A stretch of 64,000 nt of DNA from Chloroflexota bacterium (lineage in GTDB: Bacteria > Chloroflexota > UBA11872 > VXNJ01). The notes under the pieces were generated by a model that was given only the letters and a program-made list of their open reading frames with translations, did not search any database and was not told the DNA's origin. Below are positions 1 to 64,000 of this stretch, piece after piece (the first letter of the stretch is position 1; every line of letters starts with the position of its first letter). The stretch is from positions 1 to 64,000 of the forward strand of contig OZ253449.1 in assembly GCA_965261345.1 (NCBI GenBank), read 5' to 3'. The position numbers and the translations under genes were made by a program.

Positions 1-699
1 GTCTTTAAGGCATTCAACAATCGCGCCTTTTCCCACCACGGCAAGGCCTACACGATTCCGCCGCGGGTCCCCTATCGTGGCTACGAGTTAGAGGAGATCA
101 CGCTGGTGCCGCGACCGCGCACGCTGCCGGTTGAGTGCTACCAGCCGCTGGTGAGCGCCAGCCAGCGCGGGATGGACTTTATGGTCAAGCACGGGATCAA
201 GGGCATGGTCGGCGGCGGGGCCGCGTCCGGTGGGGCGTCCGACAAAGTCGTACGGGCGTGGCGCGAAACGTTGGCCCGGGCCGGTCGCGAGACCGAGCTG
301 GGCGCCGACCTGATCATCGGGTTCTCCTTGCATCTGGCCGATACCGAGGAAAAGGCGATTGCCGAGGCGACCAAGTTCTTCGAGGAGGACATGAAGATGT
401 TTGCCCCGCTGGGGTTCGCCCGGGCTACCCCGGAGCAGTTGGCGGCGCTGGAAGACCCGGCGCTGATCGCTAAAACTCCGCTGCCGACGATTCGCGACGG
501 CATCGAACGCGGTTCTTGGCTGTGCGGACCTCCAGAAATGGTCGCCGAAAAACTCATGGCCGCCCAGGATCTCTATCCCGGCCTTACGCAGATAAATATC
601 GGCTCAGTGATCGGTACGCCCAAGGACGTGATCCTCGAACAGCTGCGTTGGTTCGGCAAAGAGGTAATGCCCGAGTTCAAGGCCCAAGCCAGATCCTAG
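1..699 (+). CDS. LLM-class (luciferase-like) flavin-dependent oxidoreductase, 5' end outside window
   Basis: Frame open from base 1 (VFKAFNNRAFSHHGKAYTIPP...LVPRP); C-terminus WLCGPPEMVAEKL...QLRWFGKEVMPEF is typical of LLM enzymes. Confidence 0.85.
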   Translation, partial: VFKAFNNRAFSHHGKAYTIPPRVPYRGYELEEITLVPRPRTLPVECYQPLVSASQRGMDFMVKHGIKGMVGGGAASGGASDKVVRAWRETLARAGRETELGADLIIGFSLHLADTEEKAIAEATKFFEEDMKMFAPLGFARATPEQLAALEDPALIAKTPLPTIRDGIERGSWLCGPPEMVAEKLMAAQDLYPGLTQINIGSVIGTPKDVILEQLRWFGKEVMPEFKAQARS

Positions 700-1554
700 G
701 CGCGCCACCCTTGCCAATCCGCGGGCCTGGAGCGGGCAGCGCATGGGCGGTCGAGCCCTTAAAGAATGAGGCCACCGCGACGGCCGGCAGCAGGAACCCG
801 GTGCCGGTGTAGAGCAGGTTCATGCCCGCCACGAACGCCGACCCAGCCCCGCTGGAGACACCGACATCTACCTGGCTCAGGTCGGAAGCAATCCGCGTCG
901 CCGCCACCATGGTGGCGATCACGGTGATGACCACCGCAATCGAGGTGACGTTGGCCAAATTGCGCACCAAGCTCAGCAGCGCCGAGACGATTGGGCGGAT
1001 CCGAAAATAGAGGCCGAGTTGGGCGACTCAAACCATCCGGTGCCGGCGCTCTAAGTGATCAAGGCGCCGATTTTCAGTGCCAACGAAGTCGATTCGGAAA
1101 CCCGCGAAATCGTAAACATTCCGGCGGCGGCGCGCCGCCAGCCCGCCAAACGGCGTGCGCCTTAGACCGGGCGCCCGGATCCCCTAAATAGAGCGGTCAA
1201 CGTTGGTTCCGGGACTGAAGCGTCCACCTCAGAATCGACAATCCCGACGTCTTGGAATCGCCAGTCAATCGCCGCAGCGGCCCTCTAAGTGCAGGTACAA
1301 CTTCATCGACCTTGCCCGTGGACATAAGTGTCATTTAGAGGGATCCGCATGGGTTCTGCAGCAGGCCCCTATATAGATATAGGTTCTCTTCTAGCATAAA
1401 TCGACGATTGAGCAATCGCGCCCGGGCCGAAGCGAAGTCTGAATTCACCAGGAGCTGTTCTCGGTTTTCTACGTGCACGTCATTGCCGGCGAGTCGTTGA
1501 GGGCCACATCTCGCCCGGTGTCTCCGACTACTGTTTCGATGGCGTTTCTACCCT

Positions 1555-1582
1555 ATTAGACATAATCATTATTATGTCTAAT
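1555..1582. other. dif/Xer-like recombination site (11-6-11)
   Basis: ATTAGACATAA-TCATTA-TTATGTCTAAT: perfect 11-bp inverted arms with a 6-bp spacer; right arm resembles the XerD arm TTATGTTAAAT; intergenic. Confidence 0.75.
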
Positions 1583-2175
1583 ACTGATGCAATTCCGCCA
1601 CCTAAGCCGGCGGTAAAGCCATCGCCGACAGGCCTCCAGCAGGAACAACAATCGCAACGACCCATCGCTGGCCAAGCCGCTAATTTCAAAGGGAAATTTG
1701 AATCCGGCCAGGCTGCCGAAAGTCTGACGCCCTTACCTTATATAAGTAGGCGCCATTTTGCGGCAACCCACTAAAGCGCTCGCGCCTTGCCGGCGCGATG
1801 ACCGCAACGCTTGCTCAGTCATCAATCTCGCCCAATTGCCGCAACCTGCAACGCGCGTCAGTCCTGTTTCGACGGGGCCTTGTAAATCCTCTGAACTTTT
1901 GGTTCATGAATATCAATCCATGGCAATTTCGCCGTCTGAACTTACTCGCCCGCCAATTCGGTTTGAACCGCCCGCTAGTCAATCACATAAACTGCTTGGA
2001 TAAATTCATCCAAATTAACGGATAGGTAGGACCGATTGGAGGCCCCATCGTCCGAACAGCGGTCGCAACGGTAAAGATTATGTCTACTAGCTGCGTTGGC
2101 CATGCTCGGGCGTGTTGCAGTTTTTCCTAGGATTAAATGTGCGCTGTACGCTGCACCAACTTTGGAGAAACTGCA

Positions 2176-2934
2176 ATGCCGTTTTACACCGACGGTGATG
2201 TCCGAATCCGCTATGAAGAGGTCGGTTCCGGATTCCCACTGCTGGTCACTCCCGGAGGCGGATTGAACTCCGGGGTTGACAAATGGTCGGCCCACGTGTT
2301 TAACGCGATGGCGGAGTTCAGCGGCGACTTCCGCTGCATCACCATGGACCAGCGCAATGCGATCGGCGGGAAGTCCACCGGGCCGGTACAGGTGGACGAC
2401 CCGTGGGGAGCCTTCGCTGACGACCAACTGGGGCTGATGAACCATCTCGGCATCAAAGAGTTCTTATTCATGGGCTATTGCATCGGTGGCCCATTTGCGC
2501 TAAAGCTCCTGGAGCGGGCACCTGACAGGCTCGTTGCTGCTGTGCTCTGCCAACCGGTTGGACACAGCCGGGCAACGCCGGACGCCATGTACAACAGCGG
2601 CCGCGATGACTGGGGTCCCGAGCTATGCTCTCGGCGATCCGAAGTGACGATGGGATTGGTCGAAGAGTACCTGCACAATCTGTACCGCGTCCAGCCGGAT
2701 TTTTTGTACAGCGTTTCGCGTGAATTCGCTCGCTCGTGCCAGACACCGATGCTGGTAATGCCTGATGACACGCCATCGCACTCCTACGAAGCCGCCATGG
2801 ATCTGGTGGCGTTGGCGCCCAAGGCCCAGGCTACGGTTTATCCCTGGGAGGAATCCGAAGAAGTAATGGTCAAGACAATAAACCAAGTGCGTGACTTTCT
2901 CCTGGCACATATTCCCGTGGCACATGAGCATTGA
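2176..2934 (+). CDS. alpha/beta fold hydrolase (Cys in nucleophile-elbow position)
   Basis: GGAG RBS before ATG 2176; GSGFPLL, MDQRNA, G-Y-C-I-G-G elbow. Confidence 0.85.
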   Translation: MPFYTDGDVRIRYEEVGSGFPLLVTPGGGLNSGVDKWSAHVFNAMAEFSGDFRCITMDQRNAIGGKSTGPVQVDDPWGAFADDQLGLMNHLGIKEFLFMGYCIGGPFALKLLERAPDRLVAAVLCQPVGHSRATPDAMYNSGRDDWGPELCSRRSEVTMGLVEEYLHNLYRVQPDFLYSVSREFARSCQTPMLVMPDDTPSHSYEAAMDLVALAPKAQATVYPWEESEEVMVKTINQVRDFLLAHIPVAHEH

Positions 2935-3341
2935 ACTGGGTGGCTTATCCGTCAAATCTGCTATGCGGGAAGGGGTTAGTCGGCAGGCCGCGATTCCGGT
3001 CCCTTCTTTGAGTGAATTGGAAGCAAGACCAAGGCAAACGTAATCGTTTATGTCTATAACGGGCGGTCTTCAGGGTTGATCGCCAAACTTGCGTCCAAGC
3101 GTCCGGGAGGCGACCTTTCCTGTTGTTCGCAGCATTGAGTTCGCATTAACTGCAGGTTCAATCCACGTGATCGTTCATTGACTCGAACCCCGAGGCACAG
3201 CATTCCTGAATCACGATTCTGTATCGAATTGCGCCGCCCGACCTGTGCGCGGAAATGCCCCCGAATTCGGTGTACATGAACCGGTTCCTTCGCATGGATT
3301 CGACAGCGGGAACAATAAGCTGAAGTGTTCATGAGACCGAC

Positions 3342-5411
3342 GTGTCGGTCCCGTTCTTTTGTTCAAACATTGGAGAGCTGGCCTCGCTAAGACAGCGCTT
3401 CCGCCTTGCCGCCGATATAGGCGGCACCTTTACCGATATCGTTGCCCAGGACGTTTCGACTGGGGTGTGCCATGCAACCAAGGTCCTCTCGATCCCGGCC
3501 AACCCGGAGCTGGCCGTCGTCGCGGGCATCGACGCTGCCATTCCAAAATCCGCCGGACTCGATTTTTTCGTACACGGCACCACGGTCGGGCTCAATGCGG
3601 TCCTGACTCGGACCGGTGCCAGGGTCGCGCTGCTCACGACCCGCAATTTCAGGGACATCTACGCAATTCAGGGGAACGACCGCGGCGAGATCTTCTCGAT
3701 TCGCTGGAACAAACCCGAGCCGCTCGTTCCACTTGAAGACATCTACACCGCCCGCGAGCGGATTGCCGCGACTGGCGAGGTAGTTGAATCGCTCAATTCG
3801 GACGATGTGGAAGCGTTTGCGGATGCGGTTGGATCCGGGAAGTTCGAATCGATTGCCATCTGCTTCCTATTTGCTTTCAAGAACCCGACACACGAACTGG
3901 AGGCGGAGGCGATATTGCGGCGTCGCCTGCCGGAAATCGACATTGCTCTGTCGCACCGTGTCTCCCCGGAGTGGCGCGAATTCGAACGCACGTCCACGAC
4001 CGTTATGGATGGTTACGTGGCGCCGGTCATCCGAAGTTATTTGAACCGGTTGAAATGGCAAGTCCAGGACCGGCTCTCCCCTGGCCGTGCCTTGCATGTG
4101 ATGCAATCTAATGGTGGCGTTATGTCAACTGAAGCTGCGAGCAAGGCACCGTTGCAGACACTCCTTTCCGGACCGGTCGGTGGCGCGATAGGCGGCCGCG
4201 CCCTCGCGGAGGCAACTGGGCTCGGAAACCTGATCTGTATCGATATGGGCGGGACGTCGTTTGACGCCAGCCTGATCATTGACGGACTACCTTCGTCCTC
4301 CAACGAAGCAAGGATCGAGGGACTTCCGGTCCAGATGGCAGTGGTGGACATCAACGTGATCGGCGCCGGCGGCGGGTCGGTGGCGTGGCAGGAAGCCGGG
4401 GCGATCCGCGTAGGACCTAAGTCTGCCGGATCCGATCCAGGGCCTGTCTGTTACGGCCGTGGCGGTGATGAACCGACCGTTAGCGACGCCAATCTGGTGC
4501 TTGGGCGGTTGGGCAGTGCGAATTTCTCCGGTAGCCAGATAACCCTGGATGCGAAGGCGGCGGAACGGGCATTGAGCCAATTTGGCGCCCGGTTCGGATT
4601 GGATGCGTATGCGATGGCTCAAGGCATCATCGACATCATCAATGCCAAGATGGCCGACGCGATCCGCACCATCACCGTCAGGCGCGGCATTGATCCACGG
4701 GACTTCACGCTAGTCGCGTTTGGCGGCGCGGGCCCGGCACAGGCGGCGGCACTGGCTAACGACCTTGGCACGAAGGACGTCATTATCCCGGTGCATCCGG
4801 GCGCGTTTTCGGCCTGGGGAATGCTGCAAACTGATGTTCGACGCGACTTCAAAAGTACGCTCTACGGACCCTGGGATGGTATGGAGGCTTCCGATATCGG
4901 CGAGCGGTTTGCGGTACTCGAGTGTGAGGGGCAAAAGGGTCTCGAGGCCGAGGGGGTGCCGGCCGAACACGTGAATTTCGAACGTGCGATCGATTTCCGT
5001 TATCACGGCCAGGAATATGTGTTAACGATTCCGGTAGCGCATGGCCCGCTTGACATGACAGCCGTTCGTGAGGCGTTTGACGGAGCGTACCTGCGCCAAT
5101 ATGGGCATAACAACCCCGAGGCGCGGGCGGAGATGGCAAATGTACGGGTTGTTGCTGTGGGCAAGCTCGATCGGCCGCCATTGCCCGAACCCGGACCGGC
5201 AGAACCGGCGCCGGTGCGGCGCCGAAGGGTTTATTTCTCCGGCGAGGCCATGCCAACGAGCATCGTGCAACGTTCGGCGATCGGATCCGATACCATCATT
5301 TCCGGTCCGGCGATCATCGAGGAGGAGACGGCTACGACCCTGATTCCACCGGGATGGCAGGTCTCAACCATTACCGGCGGGCACCTACTTCTGAGTCGGG
5401 AAAAGCGTTAA
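3342..5411 (+). CDS. hydantoinase A/5-oxoprolinase family subunit
   Basis: DIGGTFTD, HGTTVGLNA, SGPVGG, DMGGTSFD, GAGGGS motifs; exact start uncertain. Confidence 0.92.
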   Translation: MSVPFFCSNIGELASLRQRFRLAADIGGTFTDIVAQDVSTGVCHATKVLSIPANPELAVVAGIDAAIPKSAGLDFFVHGTTVGLNAVLTRTGARVALLTTRNFRDIYAIQGNDRGEIFSIRWNKPEPLVPLEDIYTARERIAATGEVVESLNSDDVEAFADAVGSGKFESIAICFLFAFKNPTHELEAEAILRRRLPEIDIALSHRVSPEWREFERTSTTVMDGYVAPVIRSYLNRLKWQVQDRLSPGRALHVMQSNGGVMSTEAASKAPLQTLLSGPVGGAIGGRALAEATGLGNLICIDMGGTSFDASLIIDGLPSSSNEARIEGLPVQMAVVDINVIGAGGGSVAWQEAGAIRVGPKSAGSDPGPVCYGRGGDEPTVSDANLVLGRLGSANFSGSQITLDAKAAERALSQFGARFGLDAYAMAQGIIDIINAKMADAIRTITVRRGIDPRDFTLVAFGGAGPAQAAALANDLGTKDVIIPVHPGAFSAWGMLQTDVRRDFKSTLYGPWDGMEASDIGERFAVLECEGQKGLEAEGVPAEHVNFERAIDFRYHGQEYVLTIPVAHGPLDMTAVREAFDGAYLRQYGHNNPEARAEMANVRVVAVGKLDRPPLPEPGPAEPAPVRRRRVYFSGEAMPTSIVQRSAIGSDTIISGPAIIEEETATTLIPPGWQVSTITGGHLLLSREKR

Positions 5412-5414
5412 CAA

Positions 5415-7124
5415 ATGGGCCCAATTGCCGATCCGGTAACGACCGAAGTGGTCCGAAATTTCGTGATTTCGTGCGCCGAAGACATGAACGCGGCGCTTTG
5501 GCGCTCGGCTTATTCGGCCGTCATCTATGAGGGACGCGACAGCGCTGTCGCCCTAATGGATGCAAACGGCGACATGCTCGGCCAGTCGACCGGAGTGCCG
5601 CTGTTCATCGGTGCAATTGATGCGTGCGTCCACCATGTCCGCGATTACTACGGCGACGACATATCCCCGGGCGATGTCTTCATCATGAATGACAGCTACT
5701 TGCAGGGCACGCATCTGCACGATATCACCGCGCTCGGCCCAATCTTTTACGGCGACGACCTGGTTGGCTTTGGCGCCGCCCGGGCGCACTGGGGCGATAT
5801 CGGCGCGATCGACCCCGGTTCGGTAATGGGTTCCACCAGCATCTACCAGGAAGGTCTTCGGCTCGGGCCAACCCGCATCATCCGGGCGGGCACGCCGATT
5901 CGGGAATGGTTTGACCATCTTCGGCTCAACACTCGATTGCCGGAAGTGTCGATAGGTGATCTAAATGCGCAGATTGCTGCCATTCGTACCGGTCAGTGGC
6001 GGCTCGCGCAACTGCTCGATCGGATCGGACCCGATGTCTATCGTTCGGCCTGCCTGAATATCTTCGATCAGGCCCGCCGGCTTGATCGGGAGGCGATCGC
6101 CCAACTCGCCGACGGAACTTACCACCGCGAAGGGTTCCTTGATGATGACGGCGCAGGCAGCGACCCGATCAAGGTTGCCCTGACCCTAACGATCGCGGGC
6201 GAGGAATTGTTGATCGATCTCGCCGGCACGTCAGGACCGGTTGCGGGGTCGGTGAATTGCGGCGCCGTGCAAACCGAATCGCTGCTTCGACTTGCCTACA
6301 AGACGATGATCAACCCGGATCTGGCCATTACCGGCGGATCATTCGAAACCATGAAGGTCAAGATCCCGGAATCCTGCCTGTTCAATGCGCAGGAACCGGC
6401 AGCCTGTGAATGGTACTTCACCGGTCTAGGTTTGCTTGCCGACCTGATGATTTCCTGCATGTCTGAGGCGATGCCGGAACATGCGACGGCAGCCCATTAC
6501 GGGGATTCAATGGTGTCCAGTTTCTTTTCGGTTGATCCGCAACGCGGGCAGTGGATCGCGATCGAACCGACCGCCGGCGGTTGGGGTGCGCGCGTCGATG
6601 GTGACGGAGAAAGCGCCCTTATCAATCTGGTAAACGGGTCATTTAGAAATATTTCGGCAGAGGTGTACGAAACAAAGTTTCCCGTTAGGGTTGAGGAGTT
6701 TTCCCTGCGTCGGGATTCAGGTGGGGCCGGCAAATGGCGCGGCGGTTGCGGCGTCATAAGGCGTTTCAAGTTGCTGGAAGGTTGCTTTGGCGCGCTGTGG
6801 TTCGATCGGTCCAATACCCCAGCGTGGGGATTAGCTGGCGGAAGTGCGGGCGCCGGCCCGGTAAACACCATCACCCTGCCGGATGGAACGCAGGAGCATC
6901 CACTGAAAATGCGGGCCCGCAAACTCCCAGCTGGGTCCATTGTCGACACCCGAACGGGCGGAGGTGGCGGCTATGGCAAACCTGTGCATCGCGCGTTTGA
7001 GCACGTACTTCGCGATGTCCGTCAGGGCTTAGTTTCTCCTGAATGTGCGCATTCGCAATACGGCGTCGTAATCCGTCATGGATCCCTACTGGACGAAAAC
7101 GCCTCCGAGCCAAGAACCGGCTAA
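5415..7124 (+). CDS. hydantoinase B/5-oxoprolinase family subunit
   Basis: ND.Y.GTHLHD, DSGGAGKWRGG, TGGGGGYG motifs; 3 bp after the A subunit. Confidence 0.92.
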   Translation: MGPIADPVTTEVVRNFVISCAEDMNAALWRSAYSAVIYEGRDSAVALMDANGDMLGQSTGVPLFIGAIDACVHHVRDYYGDDISPGDVFIMNDSYLQGTHLHDITALGPIFYGDDLVGFGAARAHWGDIGAIDPGSVMGSTSIYQEGLRLGPTRIIRAGTPIREWFDHLRLNTRLPEVSIGDLNAQIAAIRTGQWRLAQLLDRIGPDVYRSACLNIFDQARRLDREAIAQLADGTYHREGFLDDDGAGSDPIKVALTLTIAGEELLIDLAGTSGPVAGSVNCGAVQTESLLRLAYKTMINPDLAITGGSFETMKVKIPESCLFNAQEPAACEWYFTGLGLLADLMISCMSEAMPEHATAAHYGDSMVSSFFSVDPQRGQWIAIEPTAGGWGARVDGDGESALINLVNGSFRNISAEVYETKFPVRVEEFSLRRDSGGAGKWRGGCGVIRRFKLLEGCFGALWFDRSNTPAWGLAGGSAGAGPVNTITLPDGTQEHPLKMRARKLPAGSIVDTRTGGGGGYGKPVHRAFEHVLRDVRQGLVSPECAHSQYGVVIRHGSLLDENASEPRTG

Positions 7125-8137
7125 TGGAGCGGTCACACACGTGACGGCCCTGCCACGGGGTCATGCAGATTGCGGATTTTTGTAGTCGACTCAGAAATTA
7201 CCACTCGGCCGATTGGCGCGATGATCATGGGTGGCGATTCTTGGCTACGAGGCGCGAGATTGTGCGCAATCGGATCAATAGCGGATGTTGTCGAGCCGCC
7301 GAGCCTGCCGGGTAAGCGTCTCCCATCCTTCTTTTTCGGGGATCAGGCGCGCTCAGATTTGAATTGTCCAGCCATCAAATTCGTGCGCATGGCTGCGGAT
7401 TTCAAAGTCACCTACGCGCTTGACGAATTCGGCCAGTTTTCTGTCTTGGTTGAGGGCTTCAATCAGCCCGGCCCCAAAATCCTCGCCCCGCCATTCAACG
7501 CCGGTGATTTTTCCAAACAATGGAAACGACTTGAGCCTTTGCGTTGAGACTTTGACGGGGTGGTCGACGGCCCCAGGGAGCTGGGATGCGATCAGCAACA
7601 CTGCCCACCAAAAAGTAGGACTGTGTTGGGAACGATCCTGCTTTAAGACGTTAATGGCCGAAATCGGCTCGTCGCGAATGTCGACTAGTCTAAGAGATCG
7701 TCGGAGTAAGGATTTGCCAACTTTTTCTTCCGGCCGCCCACGCTCGGCCATTTCCGCATCGACGCCCAGTGATCACAGCGCAAAGCTGAGGTCATCGCGC
7801 GTCTTGTCGCGCAATTTCTCTTTCACAAAGTCATCGAACCTGATGCGGATTTGAGGTCGCCAGAACGATTAAATTCGCCTTGGCTGATCAATTCGTTTAT
7901 GGGTTTCGGCAGCTGGAGGGTACTTGGGAATAGGGAAGGATAGTTCCCGGAAAGTCAATGATGGATCTTTTCTCGATTGCTGGCTGCAAAGATTGTGTCT
8001 GCTTTGGACCGCTGAGGCAAAGAGCCGTCAAAGCCCTGACGCCGACTTCGGCGCCACGAGATTTTTTGGCGATGACCAAGATTGAATCATTTGCGCTCGC
8101 GAGTGGCATCTAACGCCTGCAGGCGAAATCATGGCGC

Positions 8138-8647
8138 TCATACTGCCGTGGGCGGCCGCGTCAGCGTTTTCACGAGCGTTCCTGCCCTTATCTGGGAGCT
8201 ATCGCGCGCAGTCACCCAGCGCCCTTGAGTCTGTCGGTAGCCGCGCCGCAGATAGAGGCGCAGATTCCTAGTTGCATTCATTCGGACTGGGCATTTGAGT
8301 GAGGTAACACCTTCGCGCTCTGCCGTAACCTCGAGCCAGCCAAGCAGGGCATCTGCGATCCCTTGTCCGCGAGCATCTGGGACCACGGCGAGCCGGAAGA
8401 AATCAAGGGCGTCATTGGCTATACGGAAGCGCGCACAACCAATTACGGCTCCAGATTCTCGAAGTGAGCCTGCGGCCATGCGGACGCCGTCATAGCGCAT
8501 GCCTTCAGCAACCTCCTATGATGTCTCAAGTAGGGCGGACGAGTGCGTAGTTTCCTCGTACTCCATGTAAGCTGCTCGTGTCACAGCGCGAATAGTCTCG
8601 GCCGAATCGGCTGCGACTTCATTTATCGTGATGCTTGGTCCTGCCAT
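8138..8647 (-). pseudogene. GNAT N-acetyltransferase with one in-frame TAG
   Basis: ATG at 8647 gives MAGPSITI...SALLETS*EVAEGMR; TAG at 8516-8518; acetyl-CoA motif RLAVVPDARGQGIA downstream. Confidence 0.7.
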
Positions 8648-9061
8648 CGGCGATCGTCCTTAAGTCAAGATGCGAGAGGCGCTCTCGCGTGAATCGTAGC
8701 CGTCACCTGGAACTCAACCTCCGCAATCTTGCCCCTCTCGCGGCCCACCTAGACCTGATACCGCTCGATCAGATGCCAGATGGTCGCCAATTGATATCGC
8801 AATTGTGTAGAGGGATTCGTTGGGTGCAACAGCTTCAAGATTGGCAATGCGGGCGGCAACGCGGTCCGGTGCCAATCACGCGGATCGCCGGCCCTGCGTC
8901 GCGTTGAATGGAACCTTTTGCGCCAATCGTTGGACGCACCTCGATCAATTCCCGTGGTTGCAAACCGTTCGACACAGAATTGCCTGGATCCCGCCCTTAA
9001 AGAATCGTAAGCAGTTTGCAGGCCAAGCCAGATTTCCCAGGGAATACGCTAGGGGACGGCG

Positions 9062-9439
9062 TTGCTGGAAACGATAGTGAGCGGCAACCACGTCCTGCTG
9101 CTTAACGAACCATTCGGGGCCTTGGATGCGCTTAACCGGTTGGGCATGCACCGCTTTTTGCTCGGAGTCCGATCGAAATTGGACCTGGCGATGTTATTTG
9201 TCACCCATGATCCAGGCGAGGCGGTGGCCCTGACCGAGCGGATCGCGGTGATCTCGCCGCGCCCCGGAAGGATCGTGAACAAGCTTCCGGTTCGATTGGG
9301 CCACCCTTCCAAAGGTGCCCGGGCAGCAAGCGCGTTGGCGACGTACCGTGCGCGCCTGTTGGTCGCGCTCGGGTCGGGGATTGGCGCAAGCATCGGTGAG
9401 CGAAAATTCGTCGGCCGGGGCGCCAGATTGAATCTCTAA
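9062..9439 (+). pseudogene. C-terminal fragment of NitT/TauT-type ABC ATP-binding protein
   Basis: LLLNEPFGALDAL (degenerate Walker B/D-loop), FVTHD, SPRPGRI; no Walker A in frame. Confidence 0.7.
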
Positions 9440-9464
9440 CCGTCCGTCCGGCAGCTCAATCCCG

Positions 9465-10715
9465 ATGCAAACCCCTACCCACTCCCGGCCCGTCGCCGCT
9501 GCCGCGGCGACGGCCCAGAGGATCCCTTGGTCAGTTGTTCTGGCCGGGGCGGCGATGGCATTTATCTTCACCGGTTCGAACCAGTCGTTCGGGGTTTTTC
9601 TGAAAGCAGTGACCGCGGACCTGGGGGTGGGGCGAGAAACCTTTTCGCTGGCGATCGCGGTGCTGCAGCTGGTCACCGGTCTGCCGGTTGCGGCCTACCT
9701 GGCCGACCGCTACGGACACTGGAAAGTGATCGTCCCCTCGGCATTGGTCTATTCGCTGGCGATGCTGCTCACATCGCAGGCCCAGACCGGATTCCAATTC
9801 CTGGCCTATCTGGGTTTCCTGGGCGGCATTTCCGTCAGCGGCGCCTCGATGACGGTGGTTGTCGGCGCCGTCGGCCAATTAGTACCGGTGAAACGCCGAA
9901 GCTTTGTCTTTGGCATCCTCACTGCCGGCTCCTCGGCCGGCATGTTCGTGCTGGTTCCGTTGTGGCAGCAGATCCTGAACCTGGTTGGATGGCGCGCCAA
10001 CTTTGCCCTTTTCGCGGTGGTACCGTTGGTGATCGGCCTGCTGGCGCTGCTGTACCTGCGCAACACCGGCGGCCTGCCCCGCAGCGAGGATGTGGTCGAC
10101 GAGCCGTTCTCGAAGATAGTGGACCGCGCCCGGCACAACCGCGATTACCTCCTGCTGACGGCGGGCTTCTTCGTCTGCGGCTTTCACGTGAGCTTTATTG
10201 CCACCCACCTGCCGGCATACCTTTCCGACGGCGGCGTTTCCGCTACCGCGGCCGCTTTGGCGTTGGCGCTGATCGGGTTATTCAATATCTTTGGATCGGC
10301 GATCTCCGGGCGCCTCGGCGACCAATATCGCCGTAGCCGCCTGCTGGTGATCGTCTACTCGCTGCGCGGGGTCGTCCTGATCGCGCTGCTGGCCCTGCCG
10401 TTGAACGCGGTGACGGCGATGGCCTTCGGGGCATCGATGGGGTTGCTGTGGTTGGCGACGGTGCCGCTCACGTCCGCGGCGGTGGCCCAAATGCTGGGCG
10501 CGCGCTATCTGGCGGTGATGTTTGGGGTCACATTCTTTTCCCACCAGATTGGATCCTTCCTGGGTGTTTGGCTGGGCGGGCGCGTCTACGATTCCATCCA
10601 GTCCTATGACCCGATCTGGATAGCGGCCATCATCTTGGCGTTTGTTGCGGCCCTAGTTCACCTTCCGATCAGAGACGACGGCCGGGTCAGGGCCGCCGCC
10701 GCCGCCGCGTATTAG
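9465..10715 (+). CDS. MFS transporter
   Basis: 416 aa with ~12 hydrophobic segments; LADRYG and GRLGDQYRR motifs; GFFVCGFHV. Confidence 0.9.
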   Translation: MQTPTHSRPVAAAAATAQRIPWSVVLAGAAMAFIFTGSNQSFGVFLKAVTADLGVGRETFSLAIAVLQLVTGLPVAAYLADRYGHWKVIVPSALVYSLAMLLTSQAQTGFQFLAYLGFLGGISVSGASMTVVVGAVGQLVPVKRRSFVFGILTAGSSAGMFVLVPLWQQILNLVGWRANFALFAVVPLVIGLLALLYLRNTGGLPRSEDVVDEPFSKIVDRARHNRDYLLLTAGFFVCGFHVSFIATHLPAYLSDGGVSATAAALALALIGLFNIFGSAISGRLGDQYRRSRLLVIVYSLRGVVLIALLALPLNAVTAMAFGASMGLLWLATVPLTSAAVAQMLGARYLAVMFGVTFFSHQIGSFLGVWLGGRVYDSIQSYDPIWIAAIILAFVAALVHLPIRDDGRVRAAAAAAY

Positions 10716-10935
10716 CAGCCTGTAGAGATCGTTGCGGGACACTCCCGAAGGCGCCTTCGGGTATTGCGCGGCCCGGCAATCGTATTCATCCAACAGGGGC
10801 GCGATCGGCGGTGCTTTGTCTTCCCACATTGATTCCAGGTTCGTCTCCCAATCGGCGTCAGCGGGTCACGGCAGGGCGGGTTAGCCGATGATGCTGGCGC
10901 CGGGATTGCAATCGCCCGGGCCGATGTCGGGCCGT

Positions 10936-11676
10936 TTACTCGGCGGTCGCGCCGCCGTCTATGATCAGTTCGCTACCGGTTACAAACGAGGACTCGTCGG
11001 AGGCCAGATACAGCGCCGCGTAGGCCACGTCGTCTACCGTGCCGACCCGGCCGAGGGGCGTGTAGGCGTCGTACTGCTGTGCCTGTAAGACCTGGGCGAG
11101 CAAGTCAGTTTCTATGGGACCGGGATGTAGCGAGTTGGCGCGGATACCGTCGGCGGCGTACTGGATCGCGGTCGTTTTGGTGAAGATGCGAACCGCCCCT
11201 TTTGAGGAAGCGTATGCGGTGGCGCGGACATTGCCCACGATCCCGGAGATCGACGAAACGTTAATGATCGAGCCTCCGCCGGCCATGCGCATCGGCCCGA
11301 TGGCGGCCTTGGTTCCGAGGAAGACCCCCTTGGAGTTGACGTTGTGGACGGCGTCCCAGTGCTCCACGGTGGTTTCCTCCACCCGGCCACCGCGCCAGAT
11401 GCCGGCGTTATTGACCAGCACATTCAACTCGCCGTATCCGGAAACGGCGACGGCGACGGCATCCTGCCAGTCCCGCTCGCTCGTAACGTCCAGATGCACG
11501 AACTTGGCATCGCCGCCTAGTTGATTGATTTCGGCTGCGACCCCCGTCCCGGCAACGTCGAGGAGATCCCCGATGACGACCCTGGCGCCCTCGCGGGCAA
11601 ACAACCTGACTTGGGCCGCACCCAACCCTTTTGCGGCGCCGCTGATAAGGGCGACTTTGCCATCTAATCGACCCAA
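10936..11676 (-). CDS. short-chain dehydrogenase/reductase
   Basis: GAAKGLG, NNAG, YASSK, IDGG motifs. Confidence 0.92.
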   Translation of the reverse strand: MGRLDGKVALISGAAKGLGAAQVRLFAREGARVVIGDLLDVAGTGVAAEINQLGGDAKFVHLDVTSERDWQDAVAVAVSGYGELNVLVNNAGIWRGGRVEETTVEHWDAVHNVNSKGVFLGTKAAIGPMRMAGGGSIINVSSISGIVGNVRATAYASSKGAVRIFTKTTAIQYAADGIRANSLHPGPIETDLLAQVLQAQQYDAYTPLGRVGTVDDVAYAALYLASDESSFVTGSELIIDGGATAE

Positions 11677-12059
11677 TTAACCGCTCCCTGCGATGCGGCG
11701 CACATCCGCCAGAAAGCAAACTCCGTCCTCAGGACCGGCCACGTTTGGCCAAACTTTGGCCGCGCCTAAACCCATCTCGCCCGCCGCGCGCCGATCACGG
11801 CCGCGTGAACTGGTTGTTCGCCGAAGGAGTCGCCCCAATGGCCGGCTGGGGCCTGACCTTGTGGCGTTTGCCCCGCTCAACGCCGTACTTCGATCGAGCC
11901 GAAGAGGGCCATGTCGGGAATCTCGAGCCGTGGCTCCAGAGCCCTTCAGTCGAATCCATCGAAGATGGGATTGGCCTCCCAAGATTGCCAACTCTCCCGT
12001 GTTCATGCTGTTCGCCTGAGGTGGAAGCGATTGTTTTTGATAAGTGAATCTTTTCAAAG

Positions 12060-12731
12060 TTAGCAATTGGTCGATGGTGCACATAGCATCTCCAAGACAG
12101 CCATTACAGCGAAGAGCCGGTTTTCGGCCTGCTCGAAAACAATGGAAGAAGTGTGCTGCAGCATGCCTTCGCTAATCTCTTCACCCATGCGAGCAGGCAG
12201 CGGATGCATGAACACCGCATCAGATGCTGCCAGCCTCATTAGGCTGGGACTCACGGTGTAAGACTGAAAGGCTTTCTTCCTCGCTGTTTGTTGACCGTCC
12301 TGGTTCATGCTCGTCCAGACATCGGTATATATGACGTTTGCACCGGCAACCGCTTCTATAGGGTTGCGAATCAGCTCAATCGTGCTCCCAGTCTCCCCTC
12401 CAATTGCCTTACTAGCCGTAACCACTTCCTCGCGCAATTCATAACCTGGAGGCGCTGAATGAACGAAGTTGGCTCCTGTTAGGGCCATAGACAACGCGAG
12501 ACTTGAGGCTACGTTGTTTCCATCGCCCACAAAAACAACCCTGCTTCCGAATAATGGCCTCCGTTCACTGATGGTAATAAGGTCGCCAAGGGCTTCACAT
12601 GGATGCTCTTTATCGGACAGGGCATTCACGACAGGCACATTAGCTCCTGCAACTAATGCGTCTAAAGTTTCATGTTTGTTGACCCTGGCAACAATGCCAT
12701 GTGACCAGAGAGATAGTGTTCTTGCAACATC
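12060..12731 (-). pseudogene. argF: ornithine carbamoyltransferase, N-terminus replaced by the IS3 end
   Basis: NALSDKEHPCEALGD, GDGNNV, YTDVWTSM, FMHPLP, EQAENRL; STRT motif missing and sequence upstream of 12731 is the IS3 terminal repeat. Confidence 0.8.
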
Positions 12732-14047
12732 TGGCAGGTCCCCGGTTTTGGTACCAGGTGGTTTGAGACATTGTCTTGTGGGAGGGTGCCGCCAGCTCTC
12801 CTGCAGGAGAGCTGGCGGCGAAGCTGATATTGCGGCCGCCCGTAGCACCCACGAAGACGGACGCCGGGCCGTCGATGAGGCCGGCCAGCAGCAGCCGGAT
12901 TGCAACCGGAAGTTGATCCATCACGCCGCCGCCTCGATCGCTTCCAGGGGCGATAGGTAGCCGAGCGCCGAGTGCGGGCGCACGGTGTTGTAGTCGATCC
13001 GGAAGCGCTCCAGCATCACCCTGGCTTCTTCGAGGGTGAAGAATATCTCGCGGTCCAGGAGCTCGTCGCGGAGCTTGGATATGAACGATTCCGCATAGGC
13101 GTTCTCCCATGGTGCTCCGGGCTTGATGTAGACGGTCTTGACCTGGTTTGCCGATAGCCATTGCCTTATCGCTTTGGCAGTAAATTCGGGGCCGTTGTCA
13201 GAGCGGATGTGCTCGGGGACCCCGCGGATGAGCATGAGGTCGGCGATTGTCTCGATCACGTCCCGGGCAGGGAAGGATCGGGCCGCCCGGGCCGCTAAGG
13301 CCACGCGGGTGAACTCATCGACCACGGTAAGGATCCGCAGTGGTCTGCCGTCCTCGGTGCGCTGGTTAAGCAAAGTCGTAGGCCCAGACGTGATTCGGGC
13401 GCTCGGCCATAAGCCGCGTAGAGCGTCCGTTCTTAAAGCCAGAGGCGCGACTTCTTGACCTTTCGGATCGGGACCTTAAGGCCCTGCGCGCGCCAGATGC
13501 GCAGGACCCGCTTGCGGTTCAGTTTCCAGCCCGAGTGTTTAAGCAGGGCGGTGATGCGCTTGTAGCCATAGCGGGGGTGCTTGAGGGAAAGCATCCTGAT
13601 CTCGGCGGTGAGGTTGTCCTCTTCCGGATCGGGTTTTGGGATGTAGCGCTGGGTGCGGCGCGATTGGCCCAGCACCCGGCAGGCTCTTCGTTCAGACACC
13701 GGGAACTTGGCCCGGACGTGGTCGACGCACTTGCGCCGCCGCTCCGGGCTTAGAAGTTTCCTTAAGGCCTCTCATTGAAGGATCTGGTTGTCGAGCGTTA
13801 GATCGGCCACCGCGTGTTTTAAGCGCTTGTTCTCCTCGCGCAGGCGCTTGTTCTCCTTGGCCTCGGCGAGCGTCATCCCGCCGTAGCGGGAGCGCCAGCG
13901 GTAATAGGTCTGGACGTTGATCGCCGCCTGGCGGCAGCTCTGCTCGACCGTGTCGCCCTGGGCGACGCCCAGCTCTATGGCCCGGAGCTTGTTGATGATC
14001 TGTTCGGGCGAGTACTTGCGCTTCGCCATTGCAGTCCCCTTGTATGT

Positions 14048-15180
<1,133 letters not shown>

Positions 15181-15371
15181 ACGCCTGGCAGGTCCGATCG
15201 CTCTTGCGGGCAAGGTCCCTGGCGAAGCCATGCCCGGGATCGGGCTATTGCGGCGATTACGCATCCGGTTATCGCCTGTCGATCGGGCTGCGGTCACTAT
15301 GAACCGCGGTCGGGGCGCTGGATCTATCCTCCCCTTTCTCCTGGACCCCTCTGACCCCACCTCTGCCGGAA

Positions 15372-15393
15372 TTGACAATCAAGACAATTGCTT
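15372..15393 (+). promoter_or_regulatory. -35 half of the IS110-A circle-junction promoter
   Basis: Joining the ends at CTT gives TTGACA-17 nt-TATGTT immediately upstream of the bridge-RNA region. Confidence 0.75.
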
Positions 15394-15422
15394 CATTGGT
15401 ACCAGAGGGAATGTGAATAATC

Positions 15423-16105
15423 TGGTTCCAACGAAAAGGGACTGCAATGGCGAAAAGAAAGTACTCGCCCGATGGGGACCGGCACCGTCACGGCAGCCTG
15501 CGCGGCGGGTCGCATTCACCCCGCAGCGCCGATTTGGTTACTTGTAGATCTAGTTGGCTCTTTGCAGGGCCCAGTTCTTCGGCGCCGGCACCAGCTCGCC
15601 GGTCGTACCGTCAACGTCGTCGCGACAGTCCACCATCTTGCCGATCTGCCACATCGAATCCCGGGACATGTAGCGGCATTCGGAGGCGATCCACTTATCG
15701 TACTGTTCGCTCATGATCGCCCCACTAGTCCTGGGCTAATCCCGCTGCACCCAGCGCAACGTCCCAAGTCCCGATCCCGAGGAAGACAACCTGGTAGCCG
15801 AGATCAGCATGCTGGCGCTCAAGCATCCCCACTACGGCCACCGCCGCATCACCGGCCTGCTTGAAGCGCTCGGACTGGAAGGTGAGCCCAAACTGGTCCT
15901 TCAGATCTGCGTCAGCAGGGACCCAAGGTCCCGATCCGGCAACGCAAGAAGCCGCGCCTGTGGCTCGAGGACAGGCACTCGGTGCGCCTGAATCCCTGGC
16001 GTCGCAACCGCGTCGGTTGCTATGAATTCGCCTACGTGCACACCGAGAATGGCAGGCCGATCAGGCTCCTTACCGAGATCCTTTACGACATAAATCGCGG
16101 CCACC
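15423..16105 (+). pseudogene. IS3 remnant (orfA start 15447; orfB pieces ~15760-16100) containing an IS256 3'-end fragment on the minus strand (~15470-15725)
   Basis: MAKRKYSP start; HPHYGHRRI; 15500-15720 resembles the reverse complement of 58230-58420. Confidence 0.65.
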
Positions 16106-16184
16106 GCCCGGACTACGACACCAGTTCAGGGCCGTCTATCGGAGAATTCCAAAATTGACGAGTCGAATTGGAAAGGCCAGAGTC

Positions 16185-16385
16185 ATGTCGGAAGTAGCTG
16201 AGGTTCAGCGAGCCGTTATTGGTCTGTCCAAGTCCCAATACTCTCAATTCGTAAGTTGGCTTATTGAGTACGACTGGGAGCAATGGGATAGGCAAATTGA
16301 AGTCGATTCAGGAGCAGACAAATTGGATTTCCTCGCATTTAAAGCCTTGGAATCGAAACGGCGCGGCACTCTGACTGACCTTTAG
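16185..16385 (+). CDS. small acidic putative antitoxin
   Basis: WEQWDRQIEVDS...KLDFL; stop overlaps the start of the following toxin-like gene. Confidence 0.6.
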   Translation: MSEVAEVQRAVIGLSKSQYSQFVSWLIEYDWEQWDRQIEVDSGADKLDFLAFKALESKRRGTLTDL

Positions 16386-16639
16386 TGCATCGGACTACGC
16401 GGGAGTTTTGGGAGTTATACGAACAGCTACCTGAATCGGCAAGAAACGTCGCAAGGAGTAACTTTGAGCTTCTCAAGGTCAATCGGCGACACCCCTCCCT
16501 CCGATTCAAGAAAGTCGGGAAATATTGGTCGGCTCGAGCCGGGATTTCTTACCGTGCACTTGCGGTAGTTGATGGTCCGGATTTCATCTGGGTATGGATT
16601 GGCACACACAGTGAATACGACCAACTCGTCAATGCATGA
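16385..16639 (+). CDS. RelE/ParE-like toxin
   Basis: HPSLRFKKVG...SAR...YRAL...WVWIGTHSEYD pattern. Confidence 0.75.
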   Translation: MHRTTREFWELYEQLPESARNVARSNFELLKVNRRHPSLRFKKVGKYWSARAGISYRALAVVDGPDFIWVWIGTHSEYDQLVNA

Positions 16640-17220
16640 TCTTTACTCGCAACTTTTGCCGCAATCTGGCCTATTGTGATTCGATTCGCCGCCCGGCATG
16701 TTTGAACACCTGTACCACCTGTGAAGGGACGAGCTATTTGAATGAGCGGACGTCATTCATTTAGTGCATTAACAAAAGACTTCACTCGGCAACGCTGCAA
16801 ACGTGTCGATGAAATCGAGCGCGACCTGAAAGCCGAGAGCCGGTGCGCGAATTCCGCCAAGCGCTCGCGCTAACGCAGCGGGAGCGTTCTTCAACTGAAT
16901 CAACGCGGCAATCCGATTCCTAGCCACGGATCTGAATTGGCATATGACCAGGAACGCCCCGTGAAGGCCAACGGATTGTTCCGGTTCTGGCAGACTGCCC
17001 CAAGTCGAGTCAAAGATCTGACCGCTCGCAGGTCGTTGTGAACCACTAAACGCCGTCCGAGAACTCGGCCTTACTCGCGACGGCCCTGCGTCCACTACGC
17101 CATCACCTACCGCGTTTCCCACGTGATCGAATACGCACTGCTTTGACGGAAGCGCGTCAGGTCAACGGAGCTATTAGCAATTGTCTTAAGTGGCAAATTG
17201 CCACAAACCGCCGAAATAGC

Positions 17221-18592
17221 GATCACGTCCCGCCATGTGGTGTAAAAGCGCCAGCTTGATGTAAGCCCGAGCACGATGAAAAAGGGCCATCGTGCAATCC
17301 TCTACCGAAGTCTCTCTACTTACTTCGCAGAGGAGCCACATCGATGGCCCGATTTGATTATCAATCCCTGATCACCCAGCTGTCCGCTGACGGTTTCGAC
17401 AGCGGCGAGTTCGTCCGCCAGCTGGTCCAACGCGGCTACCAGGAGCTAATCGACGCCCCGGCGCGCAAGCCCACATCGGCGCCGCCCCGCACGAGCGCAC
17501 CAGCACCCGCAAGAACCGGCGCAACGGTTCGCGTAAGCGCACCCTTTCCACCACCGCCGGCGACGTCCAGATCGCCCTGCCCAAGCTCCGATCAGGCAGT
17601 TACTACCCCGAGTTCATGGAGAGACGGCGTCGCATCGACCGGGCCCTGTACGCGGTCGTGATGACCGCCTACATCGAGGGAGTCTCCACCCGCAAGGTGG
17701 ACGAGCTGGTCAAATCACTGGGCATTAACAGCGGCGTCTCCCGCTCGGAAGTCTCGCGCATCTGCCAGGGGATCGACGCGATGGTCGCCGCCTTCCGGGA
17801 GCGCGACCTCTCCCGTACCGGCTACCCCTACCTCTACGTGGACGCCACCTACATAAAAGCCCGCTCCGGCCATGCGGTGCGTTCTCGGGCAGTGGCGATC
17901 GCGATGGCGGTAAACGAAGACGGCCGGCGTGAGCTGCTGGGCCTTGAGGTCGGCCGCGGCGAGGACCAGGTTTTCTGGGAGGACTTCCTGCGCTCCCTGA
18001 CAGGGCGCGGCCTCAGGGGGGTGAAGCTGGTCATATCCGACGCCCACAGCTCCATCGCCGCGGCGGTGGAGAGAATCCTGCCCGATGCTTCATGGCAGGC
18101 CTGCCGCATCCACTTCGGGCGCAATATCGCCCGCCGGATCAGGCCCGGTAAGCGGCAGCTGGCGATGGCCGCGTTCGCCGCGATCTTCATCCAGCCCGAC
18201 CGCTAAGCGCGCGGTCTCCACCTACCACGCCTTCGCCGTAGCCATGGGGCAGCTGGATCCGCGCCTGGGCGACTACGTAGACGACCGCGAGGCCAGAGCT
18301 TACCGCGTTTGCTGACTTCCCGCCCCAGCACTGGCGCAAGATCTGGTCCACCAATCCCCTGGAGCGGCTGATGGCCGAGATAAAGCGGAGAACCAGGGTG
18401 GTGCAGCTCTTCCCCGACGATGCCTCGGTCATCCGCCTGGTGGGGGCGATATGGGCCGAGCAGAACGACGAATGGCTTGCCGCCGAGCGCAGGTACATGT
18501 CCAGGAAGTCCATGGGCATGGTCGGCCGGGTGGTGGCGATCGCCGGAGACGACGGATCGGGTTACGCTCTGGTGCCGGCCCCGAACTTCTGA
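17221..18592 (+). mobile_element. IS256-family element, frameshifted transposase
   Basis: Left IR GATCACGTCCC...GTGGTGTAA; GVSTRKV, YVDATY, STNPLERL; right end not located. Confidence 0.85.
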
Positions 18593-18838
18593 GCTGACTC
18601 CTGGGCCCGCGGGCCCAGGAGGCGCTCCGACGGCAAGGGCGCGTCTCGGGGTCCCCGGGTTCGCCTACCCAAAACCCTGCCCGCCAGCGCGCCAATACCG
18701 GAGATCGCCGGGGCGTTGCTGCTGGCCGCCGCCAAAAGGGCCTACCTAACCATCTCGCCGCTAGCGCGAAACGCGCTCAAGCGCTGTTCGAAAGTTGTGT
18801 TACGAGATTAGGAACCGAGCTATTGCCGGTCACTTGGA

Positions 18839-19444
18839 TCAATTCATCCAGGGAGGCACGTCGGGCGGGTCGGCCCAATCGGAGAGAAATGTCGGCAGGT
18901 CCCGCCCGCGCGGGTCAGGCGGAATAGGGGATTCGCCGTCGTCGGATGACCAGCGCCGTTCGTACTGATCTGGCATCGTGCCCCAGCCCCAAATCGCAAT
19001 TGGAGTTGGCGGCAATGGGCCAAATATCGCCGCCGGCCCGAGATGATCTACCGGATCCACTCGTTTAGGTCCGACAGTGCAATGGTGATCCCAATCATCG
19101 CCAAAATCGAACGTAAACGCGAACTCTTCATTGAGTCGGAGACGCGAGAGATTGACCTTGAACATATCGAGCATTTCGGGTTCATCTTCGAAGTCGGGCT
19201 CAAAATCTGACAACCGAGTCCCATCGGCCAGCTCAATCAAATTCAAATGTGCGAGGTCCCAGCGGGCAAAATCGCGGTTTATGGCCACCACCAGATCTCC
19301 GAACGAGTGCGTCCGCGACGCCAAGAAAGTCCGCCCGGGGCGCGGCCAAAGTCGTTGCGACCTTCCACCTACTAACTCAACTGCGATTACTAGCCAGTTT
19401 CGCACCTGAACATCGACACCTTGTGAATCCTGCGAACACGGCAA
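18839..19444 (-). CDS. pRiA4b ORF-3-like (IS1096 TnpR-like) protein
   Basis: F..W..AHL and FTFDFGDDWDH motifs. Confidence 0.65.
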   Translation of the reverse strand: MPCSQDSQGVDVQVRNWLVIAVELVGGRSQRLWPRPGRTFLASRTHSFGDLVVAINRDFARWDLAHLNLIELADGTRLSDFEPDFEDEPEMLDMFKVNLSRLRLNEEFAFTFDFGDDWDHHCTVGPKRVDPVDHLGPAAIFGPLPPTPIAIWGWGTMPDQYERRWSSDDGESPIPPDPRGRDLPTFLSDWADPPDVPPWMN

Positions 19445-19454
19445 TTATTTCAAC

Positions 19455-19820
19455 TTGCCGAAACCGATTGCCGCCATAAGGCATCCGAGCGAATTCTGCC
19501 GGCCGCATATTCCGACCACGCCGTCAGCAGTTGCCTCAACGCCGCCCGTCGTCTGGAAATCGGCGGCGGCGGCGGCCTCACCGCGGCAGATATTTGCGCT
19601 CTGCCGGCACCACCAGGCCGCCGCCGTTCGCCTGGCGACGGTGCGGGACCTGCTCCAACCTCTTGCCGAGCAGGAATGGATCCATTCATATGCGGAGCGA
19701 GTGCAGCCGCGGCGAATCCAAGAGCTTCTTGAACAGGTCGACCATCTCTTAGACCGGCCGTCGCTTCGCCCGCTATCAGGGATTCGGACCGGCTCCGGCT
19801 TCAACTGGGCACGTAGTTGA
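19455..19820 (+). CDS. hypothetical protein
   Basis: ORF only; start uncertain. Confidence 0.3.
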   Translation: MPKPIAAIRHPSEFCRPHIPTTPSAVASTPPVVWKSAAAAASPRQIFALCRHHQAAAVRLATVRDLLQPLAEQEWIHSYAERVQPRRIQELLEQVDHLLDRPSLRPLSGIRTGSGFNWARS

Positions 19821-19859
19821 CACCGCGTCAGGCCGGGGTGGCGGCTGAGGCGAACTTAT

Positions 19860-20237
19860 TCAATACGGCGATTGGAGATCCGCGATCATCGGGAAGTGGC
19901 GGATATTTAGGGTCCAAAGTCGGGCCCCAAAGCGTTCGACCGTCGCAGCGATCACATAATCGACTGGATCGATTCCGGGGTGCGATTGAATGAACCGGTT
20001 CGCAAGCATTCCGGCCCTATCGGCGAGGTCCTCGTCGACGGCAATCCAGTGGAGGTTGTCCAATAGGCGTCGGGTGACCGGTTCCTCCGCAGCGCGCATT
20101 CCCGCCAAGACTTCGACCTTGGACAGTACGGAAGCCGCCAGTATCTCACCTTCGGTCAGCGCATGACGAAGCGCGGCGCGAGCAGAGTGTTCGCCGCGTA
20201 GGTGGTCGATAAGCACCGATGTGTCCACCACGATCAC
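19860..20237 (-). CDS. vapC: VapC PIN-domain toxin
   Basis: VVDTSVLID, D.VIAAT, WTLNIRHFP. Confidence 0.9.
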   Translation of the reverse strand: MIVVDTSVLIDHLRGEHSARAALRHALTEGEILAASVLSKVEVLAGMRAAEEPVTRRLLDNLHWIAVDEDLADRAGMLANRFIQSHPGIDPVDYVIAATVERFGARLWTLNIRHFPMIADLQSPY

Positions 20238-20491
20238 CGACTGTCAGCCAATCGGCGCTCCATGCCGCGACGAAGGCAATCAACGTAGCTTGCCCCATCA
20301 ATTTGGCGCCCACCCCAGGACGCAAAACTCACTTCAAGTGCGATGGCCATGTCTTCGGCGGGCGCGGGGCCATAGCACTTGACGACTGCGCGGCGAACCA
20401 ATTCAGCCAGACTTTGACCGGAAGCCTCAGATTGTTCAAGCAGCAAGCGGTACTGATCGTCTGTCAGCGTTATCTGCGTTCGGTGGCTCAT
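20234..20491 (-). CDS. ribbon-helix-helix antitoxin (VapB-like)
   Basis: RTQITL...SLAELVRRAV; GTGA overlap with vapC. Confidence 0.8.
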   Translation of the reverse strand: MSHRTQITLTDDQYRLLLEQSEASGQSLAELVRRAVVKCYGPAPAEDMAIALEVSFASWGGRQIDGASYVDCLRRGMERRLADSR

Positions 20492-20703
20492 GATGTAATG
20501 CTACATCACTTCATTTGCAACGAGCTAACCGACAGATTGTTTGAGCGTGATGCGCCGCGACAAACCGGGCGCCGCGCATAAAGTCAATTGATCAGCGGGC
20601 GCGCGCGGAATGCCATCCGCCGCGACAATAGGGCCTTTCAACCGGAGTCGCCGTCCGATGGAATTCACCGCTATGCAGCCCGGCGACAACCCCAATCCTG
20701 TAC

Positions 20704-22058
<1,355 letters not shown>

Positions 22059-22096
22059 TAAAGATGTTAAGGGCTTATCTAAAGGGAGGGATTCCT

Positions 22097-25000
22097 TTGG
22101 ACCAATTTGATTGGTTCGCCGGCATCGACTGGGCGACTACCGCCCACCAGGCGTGCATCATCGATGGGGACGCCAATGACCATGGCCAGCAGAGCTTTGC
22201 GCACTCCGGCCAGGGTCTTGGGGAAATGGCTGCCTGGCTGGCGGATTGCACCGCTGCGGACCCCGAATCCATCGCCATTGCGATCGAGGTGCCGCATGGA
22301 GCGGTTGTGGAGAGTCTGCTGCTTTCCGGCTTTGCGGTCTTCTCGATCAACCCGAAGCAGTCCGATCGCTTTCGCGACCGTAGCTCGCCGGCCGGAGCCA
22401 AGGATGATCGGCGTGATGCCCGGGTATTGGCCGATGCCCTGCGGACCGACCGAGCCAGCTTCCGGCGCCTGGAGCTGCCCGACCCGCGGGTGGTCGAGCT
22501 GCGGGATCTAACCCGCATCGTTGAGGACCTGACCCGCCAGCGAACCCGACTGAGCAATCGCATTCGCCAGCAGCTGGGCCGCTACTACCCGCAATTTGCG
22601 GAGTTGAGCAACAACCTGACGGAAATCTGGCTGCTCGAACTGTGGCGCATGGCGCCGACACCGGCTAAGGCCCAGGCTTTGCGCAAAGCTCGTGTCGCCC
22701 GGCTGCTCAAGCGCAATCGTATCCGCCGCATTGATGCTGGCGGCGTTTTGGAGATACTGCGCCAACCGGCCTTGCGGGTTGCCCCGGGAACGATGGAAGG
22801 CGCCGTCCGGCGGATAGGCGTCATGGTTGAGCAGATTCTGTTGGTCAAGCATCAGATCTCTGATGCCAATAGCCAACTTGATCAGACGATCGAGGCCCTG
22901 GCCGAGAGCGAGTCGCAAACCGGTGGCGGGCAGCGCGACGTGGCCATCCTCAAATCCATGCCTGGAGTTGGCAGGATGGTCCTCGCCACGCTACTGGCGG
23001 AAGCACATGAGCTTCTTCGACGAAGGGATTATCCGGCCTTGCGCTGCTTTAGCGGCAATGCTCCGGTCACCAGGCGTTCCGGCAAGAGCATGATGGTGGT
23101 GCGCCGGGACGTGTCCCACGGTGTGGTGTAACTAAGCCGTCCTCTACGTTTAGGGGTTCGGCAGCTGCAACTCTACAGAGTTGCAGCTGCCGGCAGGGCC
23201 GGCAGATGGTTGCTGGGGCTTGCTGGGGGAGTTTCGAGTCCTTGGCTGTGACGGCGACTGCCGGTAAGGCGTCCATCATTTTGCCAGTTGCGACCATGGC
23301 GCGGTCGCGGTCATATGGGCTTCCATGGGTCCGAAGGCCGGCCCCGGCCCGTAACGGCTCGCATTCGGGCTCACCGGGCCGGGTTTGTTGGGAAAGTCGG
23401 CCCAATTCGACGCTAGTGATCCTTATTTAGGCCCAGCTAGCGCCCAGCCGGGCGCACGACCTTCTATTTCCCTGGAGGGCGCTACGGCCCCCGGCGGCGG
23501 TTGCTACCCCGCCGGCAATGCCAGCGGGGACTGCCTCTCTCCCGGAGATGGGGGTTGGCCGATTAAGGCCATCGAGTGCCTGGACATATAGCGGCGCTCG
23601 GATGCGAGCCATTCGTCGTTCTGCTCAATTAGGACCGCTCCGATAAGGCGCAGGACCGAGTCATCGTCGGGGAAGAGCTGCACTACCCGGGTGCGGCGCT
23701 TTAGCTCGCCCATAACGCGCTCCAGGGGATTGGTGGACCAGATCTTGCGCCAGTGCGAAGGCGGGAAGGCGGTGTAGGCAGTCAGGGCGATCTCGGAGTC
23801 CTCGAGGATCGTGGACAGTTCCGGATACTTGCGCTCTAAGCGATTGGCGAAATCTCCGAAGGCGTCCATGGCGCTCTGCTTGTCAGCCTGCCCAAACAGC
23901 GACGCCAGTCCGGCTGCCACCAGCCCGCGGTCGCCGCTTCTGACCCTTGGCAGAAGATTGCGCCCAAAGTGTGTCCTGCACGTCTGCCAGGCGGCCTCGG
24001 GAATAAGCTTTGTCACCGCGTTGCCGATGGCTTGGTTCCCATCGGAGATCACCAGCCGCACGCCGGATAGACCGCGCGTTACCAGGGAGGCGATCAAGTC
24101 CTCCCAGAAGCCCTGCGCTTCGCTGTGGCCGATTGCAAGCCCCAGCAGCTCGCGATGGCCGTTCTCGTTTATGGCCATTGCTATGCCCACCGCCCGCGAC
24201 CTTACCGCATGCGCGTTTCGGGCTTTTACGTAGGTGGCGTCGAGATAGAGGTACGGGAAGGTCGTATGCGCGAGATCGCGTTCGCGGAAGGCATTGACCA
24301 GCTCGTCGATGCCTTTGCAGATCCTTGACACCTCGGACCTGGAGATCCCGGCGTTTACTCCCATCGCCTCCACCAGCTTGTCGACCTTGCGGGTGGAGAC
24401 GCCCTTGCTGTAGGCGGTCATGATGACGCCGTAGAGGGCCTGGTCGATGCGGCGCCGCCGCTCCAAGAACTCGGGGTAGTAGCTGCCTTGGCGCAGCTTG
24501 GGCAGGGCAATCTCGATGTCGCCCGCCCGGGTGGAGAGGGTGCGCTTGCGCGAGCCATCAAAGCCGATTGCGACGCTCGCCGTTGCGCTCGTGCGGTTGG
24601 GCGCCGATGTTTTCGGCCAGGCCGGCGTCAATAAGTTCCTGGTAGGCGTGCCGTACGGCGCTGCGGACGAATTCGCTGCTGTCAAACCCTTGCTTGGCGA
24701 TAAGGGCAAGCAAGGTCTGATAATCAAGTTGGGCCATCGATGGTTCCTCGACGAAGTAAGTGAAGTGACTCCGTAGAGGTTTACACGATGGCCCTTTGTC
24801 ATCGCGTTGGCTTAGTTGATCAAGCGGGTGCTCTTACACCACTCCAGGGGACGTGATCGTGCGCCGTAGGGCCTACCACCATCGTGTCGGCCAGGCGATG
24901 TGGCACTGGTCGCGCATCGCCATCATTTGTGACCCGGGCTCTCGACGCAAGTACGATGCCTTGCGAGCGCGCGGTCACAGCCATGCCAGATCGCTGCGGA

Positions 25001-25098
25001 CGGTGGGCGATCGGTTATTGGCGGTTGCCTGCGCCATGCTGGAAAGTCAGACGTTATACCAGGCTAATCACCAGGGAGGCAGCGCCCAACCAGCTTGA
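22097..25098 (+). pseudogene. IS110 recombinase of element B', split by IS256
   Basis: TTG 22097 after GGGAGG; GIDWA, AKDDRRDA, TRRSGK; removing IS256 and one TSD restores VVRRRAYHHR. Confidence 0.85.
23107..24858 (-). mobile_element. IS256-family element (transposase ~23504-24738, frameshift near 24560)
   Basis: ~25-bp imperfect IRs; 8-bp TSD GTGCGCCG at 23099-23106 and 24859-24866. Confidence 0.9.
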
Positions 25099-25115
25099 CA
25101 AATAGTAGAAAGTCC

Positions 25116-25500
25116 ACCGAAAATCACTGAGCAGGCCAGCCCTTAAAAAGCAAAAAGTGCTCTCTCATATCTGGGGAAGTTGTTTTTTACCAACAAAACA
25201 ACCCAGAATCAGCGAGCACTTTCTAGCTGCTACCAATTCCTGGCCCCGACCGCATCCGGACCGCCTTCGACGAGCAGCGCCTGGTGGCCAACGCCGGACT
25301 GCTGCTGCCCATCACCCCGGCCGATCGCCTGGATCTGGGAGAACTTGCCAACGAGCGTCTTGACCTGGGCGCAAAACCGGGCCGGGCCAACGTCGGCGAC
25401 AAGCTGCTCACGCTGGTCTGCTCGGCCCTTGCCGGCGGAGACTGCACTGACGACGCTGACGTATTGCGCGCTGGCGACACCGCTCGCATCCTGGAACATG
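25116..25500 (+). pseudogene. IS1380-family left end and 5' transposase fragment
   Basis: Homologous to the start of the 46458-48134 element (AGCAAAAAGTGCTCTCTC; VANAGL...GGDC.DDAD.LR). Confidence 0.75.
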
Positions 25501-25581
25501 CAAGGTTTACGAACCCGGTGATCGAGCTCGGCATGAAACGCTGAAACTGCGTTAATAAATCCCATAGCAATCGATCGAAAA

Positions 25582-25986
25582 GTGTTCAACATGGCCAAAC
25601 CTCGACGGCGAAATCGCAAATCCAAGCGCAAGGGTCCGGTGGATGAAATCATCGACCAAGAAGTCGATGATTGGTGTTCAACATTCAGACGCGCCTTGGC
25701 AGATCCGGTCGATCAATGGCTCAATGCGATGGTGGCGGACTTTTCGCGCGAAATTGGTGGTGCCGACCCGCAAGAGCGCAAGCGTTTGCGCGAACTCGTC
25801 AGGCAGGCAGCCGCAATGTCTTCCGCTCTCGAGTTTCTGGACCGCATACAAGACGGATCGGATGAATCTCTTCCGCCGATCACAACTTCCCTCGCGGCTA
25901 TGCGCGACACAGCGGTGCGCGAGCTTGTATATGTTTCGATGCTTAACAGAATTACCGCTCTTCCCGATTGGCGTCATCGCCAATAA
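25582..25986 (+). CDS. hypothetical protein
   Basis: 134-aa ORF with plausible composition; no motif recognised. Confidence 0.45.
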   Translation: MFNMAKPRRRNRKSKRKGPVDEIIDQEVDDWCSTFRRALADPVDQWLNAMVADFSREIGGADPQERKRLRELVRQAAAMSSALEFLDRIQDGSDESLPPITTSLAAMRDTAVRELVYVSMLNRITALPDWRHRQ

Positions 25987-26563
25987 TCGGGTCTTTTTTG
26001 GATTTGATGACGATCCCTCGGAGTTCACCTACACACGCAGGCCAAACCGCGCGAAAAGAAAGTACGCTAATGCTGAAATCTGCTGGATTGTTCACGAAAC
26101 GAGGGCTTCGCTTCGCCGAGCTCACGGAAACCCCGCGTCGCAGCTTGGCGGAGGCCAGATATTGGGACCGATGAATAGCATCAGGGTGTAGGGATCCTGC
26201 AGCGCAAGCCGCTCAAATGATGGGATCGCAGGCATCGATCTATGGCCGACACAATGCCTGGACGTCGCAATTGCCCGTGTCCTTTTGCGGGGAATTCACC
26301 ACCTGCATCGAATCAATGATCGAGTGATGGCCATTGCAATCGAGCACCCACCGCGGGGTGTACATCGGTTCTTGCCAACCGATAGTGTCAGTGATGCATC
26401 TCGGGTTCGGGTGCGCGCTGCCAAGCAGGGACAATATTGTTTCTAAGAGTCCGCGCCGTAGAAAAATCCCGTGGCCAGGCAACGCTGTAGGCGGACATCC
26501 CAATCTGCACGGAAGTGTGCGGATTTGATGGCCGGGAGCGTGCAATAGTTTTGGCCATGAGTG

Positions 26564-28165
26564 TGTTGTTGCTCAGCGATTCCGTCAGTAGTTAACTGCT
26601 CAGGAAAAATGTCAGTCTTCTACCCACGTAGGGACACATGGCATTGCTCGAGCAACTTCCCCGCGCACGGCGCCAGATTCTCAGATTGCTACCTCCACGA
26701 AGAGATCGATTCCCGACAGGCGACAACCCTGCTCGGCGTCAGCTGCCGCCAGTTCTGGCGTTTGCTGGCCGCGTACCGGAAACGCGGTGGTGACGCCCTA
26801 ACCCACGGCAACCGCGGCCGCCGGCCGGGCAATGCCACTTCCCCAGAAATCGCCGCCAGAGTAATCGAACTGACCCGGGACCGTTATCCGGATGCCAACC
26901 ACACCCACCTGGCGCAGCTGCTGGAAGAACGCGAAGGGATACGGATCAGTCGCCAGACCTTAAGACGGATCCTTACTGCCACGGGATTAAAGAGCCCCCG
27001 CCGCCGCCGTCCGCCCCGCCACCGGGTAAGAAGAGAGCGCATGCCCAGGGAGGGGATGCTGATCCAGATCGACGGCAGCCACCATCGCTGGCTGGGCGAC
27101 GATCATCCCCAGTTCGCCCTGCACCTGGCGGTCGACGATGCCACCGGCAAGGTCCTGGCGGCGCGATTTAGACCCGATGAAGACGCCTGTGGCTACTTCG
27201 AACTGCTCGGCGATCTGACTAGGAACTACGGTATCCCATTGGCCCTCTACAGCGACCGCCACAGCGTATTTGTTCCCTCCCTCCGATCCGCGCAGCCAAA
27301 GCTGGCCGAGGGCGCTACCCAAGTTCGCGCGGGCAATGTCAGAACTGGGGATACGCTAAGGTGTTTGCCAGCTCGGCCCAGGCCAAGGGCAGAGTCGAAA
27401 GGGTTGCCGGGACCTTCCAGGATCGGCTGGTAACCGAACTGCGTCTGGACGGGGCAAGGACCCTTGTAGGCGCCAATTTCCTGCTGGCCCGGTTCTTAGA
27501 GCGCTTCAACCACCAGTTCGCGGTTGCGCCGGCGCAACCGCAGACCGCCTACCGCCCGCTCGATCCCGAAATCGATCTTGAAATGGTGCTGTGTTTTAGA
27601 CACTTCCGCCGGGTCGGGCGTGACAACACCGTCAGGTATCGGTGGCAGGTGATCCAACTCCTGCCATCTGAGGAGCGACCCAGCTACGCCGGCTCCAGGG
27701 TGGAAGTGATCGAACATACCGACGGGCGGCTACAGGTGGCGTTTGCGGACGGGATCGTTCCTTCGCAGCTGGTCCCGCCCAGACCGGGACTGATGCGGAT
27801 TAACCGCGCCGACAGCGATCCCGATCGGCTGCAGCGCCAGCTGGCGAAGGTGCAACAGCTCCCGGAAACAACGCCGCCAAAAAAACGGTTGCGGCGGCGG
27901 CGTGCAGCTGGCCGCAAGCCCACCGCCCGGCAGGTGGCACGCTGGCAGGCGGTGCAAACGGCCAAGAGCAAGGGAATGACCATCAGCGGCATGTCCCGAG
28001 AGCTTGGACTGTCGCGGAAAACGGTCCGCCAGTACATGCAAGCGACCGAGCCGCCGCGGAACCGGTCAAGCCGCCTGGGCGCCATCAGCCGGCAACAATA
28101 ATGCGAACCCGTTGACTGACATTTTCGCTGGACCGTTGGACTGACATAGTCGCTGAGCTACGACA
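26564..28165 (+). mobile_element. ISNCY (IS1202-like) element, frameshifted transposase
   Basis: TGT...ACA ends with repeated CTGACA motifs; HGNRGRRP, QIDGSHH.W, YSDRH, AKGRVER. Confidence 0.8.
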
Positions 28166-28248
28166 CGACTCTGGGGAATCAATTTGATCGGCAACAGTCG
28201 GGGGCGTCCCAGGTCAGGCTCATCGACCCATCGCTGTTCACAACCCGA

Positions 28249-28418
28249 CGAACGGCTCGTCGGAGCCAACGATGGAGCGACATGGAGGTGGGTTGTTATC
28301 GCGGAGGTTGCCGAGGGCGAGACGGCCTCGACTGTCGACGGGCGAAGGCATTGGCTCCGTCGCCAAGTCCACAATGCGAGACGTGCTCGAACGGCTCGTC
28401 GGAGCCAACGATGGAGCG
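28249..28418 (+). repeat. 31-bp direct repeat, two copies
   Basis: CGAACGGCTCGTCGGAGCCAACGATGGAGCG at 28249-28279 and 28388-28418. Confidence 0.8.
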
Positions 28419-28914
28419 GCACCTGGAAATAGAGGGTGACCGCCGGATCCTTTGGACACGAGAAGAAGAAGCGGACAGTGATTGACTGGCTGAGGCTCCT
28501 GGAACGAACCGCTCGCAGGGCCAACGCCGCTGCAGAGAACTCAAGGAGCATACGCGCTACGCGAGGGCGGGCAAGTGTCCTACATCCTCGGTAATCTGGA
28601 GTGCGTGAGCGCGCCCTTCCGCGAGTTATCCCCGGACGGGCTTTCCAATCGCGCCGCTGACCGCCAGGAGAGACGGGCGCCGCCCAAAATCGACCCTAGC
28701 CAATAGAAAGCTACCGCCGACTGGAGGCACCCATTCGGCGATCCTTCAATTCATGTTGAAGTCGAACGCACGCGTGAGCGTGCGGGTCGATGTGGATATG
28801 CTGCTGCGCCCGATGGCCCTAGCCGAGGCCCGCCGACCACGCGCTACGCGCTGAAACATCGGTATCGACGAAGCCGTGACGAGCTGAGCGGTTGTCAGCG
28901 TTGGGCCAACGCGC

Positions 28915-29490
28915 CTACCGGCCGCTCCCCCTCATCGACCCCTCCAGGTACAGGTCCTCCAGGCCGTACAGCGTGCAGACCACCTCGCGATCGCCAGCGT
29001 CCTCCCACGAATCCTGGCTGGGGTACAGAAATTGGATGTCGAGCAGCGAGCTCTCGTAGGCTTCCTCCACGTAATCGTCGAAGTAGTCGAGGCAAAGGTT
29101 GAACGCGACGGACTCGAGCTGGTTGTACCCTGGGAACGGCGCATCGTTGGGTGCCTCGACATCGGTTGCCGCGAATACTTCGTACTGGTGCGGCTCGTCG
29201 CAGTCGACGACTTCGACGTTCTCGACCTCCTCCCCGCCCCCGGAATTGAAGCAGTCTCCCACCTTGAGCGAGAACACGCTTCCCTCGCCGGAACACGCGA
29301 CAATGACGCCGGCGAGGACCGCCAGCACCGCGATCGTGGCCCCCAGGATTACGGATCGCGACCACCGGCGGCGGCCCTCGCTGGTCTCGTGGCGCCGGGA
29401 GTCGGCTTCGTGTTGCGTTGAGTGGTAGGGCATTGGCGTTTTCCGCTGCGGTAAGCGGCTCCTCAGCGTCACAATACAGGGCTGATTCAT
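28915..29490 (-). CDS. septum-formation-family (Cys-rich, membrane-anchored) protein
   Basis: TM helix then LKVGDCFN, VDCDEPHQYEV, PSQDSW..GDREVVC; start may be 29433. Confidence 0.7.
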   Translation of the reverse strand: MNQPCIVTLRSRLPQRKTPMPYHSTQHEADSRRHETSEGRRRWSRSVILGATIAVLAVLAGVIVACSGEGSVFSLKVGDCFNSGGGEEVENVEVVDCDEPHQYEVFAATDVEAPNDAPFPGYNQLESVAFNLCLDYFDDYVEEAYESSLLDIQFLYPSQDSWEDAGDREVVCTLYGLEDLYLEGSMRGSGR

Positions 29491-29880
29491 ACTGGGTGAC
29501 GACTATTGCCACTAGTTAGCCCGTTGATCCCCACTCTACCAGGGCGATCGTGTGATTACGATGTCAGTCAAGCCCCTGTCGATAGCATTTATGACCTTCT
29601 CCAGTAGGTCGAATCGTTGGGCCAGGGCCCGCCCACTCCCATCCTGCAGGGCGAATGGCCGAACGGATTCCGAATCCCTGCCCGGAGCCTGACCGAGGTG
29701 GTGAAATGAAGCGCGACGACGCCGGCGACCAGGAGATTGAAGCCCTTGGAGGCCGCCTGTCCCGTTTCGGCGCAGCCACCCTGTACCCCACCTTAGTCCA
29801 CGCTCGTTATGGCACGGACATCCCACTCGCAAAGCGATTGCACTCGCCGATTGTTGGAACCGTGACTCAACTCTTGCAAT

Positions 29881-30270
29881 TCAATGACTTGCGCCCCAGA
29901 AACTGTGTCGATAGCGCGGAATGACAATCCACCGGACGCCCTGGGTGCAGGGCGGTGTGGGCAGGGAACCCCCGTATCCGTAGTAGTTCAGGCTGTCGAG
30001 GACGTAGTCCGGGACTGCGGGGCCATTGCTCAGGTCCACGAAGGCGCCGGGATCTGAAGCGATATCAAGCCGGTCTTGGATGGGGGAGCTAGCCTTGCCT
30101 TGGGGGAACAGTAACCCTATCATCGCAAGGTTTCCCTCAGAATCACGATGCACGGCGTGCAGCTCGGCGGCGAAGCCCTCGCCATCCAAAGGCGGAAGCC
30201 CGGCGGGCTTCGGGCGCCGCCTCACCGCGCCCCGCCAACTTCGCACATCCATCAATTCGTCACGTGGCAC
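29881..30270 (-). pseudogene. alpha-carbonic anhydrase fragment
   Basis: ELHAVH and Y.GSL.TPPCTQGVRWIV motifs; N-terminal zinc-binding histidines missing. Confidence 0.65.
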
Positions 30271-31606
30271 GCGGGTCCAACCGTGAGGATTGAGCCGTCT
30301 CCGAGTTGGAATTGAGGAAGTTGGACCCTTCCGTCAGTTGCTTCATCCAGCAAATCCGACAGTGGTTGTTATTAGACGTTGAATCCAGAAGTTTCTAGCT
30401 GACGAATTGATTAAATCGCCAGTTGATCGACTCGGATCAGAAAAACGATTATGTCTAGCTGCTATAGCCATTCGACTTAGCTAACAATCGATGGCATGAC
30501 TCTCGATTGAAGCGCAAGATCGAAACTCGCGCATACCACCTCCGCAGTCGATTCGACCAATACTGATCAACAATGCGAAATGGCGGATTGACCCGATTGG
30601 GATAGCGACGGATTGGAAGCGCAAATCTTGGCTGGAATCGCAACTAGGTTGCTGATCGTGATCTTCCACTACCCGATTAAGGGCGGGAGTCGTTGAATTC
30701 AATCAAGATTCCTCCGCTACGGCCGACGGGCCCGACGCCGCTTTCGAGGTTGGAAGTGGAATCGGCACAAGCGCCGGGTTGAGCGCGAACTTGACAAAGT
30801 GGTGCTCCTAGCAAGTTGCGAACGGGAATTCAAAGCCGCACATCCGTGGCGTAGGCCAAATTCGATCCGACAACGTTGGGCGGAGGCCTTTAATCAATTG
30901 AAAGTAAATGGAGTCAATTGGACCGTCAATGTCCCTCAATATGGGGCGACGGTGAAAATCCAAGGCGACTAAATGTATGTATCTTGGCGCGGATTCTCAA
31001 TCAACGGAGGTGTTGAAATCCCTCTCTGTGTCATCGGGTACAGAGGGCATCCCGACAACGAAAGCTGGTATTTTTGACGCGGCACATTACTGACAACGGA
31101 TTGCGCTTTGGGCCGATTGCAAAATTGTTTTTGGCACAAAATCTGTTTCAGGTAACGGGGCGGTTTCAGGCAATTCGGGCGTCTTGTGCCACTCAACGAA
31201 TTGAAATGGCAGATACCTTTCTCCCAAAAACTGCCCAAACGCACTTGCCATATCTCGACTGGTCGGTTCAATTGAAGCAACACGGTTGACGAATGCGATT
31301 CCCTGACCGTCACGATTGACGATCTTCACGACAAGAGTTGGGCTCAACTGTGCCGCAACTTCGGCATCAAAAACGAATCCGACAGCACCTTGGTTCAGCT
31401 TCACTCCAATTGTTGGGAAACTCGGTTTGGCGAGTAATAGGGTGGTATAGGACGGATCGCGAAAGTCGCGGTGAATTGAAATTTGATGCTAGGGAATTGG
31501 AGTTCCCGGAAGATTTTTGAAGCGCCCTGGATGTATTCGCCACTTCGCGACGTGGCAGTTAACTCGGTCAGAGTCGCGCCAGATTCGGCGGCAATTATAT
31601 TAGCCA

Positions 31607-31890
31607 TTATGGAAGCTGGCGCAGGTTCGTTAATTCGAGCGACGGAATCGCCTTGGGCGGCTCCTGATCCTGTACACGTTGCCAAGCGTCTTCAATTGCG
31701 GACCGGTTGTGAGTCGCCCATTCGATGACCAGGTTGCGAGCTCGCGACGGTAGCTGGCCGCGCAACAATTCCAACGGGGCAAGCTGGAACACCGCTTCGT
31801 ATTCGCCGTACATGGCGGAGAAGTGGGGTGGATTGTGATCCCTCTAGCACATGCGAATCACGATCCCGTAAAACGCGGCCAGTTCAGGCG
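31607..31890 (-). pseudogene. DUF4160-like TA-associated protein with in-frame stop
   Basis: PELAAFYGIVIRMC*RDHNPPHF...GQLP.RA..LVIEWA. Confidence 0.65.
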
Positions 31891-33105
31891 CGACGTGCTT
31901 TCGCGGATTCCTCTAGCCCGTATATCTCACCGGCCCCGCTAAATCAGGCGGCCGCCCAGGGGTAATCTGAAGAAGTAACAACACAACCTCAGCACCCGCA
32001 AGGCGGCCTGACCATGATGACAGAGTGTAATCAGCAGCAGCTCCAGTTCTGGGGACTTGGCCGCCGCCGGATAACGGCCAAGTTCGATGGCGGTCACCTG
32101 ACCTCCGATGGTGGTGGGTTGCTGTTGCGGGAAGTGGATCAGCGCATCGGCCTGCTCTCGCGTCTGGCGGGCTGCTTTAGCGACCACCGTAGCCCATCGG
32201 CAATAGAGCACAGCGTTGCAGACCTTATCGCCCAGCGCGTCTACGCCCTGGCGCTGGGCTACGAAGACCTAAACGACCACAACGCGCTGCGCTGCGATCC
32301 CGCCCTGGCGCTCATGGTGGGCAAGCGTGACCTTACCGGTCAGGACCGGCGGCGCCTGCGCGATAAGGGCAAGCCGCTGGCCTCGGCCAGCGCTCTTAAC
32401 CGCCTCGAGCTATCGCGTCCCGATAAGGCGCAGCAGGACCGCTACCGCAAGATCGCGGCTAACTTCTCCGGGATGGACGAGCTGCTCTGCGATCTCTTTC
32501 TGGAGGCGCACCAGCATCCTCCCCGGCAGATAGTCCTCGACCTTGACGCCACTTAACGATCCCCTGCACGGGGATCAGGAGGGACGCTTCTTCCACGGCT
32601 ACTACCGCTCCTACTGCTACCTTCCGCTGTACGTGTTCGGCGGCGAACACCTGCTGCTGGCAAGGCTGCGTCCGGCCGACCGCGATCCCGGTGCCGGGGT
32701 GGTGGCAGAACTCTCGCCGCTGATCGATCGGATCAGATCGGCCTGGCCGGATACCCGTATCATCCTGCGCGCCGATTCGGGCTTTGCCCGCGATCAGACC
32801 ATGACCTGGTGCGATAACAACGGTATCTACTATGTCTTCGGTCTGGCCCGCAATAAACGCCTGCAGCTGCTGCTGGGGAGAGCGCTGGCAAAGTCGCGGC
32901 GGCGCTATAGCGCAACCGGCAAGGCCTCACGGCGCTTTCGGCAGTTTCGTTACCGCACCATCAGTTCCTGGTCCAGGCGGCGGCGCGTGGTCGGTAAGGC
33001 CGAGCACCTGCCCAAGGGTCCCAATCCCAGATTCTTAGTCACCAACCTGCCCTCCTCCCGTATCGGCAAGCAGGCCCTCTACGAGCAGCTCTACTGTCCG
33101 CGGGA

Positions 33106-35172
33106 TCAGGTTGCATACTGCGCCTCATTGCTAACTTGCGACAGTTCGTCGGCGGTCCCCCCGGCGGCATGAGATGAACCGGCCCCGCCCGGCGGCCATT
33201 CGTAAAGACGCACGCCCTTGTCGTCGGCCAGATGGCCCACCAGCAGCCCGCGCCGCCGCCGGTCGCGGACTCCGCTCTCAGATATCCCAAGCCGCCCGGC
33301 GACCTCGTACACGCTAAGCAGGCCCCGATCGCGCAAACGCTGGTAGCGCGTGCGCAGCCCGTGGGCGTAGATCATGGCCTGCACGGCGGTGCGGGTGTAG
33401 CGCGCGCCCCGCGGCGGGCGGTGATCGCGCTGCCGCAGGATCTCCACGATCGCGCCGATCGTGTGGCCTTCAAGCGCTTCGTCGACCAGGGCGACGGTCT
33501 CGACCGGGGTGCGGTACAGCTGGGCGCCCGACATCGGCAGGGGCGCGGTCAGCTCGCGGGCGACCCCGCCGCGCAGACGCACTCCCAGCCTGATCTCCTC
33601 CTGGCCCCTTGACACCGTAACGTCCTCGACCAGCAGCCGCAGCATGCGCTTGCGCTCCCGGGCCGGGGTCCCGGGATCGTTCCACACCCTGGGGAAGTTG
33701 GTCGCAAGTTCGGCGATCCGCCGCTGCTGCTGACTGTCGAACCGTTGCCGATCCTGCTCGCGCCGGCGCTCGTACTCAGCGCCCGCCTGCTCGAGGCGCT
33801 GCAGGCAGGCGTTCCACTCGGCCTCCAGCACGTCGGCGACCATGCGGTTGTGCGGATCGGCCAATCGGTAGCGGCGGCCGGCCAGATCGGCCGCCTCGCG
33901 GACGCGCTGCACGGCCCGGGACCGCAGGCCGTCGGCCTCCCTGAGGCGGCGCTCCAGTTCGTCCTGTACGCCAAGCGCCAGTTGCAGTACCTGCGGAGTC
34001 ATCAGTTCGAGAGCCAGATCGGCTACGGCCCGGTCGATCCCCGCGCCGGCAATCGAGAGGCAGATCGGTCTGGCGTTGGCGATCCCGTCGCGGTGACATA
34101 CGTAGCGGGGCCTGGTGCGGGAGCCGTCGTAGCGCGTCTGCAGGTGGTTCCCGCATTTCCCGCAGATGGCCACCCCCTGCAGAAGGGCCGTCCCCTCGCG
34201 CGCCGGTCCCTGGCGGCGGTCGGCGCCATGGGCCCTGGCCGAGCGCGCCAGCTGGGCCTGGTTGGCCTCGAATCGCTCCCAGGAAATGTAGCCGGGATGG
34301 TGGTCCTTGATCAGGGCGATCCACTCGCTGCGCGGCGCCTTGGCTGACCGGCGGCTGCCGCCGCGCCGCCGCCGCTGGGTGCGTCCGTAGGCGTAAACCC
34401 CGGCGTAACCGGGGTTGTGCAGGATCGACAGCGCACGGCCGTGATCGAGATTGTTCCAGAAGAGTTCGCCCTTGCCCGGGCCCTTGCGGGACCGCAGCGG
34501 GATCAGCAGACCGTTCGCATTAAAGTACGCCACCACAGCCCGCGCCGAGCCGCTGCGCTGGAAGACGTCAAAGAACGTGCGCAGGGTCTCCTGCACCTGG
34601 GCGTCGGGGTCCGGCACCCAGCGGTCGAGAGGGTCGTAGCAGTATCCCACCGGCAGCGCGATCTTGAGCTCGCCGCGCCGCGCCTTGGCCAGAAGTCCAC
34701 CCCGCAGACGGGACTTCATAACGTGCAGCTCGGCTTCCGACATCGTGCCCTTCAGGCCCAGCAGCAGGCGGTCGTTGAAGCTGGACGGATCATATATCCC
34801 ATCCTCGTCCAGGATCAGGGTGTCCGACTGCGCGCACAGCTCCAGCAGGCGCTGCCAGTCGGCGTTATTGCGCGCCAGGCGCGAGACTTCCAGCCCCAGC
34901 ACCATCCCGACGTTGCCCAGGGACACCTCGGTAACCAGGCGTCGGAAGCCTTCGCGGTCCGAGTCGGCCCCCGAACGCCCAAGGTCGGAGTCAATCACGC
35001 ATATCCGGTCGGCATCCCAGCCCAGGGAGATGGCCCGACCCCGCAGGTCGTACTGGCGGCGGGTGCTCTCGCCATGCTCTACCACCTGCCGCAGGCTGGA
35101 CTGGCGCACGTACAGGTACGCCATGCGGTCGAGGTGGTCGGCGGTCACCTTGCCGCGGGTCTGATCGGTCAT
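33106..35172 (-). CDS. large serine recombinase
   Basis: YVRQSS catalytic Ser, SRLAR, CGKCG zinc ribbon, coiled coil, C-terminal HTH. Confidence 0.92.
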   Translation of the reverse strand: MTDQTRGKVTADHLDRMAYLYVRQSSLRQVVEHGESTRRQYDLRGRAISLGWDADRICVIDSDLGRSGADSDREGFRRLVTEVSLGNVGMVLGLEVSRLARNNADWQRLLELCAQSDTLILDEDGIYDPSSFNDRLLLGLKGTMSEAELHVMKSRLRGGLLAKARRGELKIALPVGYCYDPLDRWVPDPDAQVQETLRTFFDVFQRSGSARAVVAYFNANGLLIPLRSRKGPGKGELFWNNLDHGRALSILHNPGYAGVYAYGRTQRRRRGGSRRSAKAPRSEWIALIKDHHPGYISWERFEANQAQLARSARAHGADRRQGPAREGTALLQGVAICGKCGNHLQTRYDGSRTRPRYVCHRDGIANARPICLSIAGAGIDRAVADLALELMTPQVLQLALGVQDELERRLREADGLRSRAVQRVREAADLAGRRYRLADPHNRMVADVLEAEWNACLQRLEQAGAEYERRREQDRQRFDSQQQRRIAELATNFPRVWNDPGTPARERKRMLRLLVEDVTVSRGQEEIRLGVRLRGGVARELTAPLPMSGAQLYRTPVETVALVDEALEGHTIGAIVEILRQRDHRPPRGARYTRTAVQAMIYAHGLRTRYQRLRDRGLLSVYEVAGRLGISESGVRDRRRRGLLVGHLADDKGVRLYEWPPGGAGSSHAAGGTADELSQVSNEAQYAT

Positions 35173-35439
35173 CGGACCGCCCCGACCGGGGCGCGGTCAC
35201 CAGTTCCAGCAGGACGTCCACGATCTCCGCCGCAGCGCCCGGCGGCGCCGCCACCGGGTCCCGGCGGAGGGTCGGTTCGCAGCCGTCGTTGGCAAGCAGG
35301 GCCGCCAGTCCGCCCCGGCCCACCTGCTCCATCCGGCGCCAGTCGGCGGCCCCGTCGGGCCATAGCGCCTGGCGCCGCAGGCGCTCGTAGGTCGCGGTCG
35401 CGGTGGTTGGGGCAGCGCCCGGATCCAGATCCGGGCGGG

Positions 35440-35892
35440 TTAATTTTTTGCCCGCCGCAGCGCCCGCTCGATGCTGCGCCTATGCACCGACAGGCCGAAG
35501 CGCTCCTCGACCATCCCGACCAGGCGCCGCGACCCGATCCCGGGCCGCTCGGCCCGCACCGCCAACAGGTACTCCATGATCTCGGGCCCCAGCTTGCGGG
35601 CATGGCGCGGACCGGGGCGCTCGGATACAAGGCCGGCCAGGCCGCGCTCGGCGAACGCCCGCCTGGCCTTGTACCAGGTGGGGCGGGTGAACCCGAAGGT
35701 CCTGGCGCTCTGGGCGATCGACATCCCGTCGCGGCAGACCCGGCTAAGCATCTCGTAGCGCACCTGCACCAGGTCACAGGGGTCGAAGAAGGGATGCTCG
35801 CAGAAGAGATCGTCGCGCACCCGTTCCGGGTGGGGGTTGAGCGCCCCGCTGCGCCGCAGGACCTCCTGCTTGCTCTCGCCATCGGTCGCCAT
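35440..35892 (-). CDS. helix-turn-helix protein (LSR element)
   Basis: FFDP.DLVQVRYEML; ARTFGFTRPTWY HTH; GGAGG RBS. Confidence 0.8.
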   Translation of the reverse strand: MATDGESKQEVLRRSGALNPHPERVRDDLFCEHPFFDPCDLVQVRYEMLSRVCRDGMSIAQSARTFGFTRPTWYKARRAFAERGLAGLVSERPGPRHARKLGPEIMEYLLAVRAERPGIGSRRLVGMVEERFGLSVHRRSIERALRRAKN

Positions 35893-36082
35893 CGCAGTCC
35901 TCCATGCGGGCAATATGCAAATCCATTGTTGCCCCATCCATCGGATCTGTCAACGCCCTGACGGCCCTTTGGTCGGCACCGTTCGGCCTCCGCAATGCGT
36001 ACTACCATCTGTAGCAACATCCTGTTAATCGCAGTCAGGATGTAGGCTACGGTCGTAATTACGTTTACAGTGGCGGCTCCAA

Positions 36083-36394
36083 TCACTTTACGTCTCCAGC
36101 ATCTTTGGCAAGGCTCTCGACAAACTCGGCAAGCTCCAGCAGATCCCGGGCCCGGAACGGCGATCGGCCCCCGGCGGCGACAACGAACGGGTCCCGGGGC
36201 AGGTAGTCGGTAAATCCGACCGGGAAGGTGACGACGCGGCGGTCCCCGTCGTGGCAGAAGATCCTCTCCCGGCCCCAGCCGGCGGCGACGTTAATGACCC
36301 GGTAGCGCCTGCCGTACAAGGGGTGGTAGGGGTGGATTACGCGGATGCTGACTGTGGCGGGACGTATATCACCCGCAGTTGACGGGGTGGACCC
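36083..36394 (-). CDS. small DUF5372/Y4bD-like protein, start-less in the integrated state
   Basis: IHPYHPLYGRRY motif; frame open through the att core. Confidence 0.65.
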   Translation of the reverse strand, partial: GSTPSTAGDIRPATVSIRVIHPYHPLYGRRYRVINVAAGWGRERIFCHDGDRRVVTFPVGFTDYLPRDPFVVAAGGRSPFRARDLLELAEFVESLAKDAGDVK

Positions 36395-37537
36395 GCGGCG
36401 AGATGGAGAACCGCATCAAGGAGATGCAGCTGGCGCTGTTTTCCGACCGCACCAGCGCGGCCACCATTTCGGCCAACCAGCTGCGGCTGTATTTCTCCGG
36501 GTTCGCCTACCTGCTGCTCTATGGGCTGCGGCGACTGGGACTTAGCGGAACCGGTGATGCCCGCCTGCGCTGCGACACGCTGCGGCTACGGTTTCTCAAG
36601 ATTGCCGGCCGCCTGCGGATAACCCATCGCTGCATATGGTTGTCTCTGCCCACGGCCTATCCCTGGCAGAGGGACTTTGCCAGGATGCTGGCCAACCTGG
36701 CCAAGATCCCCATCCACCATATGTAGCCGGGGTAACTTGCGGCGCTTTCGGATAGGCCGGTGGCCAGGATCCCTGCCACCGCTGGGCGCAGAACCGATTC
36801 GGGCGCGCCCACGGTAGCCGATCGACCTCATTGGATGCGGATCGGCGGGCGGAGGCGGCCGCAATGGACGCGGCAAGATGGTTGGTGGCGGGAAATCAGT
36901 CTGAATTGGACCGATCAGCCGGGCCGGTGAAATATGCGGGCTAGCCCACACTTTGCACGGACCCGTTCAACCGGCCGCTATCGGCCGCCAATTTCGGTTA
37001 TCGGTTGCAGCCTGACCGGCTGACGCTCGCCTGACCGGCTCCCCCGCCTCCACTGTAAGCCGTTTGTAGGGTGATGGCCGGGCATTGGGCCCGGCTTCGC
37101 CGGGGATCTGAGCGCTTTACGCTGATCGCTGCGGGGCCGGCGCCGGCCCCGCGCTCAGGCTCCCGGGGCGCGCGCCTTTATCGGGGTCCGGCGCATGAGC
37201 CGGGCCAGTATTTGCGCGAACTCGTCCTGGTACGGATAGGCGGAAGAGAACTCCAGCAGGATCCGGCGGGTGCTCTGCCTTACCCGCACCGCCACCTTCA
37301 GGTAGCGCCGGCGGATGGTTCCCGCCAGCGGCCGCGGCGACGGGGTCAGTCGATCGGGCTCGCGATCCTGCCCGGCCGCGGCGGGATCGTCTATTCCCAG
37401 TCGCCGCAGGGCGGAGCAGAGCACGTAGGCAAGACCGGAGAAGTAGAGCCTGAGCTGGTTGGCCATGAACCTTGAGGCGCTGGCGCGGTCGGCATGGAGC
37501 TGCAACTGCTCGTAGATCCGGTTTTCGCAATCGCCAC

Positions 37538-37849
37538 GGGTCCACCCCGTCAACTGCGGGTGATATACGTCCCGCCACAGTCAGCATCCGCGTAATCCAC
37601 CCCTACCACCCCTTGTACGGCAGGCGCTACCGGGTCATTAACGTCGCCGCCGGCTGGGGCCGGGAGAGGATCTTCTGCCACGACGGGGACCGCCGCGTCG
37701 TCACCTTCCCGGTCGGATTTACCGACTACCTGCCCCGGGACCCGTTCGTTGTCGCCGCCGGGGGCCGATCGCCGTTCCGGGCCCGGGATCTGCTGGAGCT
37801 TGCCGAGTTTGTCGAGAGCCTTGCCAAAGATGCTGGAGACGTAAAGTGA
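37538..37849 (+). CDS. small DUF5372/Y4bD-like protein, start-less in the integrated state
   Basis: No ATG/GTG/TTG in frame inside the element before the HPYHP motif. Confidence 0.65.
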   Translation, partial: GSTPSTAGDIRPATVSIRVIHPYHPLYGRRYRVINVAAGWGRERIFCHDGDRRVVTFPVGFTDYLPRDPFVVAAGGRSPFRARDLLELAEFVESLAKDAGDVK

Positions 37850-38039
37850 TTGGAGCCGCCACTGTAAACGTAATTACGACCGTAGCCTACATCCTGACTG
37901 CGATTAACAGGATGTTGCTACAGATGGTAGTACGCATTGCGGAGGCCGAACGGTGCCGACCAAAGGGCCGTCAGGGCGTTGACAGATCCGATGGATGGGG
38001 CAACAATGGATTTGCATATTGCCCGCATGGAGGACTGCG

Positions 38040-38492
38040 ATGGCGACCGATGGCGAGAGCAAGCAGGAGGTCCTGCGGCGCAGCGGGGCGCTCAACCCCC
38101 ACCCGGAACGGGTGCGCGACGATCTCTTCTGCGAGCATCCCTTCTTCGACCCCTGTGACCTGGTGCAGGTGCGCTACGAGATGCTTAGCCGGGTCTGCCG
38201 CGACGGGATGTCGATCGCCCAGAGCGCCAGGACCTTCGGGTTCACCCGCCCCACCTGGTACAAGGCCAGGCGGGCGTTCGCCGAGCGCGGCCTGGCCGGC
38301 CTTGTATCCGAGCGCCCCGGTCCGCGCCATGCCCGCAAGCTGGGGCCCGAGATCATGGAGTACCTGTTGGCGGTGCGGGCCGAGCGGCCCGGGATCGGGT
38401 CGCGGCGCCTGGTCGGGATGGTCGAGGAGCGCTTCGGCCTGTCGGTGCATAGGCGCAGCATCGAGCGGGCGCTGCGGCGGGCAAAAAATTAA
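38040..38492 (+). CDS. helix-turn-helix protein (LSR element)
   Basis: Same as 35440-35892. Confidence 0.8.
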   Translation: MATDGESKQEVLRRSGALNPHPERVRDDLFCEHPFFDPCDLVQVRYEMLSRVCRDGMSIAQSARTFGFTRPTWYKARRAFAERGLAGLVSERPGPRHARKLGPEIMEYLLAVRAERPGIGSRRLVGMVEERFGLSVHRRSIERALRRAKN

Positions 38493-38941
38493 CCCGCCCG
38501 GATCTGGATCCGGGCGCTGCCCCAACCACCGCGACCGCGACCTACGAGCGCCTGCGGCGCCAGGCGCTATGGCCCGACGGGGCCGCCGACTGGCGCCGGA
38601 TGGAGCAGGTGGGCCGGGGCGGACTGGCGGCCCTGCTTGCCAACGACGGCTGCGAACCGACCCTCCGCCGGGACCCGGTGGCGGCGCCGCCGGGCGCTGC
38701 GGCGGAGATCGTGGACGTCCTGCTGGAACTGGTGACCGCGCCCCGGTCGGGGCGGTCCGATGACCGATCAGACCCGCGGCAAGGTGACCGCCGACCACCT
38801 CGACCGCATGGCGTACCTGTACGTGCGCCAGTCCAGCCTGCGGCAGGTGGTAGAGCATGGCGAGAGCACCCGCCGCCAGTACGACCTGCGGGGTCGGGCC
38901 ATCTCCCTGGGCTGGGATGCCGACCGGATATGCGTGATTGA
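38483..38941 (+). CDS. third ORF of LSR element, in the -1 frame relative to the HTH gene (mirror at 34991-35449, minus strand)
   Basis: Open frame KKLTRPDLDP...YERLRRQAL...MEQVGRGGLAALL. Confidence 0.5.
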   Translation, partial: KKLTRPDLDPGAAPTTATATYERLRRQALWPDGAADWRRMEQVGRGGLAALLANDGCEPTLRRDPVAAPPGAAAEIVDVLLELVTAPRSGRSDDRSDPRQGDRRPPRPHGVPVRAPVQPAAGGRAWREHPPPVRPAGSGHLPGLGCRPDMRD

Positions 38942-40826
38942 CTCCGACCTTGGGCGTTCGGGGGCCGACTCGGACCGCGAAGGCTTCCGACGCCTGGTTA
39001 CCGAGGTGTCCCTGGGCAACGTCGGGATGGTGCTGGGGCTGGAAGTCTCGCGCCTGGCGCGCAATAACGCCGACTGGCAGCGCCTGCTGGAGCTGTGCGC
39101 GCAGTCGGACACCCTGATCCTGGACGAGGATGGGATATATGATCCGTCCAGCTTCAACGACCGCCTGCTGCTGGGCCTGAAGGGCACGATGTCGGAAGCC
39201 GAGCTGCACGTTATGAAGTCCCGTCTGCGGGGTGGACTTCTGGCCAAGGCGCGGCGCGGCGAGCTCAAGATCGCGCTGCCGGTGGGATACTGCTACGACC
39301 CTCTCGACCGCTGGGTGCCGGACCCCGACGCCCAGGTGCAGGAGACCCTGCGCACGTTCTTTGACGTCTTCCAGCGCAGCGGCTCGGCGCGGGCTGTGGT
39401 GGCGTACTTTAATGCGAACGGTCTGCTGATCCCGCTGCGGTCCCGCAAGGGCCCGGGCAAGGGCGAACTCTTCTGGAACAATCTCGATCACGGCCGTGCG
39501 CTGTCGATCCTGCACAACCCCGGTTACGCCGGGGTTTACGCCTACGGACGCACCCAGCGGCGGCGGCGCGGCGGCAGCCGCCGGTCAGCCAAGGCGCCGC
39601 GCAGCGAGTGGATCGCCCTGATCAAGGACCACCATCCCGGCTACATTTCCTGGGAGCGATTCGAGGCCAACCAGGCCCAGCTGGCGCGCTCGGCCAGGGC
39701 CCATGGCGCCGACCGCCGCCAGGGACCGGCGCGCGAGGGGACGGCCCTTCTGCAGGGGGTGGCCATCTGCGGGAAATGCGGGAACCACCTGCAGACGCGC
39801 TACGACGGCTCCCGCACCAGGCCCCGCTACGTATGTCACCGCGACGGGATCGCCAACGCCAGACCGATCTGCCTCTCGATTGCCGGCGCGGGGATCGACC
39901 GGGCCGTAGCCGATCTGGCTCTCGAACTGATGACTCCGCAGGTACTGCAACTGGCGCTTGGCGTACAGGACGAACTGGAGCGCCGCCTCAGGGAGGCCGA
40001 CGGCCTGCGGTCCCGGGCCGTGCAGCGCGTCCGCGAGGCGGCCGATCTGGCCGGCCGCCGCTACCGATTGGCCGATCCGCACAACCGCATGGTCGCCGAC
40101 GTGCTGGAGGCCGAGTGGAACGCCTGCCTGCAGCGCCTCGAGCAGGCGGGCGCTGAGTACGAGCGCCGGCGCGAGCAGGATCGGCAACGGTTCGACAGTC
40201 AGCAGCAGCGGCGGATCGCCGAACTTGCGACCAACTTCCCCAGGGTGTGGAACGATCCCGGGACCCCGGCCCGGGAGCGCAAGCGCATGCTGCGGCTGCT
40301 GGTCGAGGACGTTACGGTGTCAAGGGGCCAGGAGGAGATCAGGCTGGGAGTGCGTCTGCGCGGCGGGGTCGCCCGCGAGCTGACCGCGCCCCTGCCGATG
40401 TCGGGCGCCCAGCTGTACCGCACCCCGGTCGAGACCGTCGCCCTGGTCGACGAAGCGCTTGAAGGCCACACGATCGGCGCGATCGTGGAGATCCTGCGGC
40501 AGCGCGATCACCGCCCGCCGCGGGGCGCGCGCTACACCCGCACCGCCGTGCAGGCCATGATCTACGCCCACGGGCTGCGCACGCGCTACCAGCGTTTGCG
40601 CGATCGGGGCCTGCTTAGCGTGTACGAGGTCGCCGGGCGGCTTGGGATATCTGAGAGCGGAGTCCGCGACCGGCGGCGGCGCGGGCTGCTGGTGGGCCAT
40701 CTGGCCGACGACAAGGGCGTGCGTCTTTACGAATGGCCGCCGGGCGGGGCCGGTTCATCTCATGCCGCCGGGGGGACCGCCGACGAACTGTCGCAAGTTA
40801 GCAATGAGGCGCAGTATGCAACCTGA
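38760..40826 (+). CDS. large serine recombinase
   Basis: Identical protein to 33106-35172. Confidence 0.92.
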   Translation: MTDQTRGKVTADHLDRMAYLYVRQSSLRQVVEHGESTRRQYDLRGRAISLGWDADRICVIDSDLGRSGADSDREGFRRLVTEVSLGNVGMVLGLEVSRLARNNADWQRLLELCAQSDTLILDEDGIYDPSSFNDRLLLGLKGTMSEAELHVMKSRLRGGLLAKARRGELKIALPVGYCYDPLDRWVPDPDAQVQETLRTFFDVFQRSGSARAVVAYFNANGLLIPLRSRKGPGKGELFWNNLDHGRALSILHNPGYAGVYAYGRTQRRRRGGSRRSAKAPRSEWIALIKDHHPGYISWERFEANQAQLARSARAHGADRRQGPAREGTALLQGVAICGKCGNHLQTRYDGSRTRPRYVCHRDGIANARPICLSIAGAGIDRAVADLALELMTPQVLQLALGVQDELERRLREADGLRSRAVQRVREAADLAGRRYRLADPHNRMVADVLEAEWNACLQRLEQAGAEYERRREQDRQRFDSQQQRRIAELATNFPRVWNDPGTPARERKRMLRLLVEDVTVSRGQEEIRLGVRLRGGVARELTAPLPMSGAQLYRTPVETVALVDEALEGHTIGAIVEILRQRDHRPPRGARYTRTAVQAMIYAHGLRTRYQRLRDRGLLSVYEVAGRLGISESGVRDRRRRGLLVGHLADDKGVRLYEWPPGGAGSSHAAGGTADELSQVSNEAQYAT

Positions 40827-41470
40827 TCCCGCGGACAGTATTCCAGTTCGTACAGGTCGCGTCCCGCTACCTGCTCGGTCGGCAGGCTGGTTACGACGAA
40901 GCGGGCGTTGGGCCGCGGCGGCCGGGGCGCGCCGTCCCGGCCGGTATGCCCGGGCAGGTACTCGGCCTTGCCCACCACCCGTCGGGTCCTGGACCAGGTC
41001 CCGGCAAGGGTCTGGTGGGTAAAGCCGCGGAAGCGCCGCGAGGGCTCCCCGCTTGCAAGGCAGCGCCGCCGCGAGCGCTCGAGCGGGCGGGCGATCTTTT
41101 TCTCCAGGCGCGGGTTGCGCGCCAGGCCGAAGAGGTAGTCGATCCCCTCCCGTTCGCACCAGGTCATGATCGGATCGCGGCCAAAGCCCGAGTCGCCGCG
41201 CAATACGATCTGCGTTTCGGGCCAGGCGGAGCGGATCTTCTCTACCAGCGGCGCGATCTCGGACACCGCATCCGACCCCGGGGCGCTATCGGAGGGGCGC
41301 AGGCGGCAAAGCAGCAGATGCTCGCCGCAAAACACGTACAGCGGTAGATAGCAATAGGAGTCGTAATACCCGTGGAAGAACCGTCCTTCTTGCTTGCCGT
41401 GCAGCTTCACGTCGGTGGCGTCCACGTCCAGGACGATGCGCGCCGGGGGAGCGGGATGAGATTCCTATAC

Positions 41471-42825
<1,355 letters not shown>

Positions 42826-42829
42826 TTTA

Positions 42830-43050
42830 AAGACCTTTATCCGCCCGGGAGACACGGGCATGCGCGATGCCTTTCCCGGCGCGGACAAAGTCAGGTCAAC
42901 CGGTCGGGAGCGGCCATGTGCTTCCAGCGCTTCAGAGTGCCTTTCCTGGACCTGCGCCCCGATCGGTCTGGCCGCGATTGCAAAGCCCTGTGGAGAGTCC
43001 GCGCTTCGAGCAGCCAGTATAGGAACCGGCAGGCATCGCCCAAGACCTGT
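42830..43050 (+). ncRNA. putative bridge RNA of IS110-B
   Basis: 5' hairpin; target loop ATGTGCTTCC (42916-42925) and TTCCTGGA (42943-42950); donor loop GAGAGTCC (42993-43000) and GTATAGGA (43017-43024). Confidence 0.75.
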
Positions 43051-43098
43051 ACCCGAACAACCCCTATCGCGCAACCAGACCCTGAGGAGGTCATCTCA

Positions 43099-44337
43099 AT
43101 GAACGATGAGCCCCGCGCCGTCGCCGGCGTGGACTGGGCCACCGGCAGCCACCAGGTCTGCGTCGTAGACGCTGGCGGCAAGGAACTGGGTAACCGCAGC
43201 TTCCCGCACTCGGGTCAGGGCCTGACGGCGATGGCCGACTGGATCCTGGAGCTGGCGGCGACAGATCCGCAATATGTGTTAGTCGGCATCGAGACCCCGC
43301 ACGGGCCGGTGGTGGAGACGCTGCAGGGCCGCGGCTTCCGGGTCTTTGCCATCAGCCCGCGGCAACTGGACCGGTTCCGCGATCGCTACTTCCCTTCCGG
43401 GGCCAAGGACGACAGCCTGGACGCCCGCGTGCTGGCCGATGCCTTGCGCTCGGACCGCTACGCCTACCGTGAACTTACCCTGCCCGAACCGCGGGTGCTG
43501 GCGCTGCGCGAGCTATCGCGCAGCTCCGAGGAACTTACCAGAGAGCGGGTGCGCCTGCAGAACCGCCTGCGCAATCAGCTGTGGCGCTACTACCCGCAGA
43601 TCCTGGAACTGAGCGATGACGTTGCCGAGAACTGGATCATGGACCTGTGGGAGGCCGCGCCCACCCCGGATCGGGCCCGCCGGATCACCCGCGGGCGGAT
43701 CGAGAAGATCCTGAAGGGCAACCGCATCCGCCGCATCGATGCCGATCGGGTCCGGGAAGTGCTGGGGCAACCGGCGCTGGCGGTGGCCCCGGGTACGGCG
43801 GACGCCGCCGCGTCCGCGATCCGGATCACGATAGCGCGCCTGCGCCTTAGCGGGCGGCTGCTGAAGGAAGTTAACGCCGCGATCGATTCGCTGCTGGAAG
43901 GGTTCGACGAAGACCCCGAAGCGGGCGGGCAGCGCGACGCTAAGATCCTGCGCTCCATATCCGGAGTCGGCAGGACCGTCCTGGCCACGCTGCTCTCAGA
44001 GGCCCATGACCCGATCAGGCGACGGGATGTAGGAGCCCTGCGCGCGTTGAGCGGATCGGCGCCGGTGACAAAGCGTTCCGGCAAGGGGATTATCGTGGTG
44101 CGGAGGATGGCGGTGCACAACCGTGTGCGCAACGCCTGCCACTACATGGCGGGTACGGCCATCCAGCACGATAAGAAGAGCAGATTGCGCTACGACGCGC
44201 TGCGCGCGCGCGGCTGCTCGCACTCGCGGGCGCTGCGCACGGTGGCCGATCGCCTACTGGCGATGGCCTGTGCGATGCTGCGCGATCAGACCCTGTACGA
44301 CCCTCTGCACACTACCCGTGGCAGGGAGGTGGCCTAA
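43099..44337 (+). CDS. IS110 recombinase of element B
   Basis: GAGGAGG RBS; GVDWA, AKDDSLDA, TKRSGK. Confidence 0.92.
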   Translation: MNDEPRAVAGVDWATGSHQVCVVDAGGKELGNRSFPHSGQGLTAMADWILELAATDPQYVLVGIETPHGPVVETLQGRGFRVFAISPRQLDRFRDRYFPSGAKDDSLDARVLADALRSDRYAYRELTLPEPRVLALRELSRSSEELTRERVRLQNRLRNQLWRYYPQILELSDDVAENWIMDLWEAAPTPDRARRITRGRIEKILKGNRIRRIDADRVREVLGQPALAVAPGTADAAASAIRITIARLRLSGRLLKEVNAAIDSLLEGFDEDPEAGGQRDAKILRSISGVGRTVLATLLSEAHDPIRRRDVGALRALSGSAPVTKRSGKGIIVVRRMAVHNRVRNACHYMAGTAIQHDKKSRLRYDALRARGCSHSRALRTVADRLLAMACAMLRDQTLYDPLHTTRGREVA

Positions 44338-44539
44338 GCAATGCCCTGGGGATGGCCGGATCGGCAAGATCGCGGCGGCCGAAGGCGTGGCGACGTGGCC
44401 CGAATGCGGGAATGCCCACGGTTGACCGACCGCATCCGGGGGCCGGAGTTGGGGTCAAACGTTTCCCCTTCCGCTTCCCCTGCACCCCCTTCTCCATCCC
44501 CATCCAAATTGGACTTGACAAATCGTAGAGAGTCGAACA

Positions 44540-46457
44540 GCCAGGCAAACTGGAGTATGGACGCGGGTGAAAGTCCCGCTGGCAAAGGGCTGGCCGCCCA
44601 TGCCGAACCGCGAGCCGTGCGCAGGCCGTCGCGAGACGGTCGGTGAAGCGTCGGTAGCGGGGCATGCGGGCCGGGCTATCGAGCGCCGAAATACCGGTTC
44701 GGAGCGCCGAGACCGTGATTCTGGTCGAAGGCAACACCGACAGCGGCGATATTGGCAAGTCGCTGATCTGGGCTCCGCGGCGTCGAAGAACTCGCGCACG
44801 TATGCACGTCCATCCCCGGGACCTGGGAGACCTGTCCAGCGCCCCAACGCACTCGCAGCATTGGGGCCGCATCGGGAAGGAAGGAGTTTCGCAATCCGAT
44901 GATGCACGCCGGACAGAAGTCTGATGCGGCCATAGTACCTGCGAAGGCGGCGAACAATGGGGCGTAAAACCCCGGCGGAGCCGCCGGAGGAAAGGGCCGC
45001 AAGCAAGAGGAACGCGCCAGGCACCGGCACGGACTACACCCAGGGGTGGGTTCCCGTGTCACCCGGAGCCGAACGCGTACGGCAACACGCCAAAGAGAAC
45101 CCAGAGGAGAAACTCACCGCGCTCTTACACCACATAGACCTTGACGCGCTAAGGGATGCGTTCTACGGGCTAAAACCCAATGCCGCTCCCGGCGCCGACG
45201 GGATCACGTGGAGGATGTACGAGGAAAACCTGGAAGAGAAACTTCTCGACCTTAAAGACCGCGTGCACAAAGGAGCATACCGAGCGACCCCCGTCCTGCG
45301 GGTAGCGATACCCAAACCGGACGGCGGGAAGCGAGCGCTTGGAATCGCATCCATAGAGGACAAGATCCTGCAGCGGGCGGTGTGTCAACAGATCCTTGAC
45401 CCGATCTATGAATCGGAGTTCGCCGGGTTCGCATACGGGTTCCGGCCAAAAAGATCAGCGCACGACGCGCTGGACGCCCTGGCCTACGCCATCGAACGGA
45501 GAAAAGTCAACTGGATTCTTGACGCCGACATAAAAGGCTTCTTCGACCATCTCGACCGCGAGCGACTCATCTCGTTCCTGGGAGAGCGAATCGGAGACAA
45601 CCGCGTCCTGCGCCTAATCCGCAAATGGCTGAGCACCGGAGTAATGGAAGCCGGAGAACTATCCGACAGCGTGCAGGGAACACCGCAAGGGGCGCCGATA
45701 TCGCCGCTGCTTGCCAACGTGTACCTGCACAAAGTCCTGGACTCATGGTTTGCCAAGGAATGGCGACCCAAAAGCGCCAGCGGCGAGGTCTACATCGTCA
45801 GGTATGCCGATGACTTCGTCCTGGGATTTGAGTACCGCAGCGATGCGGTCAGATTTGCAAAGGATTTGCGAGACAGGCTAGAAGAGTACGGATTAGAGCT
45901 TGCAGCCCACAAGACCCGCCTGATCGAGTTCGGCAGATACGCGATCGAGAATCGCCGCCAGCGTAACGACAGCCGTCCGGAGACTTTTGACTTCCTCGGC
46001 CTAACGCATTACTGCCGGACGATGAGCAACGGAAAGTTCGGACTGGGACGCAAGCCCATCGCCAAGCGCGTCAGACGCACCCTGAAGGCGATCAAGGAAC
46101 GACTACGCATGCGCATGCACGACGATCCCGCGCAGACCGGGCAATGGCTCGGGTTGGTGCTGCGGGGCTGGCTCGGCTATTACGCCGTCCCAACCAGCTC
46201 CACGTACCTGAGGAGTTTCAAATATGAACTCGAGCGCCAGTGGTTACGCAGCCTGCGCCGCCGGTCGCAGCATGATCGATTCCCATGGGGGCGCCTGCGC
46301 GCATTGAGCACTGCCCATCTCCCAACCGTCTCCATCCTCCACCCATGGCCCGCCGACCGTTTTGCCGTCAAACACTCAAGCTAAGAGCCCGGTGCGTTAA
46401 CGCGCATGCCGGGATCCGTGCGGGGGGCACCGGGTAACCGGTGTTCCTACCGCGAAC
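44540..46457 (+). mobile_element. group II intron (5' GTGYG not seen)
   Basis: Domain I motifs (GGGTGAAAGTCCCG, GAGCCGTGCG...GAAGCGTCGG); DV GAGCCCGGTGCG...CCGGGATC at ~46385-46416; DVI ending CCTACCGCGAAC. Confidence 0.85.
44957..46384 (+). CDS. ltrA: group II intron reverse transcriptase/maturase without endonuclease domain
   Basis: GTPQG, RYADD, FDFLG; ends after domain X; true start may be ~45056. Confidence 0.92.
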   Translation: MGRKTPAEPPEERAASKRNAPGTGTDYTQGWVPVSPGAERVRQHAKENPEEKLTALLHHIDLDALRDAFYGLKPNAAPGADGITWRMYEENLEEKLLDLKDRVHKGAYRATPVLRVAIPKPDGGKRALGIASIEDKILQRAVCQQILDPIYESEFAGFAYGFRPKRSAHDALDALAYAIERRKVNWILDADIKGFFDHLDRERLISFLGERIGDNRVLRLIRKWLSTGVMEAGELSDSVQGTPQGAPISPLLANVYLHKVLDSWFAKEWRPKSASGEVYIVRYADDFVLGFEYRSDAVRFAKDLRDRLEEYGLELAAHKTRLIEFGRYAIENRRQRNDSRPETFDFLGLTHYCRTMSNGKFGLGRKPIAKRVRRTLKAIKERLRMRMHDDPAQTGQWLGLVLRGWLGYYAVPTSSTYLRSFKYELERQWLRSLRRRSQHDRFPWGRLRALSTAHLPTVSILHPWPADRFAVKHSS

Positions 46458-48134
46458 ACCGATTGGTGGCCGTGATCGCCTGATTTCGGGTATCTGCAAG
46501 CGTTCGGCTTTTGCCGAACCCGCAGATCCCGGTTCACGCGACCGCCGCGGGCGGTTGCCGCCGCCGCCGACCCCGCAATCCGTCCCTCGGCCCCAGCTGA
46601 CGCAGGGATCTTTGCCGGACCTGCGGCCCGCTCGCGGCCGCAGCGCGCCGGTCAGGTCGGGACGGGCAGCGTCCGCGCCCGGGCAAGCAGGCCTTCGAAC
46701 CGGTTCGCCCAGGGCCAGAAGGCCGGCAGGTGCAGGGTCGATATCCGGCCCGAACGGGTTATCCGCCCCGGCATCGCATACAGGCGGCGGCGGCGGGTTG
46801 CGGCGGTTGCAACCGCCGGGCGCTGCGCCGCCGGATCGGCCGCCATGCCGACCCGCTCCTGCCAGCGGCAGAGGTTGTGGGCGAGCGCCTGAACCCACAG
46901 CCAGGCGGCGTTGGCGGCAAAGTTCCCCGAAGGGAAGTGGTTCAGACCCATCCCGTACTTGAGGTCCTTGATGTGGTTCTCGATCGCGGCGTGGCGGCGG
47001 TGGTCGGACTCCAGTTCGAGCATGTCGCCGCCGCGGTCGGTTATGAAGGGGTGGTAGCTGTAGTCGGCCAGCAGCGCCAGCTGCGATCCCGGGGCGGGCC
47101 GCACCCTCCTTACGATCAGACGCAGGGCCGTGTCGTTGCCGCGGCTGCGGAACGGGACGTACGGTATCTCGGCCACGTCGGCATACCCTTCCCGCCAGTA
47201 CGGTATCGGGGTCCAGTCGGCCTCCGCTATCCGGGCAAGCCTGGAGCGCATGCCCGCATGCTGGCGGGCGCTGATCGAGAAGCGCGCCCCGAGCTTGCGG
47301 CAGGCGCTGTAGAGGTCGTAGTTGTAGAAGCCCGAGTCGGCGCGCACCGTCAACTGCCCGCTCGCCCCGGCCGCGCGCACCCGCGCGATCGTTTCGGTGA
47401 GAAAGTGCGCCGATCCGCGGCCGGGGTTGGAGCTTCCCGCACGCAGGCGGGCGAAGAGCACGTCGCCCGTGCCGGCGGCTGTCGCCAGCAGCGGGTGGAA
47501 GCCCTTGCGGCCGTCGTAGGCCCGGTTCCCGCCCTGCTTTTGGAGCCCGAAGGTCTGGCAGATGGTCGAGTCCAGGTCTATGGTCAGGGGGTCATCGCCC
47601 GGACCGGCGCCGGCCCTGAAGGCGCGCCGCAGCAGCTGGCGCGATAGACCGTCCAATTGCCGCACGTTGCCCCAGTTGAGGTTGCGCAGGAAGGTTCCGA
47701 GGGTGGAGGGGGCCTTGACCTTAAATCCCAGGACCCGCGCGCTGCCGCCGGAGCGGAGCGCGTCGGCGTCGTCAATGCAGTCTCCCCCGACAAGGGCGGA
47801 GGCGGTAAGGGTCAGGAGCTTGTCGGCGACGTTGCCGGTTCCCGGACCGCGCCGCGGACGGACGTGCACGGCGGCCAACTGCGCAAACCCCAGGTTCCGG
47901 AGCACGGTCAGCGGGCCGATCAAGCCGGCGTTGGCCACCAGGCGGTGGTCGTCGAAGGCGATCCGGAGGCGGTCGGGGTGCAGGCCGGCGGTTGTACAAT
48001 GCTGCATCTAAAAAGTGCTCGCCTGTTACTGGGTTTTTCGTTCTAGACAAACCGATTCTCCCAGCTACGAGAGAGCACTTTTTGCTATTTGAAGGCGGGG
48101 TTGATCAGAAAAAAGCGGTGGATCCCCGCTTAGG
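46458..48134 (-). mobile_element. IS1380-family element 3 with intact transposase (46652-48007)
   Basis: IDLDST, VRADSGF, IENHIKDLK; left end CCTAAGCGGGGATCCACCG; right IR cut by the intron after CGGT. Confidence 0.85.
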
Positions 48135-48932
48135 CGTTCGGGCTGGAAGGTGAACCGCAAACGGGCCCTTCGCATCTGGCGCCGGGAGGGACTGAAGATC
48201 CCGATCCGGAAGGTCAAGAAGTCGCGCCTCTGGCTGGAGAACGGACACTCTACGCGCCTTATCGCCGAGCGCCGCAACCACATCTGGTGCTATGACTTGG
48301 CCTACGAGCGCACCGAGGACGGCAGGCCGATCAGGATCCTTACCGTCACCGACGAGTACACCCGCCGCCTGGCCCGGGCCGCCCGCGCGTTCACGTCGCT
48401 GGACGTGATCGAGGTAATGGGCGACCTCATGCTGATCCACGGAGTATCAGAACATATCCGCTTCCACAACGGCCCCGAATTCATCGCCAAATCGATAAGG
48501 CAATGGCTATCGGCCAGCGGGGTCGCGACCGTCTACATCAAACCCGGCGCGGCCTGGGAGAACGCCTACGCCGAATCATTTATCTCCAGGGTCCGGGACG
48601 AGCTCTCAGATCGCGAGATCTTCTTCACTCTCAAGGAGGCGCAGGTGATGCTGGAACGCTTCCGGATCGACTACAACAGCGTGCGTCCGCACTCGGCGTT
48701 GGGTTACTTGACGCCTCTGGAAGCAATCGAGCCGGCGGCGTGATGGATCATCTGCCGATTGCCGTCTGCCTGCTGCTGGCCGGCCTGATCGTGACTCCGG
48801 TGATCGCGCATTGCCGCGCTGCGGCCGTCCGCAATTTCAGCCTCGTCACCAGCTCTCCTGCAGGAGAGCTGGTGACGCCCACCCACAAGACAATGTCTCA
48901 ATCCAACTGGTATCAAAACCGGGGACCTGCCA
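48135..48932 (+). mobile_element. IS3-family 3' fragment (orfB 48150-48743)
   Basis: Integrase core; end AAACCGGGGACCTGCCA matches 12732. Confidence 0.85.
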
Positions 48933-49200
48933 ACCGCTGCGCCGTGGACGGATATGACTCGCCCAGCTCCAATCAACCGAGCTATCGCGAGCTTCTCTGG
49001 GTGTGATTCGAACACTTCGTCTGAACTGATCGAAGTGCCGAAGGGCGCCTTGGTTTCCCTCAGCGGGGGCGAATCCCTCCTGCCGGCGGCAGCGTACGAC
49101 CGCAAATGAATGCCCGCCCACCAGATGCAATTAATTTTCCGATAGCACCCAATCGAAGGGGCGTAAGCCGACCTCGAATGATTGTGACGGGCTTGGTCAA

Positions 49201-49533
49201 ATGGCGATTGCGAGTGGCAAAATTGTCATGAAGTTCCAGACCAGCTCGGTACCTGGGGGCCTCACACTGCGTCTGTATTCGTTCACCATGCCCAGCATGG
49301 ATGACGCCGAGTTTATCGCCTACGGCACCGAAGAAGAGTGGAAGATTCTGCAGCTCTCGGTCTACCAGTTGCGCGAGGACGCGGCCCCGTTGCGTCGGCC
49401 CTGGCTGTTTCCGCACATGACCAAGTTCGGCCCACCGCTCACCGAGGTGACCAGGCGCTCGAACTGGAGCAAGGACCGTGGCGAGGTGGAATTCGGCCGG
49501 CTGCCGGTCAAGATTACAAAGTTCGCGTTCTGA
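49201..49533 (+). CDS. hypothetical protein
   Basis: ORF with GC3-rich codon usage. Confidence 0.4.
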   Translation: MAIASGKIVMKFQTSSVPGGLTLRLYSFTMPSMDDAEFIAYGTEEEWKILQLSVYQLREDAAPLRRPWLFPHMTKFGPPLTEVTRRSNWSKDRGEVEFGRLPVKITKFAF

Positions 49534-49605
49534 GTTTTGGTGGTTGGTTCGGAAGTTGATCTCGCCACACCACCCGGAAGCCTATTGCTCGCCGTCTAGG
49601 TTCAG

Positions 49606-50319
49606 TTGGTCAATCGAATTGAAGGCAAGCAGTTGATTCGCTTGATTTGCTGGAACATGCAGCACAAGCGGGCCAGTTGGCAGTACTTGAGCGAGGACCG
49701 GGGAGACGTTGCCGTCGCTTTGTTGCAGGAGGCTTGCACGCCTCCTCCGGAAGTGGCGGCCGGTCTCGATGTGGGCATCGGTCCATGGGCGCACAAAGGA
49801 TGGAGCGGAGCGCGCGCGGTTATAGGTCTCTCGGATCAGGTCAGCATCGAGCGCATTCCAGTGGAAGAAATCATTGCAGCGGAGACGAACTCTGCTATCG
49901 ACTCACCTGCCAGGGTGGCTGTCGCGGTCGGGAAATTGGAAGGCAACGAGCAAATCGGACTCATATCCGTCGAATCGGCGGGCGAATCTACCGAGCGCAT
50001 TCCAGAAATGATGCTTGAAATCCAGCGGTTCTGTGGGATTGATCTGCCCTACATCGTCGGTGCTGATCTGACAACATCGTGGGACAGTGACACAAAGGTG
50101 TTCGGAGAAATGATGCGCATCGGGCTTCCCTTAATCGGACCGCACGCATCAACTTATTTCAATCCTGGTTTACGACAAAGTCGCTCTGACGCCAGCCTCC
50201 AGCTCGACTATGTGTTTGCGTCCCGATCGATTGCCAATCGGCTTTCAGTACATGCCCTAAACGATGCAGCTTGTTGGGGTCCCAGCGACCACTGCCAAAT
50301 CGCAATCGAATTGCAGTAA
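49606..50319 (+). CDS. endonuclease/exonuclease/phosphatase family protein
   Basis: CWNM, LLQE, GAD, LDYVF, PSDH. Confidence 0.8.
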   Translation: MVNRIEGKQLIRLICWNMQHKRASWQYLSEDRGDVAVALLQEACTPPPEVAAGLDVGIGPWAHKGWSGARAVIGLSDQVSIERIPVEEIIAAETNSAIDSPARVAVAVGKLEGNEQIGLISVESAGESTERIPEMMLEIQRFCGIDLPYIVGADLTTSWDSDTKVFGEMMRIGLPLIGPHASTYFNPGLRQSRSDASLQLDYVFASRSIANRLSVHALNDAACWGPSDHCQIAIELQ

Positions 50320-50658
50320 TCGTTGCAGGATGGCAACTACCACCGCCGTCCATCAATTTGATGGTTTTAAACCTCAACCGCGCGCGTCGGTCTGCTGGCA
50401 AGTCAGTCCGAAATCAAATGCCTGCGTGGCCTGAATTCGAATTCACGTCAGCCGAACCACCTCTGGCCCCAATGCATGGCGATCAACGGCAACGCCAATT
50501 GAAGAACAGCAACGCGTGTACTGCGACGGTGGCGTCGACTGGCCAATTCCCGCTGAACGGGGGGATGAGCTGGTGGGACGATCCCGCTCTTCCTCAATCT
50601 GCCCCACTCATTGCCGCGCGCAAATACTCCACGCCTGATCGAAAAGGAAACGGCACGC

Positions 50659-51223
50659 ATGCGAGACGCAGTAAACGGTCAACAAGTACGGGACACGCTC
50701 ATGCGGCGCTACGAATCCGCGCTCCTGGACAACGTCTACCGCGGTGATTATGTCGAGTGCTTGGTCGCGCTATCGCTCGGAATTGGTTGGGAACTTACCT
50801 GGGTTAGCGGGTGGGATTGGGCCGCTTGGGACATTGAGCACGAGTCCGGCGCCCGGATCGAAGTGAAACAGTCCGCGGCCAGACAGCGCTGGGATCGAAC
50901 GCTGGAGGCGCCGATCCGTCGCCCTCGATTTGATATCGCCCCCCCGCGAAGGATTCTGGCCTAGAGATGGTAGCGCTTGGATGCAATTCCAAGAGCCGTC
51001 ACGGCCTGCCGATATATACGTGTTGGCGTGGCACGGTGAGCGCCAGAACAAATTGGCAAACCACTGTGATCCTTTGCAGTGGCAATTTTTTGTCGTACCT
51101 GAGAAACGTTTGCCGAAATCGCAAAAATCCATCGGCTTGGCTGGGATCGAGCGAATCGCTCCGTCGTGTCGAATCAACGAACTCCGAGATTCGGTGATGG
51201 CCGTGTGGCCCCAAATTGGATGA
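50659..51223 (+). pseudogene. putative PD-(D/E)xK-like protein, frameshifted at a C7 run
   Basis: RG..VE, WDI...IEVKQSA; continues in another frame ADIYVLA...QWQFFVVP. Confidence 0.5.
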
Positions 51224-51661
51224 TCTCAAAGCGCAATCCCTTTTGAACCGCGACCTGATTCGCCGCCCAGCGTAGAGTCGTCCTTTGCGCCAAGGAACCT
51301 AGGCTGCTGAATCGGGGGCCGAAAGCGAGTCGGTCCAATATATTGAGTAATATGTCTACCGGCAGCGATTGAATCCGCGGACGAGGGTGTTTTTCCTGAG
51401 GGGATTTGGGTCATTACTTCTACGACCCAATTGCATGCCAATGCAGCTTAATGCGCCGTTTGGTTAGTTCTCGGGGAAGACTTTTTAAGGGAGGATAACT
51501 GCCGCAGAATTCCAGAAACGGCCGTTTGACCCGGCGGCGGCGGCCGGTGCAATCAATACCGATGCCACCGCCAACATTCCGCCGGCGACCGCTACTGGAA
51601 TTGGTGCACCCAATGTTGGACCCAAACTATTGCCAAGAATAGATTCGCGAATTCGCGCCTA

Positions 51662-53419
51662 ATGCAAGAGAACTTCGGTGCAATCTCAGCGCGGTCGGTA
51701 CTCGCCTGGGCTGGTCCATTGAATTACAGGCTCGGACGGTACATCGCTGCGGCAGGGGAGATATTTGATTGCCGCCGCGACGGCGCATCAATCGTAGCGT
51801 TCTGTCAGGAGATTTCGCCGCCGCCTTGGCGGGTTCAGGCGAAATTACACGGTGGCGACGTAGAAGCAGCCTCGTGCACCTGCGCGGGTGGGGCATCGGG
51901 TCGCTGCCCTCACGTTGTGGCAGTTCTGCTCGCCTTCCAATCGGACCCTGGGCGATTCGAAGCAACAAACACCCGTGATTTCGCCCTTGAGAGCCAAAGC
52001 AAATCCGAACTGATCGAAATCATCCATCGATTGCTCTCGCTACGGCCAAGCCCCCAAGATCGCCTGCAAACGTACCCGGCGTCAGTGGCCCAGGAGAACG
52101 GCCCGACCGATCTGCCGACTTTGCGGCGATACGCTTCGTACGCATTCATGGTTCGTGATTGCGAATACGAAACTGCAATCAGAGTGGCGGACGATCTTGA
52201 AAGATCGCTCAAGACTGGCAACGATTCCCTCGCGGACGGAGGCTACCAAAAAGCACACATCATTTTTTTGGCCGTGGTGCTTGCGATCCTCGATTATTCG
52301 GAGGTGGTTACGGTCCTGGTAAATCAAGACGATGGCGAGTTATTGGCAGTCCTGAAGCATGCCATCGCAAGCCTCGCGGACGGATTGATCGGCCATGAAA
52401 GCGATGCAGCCACAAGAAAAAAGGCCCTGGGAACGCTGTTCGATGCACACATGGAGGATCTCAATTACGGCGGCAGTATGTTCAGCGGCAAAGCGGGGGA
52501 GATGATTGTTGAACACGCCACCGAAGTCGAAAGGGCATCGCTAGTCGCCTGGATTCGGGGCGGAATGCCTACGGGCCAAACATGGCCGGATCACGTGCGG
52601 CGACAGTTGCGCGGCAGATTCTTGTTGGAAGTTGGCCAAAGGGACTTGGACGAGGAATCCGCACTCCAAATCTGCCGGGAATGCGGATTAGCGGCTGAAC
52701 TTACCGATCGCCTGCTGTCGTCGGGAAGATTTGAGGACGCCCTTGATGAGATCGGGAGCGTGTGGGAGTCTGATTTGCCGGAAATTGGCGAGGCTTTTCG
52801 TCGCCACGGATATGCAGACATCATCCTGCCCTGGTTGGACGAACGCTTCAAGACGCGCCGGGATCGCAAGCTCGCCGAATGGCTAAAGCGAATGCACCTC
52901 GATCGTGCGGAGTATGGGGCGGCATTGCCGATGGCGGAATTTTTGTTTGAAGGCGATCCTGGAGTCGCAGAATATCTGGAATTTCGCGACCTGGCAGTAA
53001 AGGCCGGGAAATGGGACCGGAACCGGCCGCGGGCGCTGATCAAGTTCATGTCCGCTGCCGATGTAGACCTACTTGCGGACGTTTACTTTGAAGCGGGCGA
53101 GTTCGAATCATCGGTCGAGTTAGCCGCACACTGGGACGTTGGGGATTGGTACCTGGAACGCCTAAACCAGGTAGTGGAAGAATTCGCCGAATCCAATCCC
53201 GGGCAATCGGCAGCGAATTTCCGCCGCTTGGCCGAGATTTGCATTGAACGCCGTGGTCGCAAGAACTATCAAAAAGCCTGCAAGCTTCTGATAAGAGCGC
53301 GAGATCTCATGCTGCGGATGAAACTTGATTCCGATTGGCAAGAATTCATCGCTGAGTTGCGGCAGCGCAACGATTTCTTACCGGCGTTGCGGGACGAACT
53401 AGCCCGTTTTGGGATATGA
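51662..53419 (+). CDS. SWIM zinc-finger helical-repeat protein
   Basis: CTC...CPH SWIM motif; C-terminal RKNY..A...PALRDEL. Confidence 0.75.
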   Translation: MQENFGAISARSVLAWAGPLNYRLGRYIAAAGEIFDCRRDGASIVAFCQEISPPPWRVQAKLHGGDVEAASCTCAGGASGRCPHVVAVLLAFQSDPGRFEATNTRDFALESQSKSELIEIIHRLLSLRPSPQDRLQTYPASVAQENGPTDLPTLRRYASYAFMVRDCEYETAIRVADDLERSLKTGNDSLADGGYQKAHIIFLAVVLAILDYSEVVTVLVNQDDGELLAVLKHAIASLADGLIGHESDAATRKKALGTLFDAHMEDLNYGGSMFSGKAGEMIVEHATEVERASLVAWIRGGMPTGQTWPDHVRRQLRGRFLLEVGQRDLDEESALQICRECGLAAELTDRLLSSGRFEDALDEIGSVWESDLPEIGEAFRRHGYADIILPWLDERFKTRRDRKLAEWLKRMHLDRAEYGAALPMAEFLFEGDPGVAEYLEFRDLAVKAGKWDRNRPRALIKFMSAADVDLLADVYFEAGEFESSVELAAHWDVGDWYLERLNQVVEEFAESNPGQSAANFRRLAEICIERRGRKNYQKACKLLIRARDLMLRMKLDSDWQEFIAELRQRNDFLPALRDELARFGI

Positions 53420-53598
53420 CGCATTTGTACTCGGCCAAGTGTTAGCGAACCTAAGGGCAGCTTGTTTGCGGGAAGGTGCGAATTCGGCTTGCGGTTACGA
53501 GAATCTCGAAAACAGAATTAGGGTGGTTGACGATTTGGGACAATCCTGCGAGTGTCAATCAACAATCGAATCCAATTCAGACATGAAAGCCTGTTGCA

Positions 53599-53883
53599 GT
53601 GATTCGCCCGGTCGAAGCTGAACCTCGGCCCAATTACCGGTTAAGGCTTAGGTACTCGAACGGTGCCGACGGCGAGGTGGATCTTTCGCACTTGGTCGGA
53701 ATCGGCGCGTTCAAAGCCTGGAACGACGAATCTCATTTTTTGAATGTGCGAATTACGTCTTACGGTGCGGTTGCATGGGCCAATGACATCGAGCTTTGTC
53801 CAGATGCGTTGTACTCGCAGCTGCCCGGCCGAACGCTGTCGGAGTTGACGCAAGGGGAGTCTGCGCCAGCACCTAGTGCCTGA
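53599..53883 (+). CDS. DUF2442-like protein; DUF4160-like remnant follows (~53880-54100)
   Basis: YRL.L.YSNG..G.VDL...AVAW..DIELCPDALY. Confidence 0.7.
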   Translation: MIRPVEAEPRPNYRLRLRYSNGADGEVDLSHLVGIGAFKAWNDESHFLNVRITSYGAVAWANDIELCPDALYSQLPGRTLSELTQGESAPAPSA

Positions 53884-54192
53884 ACTCTCCAAGTTGTGCG
53901 ACGATTACAATCCGCCTCACTTCCATGCCGCGGACGGAGTTTGAGGCCGTATACCAACTCGGCTCATTGTCAATGCTGCGGGGACGCCTTCCGCTTCGGG
54001 CCGACAACCTCGTCCTGGAGTGGGCGGCCGGGAACCAAGCTGCCATTGAATCCGCTTGGCAAAGTGTTCAAGCCAACTAGCCGCCCGCAACGATTGGATG
54101 ACCAGAAGTGCAGCAACGGATTGGTGGTGCGATTGCCGAAGACCGTGCGTTTCCGTTGTAGTCTTGTACATCCAAGCGACGTACGATTACTT

Positions 54193-54472
54193 CATGGACA
54201 CTGAATCTAAAACTGGCCGTTGGTCGATCCGGGTTTCTCCAAGCGATGACATGATCGTGCGCCGCGTTATCGCTCGCAGCCGGATGTCACTCAACGAATA
54301 TGTCGTGCGGAACGCCGTCTCGGCCGCGATTGCCGACCTGTCCGATCGCCGGCTATTTACGCTGTCGGCGGGAGAATGGGAAGAACTGCAAAGGGTTCTT
54401 GATCGACCCACTGTTTCCAAGCCCAGACTCGCCGAACTACTAGCTCAACCCTCAGTCCTTGAAACGGATTGA
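54193..54472 (+). CDS. DUF1778 (TacA/AtaR-like) antitoxin
   Basis: RHH N-terminus; F.LS..EW......LDRP....PRL. Confidence 0.8.
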
Positions 54473-54954
54473 GTACTTACCAGGGTCCGGAACTACTTAC
54501 TGCGGACCATGACGCGGATCGCTTCGACTGCGGCGACGAATCGCTAAATGAGTGGCTCCGGCTGCGCGCGATGCGCAACCAGGGGGATGGTTCCAGCCGG
54601 ACTTGGGTAGTCGCTTACGGCGGCCGTGTAGTTGCCTACTACGCGTCAAGCACCGCGGTGCTTGCTCGCGAGACAGCCGCTGGCCGAATCAGGCGCAACC
54701 AGCCGGAACCATTGCCGGCGATGTTGTTAGGTCGCCTCGCCGTCGATCGAGATCACCAGGGAAAGGGGTTGGCCGCGGCATTGCTGAAGCACTTTTTGGG
54801 CAAAGCCTTGGAAGTGTCCGAGCTAACCGGTCTCAGATTGGTGTTGGTGCATGCCAAAAGCGCGCAGGCGGCAGACTTCTACAGCCATTTTGGTTTCCAG
54901 GCATCCTCGTTTGATGACCTCACTTTCATGCTGCTGCTTAGTGACATTCGATAG
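54469..54954 (+). CDS. GNAT toxin (TacT/AtaT-like)
   Basis: FDCG.ESLNEWL, LLGRLAVD..HQGKG, VHAK..A..FY.HFGF. Confidence 0.85.
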   Translation: MSTYQGPELLTADHDADRFDCGDESLNEWLRLRAMRNQGDGSSRTWVVAYGGRVVAYYASSTAVLARETAAGRIRRNQPEPLPAMLLGRLAVDRDHQGKGLAAALLKHFLGKALEVSELTGLRLVLVHAKSAQAADFYSHFGFQASSFDDLTFMLLLSDIR

Positions 54955-55236
54955 TCCCGATTTTGGCAGTCGTAGTCGCACCTAGAAGAGCCCCAAACAT
55001 TGGAGTCCGAATCAATTTCGCATTGCCAAGTCGAAATTAACTCCAAGCAGATCCGGCGCGTGGCCGGATCGCCCCGCACTACAAACCGCTCCCGACCCTC
55101 CCTCGCATCGCCGAAGTTCGATGCGATGGATTTAGGATTGGAACTAAAAGGGGTTCGGTCTAGTCCCGACGCAACCCACGGCGGACCCTACTCACCATCA
55201 ATCATGATTGGGTGATGGATAAGGCAGCCGGAGCGA

Positions 55237-56637
55237 TTGGCCATGGATTCCGCAATTGATCGTAATGCCATCACCGCCCGGTTTACGAGAAGGCGCGCGT
55301 TGTCTCTTATATGGGGGCTAGGCGCATCGTCTCTGCTCGCCGCCTGCGATCAGGCTGGAGCGGTAGCTCCGGTGTCGCCAACCCCCTCCCCGACACAACA
55401 GGCGCCTGCACCATCTCCGACTCCGAACGCAGATCAGGACGCGCTGCCTGCTGAACCTATACCGAGGCCGTTCGACGGGGTTGAGATCAAATTCGCGTTC
55501 CCATATTGGAATCCCACCGGAGAAGAAGCAATTCAGGCCGAAATTGTCAAGTTCGAAGCGCTTACCGGAATCTTCGTGGATCCGGATTTTTCGGGCCCGT
55601 GCACCTGGCCAAGGTCAAGTCCGTGCCCTAATCCTGACATTTGGTCCGGCCCCTCTTTGTGGTTACCACCGCTAGCATCCAGAGGCCAACTACTCGAATT
55701 AGACGATTACGTAGCCACCTGGGACGAATGGGACGATTTCTACCCGATCACAAGGGAAGACGTAACTTACGACGGCCACGTCTACGGAATCCCTTTCCAC
55801 ACTAACTACCGCGGCTCGGTTGTTTTTCGACCCTCCTTGTTTGAAGCCGCTGGTCTGCCTACCGAACCACCTTCCACCTGGGATGAGCTAAACGAAATCG
55901 CACCCAAGCTCACCATCCGCGACGGCGAGACCTTCGAGCAGGCCGGATTCAACGTGCAGCACCACTCCCAGGAATATGAGGACTGGCTTATCCAGGCCGG
56001 CGGATCGGTGTTCAATGCAGACTTGACTCAGCCGCGCAACAATACTCCTGCGGGTCACGCCGCCCTTTACCAGCATGTGCGGCACGGTCTTGTCGATGAA
56101 TCCATGCCGATTGGAGGGATGGATTCAGGCGTTCCCAACCTGCATGCCTTCTGCGCCGGCAATGTGGCTATCCAGCAACTCTGGCCCGGCTGGGTTAGCA
56201 ACTGCGAGAACCAAGCCCCCGAAGTTTTTGCCGACCTGGAGGTAGGCCCACCTCTTCAGGGTCCCCGCCAAAGGGCGATGCAACTTTACGTCATCCAATA
56301 CATGGGCAGGAAGCTGACCAAGCACCCTGACGCGGTGTTTGAAACCTTAAAGTACTTTTCTTCATCAGGCCCCAACTACGAAATTTACGACCACCGCGAT
56401 CGTTACATGCCCTGCCGCATGGCGACGGAGGATTACGACCTATATGCATCCGACCCTTGGAAGACATTTGCCAGCAACGTCAAATTCACCCAGTTGCGCC
56501 AGGTCTTGCCCGTGCATATCGACATCCAATCGGCGATGAGCCGCTTGGTGGAGCCAGCCGCTCTTGGTGAGGTCTCGGTCGAAGAGGCGCTGGAGGGAAT
56601 GGACGAGAAGATTCTGGAGATCATGGCCGGATCTTGA
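55237..56637 (+). CDS. carbohydrate ABC transporter solute-binding lipoprotein (Tat signal)
   Basis: TRRRAL...LAAC lipobox; YDGHVYGIP; PSTWDEL. Confidence 0.8.
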   Translation: MAMDSAIDRNAITARFTRRRALSLIWGLGASSLLAACDQAGAVAPVSPTPSPTQQAPAPSPTPNADQDALPAEPIPRPFDGVEIKFAFPYWNPTGEEAIQAEIVKFEALTGIFVDPDFSGPCTWPRSSPCPNPDIWSGPSLWLPPLASRGQLLELDDYVATWDEWDDFYPITREDVTYDGHVYGIPFHTNYRGSVVFRPSLFEAAGLPTEPPSTWDELNEIAPKLTIRDGETFEQAGFNVQHHSQEYEDWLIQAGGSVFNADLTQPRNNTPAGHAALYQHVRHGLVDESMPIGGMDSGVPNLHAFCAGNVAIQQLWPGWVSNCENQAPEVFADLEVGPPLQGPRQRAMQLYVIQYMGRKLTKHPDAVFETLKYFSSSGPNYEIYDHRDRYMPCRMATEDYDLYASDPWKTFASNVKFTQLRQVLPVHIDIQSAMSRLVEPAALGEVSVEEALEGMDEKILEIMAGS

Positions 56638-58732
56638 GACTGTGTGACCAACGTCAATGAATCTGCCCGAGTACCGTTGATTCACCCAAAAATTCGATCG
56701 AAGCCGCGAGTGATTCAATCCGACGCGCATGATAGCCGCCGGAACCGGCCGAGATGTGGAAGTAGGCGGTCGCAGGTGGATTCTGGATGCGATTCGCCGC
56801 TCCGAAAGGCGATTCAACGAGAGCTCCCCTGGCAACGGGCGCAGCCGGTACGAATGACGCCTCAGCGGACGCCCGCCCCGAGACGGGACAACGAATTGGC
56901 CCCTGATCCGCCTCGCAGGTCGAAAACGACAGAAGCCGGATTACCAACGCCATTACCCATCGACACAACGCTCGATTAGCGATCGTGGCCCGCCACGTGG
57001 TGTAACAGCTCCAGCCTGCTGACGAATTAACGCCAGCAGCGCACGGTAAATAAAAGGGCCACCGTGCGCTCCTCAAAATGAAGAAACTTCACCTTCTTCA
57101 TCGAGGAACCATCGATGGCCCAAGATCATTATGCTGCCCTTTTCACCAAGCTGTCCGAGGAGGGCTTTGACAGCCGCGAGTTCGTCCGCCGACTCGTCGA
57201 GCGCGGCCTCCAGGATTTAATCGACGCCGGGGTGGCCGCCCACATCGGGGCGGACCCCCACGAGCGCACTGCGAGACGCACGAACCGCCTCTGGCGGCAA
57301 GCGCACCCGCACCCTCCACCACCCAGGCCGGCGACATCGCGATCGACCTGCCCAAGCTGCGCGCGGGCAGCTGGTTCCCGGAGTTCTTAGAACCGCGCCG
57401 GCGGGTCGATCAGGCCCTGTACGCGGTGGTGATGACCGCCTACATCAGCGGGACTTCCACCCGCAAGGTGGACCGGCTGGTGAAGTCCCTGGGCTCGGGA
57501 CACGGCATCTCCAAGTCTTAAGGTGCCAGCGGATCTGCAAGCGCATCGACGCCCAGGTAAAGGCCTTCCGGGAACGCGACCTGGGACTTGCCAACTACCC
57601 CTACCTGTACCTGGACGCCACCTACGTGAAGGCCCGCCACCGCCACCAGGTCCGCTCGCGGGCGCGGGCGCTGGCCATCGGAGTCACCGGCGACGGCCGC
57701 CGCGAGGTGCTGGGCTTTGCCGTCGGCGACGGCGAGGACCTGCCCTTCTGGGAGGACTTCCTTAGCTCACTGGCGGATCGGGTCCTTACGGGGGTGAAGC
57801 TGGTGATCTCGGACGCCCACTCGTCCATCAAGGCCGCGGTGCGGACCCGGCTGCCGGGCGCGGCCTGGCAGGCCTGCCGGATCCACTTTGGCCGCAACAT
57901 CGCCCGGCGGGCCGGCTGCCGGCCGAACCAGCGCCGGGCGATGGCCGCCTTCTCCACCATCTACAACCAGGCCGACCGCGAAATGGCGGTAGCCCGCTAC
58001 CACTACTTCGCCGCGGCGATGGAGAAGCTCGCCCCGCGCCTGGGGGACTACGTCGACGACAGAGAGGTGGAGCTGACCGCCTACGCCGATTTCCCGCCGG
58101 TGCACTGGCGGGAAGATCTGGTCCACCAATCCCCTGGAGCGCCTCATGGCCGAGATCTGAGCGGCGCAGCCGGGTGGTGCAGATCTTCCACGGGTGACGA
58201 ATCGGTCGTGCGCCTGGCGGGGGCGATCCTGTGCGAGCTCAAGCGACGAATGGATCGCCTCCGAGCGCCGCTACATGTCCCAGGAGTCGATGCGGCAGAT
58301 CGGGAAGGTGGTGGCCCACCGTGACGATATCGACGGGCAGACCGGGCAGCTGGTGGCGGCGCCCAGGGACTGGGCCCTGCAAAGAGCCAAAGAGATCTAC
58401 ATGTAGACGGCCGGCGGCGGGATGAGCTCTCCGCCGTCTCCCGGAAGGGCTGCGCGCCCGAGGGTCCCCGGGATCGGTGCGCCCGGCGATCCCGTTTGGC
58501 GATGCGGCACGGGGCACAATTGGGCTGCGGCCGCACTGCCGCACGAAAACACATCCACTCAGCAGGATCAGCGCCCCCGGAGAGTCTCCTACAACAACTG
58601 CCGGCCCTTGCCGGCAGCATCGGCCTCGAGGCCGATGCTGCCGCACCCCATCAAAGTAGAGGGAGCCGGACTTACTTACACCTACCGAGGGGACACGTGA
58701 ACAACGCCGGTTACTTCTGCAGGGAACGTCAG

Positions 58733-59506
58733 TTACTTTTGCAGAGTTTTCTCCCGGATTATTTCCTCCTTCTCTAGCCCAGTCCGGTAACTGGGTACGT
58801 CAAATTCAAGCACCACGGCGTGATGGACGATTCGGTCGGCCGCCGCCGCGGTGGCCATCGGGTTGGGAAAGATCTTGCCCCATTCGCTAAAGACCAGGTT
58901 CGAGGTGATCCCAATCGAGCGCCGCTCGTAGCGCTCGGCGATCAACGTAAACAGCACCTCGGCCTCATCGGTCCCCTGCGGCAGGTAACCCAGATCGTCG
59001 ATGATGATCAGGTCGATGTAGTCGAGCTTGCGCAACAGCCGGGGCAGTTCCAGGTCGCGCTTGGCCGCCAGAAGTTCCTGCACCAGCCGGTAGGCGGGTG
59101 CAAACAGCACCGATCGGCCGTTCTCGACCAGCTTGTGTCCGATCGCACACAGGGCATGGGTCTTGCCGGTCCCGGGCAGGCCGAAGGCCAGGACGTTGAC
59201 GGCCCCGTCCAGGAACTGACCCTCGAGCAGGTCCTGGAGCTGGGCGCTGAGCGGCGGCGGCAGGTTCTGGCGATCGAAGTTGTCCCAGGTCTTCCCCGGC
59301 GGGAGCTTGGAGGACTTGCGCAGCCGGTCCACCCGGCGCTGGCGCCGATCGTCCATCTCCTGGCAGAAGACTTCGAGCAGGGTATCGAGCGCGTCGACAT
59401 GACCGGCATCTACGAAGCGCTCAACCGCCTCGGTCCCGATCGTGGGCAGCCGCAGCTCCTTGCACATGAGCTTTATCTGCCGGGCGGCAACGGATGGCGC
59501 GGTCAT
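58733..59506 (-). CDS. istB: IS21 helper ATPase
   Basis: GLPGTGKTH, IIDDLGY, DRIVHH. Confidence 0.92.
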   Translation of the reverse strand: MTAPSVAARQIKLMCKELRLPTIGTEAVERFVDAGHVDALDTLLEVFCQEMDDRRQRRVDRLRKSSKLPPGKTWDNFDRQNLPPPLSAQLQDLLEGQFLDGAVNVLAFGLPGTGKTHALCAIGHKLVENGRSVLFAPAYRLVQELLAAKRDLELPRLLRKLDYIDLIIIDDLGYLPQGTDEAEVLFTLIAERYERRSIGITSNLVFSEWGKIFPNPMATAAAADRIVHHAVVLEFDVPSYRTGLEKEEIIREKTLQK

Positions 59507-60993
59507 CGTCGGGCCCCGGTAAGCAAACGATCGTAGATTGCCAGGTCGGGTGTTGCCAGGGATGCCAGCTCGGGTATCGACGGCGAGCGCGGCGCGACCA
59601 GATCGCGCACGTCCTGACAGTCGAAGCGCTCGCCCTTATCCAGGAGTCCGGCCAGGGCCCTGGCCACGTCGGCCTCCATGGTTGTGGCCGCCAGTTGCAG
59701 GATGCGCAGGTAATTGACGTCGGCGCTGTGCCGGCCGCGCCACCCCAGGAGCGCATCGTAGGCGCGGCGGAAGGTAAGGGTGGGAAAGAGCTGGTCGCGC
59801 CAGCGGTAGCGGGCAAATGCGCCCGGTTTCCTAACCAGCGAGGCGATTACGTGGCGGTAATTGACGCGGGCGCGCCGGGCGCCGCTGACGCGCTCGATGC
59901 GCTCGATGAAACTTCCCTTGTAGTAGACGTCCAGGTGCTCGGGGTAGAGACGGGCTTCCACCTTTTGCCCGATCAGGCGCGGTGGTACCGTGTAGGTGCG
60001 ATTGGAGACCCTGATGGTGCTCCATTTGCGCACCCGAGCCTGGTACGTGACGTAATCGGGCAGGGGAGTCGGCGGTAGGGGCCGAAGGTGTGAGCGCTCA
60101 ATCTCCGTCCTGGCCGCTGCCGCCCGGTTCTTTTTGTCGACTATCGCCAGCACGAAGTCCCGGTAGTCGCCGACGCAGTAAAAGTCCGAACTCCCGCGCA
60201 GCAGCAGCTCCTGCCGCAAAAGATTCTTCATCCGCCGGTGGGCCTGCTCCACGACCCCGTTCTCGTGCGCCTTGCGCGGATTGGTGCGAGTTGACTTTAA
60301 GCCGTAGTGCTCCAGAAGCTGGCGATAGGTCCGGTTCAGGGTCCGGCCGCCGGTCTTCCGCAGCTCGTGGGTGACCGCCGAGAGGTTGTCGGAACGGATG
60401 ATCTGCGGGGTCCCGCCCAGCTCGTAGAGAGCGTGCTGCAATCCCGACTTGAGGGACATGAAGCTCTCGGTCGAGGAAAGCTCGACGTAGCGCCACCCGG
60501 AGTGGGAGAGCACGAACTCGAACAGGAGATGCGGGAAGGGCGTCCCGGCGATCGTCACCTCCAGCTTGCTGGCGCTGGTGAAGTCCAGCTGCGCCTCCCT
60601 TCCCGGCGGATGGACCTGGGGGAAGTAGACCTCCCGGTCGGGGCCGGAGAGCGCCCGCCAATCGCGGACCCGGCGCTGCAGGGTGCGCAGTTGTGCTGAC
60701 GAGAACCGATCCGGGTACTTGCCGCAGAGCCGCTCCAGGATGGTGGTGGCCTGCAGTACCCCGTTGCGGTCGCTTTGCAGGAGCGGCACGACCTCCTCTT
60801 CCCATACCCCTCCGAAGGGATCGGGGTGGGTGCGCCAGTGGCGATCTTGCCTTTTGCTATCGGACGGGAGCTTCCCTTCGCGCCAGTTATGGCCCGAGCG
60901 CGCGCTCATCCCGGCCGCCGCCGCGGCGGTGGCCATCTTCTTGCCTTGCATCAGTTGCAGCCTCAGTAGTGTGACTTGTCGATCGGTGACCAA
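59503..60993 (-). CDS. istA: IS21 transposase
   Basis: PGREAQLDF, SDNLS, HENG.VE; ATGA overlap with istB. Confidence 0.92.
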   Translation of the reverse strand: MVTDRQVTLLRLQLMQGKKMATAAAAAGMSARSGHNWREGKLPSDSKRQDRHWRTHPDPFGGVWEEEVVPLLQSDRNGVLQATTILERLCGKYPDRFSSAQLRTLQRRVRDWRALSGPDREVYFPQVHPPGREAQLDFTSASKLEVTIAGTPFPHLLFEFVLSHSGWRYVELSSTESFMSLKSGLQHALYELGGTPQIIRSDNLSAVTHELRKTGGRTLNRTYRQLLEHYGLKSTRTNPRKAHENGVVEQAHRRMKNLLRQELLLRGSSDFYCVGDYRDFVLAIVDKKNRAAAARTEIERSHLRPLPPTPLPDYVTYQARVRKWSTIRVSNRTYTVPPRLIGQKVEARLYPEHLDVYYKGSFIERIERVSGARRARVNYRHVIASLVRKPGAFARYRWRDQLFPTLTFRRAYDALLGWRGRHSADVNYLRILQLAATTMEADVARALAGLLDKGERFDCQDVRDLVAPRSPSIPELASLATPDLAIYDRLLTGARR

Positions 60994-61470
60994 ATCGGCG
61001 CCTCCAGTCGGGAGATCTCCAATCAGTCATATCAATAGGGCTGCAAAAGTAACTGTCGTCAGTTCTGCAAAAGTAACTGCCGTCGAACAGACACGACCCG
61101 ATTAGCAAGTGTCAACTGAATTCCTTGAGAAAGCTAGCGTTGTCGCGAATGAGCATTCGGTCAAACGGGGCACAAGAGCAAATCGCAATTATGGAAACCG
61201 GTCAATCAATCGTGGCGGAAGTCGACGAATTGGCCGGGGAGATTCTGGAATTTGGCAGGGTAGCAACGAATTCCGCTCTTGGCGGTTCTTGCTTTCCTGC
61301 TGGGCGCCCACACCATTTCACCAAGTGCGGCCCATATCTATGTAGCGCAGTGATTCAACTGGATTGGGGCCGGTAGCCCAATTTCGTAGTTGCCTGCCCA
61401 TCAACTGGCGTTCAATAGTTGCAGGTAGGTGCTGACTGCGCCAGCCACCTGCAAGCGAGGCTTAGGAAAC

Positions 61471-61671
61471 CTAAACGGTCTCAAATTGCAGCGACGTCAG
61501 GTTTAGATGCGGGGATCGTTCCGAGAGGCGGTGCAACTCGATGCCCACTACTTCATCGGATTCATTGAAATCGAGGAATACTCCATCCCTGACCTCTTCG
61601 GATTCGACGATATTCGAATCGTCAAGCCGCAAATAAAGGGCATCAGTCTTCGTGTCGACACTCAACTTCAT
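61471..61671 (-). CDS. DUF2283-like antitoxin; only the partner's C-terminus (FFDRAMKGPL) survives at 61668-61700
   Basis: D..TDALYL...ESEEV..GV.LDF....VVGIE. Confidence 0.75.
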   Translation of the reverse strand: MKLSVDTKTDALYLRLDDSNIVESEEVRDGVFLDFNESDEVVGIELHRLSERSPHLNLTSLQFETV

Positions 61672-61700
61672 AGGGGACCTTTCATCGCTCGATCGAAAAA

Positions 61701-64000
61701 TGTGTTCGCGGACACTAGAAACTGTCCGGACGCGGACACGAAATCTGTCCGCTCATGGCCACCAAAACTGTCCGCTAGCGGACAGTTTTTACAGTGCCCA
61801 ATTCCGCTGATCCCTCCTCATTGTTTTTCACTATCAGGTCAGCGGCAACACCCCTTTCCCGGCCGTGGCCTTAAGTCAACCGGATACTATCGCCCTGGGT
61901 TAGCACCACATGCGCATGGTGGAGCAATCTGTCCACCGCGGCATTGGCAATTGCCTTGGGCATGAGTTCGTCAAACCCGGCCGGATGCAGGTTGGACGAG
62001 AGCGCGATCGACCTGGTCTCGTAGGCCGCATCGATAACCCGGAAGAACGCTTCGGCGGTCTCAGTAGCCACCGGCAAAAGCCCGATGTCGTCGATGACGA
62101 TCAGGTCGGCCTTGAAGGATCCTTAAGATCGCCCTGCCGATGGAGTAATCGACGCTGTGGCGCCTGGCCAGCGATCCCAATTGCTCAAGCGAGAACCAGG
62201 AGACTTTGCGCCCATCCTCGACCGCCAGCTGCCCCAAACCCTCTAGGAAGTGGGTCTTACCGGTACCGGACGGCCCGCAGACGACCAGGTTCTCCCTGCG
62301 CTCGATCCACTCCAGCGTCCTTAGCGCCCGTTGCGTGGGAGCAGGGATCGAAGACAGCTCTTCGTCCCAGGCGTCAAAGGTCTTGCCGGTGGGAAACCCG
62401 GCCGCCTGGCGCCGCAGCCTTACCGACGATGCCGCCCGGCCGGCGATCTCCTCAGTGAGTAATGCCTTGACCGCCTCGGCCGGATCCCAGCGTTGCGCCT
62501 TAGCGGTTGCCAAAAGATCGGGGGTGATCCGGCGCATGTAGGGAAGACGCAGGATCCTGAGCTGGGATATGACCTCGTCTACCAGGGCGCTCATCGGGAA
62601 TCACCCGCCATCCCGAAGTCCTGCCAACCGGACGTGCCGCTTTGGAGCAGGGAGCTATCGCCGGCGCGGCGGCGACTGCCCGACGCCGGCGACTCGATGA
62701 TGGAGGCGATGTCGCCGAAGCCGAAGCGCTCATGGTCGGCGGCAATCCCCAGGGCCCTGTCGACTGTTTCGCTGCGGTGCAGACGTGACAGGGTCACGAT
62801 CTCATCCAGCTTGGCTCCAATTCTTCCCGACCCGCTCTGGGAAGCTTTGAGCAACCAGCGCTCGGCGTTGGTACCAATCCCCAGGAACGCTCGCTCGCGC
62901 TCGGTCCTAGCTTGCGGCCGGCGCCGGAGTGATCCCGGTGGGGCGGCCGGGAAGTGGGAGGGATCGATGACTCTTCTTCCCGGCAAGGCGCAGCGGTGCC
63001 TGGCGACCTCGGTTAATCCGCCGGCTGCGGGCGCGACAACTACCAGCTCGTCACCCTCTGGCCGCACCCATACGGTCTCGTCGGCGAAGGCATGAGGAAC
63101 CGAATATTGGGCCCCGCCGAAGCTGATCAGGGAGGTGCAGTTGGCCCTGCGGGTTACACCGAAGGCGACGGTAAACGGCGATCGCGGCAGGGGATGCAGG
63201 GAACTTTGCTCTTGGCTGAGCATCTGATCCGGGGCCTGGGCGGTGATACGGTGCTGGCGGGCGTTTACGGTGTCGGTGAACGCCTGGCAGGCGCCGACCA
63301 GCTCTGCCCAGGAAGAGTAAGCCGGCCGCAGGTTGGCGGTGGTCGGCACCAGGTCGGCCTTGGCGATCCTCACTGTTGCTTCGGATCCACCCTTGGATTG
63401 GGGATCAGCCGGTTGGCAGGTGGTGATCGTGGTGCCGTAGTGGGCTCCGCAGGCGACCATGAGCGGGTGTCTTACCGATATGCCGGCGATGTGCTCGGTC
63501 GTAACCGTCTTCTCGTTGTCGGTTAGCCAATAGGTGGGAACACCGCCGAAGGAGTGCATGGCCCGGTCCAGACAGGCAATTACGGTCTCCAATCTGCGAT
63601 CGCGCACCGGGATGACCACCCGGAAGCGCGACCACGCCAGCCAGGCACAGAAGAGGGAGGTCCTAAGCCCGTTTATCCGGGGACCCTCGCCCCAGTCCCA
63701 CCCAAGCCCACATCCCTGGCTCGGTCACCCAGGGCCGGAAGATGCGGCGGTTGTCTTTGCGGTGAGAGCGCTTGGCTTCGGCGACCGCTCTTCTGACCGT
63801 GCGCTCGGATCCGGCAAAGCCCATCGCCTTGAGCTTCTGATGGCAAATGTCGGCCCTGACGTTGCCCTTAGAGCGGGAGATCCACTCCTCGATCTTGGGT
63901 CGGTAGGGGTCGATCTTGGAGGGACGCCGTTTGGGCGACCTGGTTTGCAGTTGACCGCGGGCACGCCGGGCAACGTAATCGGCCACGGTCACATGCGAAC
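61701..64000 (-). mobile_element. second IS21-family element, frameshifted istA/istB, runs off window
   Basis: TGT end with repeated GCGGACA/TGTCCG; GPSGTGKTH; TDNEK, SKGGSE. Confidence 0.85.

Follow-up and report, generated by a model that had tools for sequence, protein, structure and literature searches.

As read from the DNA, the DUF5372 gene of a mobile element from a Chloroflexota bacterium is laid out so that only the excised circle holds it complete. The element measures 3.29 kb, occupies positions 37537-40831 of the window (the whole stretch of DNA analysed, 64,000 nucleotides) and contains the DUF5372 gene, an HTH gene and a gene for a large serine recombinase (LSR). We consider it probable that the 5' part of the DUF5372 gene contains attP and that the normal product is made only from the excised circle. 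The gene would then be expressed in the circle and silent in the integrated form.

Ends of the element and the gene at its junction

The ends were determined by comparison of copies and by reconstruction of the target gene. Copy 1 (33101-36395, minus strand) is inverted and lies within another IS1380-type transposase gene; it shares an identical sequence with the element at 37537-40831 (copy 2) over positions 37537 to 40840, and the two diverge outside this span. When the IS1380-type transposase interrupted by copy 2 was read on the minus strand, a single CG was common to both junctions. This crossover core is located on the plus strand at 37537-37538 in the left junction (attL), where the flank corresponds to the reconstructed target through 37538 and the identity of the copies begins at 37537, and at 40830-40831 in the right junction (attR), as given by both approaches. 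The C-terminal part of the interrupted gene is found at 37155-37536 (minus strand; DDE_Tnp_1_4, profile positions 328-432) and its upstream part at 40832-41425 (minus strand; DDE_Tnp_1_4, profile positions 144-331). The elements are oriented antisense to the transposase genes which they interrupt. A second element of the same genome, with 45% identity in DUF5372, is inserted into an IS110-type gene.

The body of the DUF5372 gene comprises 103 codons and a stop at 37538-37849 on the plus strand and is part of a stop-to-stop ORF without a start of its own. It matches PF17342 with 67.9 bits (cut-off 25) over residues 19-95 of the frame from 37538 and profile positions 1-77 of 78. The domain starts at nt 37592 and the frame is open leftward to the end of the element, but no ATG, GTG or TTG is present in the codons from 37538 to 37591, in agreement with an earlier note on this DNA, which had found no standard start inside the element ahead of the conserved motif. 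This segment contains the codons of the N-terminal tail and at the same time the P' arm of attP (37539-37591, plus strand), with a half-site ACTGCG 14 nt from the core. The complete attP consists of two inverted half-sites, the half-site GGTGCAGT being mirrored 30 nt apart.

The missing head of the gene is located at the opposite end, in the P arm of attP (40806-40829, plus strand), which overlaps the last codons of the LSR gene. A GAGG (40806-40809) is followed after 6 nt by ATG 40816-40818, positioned 14 nt from the right end, so that four and two-thirds codons precede the core; the stop codon TGA of the LSR gene is at 40824-40826. The earlier proposal that this ATG continues in frame through the CG into a protein of 108 amino acids was reproduced by scripted joining of the ends: the resulting ORF has the N-terminus MQPDP, and the core falls between codons 5 and 6. 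The same had been claimed for copy 1, and the ends of copies 1 and 3 are indeed identical to those of copy 2. The second element of the genome shows the same in-frame arrangement at the junction and likewise has no start inside the element.

Conservation of the reading frame across attP

The earlier note had made its proposal depend on conservation of the frame in homologous elements. For the survey 82 elements were examined, of which 26 were not evaluable and 56 were scored. These 56 form 32 clusters at a DUF5372 identity of at least 70% and come from many phyla, and in 53 of them the junction ORF is in frame and open from an ATG or GTG. The frame is broken in the remaining three elements by a linker shifted by 1 nt (L058), by an additional C ahead of the core (L041) and by a stop together with a rearranged right end (L021). 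The script retained 52 elements, and in each of them the core dinucleotides, determined independently for the left and the right end, agree; this agreement was itself one of its selection criteria. The four other elements were assessed by inspection: TT forms the core on either side in L053 and is read at each end of L070, and the geometry is not matched by L021 and L041. For one lone element the chance of an in-frame junction is 1 in 3.

The right arms share the consensus GGAGG-N5-ATG/GTG-N11-core, and among 47 distinct junctions the start codon is ATG in 34 and GTG in 13. The search pattern for the right end already contained the SD motif and the RTG (8 of 14 positions), which introduces some ascertainment bias into these figures. 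The place of the block of SD motif and start codon is constant, whereas the LSR stop is found anywhere between 463 nt upstream of it and 8 nt downstream; conservation of the LSR coding sequence therefore does not explain the block.

If this block served only as a recombinase binding sequence, an integrated element could still produce DUF5372 by initiating at an internal or non-canonical codon (a Val GTG, TTG 37613 or ATC). Some observations fit such an explanation. The half-site GGTGCAGT, of which the left arm holds a mirrored counterpart, overlaps with the block, and in 26 of 47 elements GTG encodes a Val that precedes the HP-x-HP motif by two codons, a candidate weak internal start in these elements; gene callers and PGAP usually place the start at the Val positions near this motif. 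The two arms differ, however, in the features expected of a start signal: an SD-like motif is present in 42 of 47 right arms and in 2 of 47 mirrored left arms, and the RTG of the right arm has TGA or CGA as its counterpart in the left arm. The internal GTG is not preceded by an SD motif, the Val codon varies between GTG, GTC and GTA as expected for a sense codon, and 19 of the 47 distinct elements have no ATG, GTG or TTG at either Val position, the element of the window having ATC. Position TTG 37613, which the earlier note had named as a possible internal start, is located within the domain past the invariant residues H21, P22, H24 and P25, so that initiation there would remove the HP-x-HP motif, and no conserved internal start was found across the 47 distinct elements.

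The open frame upstream of the domain also speaks against a mere binding sequence. Stops are absent from frame 0 in all 51 junction segments, compared with 46 and 44 of 51 segments with stops in frames +1 and +2; over about 25 codons upstream, frame 0 is open in 51/51 segments and the other two frames in about 10%. The linkers have lengths of 14, 15, 17 and 18 codons, and all indels within them are multiples of three. Conservation of the frame follows in part from the geometry of attP, since the half-site spacing of 30 nt is itself a multiple of three. The codon entropy of the tail is 1.36, 1.39 and 1.52 at positions 1, 2 and 3 and its amino acids are not conserved; the case for translation of the tail is therefore made by openness and frame only. 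Taken together, we regard a pure binding function of the block with internal initiation as improbable, and a split gene with its start in the right arm as the better reading.

Promoter, operon and the integrated state

A sigma-70-like promoter, TTGACA-17-AACAAT, is located at 37979-38007 (plus strand), downstream of the DUF5372 body. It is the sole site of this type in the element (1 found, 0.2 expected), and a homologous site scoring at least 9/12 was detected in 35 of 52 elements compared with 0 of 52 control segments. The -35 and -10 boxes lie together inside the element, and the junction carries the SD motif, the start codon and coding sequence, but no split promoter. Because the conserved promoter is downstream of DUF5372, the gene stands behind it in the circle only. 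An 8-bp inverted repeat on the plus strand (37889-37915; arms 37889-37896 and 37908-37915), a possible operator or hairpin, is situated in the AT-richer spacer after DUF5372 and occurs in the MFE fold.

The HTH gene (HTH_32/HTH_23) extends from 38040 to 38492 on the plus strand. Translation probably begins at ATG 38040, which is preceded by GGAGGA; the longest ORF extends back to 37995, and homologues align from about residue 21 of this long ORF. It is followed on the same strand by an open frame (38453-38759) which may represent a small gene of uncertain limits. This frame is conserved only in the second element of the genome, and a 'hypothetical protein' is annotated at the equivalent place in a Rhodococcus plasmid. 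The LSR gene (38760-40826, plus strand) encodes 688 amino acids with Resolvase, Recombinase and Zn_ribbon_recom domains, and integration leaves its ORF complete. PF00239 (68.1 bits) and PF07508 (68.6 bits) score above their cut-offs; the zinc ribbon PF13408 reaches 25.2 bits, slightly below the cut-off of 25.3, and cysteines 337, 340, 359 and 371 are invariant.

With these components the element would be an integrative, IS-like unit moved by the LSR. The circle would read as a single operon of promoter, HTH gene, possibly the small ORF, LSR and DUF5372, the last starting from an SD motif and an ATG overlapping the LSR stop and crossing the core after five codons. Integration would sever the gene: promoter, SD motif, ATG and five codons would remain at the right end, and the other 103 codons would come to lie ahead of the promoter at the left end, without a start. 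Recombination itself would in this way toggle a directionality cofactor on and off. The earlier note had placed such a switch at translation initiation. The start codon is indeed split off, but transcription would be lost as well, since the promoter is downstream of DUF5372. Its broader statement, that recombination turns the gene on in the circle and off upon integration, agrees with the conserved split layout, from which the two expression states are deduced.

Silence of the integrated gene would be lifted if it were read from the flanking target, so that the neighbourhood and not circularisation acted as the switch. The frame continues open beyond the left end, with an in-frame TTG at 37472 in the case of copy 2, and 22 of 49 distinct left ends contain some in-frame ATG, GTG or TTG before the domain. 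On the other hand, this start lies behind an SD-like motif in only 4 of the 49, and in 27 of the 49 no in-frame start follows the upstream stop before the domain is reached. TTG 37472 is missing in copy 3, and copy 1 and the second element are startless; in copy 1 an in-frame stop occurs 7 codons beyond the left end with no start codon in between. As the elements are antisense to their target genes, there is also no conserved upstream gene for read-in. We consider this explanation very improbable, and expression from the circle remains the preferred reading.

A scan of metagenome contigs with the junction pattern yielded 7 matches, 5 of them with the LSR C-terminus upstream. Three of these 5 contigs carry DUF5372 as an intact ORF that continues in frame from an ATG or GTG, contiguous with the LSR and the junction. 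In two others of the 7 (L085 and L088) a truncated DUF5372 is followed by unrelated genes. The junction contigs could represent tandem copies instead of circles. The end-to-end joint of the element in the window was not found in the contigs searched, and no junction form was found among 401 genomes of the phylum.

Predicted contact with the recombinase and relation to known systems

DUF5372 is predicted to fold into a small barrel with a helix. Co-folding with the LSR, which the earlier note had suggested, gave an ipSAE of 0.77 (0.77, 0.76 and 0.77 in the individual runs) compared with 0.00 for the best of 3 controls; of 80 solved complexes 58 attain the ipSAE mark, as do 2 of 110 mismatched pairs. 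The runs share at least 81% of contacts, and the pLDDT of the partner is at least 70. In the LSR model, helices 393-437 and 443-475 form a coiled coil (393-475) inserted in the zinc-ribbon domain, and the predicted interface (336-341, 390-410, 473-514 and 519-538) comprises the zinc ribbon and the base of this coiled coil. It matches the hotspot described for RDFs on serine integrases (PMC11795197). The suggestion that the protein might be a directionality factor gains support from this model, a prediction that is neutral as to the direction of its action.

We think that DUF5372 would most likely promote the integration of the circle, or lock the integrated state, and not promote excision, since a classical excision factor produced only in the circle would block re-insertion. 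A more elaborate version can be put forward tentatively: a cofactor of reversed logic, made only in the circle and acting at the RDF hotspot, would drive or lock integration and thereby destroy its own gene, in a family that targets the transposases of other elements. The insertions of the family appear to be always antisense and at catalytic-motif codons of transposases and recombinases of other mobile elements. It is unlikely, by comparison, that the gene is split but its protein is a classical excision factor or serves something other than directionality, for instance repression of the operon or DNA binding. A first circle would provide a factor excising other copies, and the predicted site is that of excision-promoting RDFs (PMC11795197, PMC5814800). 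In favour of an unrelated role, the small SH3-like barrel is a generic fold, and the search against the PDB gave no significant match (best E 0.023). From RDF behaviour as described in PMC11722253, however, a circle-only excision factor would be expected to inhibit attP x attB and so to block re-insertion.

DUF5372 has no sequence or fold relation to any of the known RDFs (phiC31 gp3, TG1/Bxb1, SPbeta), and, also after literature searches, RDF genes are not known to be interrupted by attP. The arrangement resembles that of the SSV1-type ('suicidal') archaeal integrases, with an attachment site inside a gene of the element that is intact only in the circle (PMC8371274). In the archaeal case the cut falls in the middle of the tyrosine integrase gene; here it falls in an accessory gene, five codons after the start, and the recombinase is a bacterial LSR that stays intact. 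According to the same review, self-disrupting recombinases are known only in archaea (PMC8371274). A second parallel is the integration-dependent immunity of mycobacteriophage BPs, in which attP lies in a regulatory gene beside the integrase gene and integration alters the product: the 3' end is lost and the prophage produces a shorter, stable repressor (PMC4557955). In our case the 5' end with promoter, SD motif and start would be lost and the integrated form should make nothing; the type of recombinase and of element also differ, and the split gene is neither a recombinase as in SSV nor an immunity repressor as in BPs.

The joining of ends also activates a gene required for the next step in the circle-junction promoters of Tn4451/Tn4453 (TnpX), ICEclc (Pcirc) and ICEKp1 (P3'end) (PMC13023037, citing Lyras and Rood 2000 for Tn4451) and in those of IS minicircles and IS110. 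In those systems a promoter is assembled or relocated and the coding sequence remains undivided in either state, whereas here the internal promoter is complete and conserved and the ORF with its translation start is split. The parallel to IS110 drawn earlier holds for activation by end joining; the effect would not be on translation alone, as the promoter is separated as well.

In phage serine integrases a separately regulated RDF decides between integration and excision. Small serine-recombinase transposons must exit and re-enter DNA within one cell, and a cofactor gene assembled only in the circle would be a simple answer to this problem, a built-in sensor of the state of the element. If the reversed logic is true, the element would be a self-resetting two-state switch, in which a serine integrase works as an intracellular transposase without an outside signal. 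The compact pair of integrase and cofactor, with att sites of a defined 2-nt core, could serve genome engineering. The homologues, named 'Y4bD/Y4pK family protein' or 'DUF5372 family protein' in their source records, belong to an uncharacterised family with hundreds of copies across phyla; with the gene split as proposed, current annotation places their starts at the wrong codon, and the family gains a testable role.

The probable split gene in the element and its copies

The element studied here (copy 2, 37537-40831, + strand, 3.29 kb) contains four reading frames, all on one strand. One of them matches DUF5372 (PF17342) with 67.9 bits at a cut-off of 25; two others encode an HTH_32/HTH_23 protein and a 688-aa large serine recombinase (LSR), which has Resolvase and Recombinase domains as well as a borderline match to Zn_ribbon_recom, and the status of the remaining open frame is uncertain. 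The inverted copy 1 (33101-36395, - strand) is identical to copy 2 over 37537-40840 in copy-2 coordinates, and copy 3 (genome ~1,054,950-1,058,240) differs from copy 2 at 6 positions over 3494 nt. The genes split by copies 1 and 2 encode IS1380-type transposases (DDE_Tnp_1_4) and run on the opposite strand; in both cases the element is inserted at the Y-C-x-R-G-x-x-E-N codons. Comparison of the flanks with the interrupted transposase reading frame revealed one CG common to both junctions; a 2-nt core is expected for a serine recombinase.

In the frame opening at 37538 the DUF5372 domain begins with residue 19, corresponding to nt 37592. ATG, GTG and TTG are all absent from the 18 codons ahead of the domain, and the frame is open through the left end, as an earlier note had claimed. 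At the right end a GAGG (40806-40809) is followed after 6 nt by an ATG (40816-40818) within the last LSR codons, and the LSR stop is located at 40824-40826. When the two ends were joined by script at the CG, the in-frame ORF of 108 aa proposed in that note was reproduced. When integrated, neither copy 1, whose frame meets a stop 7 codons beyond the element, nor copy 3 has a start; copy 2, the only one of the three with an upstream start codon, has a TTG at 37472 without SD. An internal TTG at 37613, named earlier as a start that would speak against a split gene, was rejected as the natural start because it is located past the invariant H, P, H, P residues near the beginning of the domain (HP-x-HP).

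In the structural model of the LSR, residues ~549-688 (40400-40826) form an extra helical C-terminal region with helices at 549-640. The tail 664-688, which overlaps the SD and start of DUF5372, is disordered with a pLDDT below 50, and its length differs across the family as the stop shifts relative to the DUF5372 start.

The interrupted IS1380 flanks of copy 2 recur around copy 3 (genome ~1,054,351-1,058,876) with 98.7-100% identity over ~600 nt on each side, so the IS1380 and its insert were duplicated or moved as one unit. The IS1380 hosting copy 2 is also split by an IS110-family element (~41465-42612) with many near-identical copies in the genome, which results in three layers of nested mobile elements.

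A second, diverged DUF5372-HTH-LSR element splits an IS110-type transposase gene at genome 139015-142305, and its exact ends were fixed from intact copies of this target gene. Its identity to the window element is 45% for DUF5372, 56% for the HTH protein and about 47-63% for the LSR. It also has no start inside the element, and joining its ends gives an ORF that reads in frame from an ATG preceded by GAGG. Its LSR is frameshifted, with two frames overlapping around residues 172-296 in tblastn, and the element is probably not autonomous. The in-frame joins in both elements of this genome were down-weighted as independent evidence, because the 30-nt spacing of the half-sites fixes part of the frame.

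Conservation of the junction across the family

A profile scan using one genome per species yielded at least 600 pattern matches, with at least 419 confirmed by tblastn, and the best 80 loci were analyzed. These best 80 of at least 419 are located in Acidobacteriota, Planctomycetota, Actinomycetota, Chloroflexota, Proteobacteria, Spirochaetia and others, and nearly all of them show the gene order DUF5372-HTH-LSR within about 3.3 kb. The left ends have a common layout of flank, 2-nt core, 14 nt, ACTGCAC, about 15 codons and HP-x-HP, and the right ends consist of GGAGGTGCAGT, ATG or GTG, 11 nt and the core. GGTGCAGT is mirrored between the arms, the two blocks being 30 nt apart and the core lying midway; judged by this layout, the arms around the core are an attP, the joined site of the circle, with two half-sites.

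Together with the two elements of this genome 82 elements were examined. Thirteen could not be evaluated due to a contig end (12 were too short and L022 stops inside the right-end block), and 13 further loci due to a missing, truncated or interrupted LSR or the lack of a right end (L005, L007, L008, L009, L011, L028, L029, L034, L037, L050, L057, L068 and L074). When homologues were circularized in silico, as the earlier note had proposed, the start was in frame with DUF5372 and the junction ORF was open in 53 of the 56 evaluable elements, although part of this frame conservation comes from the attP geometry, because the 30-nt half-site spacing is a multiple of three. The 53 comprise 51 of 52 elements picked by script, L053, and L070, which was read by eye and has CTG as first and ATG as second codon. 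The three failures are a 1-nt shift of the linker (L058), an extra C in the C-run before the core (L041) and a stop combined with a rearranged right end (L021).

Left and right cores are equal in all 52 script-picked elements, equality being a selection criterion, with TT in 50 cases, CT in one and CG in the element described here; L053 has equal TT cores and L070 shows TT at both ends by eye. At DUF5372 identities of at least 90%, 70% and 60% the 52 elements form 40, 32 and 8 clusters. They are not independent by this comparison, yet many lineages are represented.

Several controls concern the frame itself. Between the start and HP-x-HP (about 25 codons) no stop was found in frame 0 in any of 51 segments, compared with 46 of 51 in frame +1 and 44 of 51 in frame +2. 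From ACT to the His codon the linker comprises 14, 15, 17 or 18 codons and is a multiple of three except in L058. The entropy at codon positions 1/2/3 is 1.36/1.39/1.52 in the tail and 0.42/0.48/1.29 in the domain. A conserved amino acid sequence of the tail was dropped as an argument due to the similar entropy at its three positions, so for the tail only the frame and its openness count.

Other controls concern the start signal. Of 47 distinct junctions, 34 have ATG and 13 have GTG as start codon. An SD-like GAGG/GGAG/AGGA is located upstream in 42 of 47 right arms, for which the search pattern itself contained SD and RTG, versus 2 of 47 mirrored left arms, and the mirrored place of the start codon in the left arm is occupied by TGA or CGA. 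The start signal thus belongs to one arm only, and the symmetric recombinase site does not include it. SD and start keep a fixed distance to the element end as a block, whereas the position of the LSR stop relative to the start varies between 463 nt upstream and 8 nt downstream; since the stop moves while the block stays, the block is not kept as LSR coding sequence. The Val codon usually called as start varies between GTG, GTC, GTA and ATC, and in 19 of 47 elements neither candidate Val has a canonical start. Among 49 distinct integrated left ends 27 have no in-frame ATG, GTG or TTG between the upstream stop and the domain, and only 4 have an in-frame start behind an SD-like motif.

On the Rhodococcus opacus plasmid pLPS8 (L092) the similarity covers 4501-4791 and thus begins at 4501, and the annotated CDS is 4540-4791. 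Annotation pipelines begin DUF5372 at the internal GTG of the conserved V-R-V-T-H motif on pLPS8 as well as in P0003, P0005, P0015 and others. Annotated DUF5372 starts are probably truncated family-wide.

Joined ends and the putative promoter

A degenerate junction pattern matched none of 86 integrated sequences (84 loci and two genome slices), and gave no matches in 401 genomes of the phylum of the window or in viral contigs. Seven metagenome contigs were matched, two of them by chance (L086 and L091). In 5 of the 7 the C-terminus of an LSR is located directly upstream of the junction. Three of these five, L087, L089 and L090, contain an intact DUF5372 ORF of 119, 102 and 103 aa that starts at the GTG or ATG and extends across the junction. 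In L085 and L088 the DUF5372 frame ends after the start of the domain, with the first ~27 codons present, and the genes behind it are chromosomal and unrelated, among them a SnoaL-like gene, a STAS gene and a response regulator; these two contigs look like fossils, i.e. joined-form remnants fixed in a chromosome. The joined form exists as DNA in these metagenome contigs, and both circles and tandem copies are compatible with it. In the assemblies of two sequencing runs the element is a contig of its own with 3301 nt that stops at the element ends. No end-to-end joint was reported in the contigs of 4 sequencing runs, but contigs drop rare forms and are uninformative either way.

The element contains a single sigma-70-like site, TTGACA-17-AACAAT (37979-38007; 1 found, 0.2 expected), placed between the DUF5372 stop and the HTH gene. 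A site with at least 9 of 12 matches, mostly TTGACA-16/17-CATAAT, is present ~120 nt past the DUF5372 stop in 35 of 52 elements, compared with 0 of 52 equal-length segments inside the LSR gene. The G+C content of the spacer with this site is 53% versus 66% for the elements. Since the promoter-like site is located after the DUF5372 stop, the integrated DUF5372 gene would lie upstream of the promoter of its element. In the circle DUF5372 would be the last gene of the operon, with a start overlapping or following the LSR stop. Sequence and comparison show that codons 5 and 6 of DUF5372 are separated by attP and that only the joined form aligns the putative promoter, SD, start and body of the gene.

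Predicted LSR contact and proposed role

The DUF5372 model (mean pLDDT 75) consists of a disordered tail (1-11), a small four-stranded barrel and a C-terminal helix. A fold search against the PDB gave no significant match, the best E value being 0.023 (NdhS, PsaE and KOW-type small barrels), and NCBIfam gave only a chance match to fructose-bisphosphatase far below the cut-off. The co-folding with the LSR suggested in the earlier note gave a positive result: with both proteins supplied as alignments the ipSAE was 0.77 (0.77, 0.76 and 0.77 in the individual runs) versus 0.00 for the best of 3 controls. Of 80 solved complexes 58 reach the mark used for co-folds, as do 2 of 110 mismatched pairs; these counts are a rough guide, as our own alignments were used. 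Contacts agreed by at least 81% between runs and the pLDDT of the partner was at least 70. On DUF5372 the predicted contacts comprise residues 21-26 (HP-x-HP) and 68-99, and on the LSR residues 336-341, 390-410, 473-514 and 519-538. In the model these LSR regions are the zinc ribbon, both ends of the 393-437/443-475 coiled coil and the following helices and strands. According to excerpts of published work, recombination directionality factors (RDFs) act at the zinc domain and coiled-coil base of the integrase (PMC11795197), gp3 binds via the zinc domain (PMC5814800) and the RDF drives repositioning of an integrase subdomain (PMC11722253). The co-fold, a prediction, supports binding of DUF5372 to the LSR at this RDF hotspot and does not indicate the direction of action.

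We consider it likely that DUF5372 is a split gene, whose protein the circle would produce but the integrated copy would not. A role of the protein as LSR-binding directionality cofactor, with predicted binding at the RDF hotspot, is slightly favored. DUF5372 might promote or lock integration, or displace a different cofactor, for example the product of the HTH gene or of the small ORF; these modes seem more plausible than excision, because an excision factor made only by the circle would block re-insertion of this very circle. That it favors integration in particular is a tentative suggestion.

Circle-junction promoters are known from IS minicircles and IS110. They also turn on a gene by joining ends in ICEclc, ICEKp1 and Tn4451 (passages of PMC13023037). 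In SSV-type archaeal integrases an element gene is whole only in the circle, the att site being inside the integrase gene itself, and such self-disrupting recombinases are found only in archaea according to the excerpted review (PMC8371274). In the integration-dependent immunity of mycobacteriophage BPs attP lies inside a regulatory gene (excerpts of PMC4557955). In contrast to these systems, the recombinase described here is a bacterial LSR and intact, the putative promoter is internal and complete, and the coding sequence is cut five codons past the start of an accessory gene, a predicted LSR binder. A literature search by name found no paper for DUF5372, and matches to y4bD were irrelevant. 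Searches on serine recombinases, circular forms, attP and transposase genes, with supplements outside their scope, found no paper on this family. The searched text of the Durrant et al. preprint mentions DUF4368 and not DUF5372; its LSR/att-site tables, outside the search, could list members.

The flanks of L006-L084 and of both elements of this genome indicate that the family enters genes of other mobile elements, always antisense and at codons of conserved catalytic or signature motifs. We take these motifs to include K-G-K-V-E in IS21-type, D-N-A-x-x-E in IS3-type, N-A-x-A-E-R in IS481-type and N-G-R-I-E in ISL3-type targets, Y-C-x-R-G-x-x-E-N of IS1380 in this window, the first Asp motif of IS110 for the second element, G-K-G-G of a tyrosine recombinase (L018) and HNH (L059 and L063). 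The target flanks are 37155-37536 and 40832-41425 (- strand, IS1380) for the window element and genome 138713-139014 and 142302-142531 (IS110) for the second one; only IS1380 was checked against Pfam. Copy 3 has the flanks of copy 2. The HTH protein (38040-38492) has similarity to the DNA-binding N-terminus of transposases from IS481, IS630, IS3 and IS21 (NCBIfam, best E 3e-13, every match below its cut-off), and genes of these kinds are the ones that the family enters.

Precise excision would restore the interrupted target genes. The arrangement is kept across phyla, and through it the question of how serine-recombinase transposons control directionality becomes accessible to direct tests.
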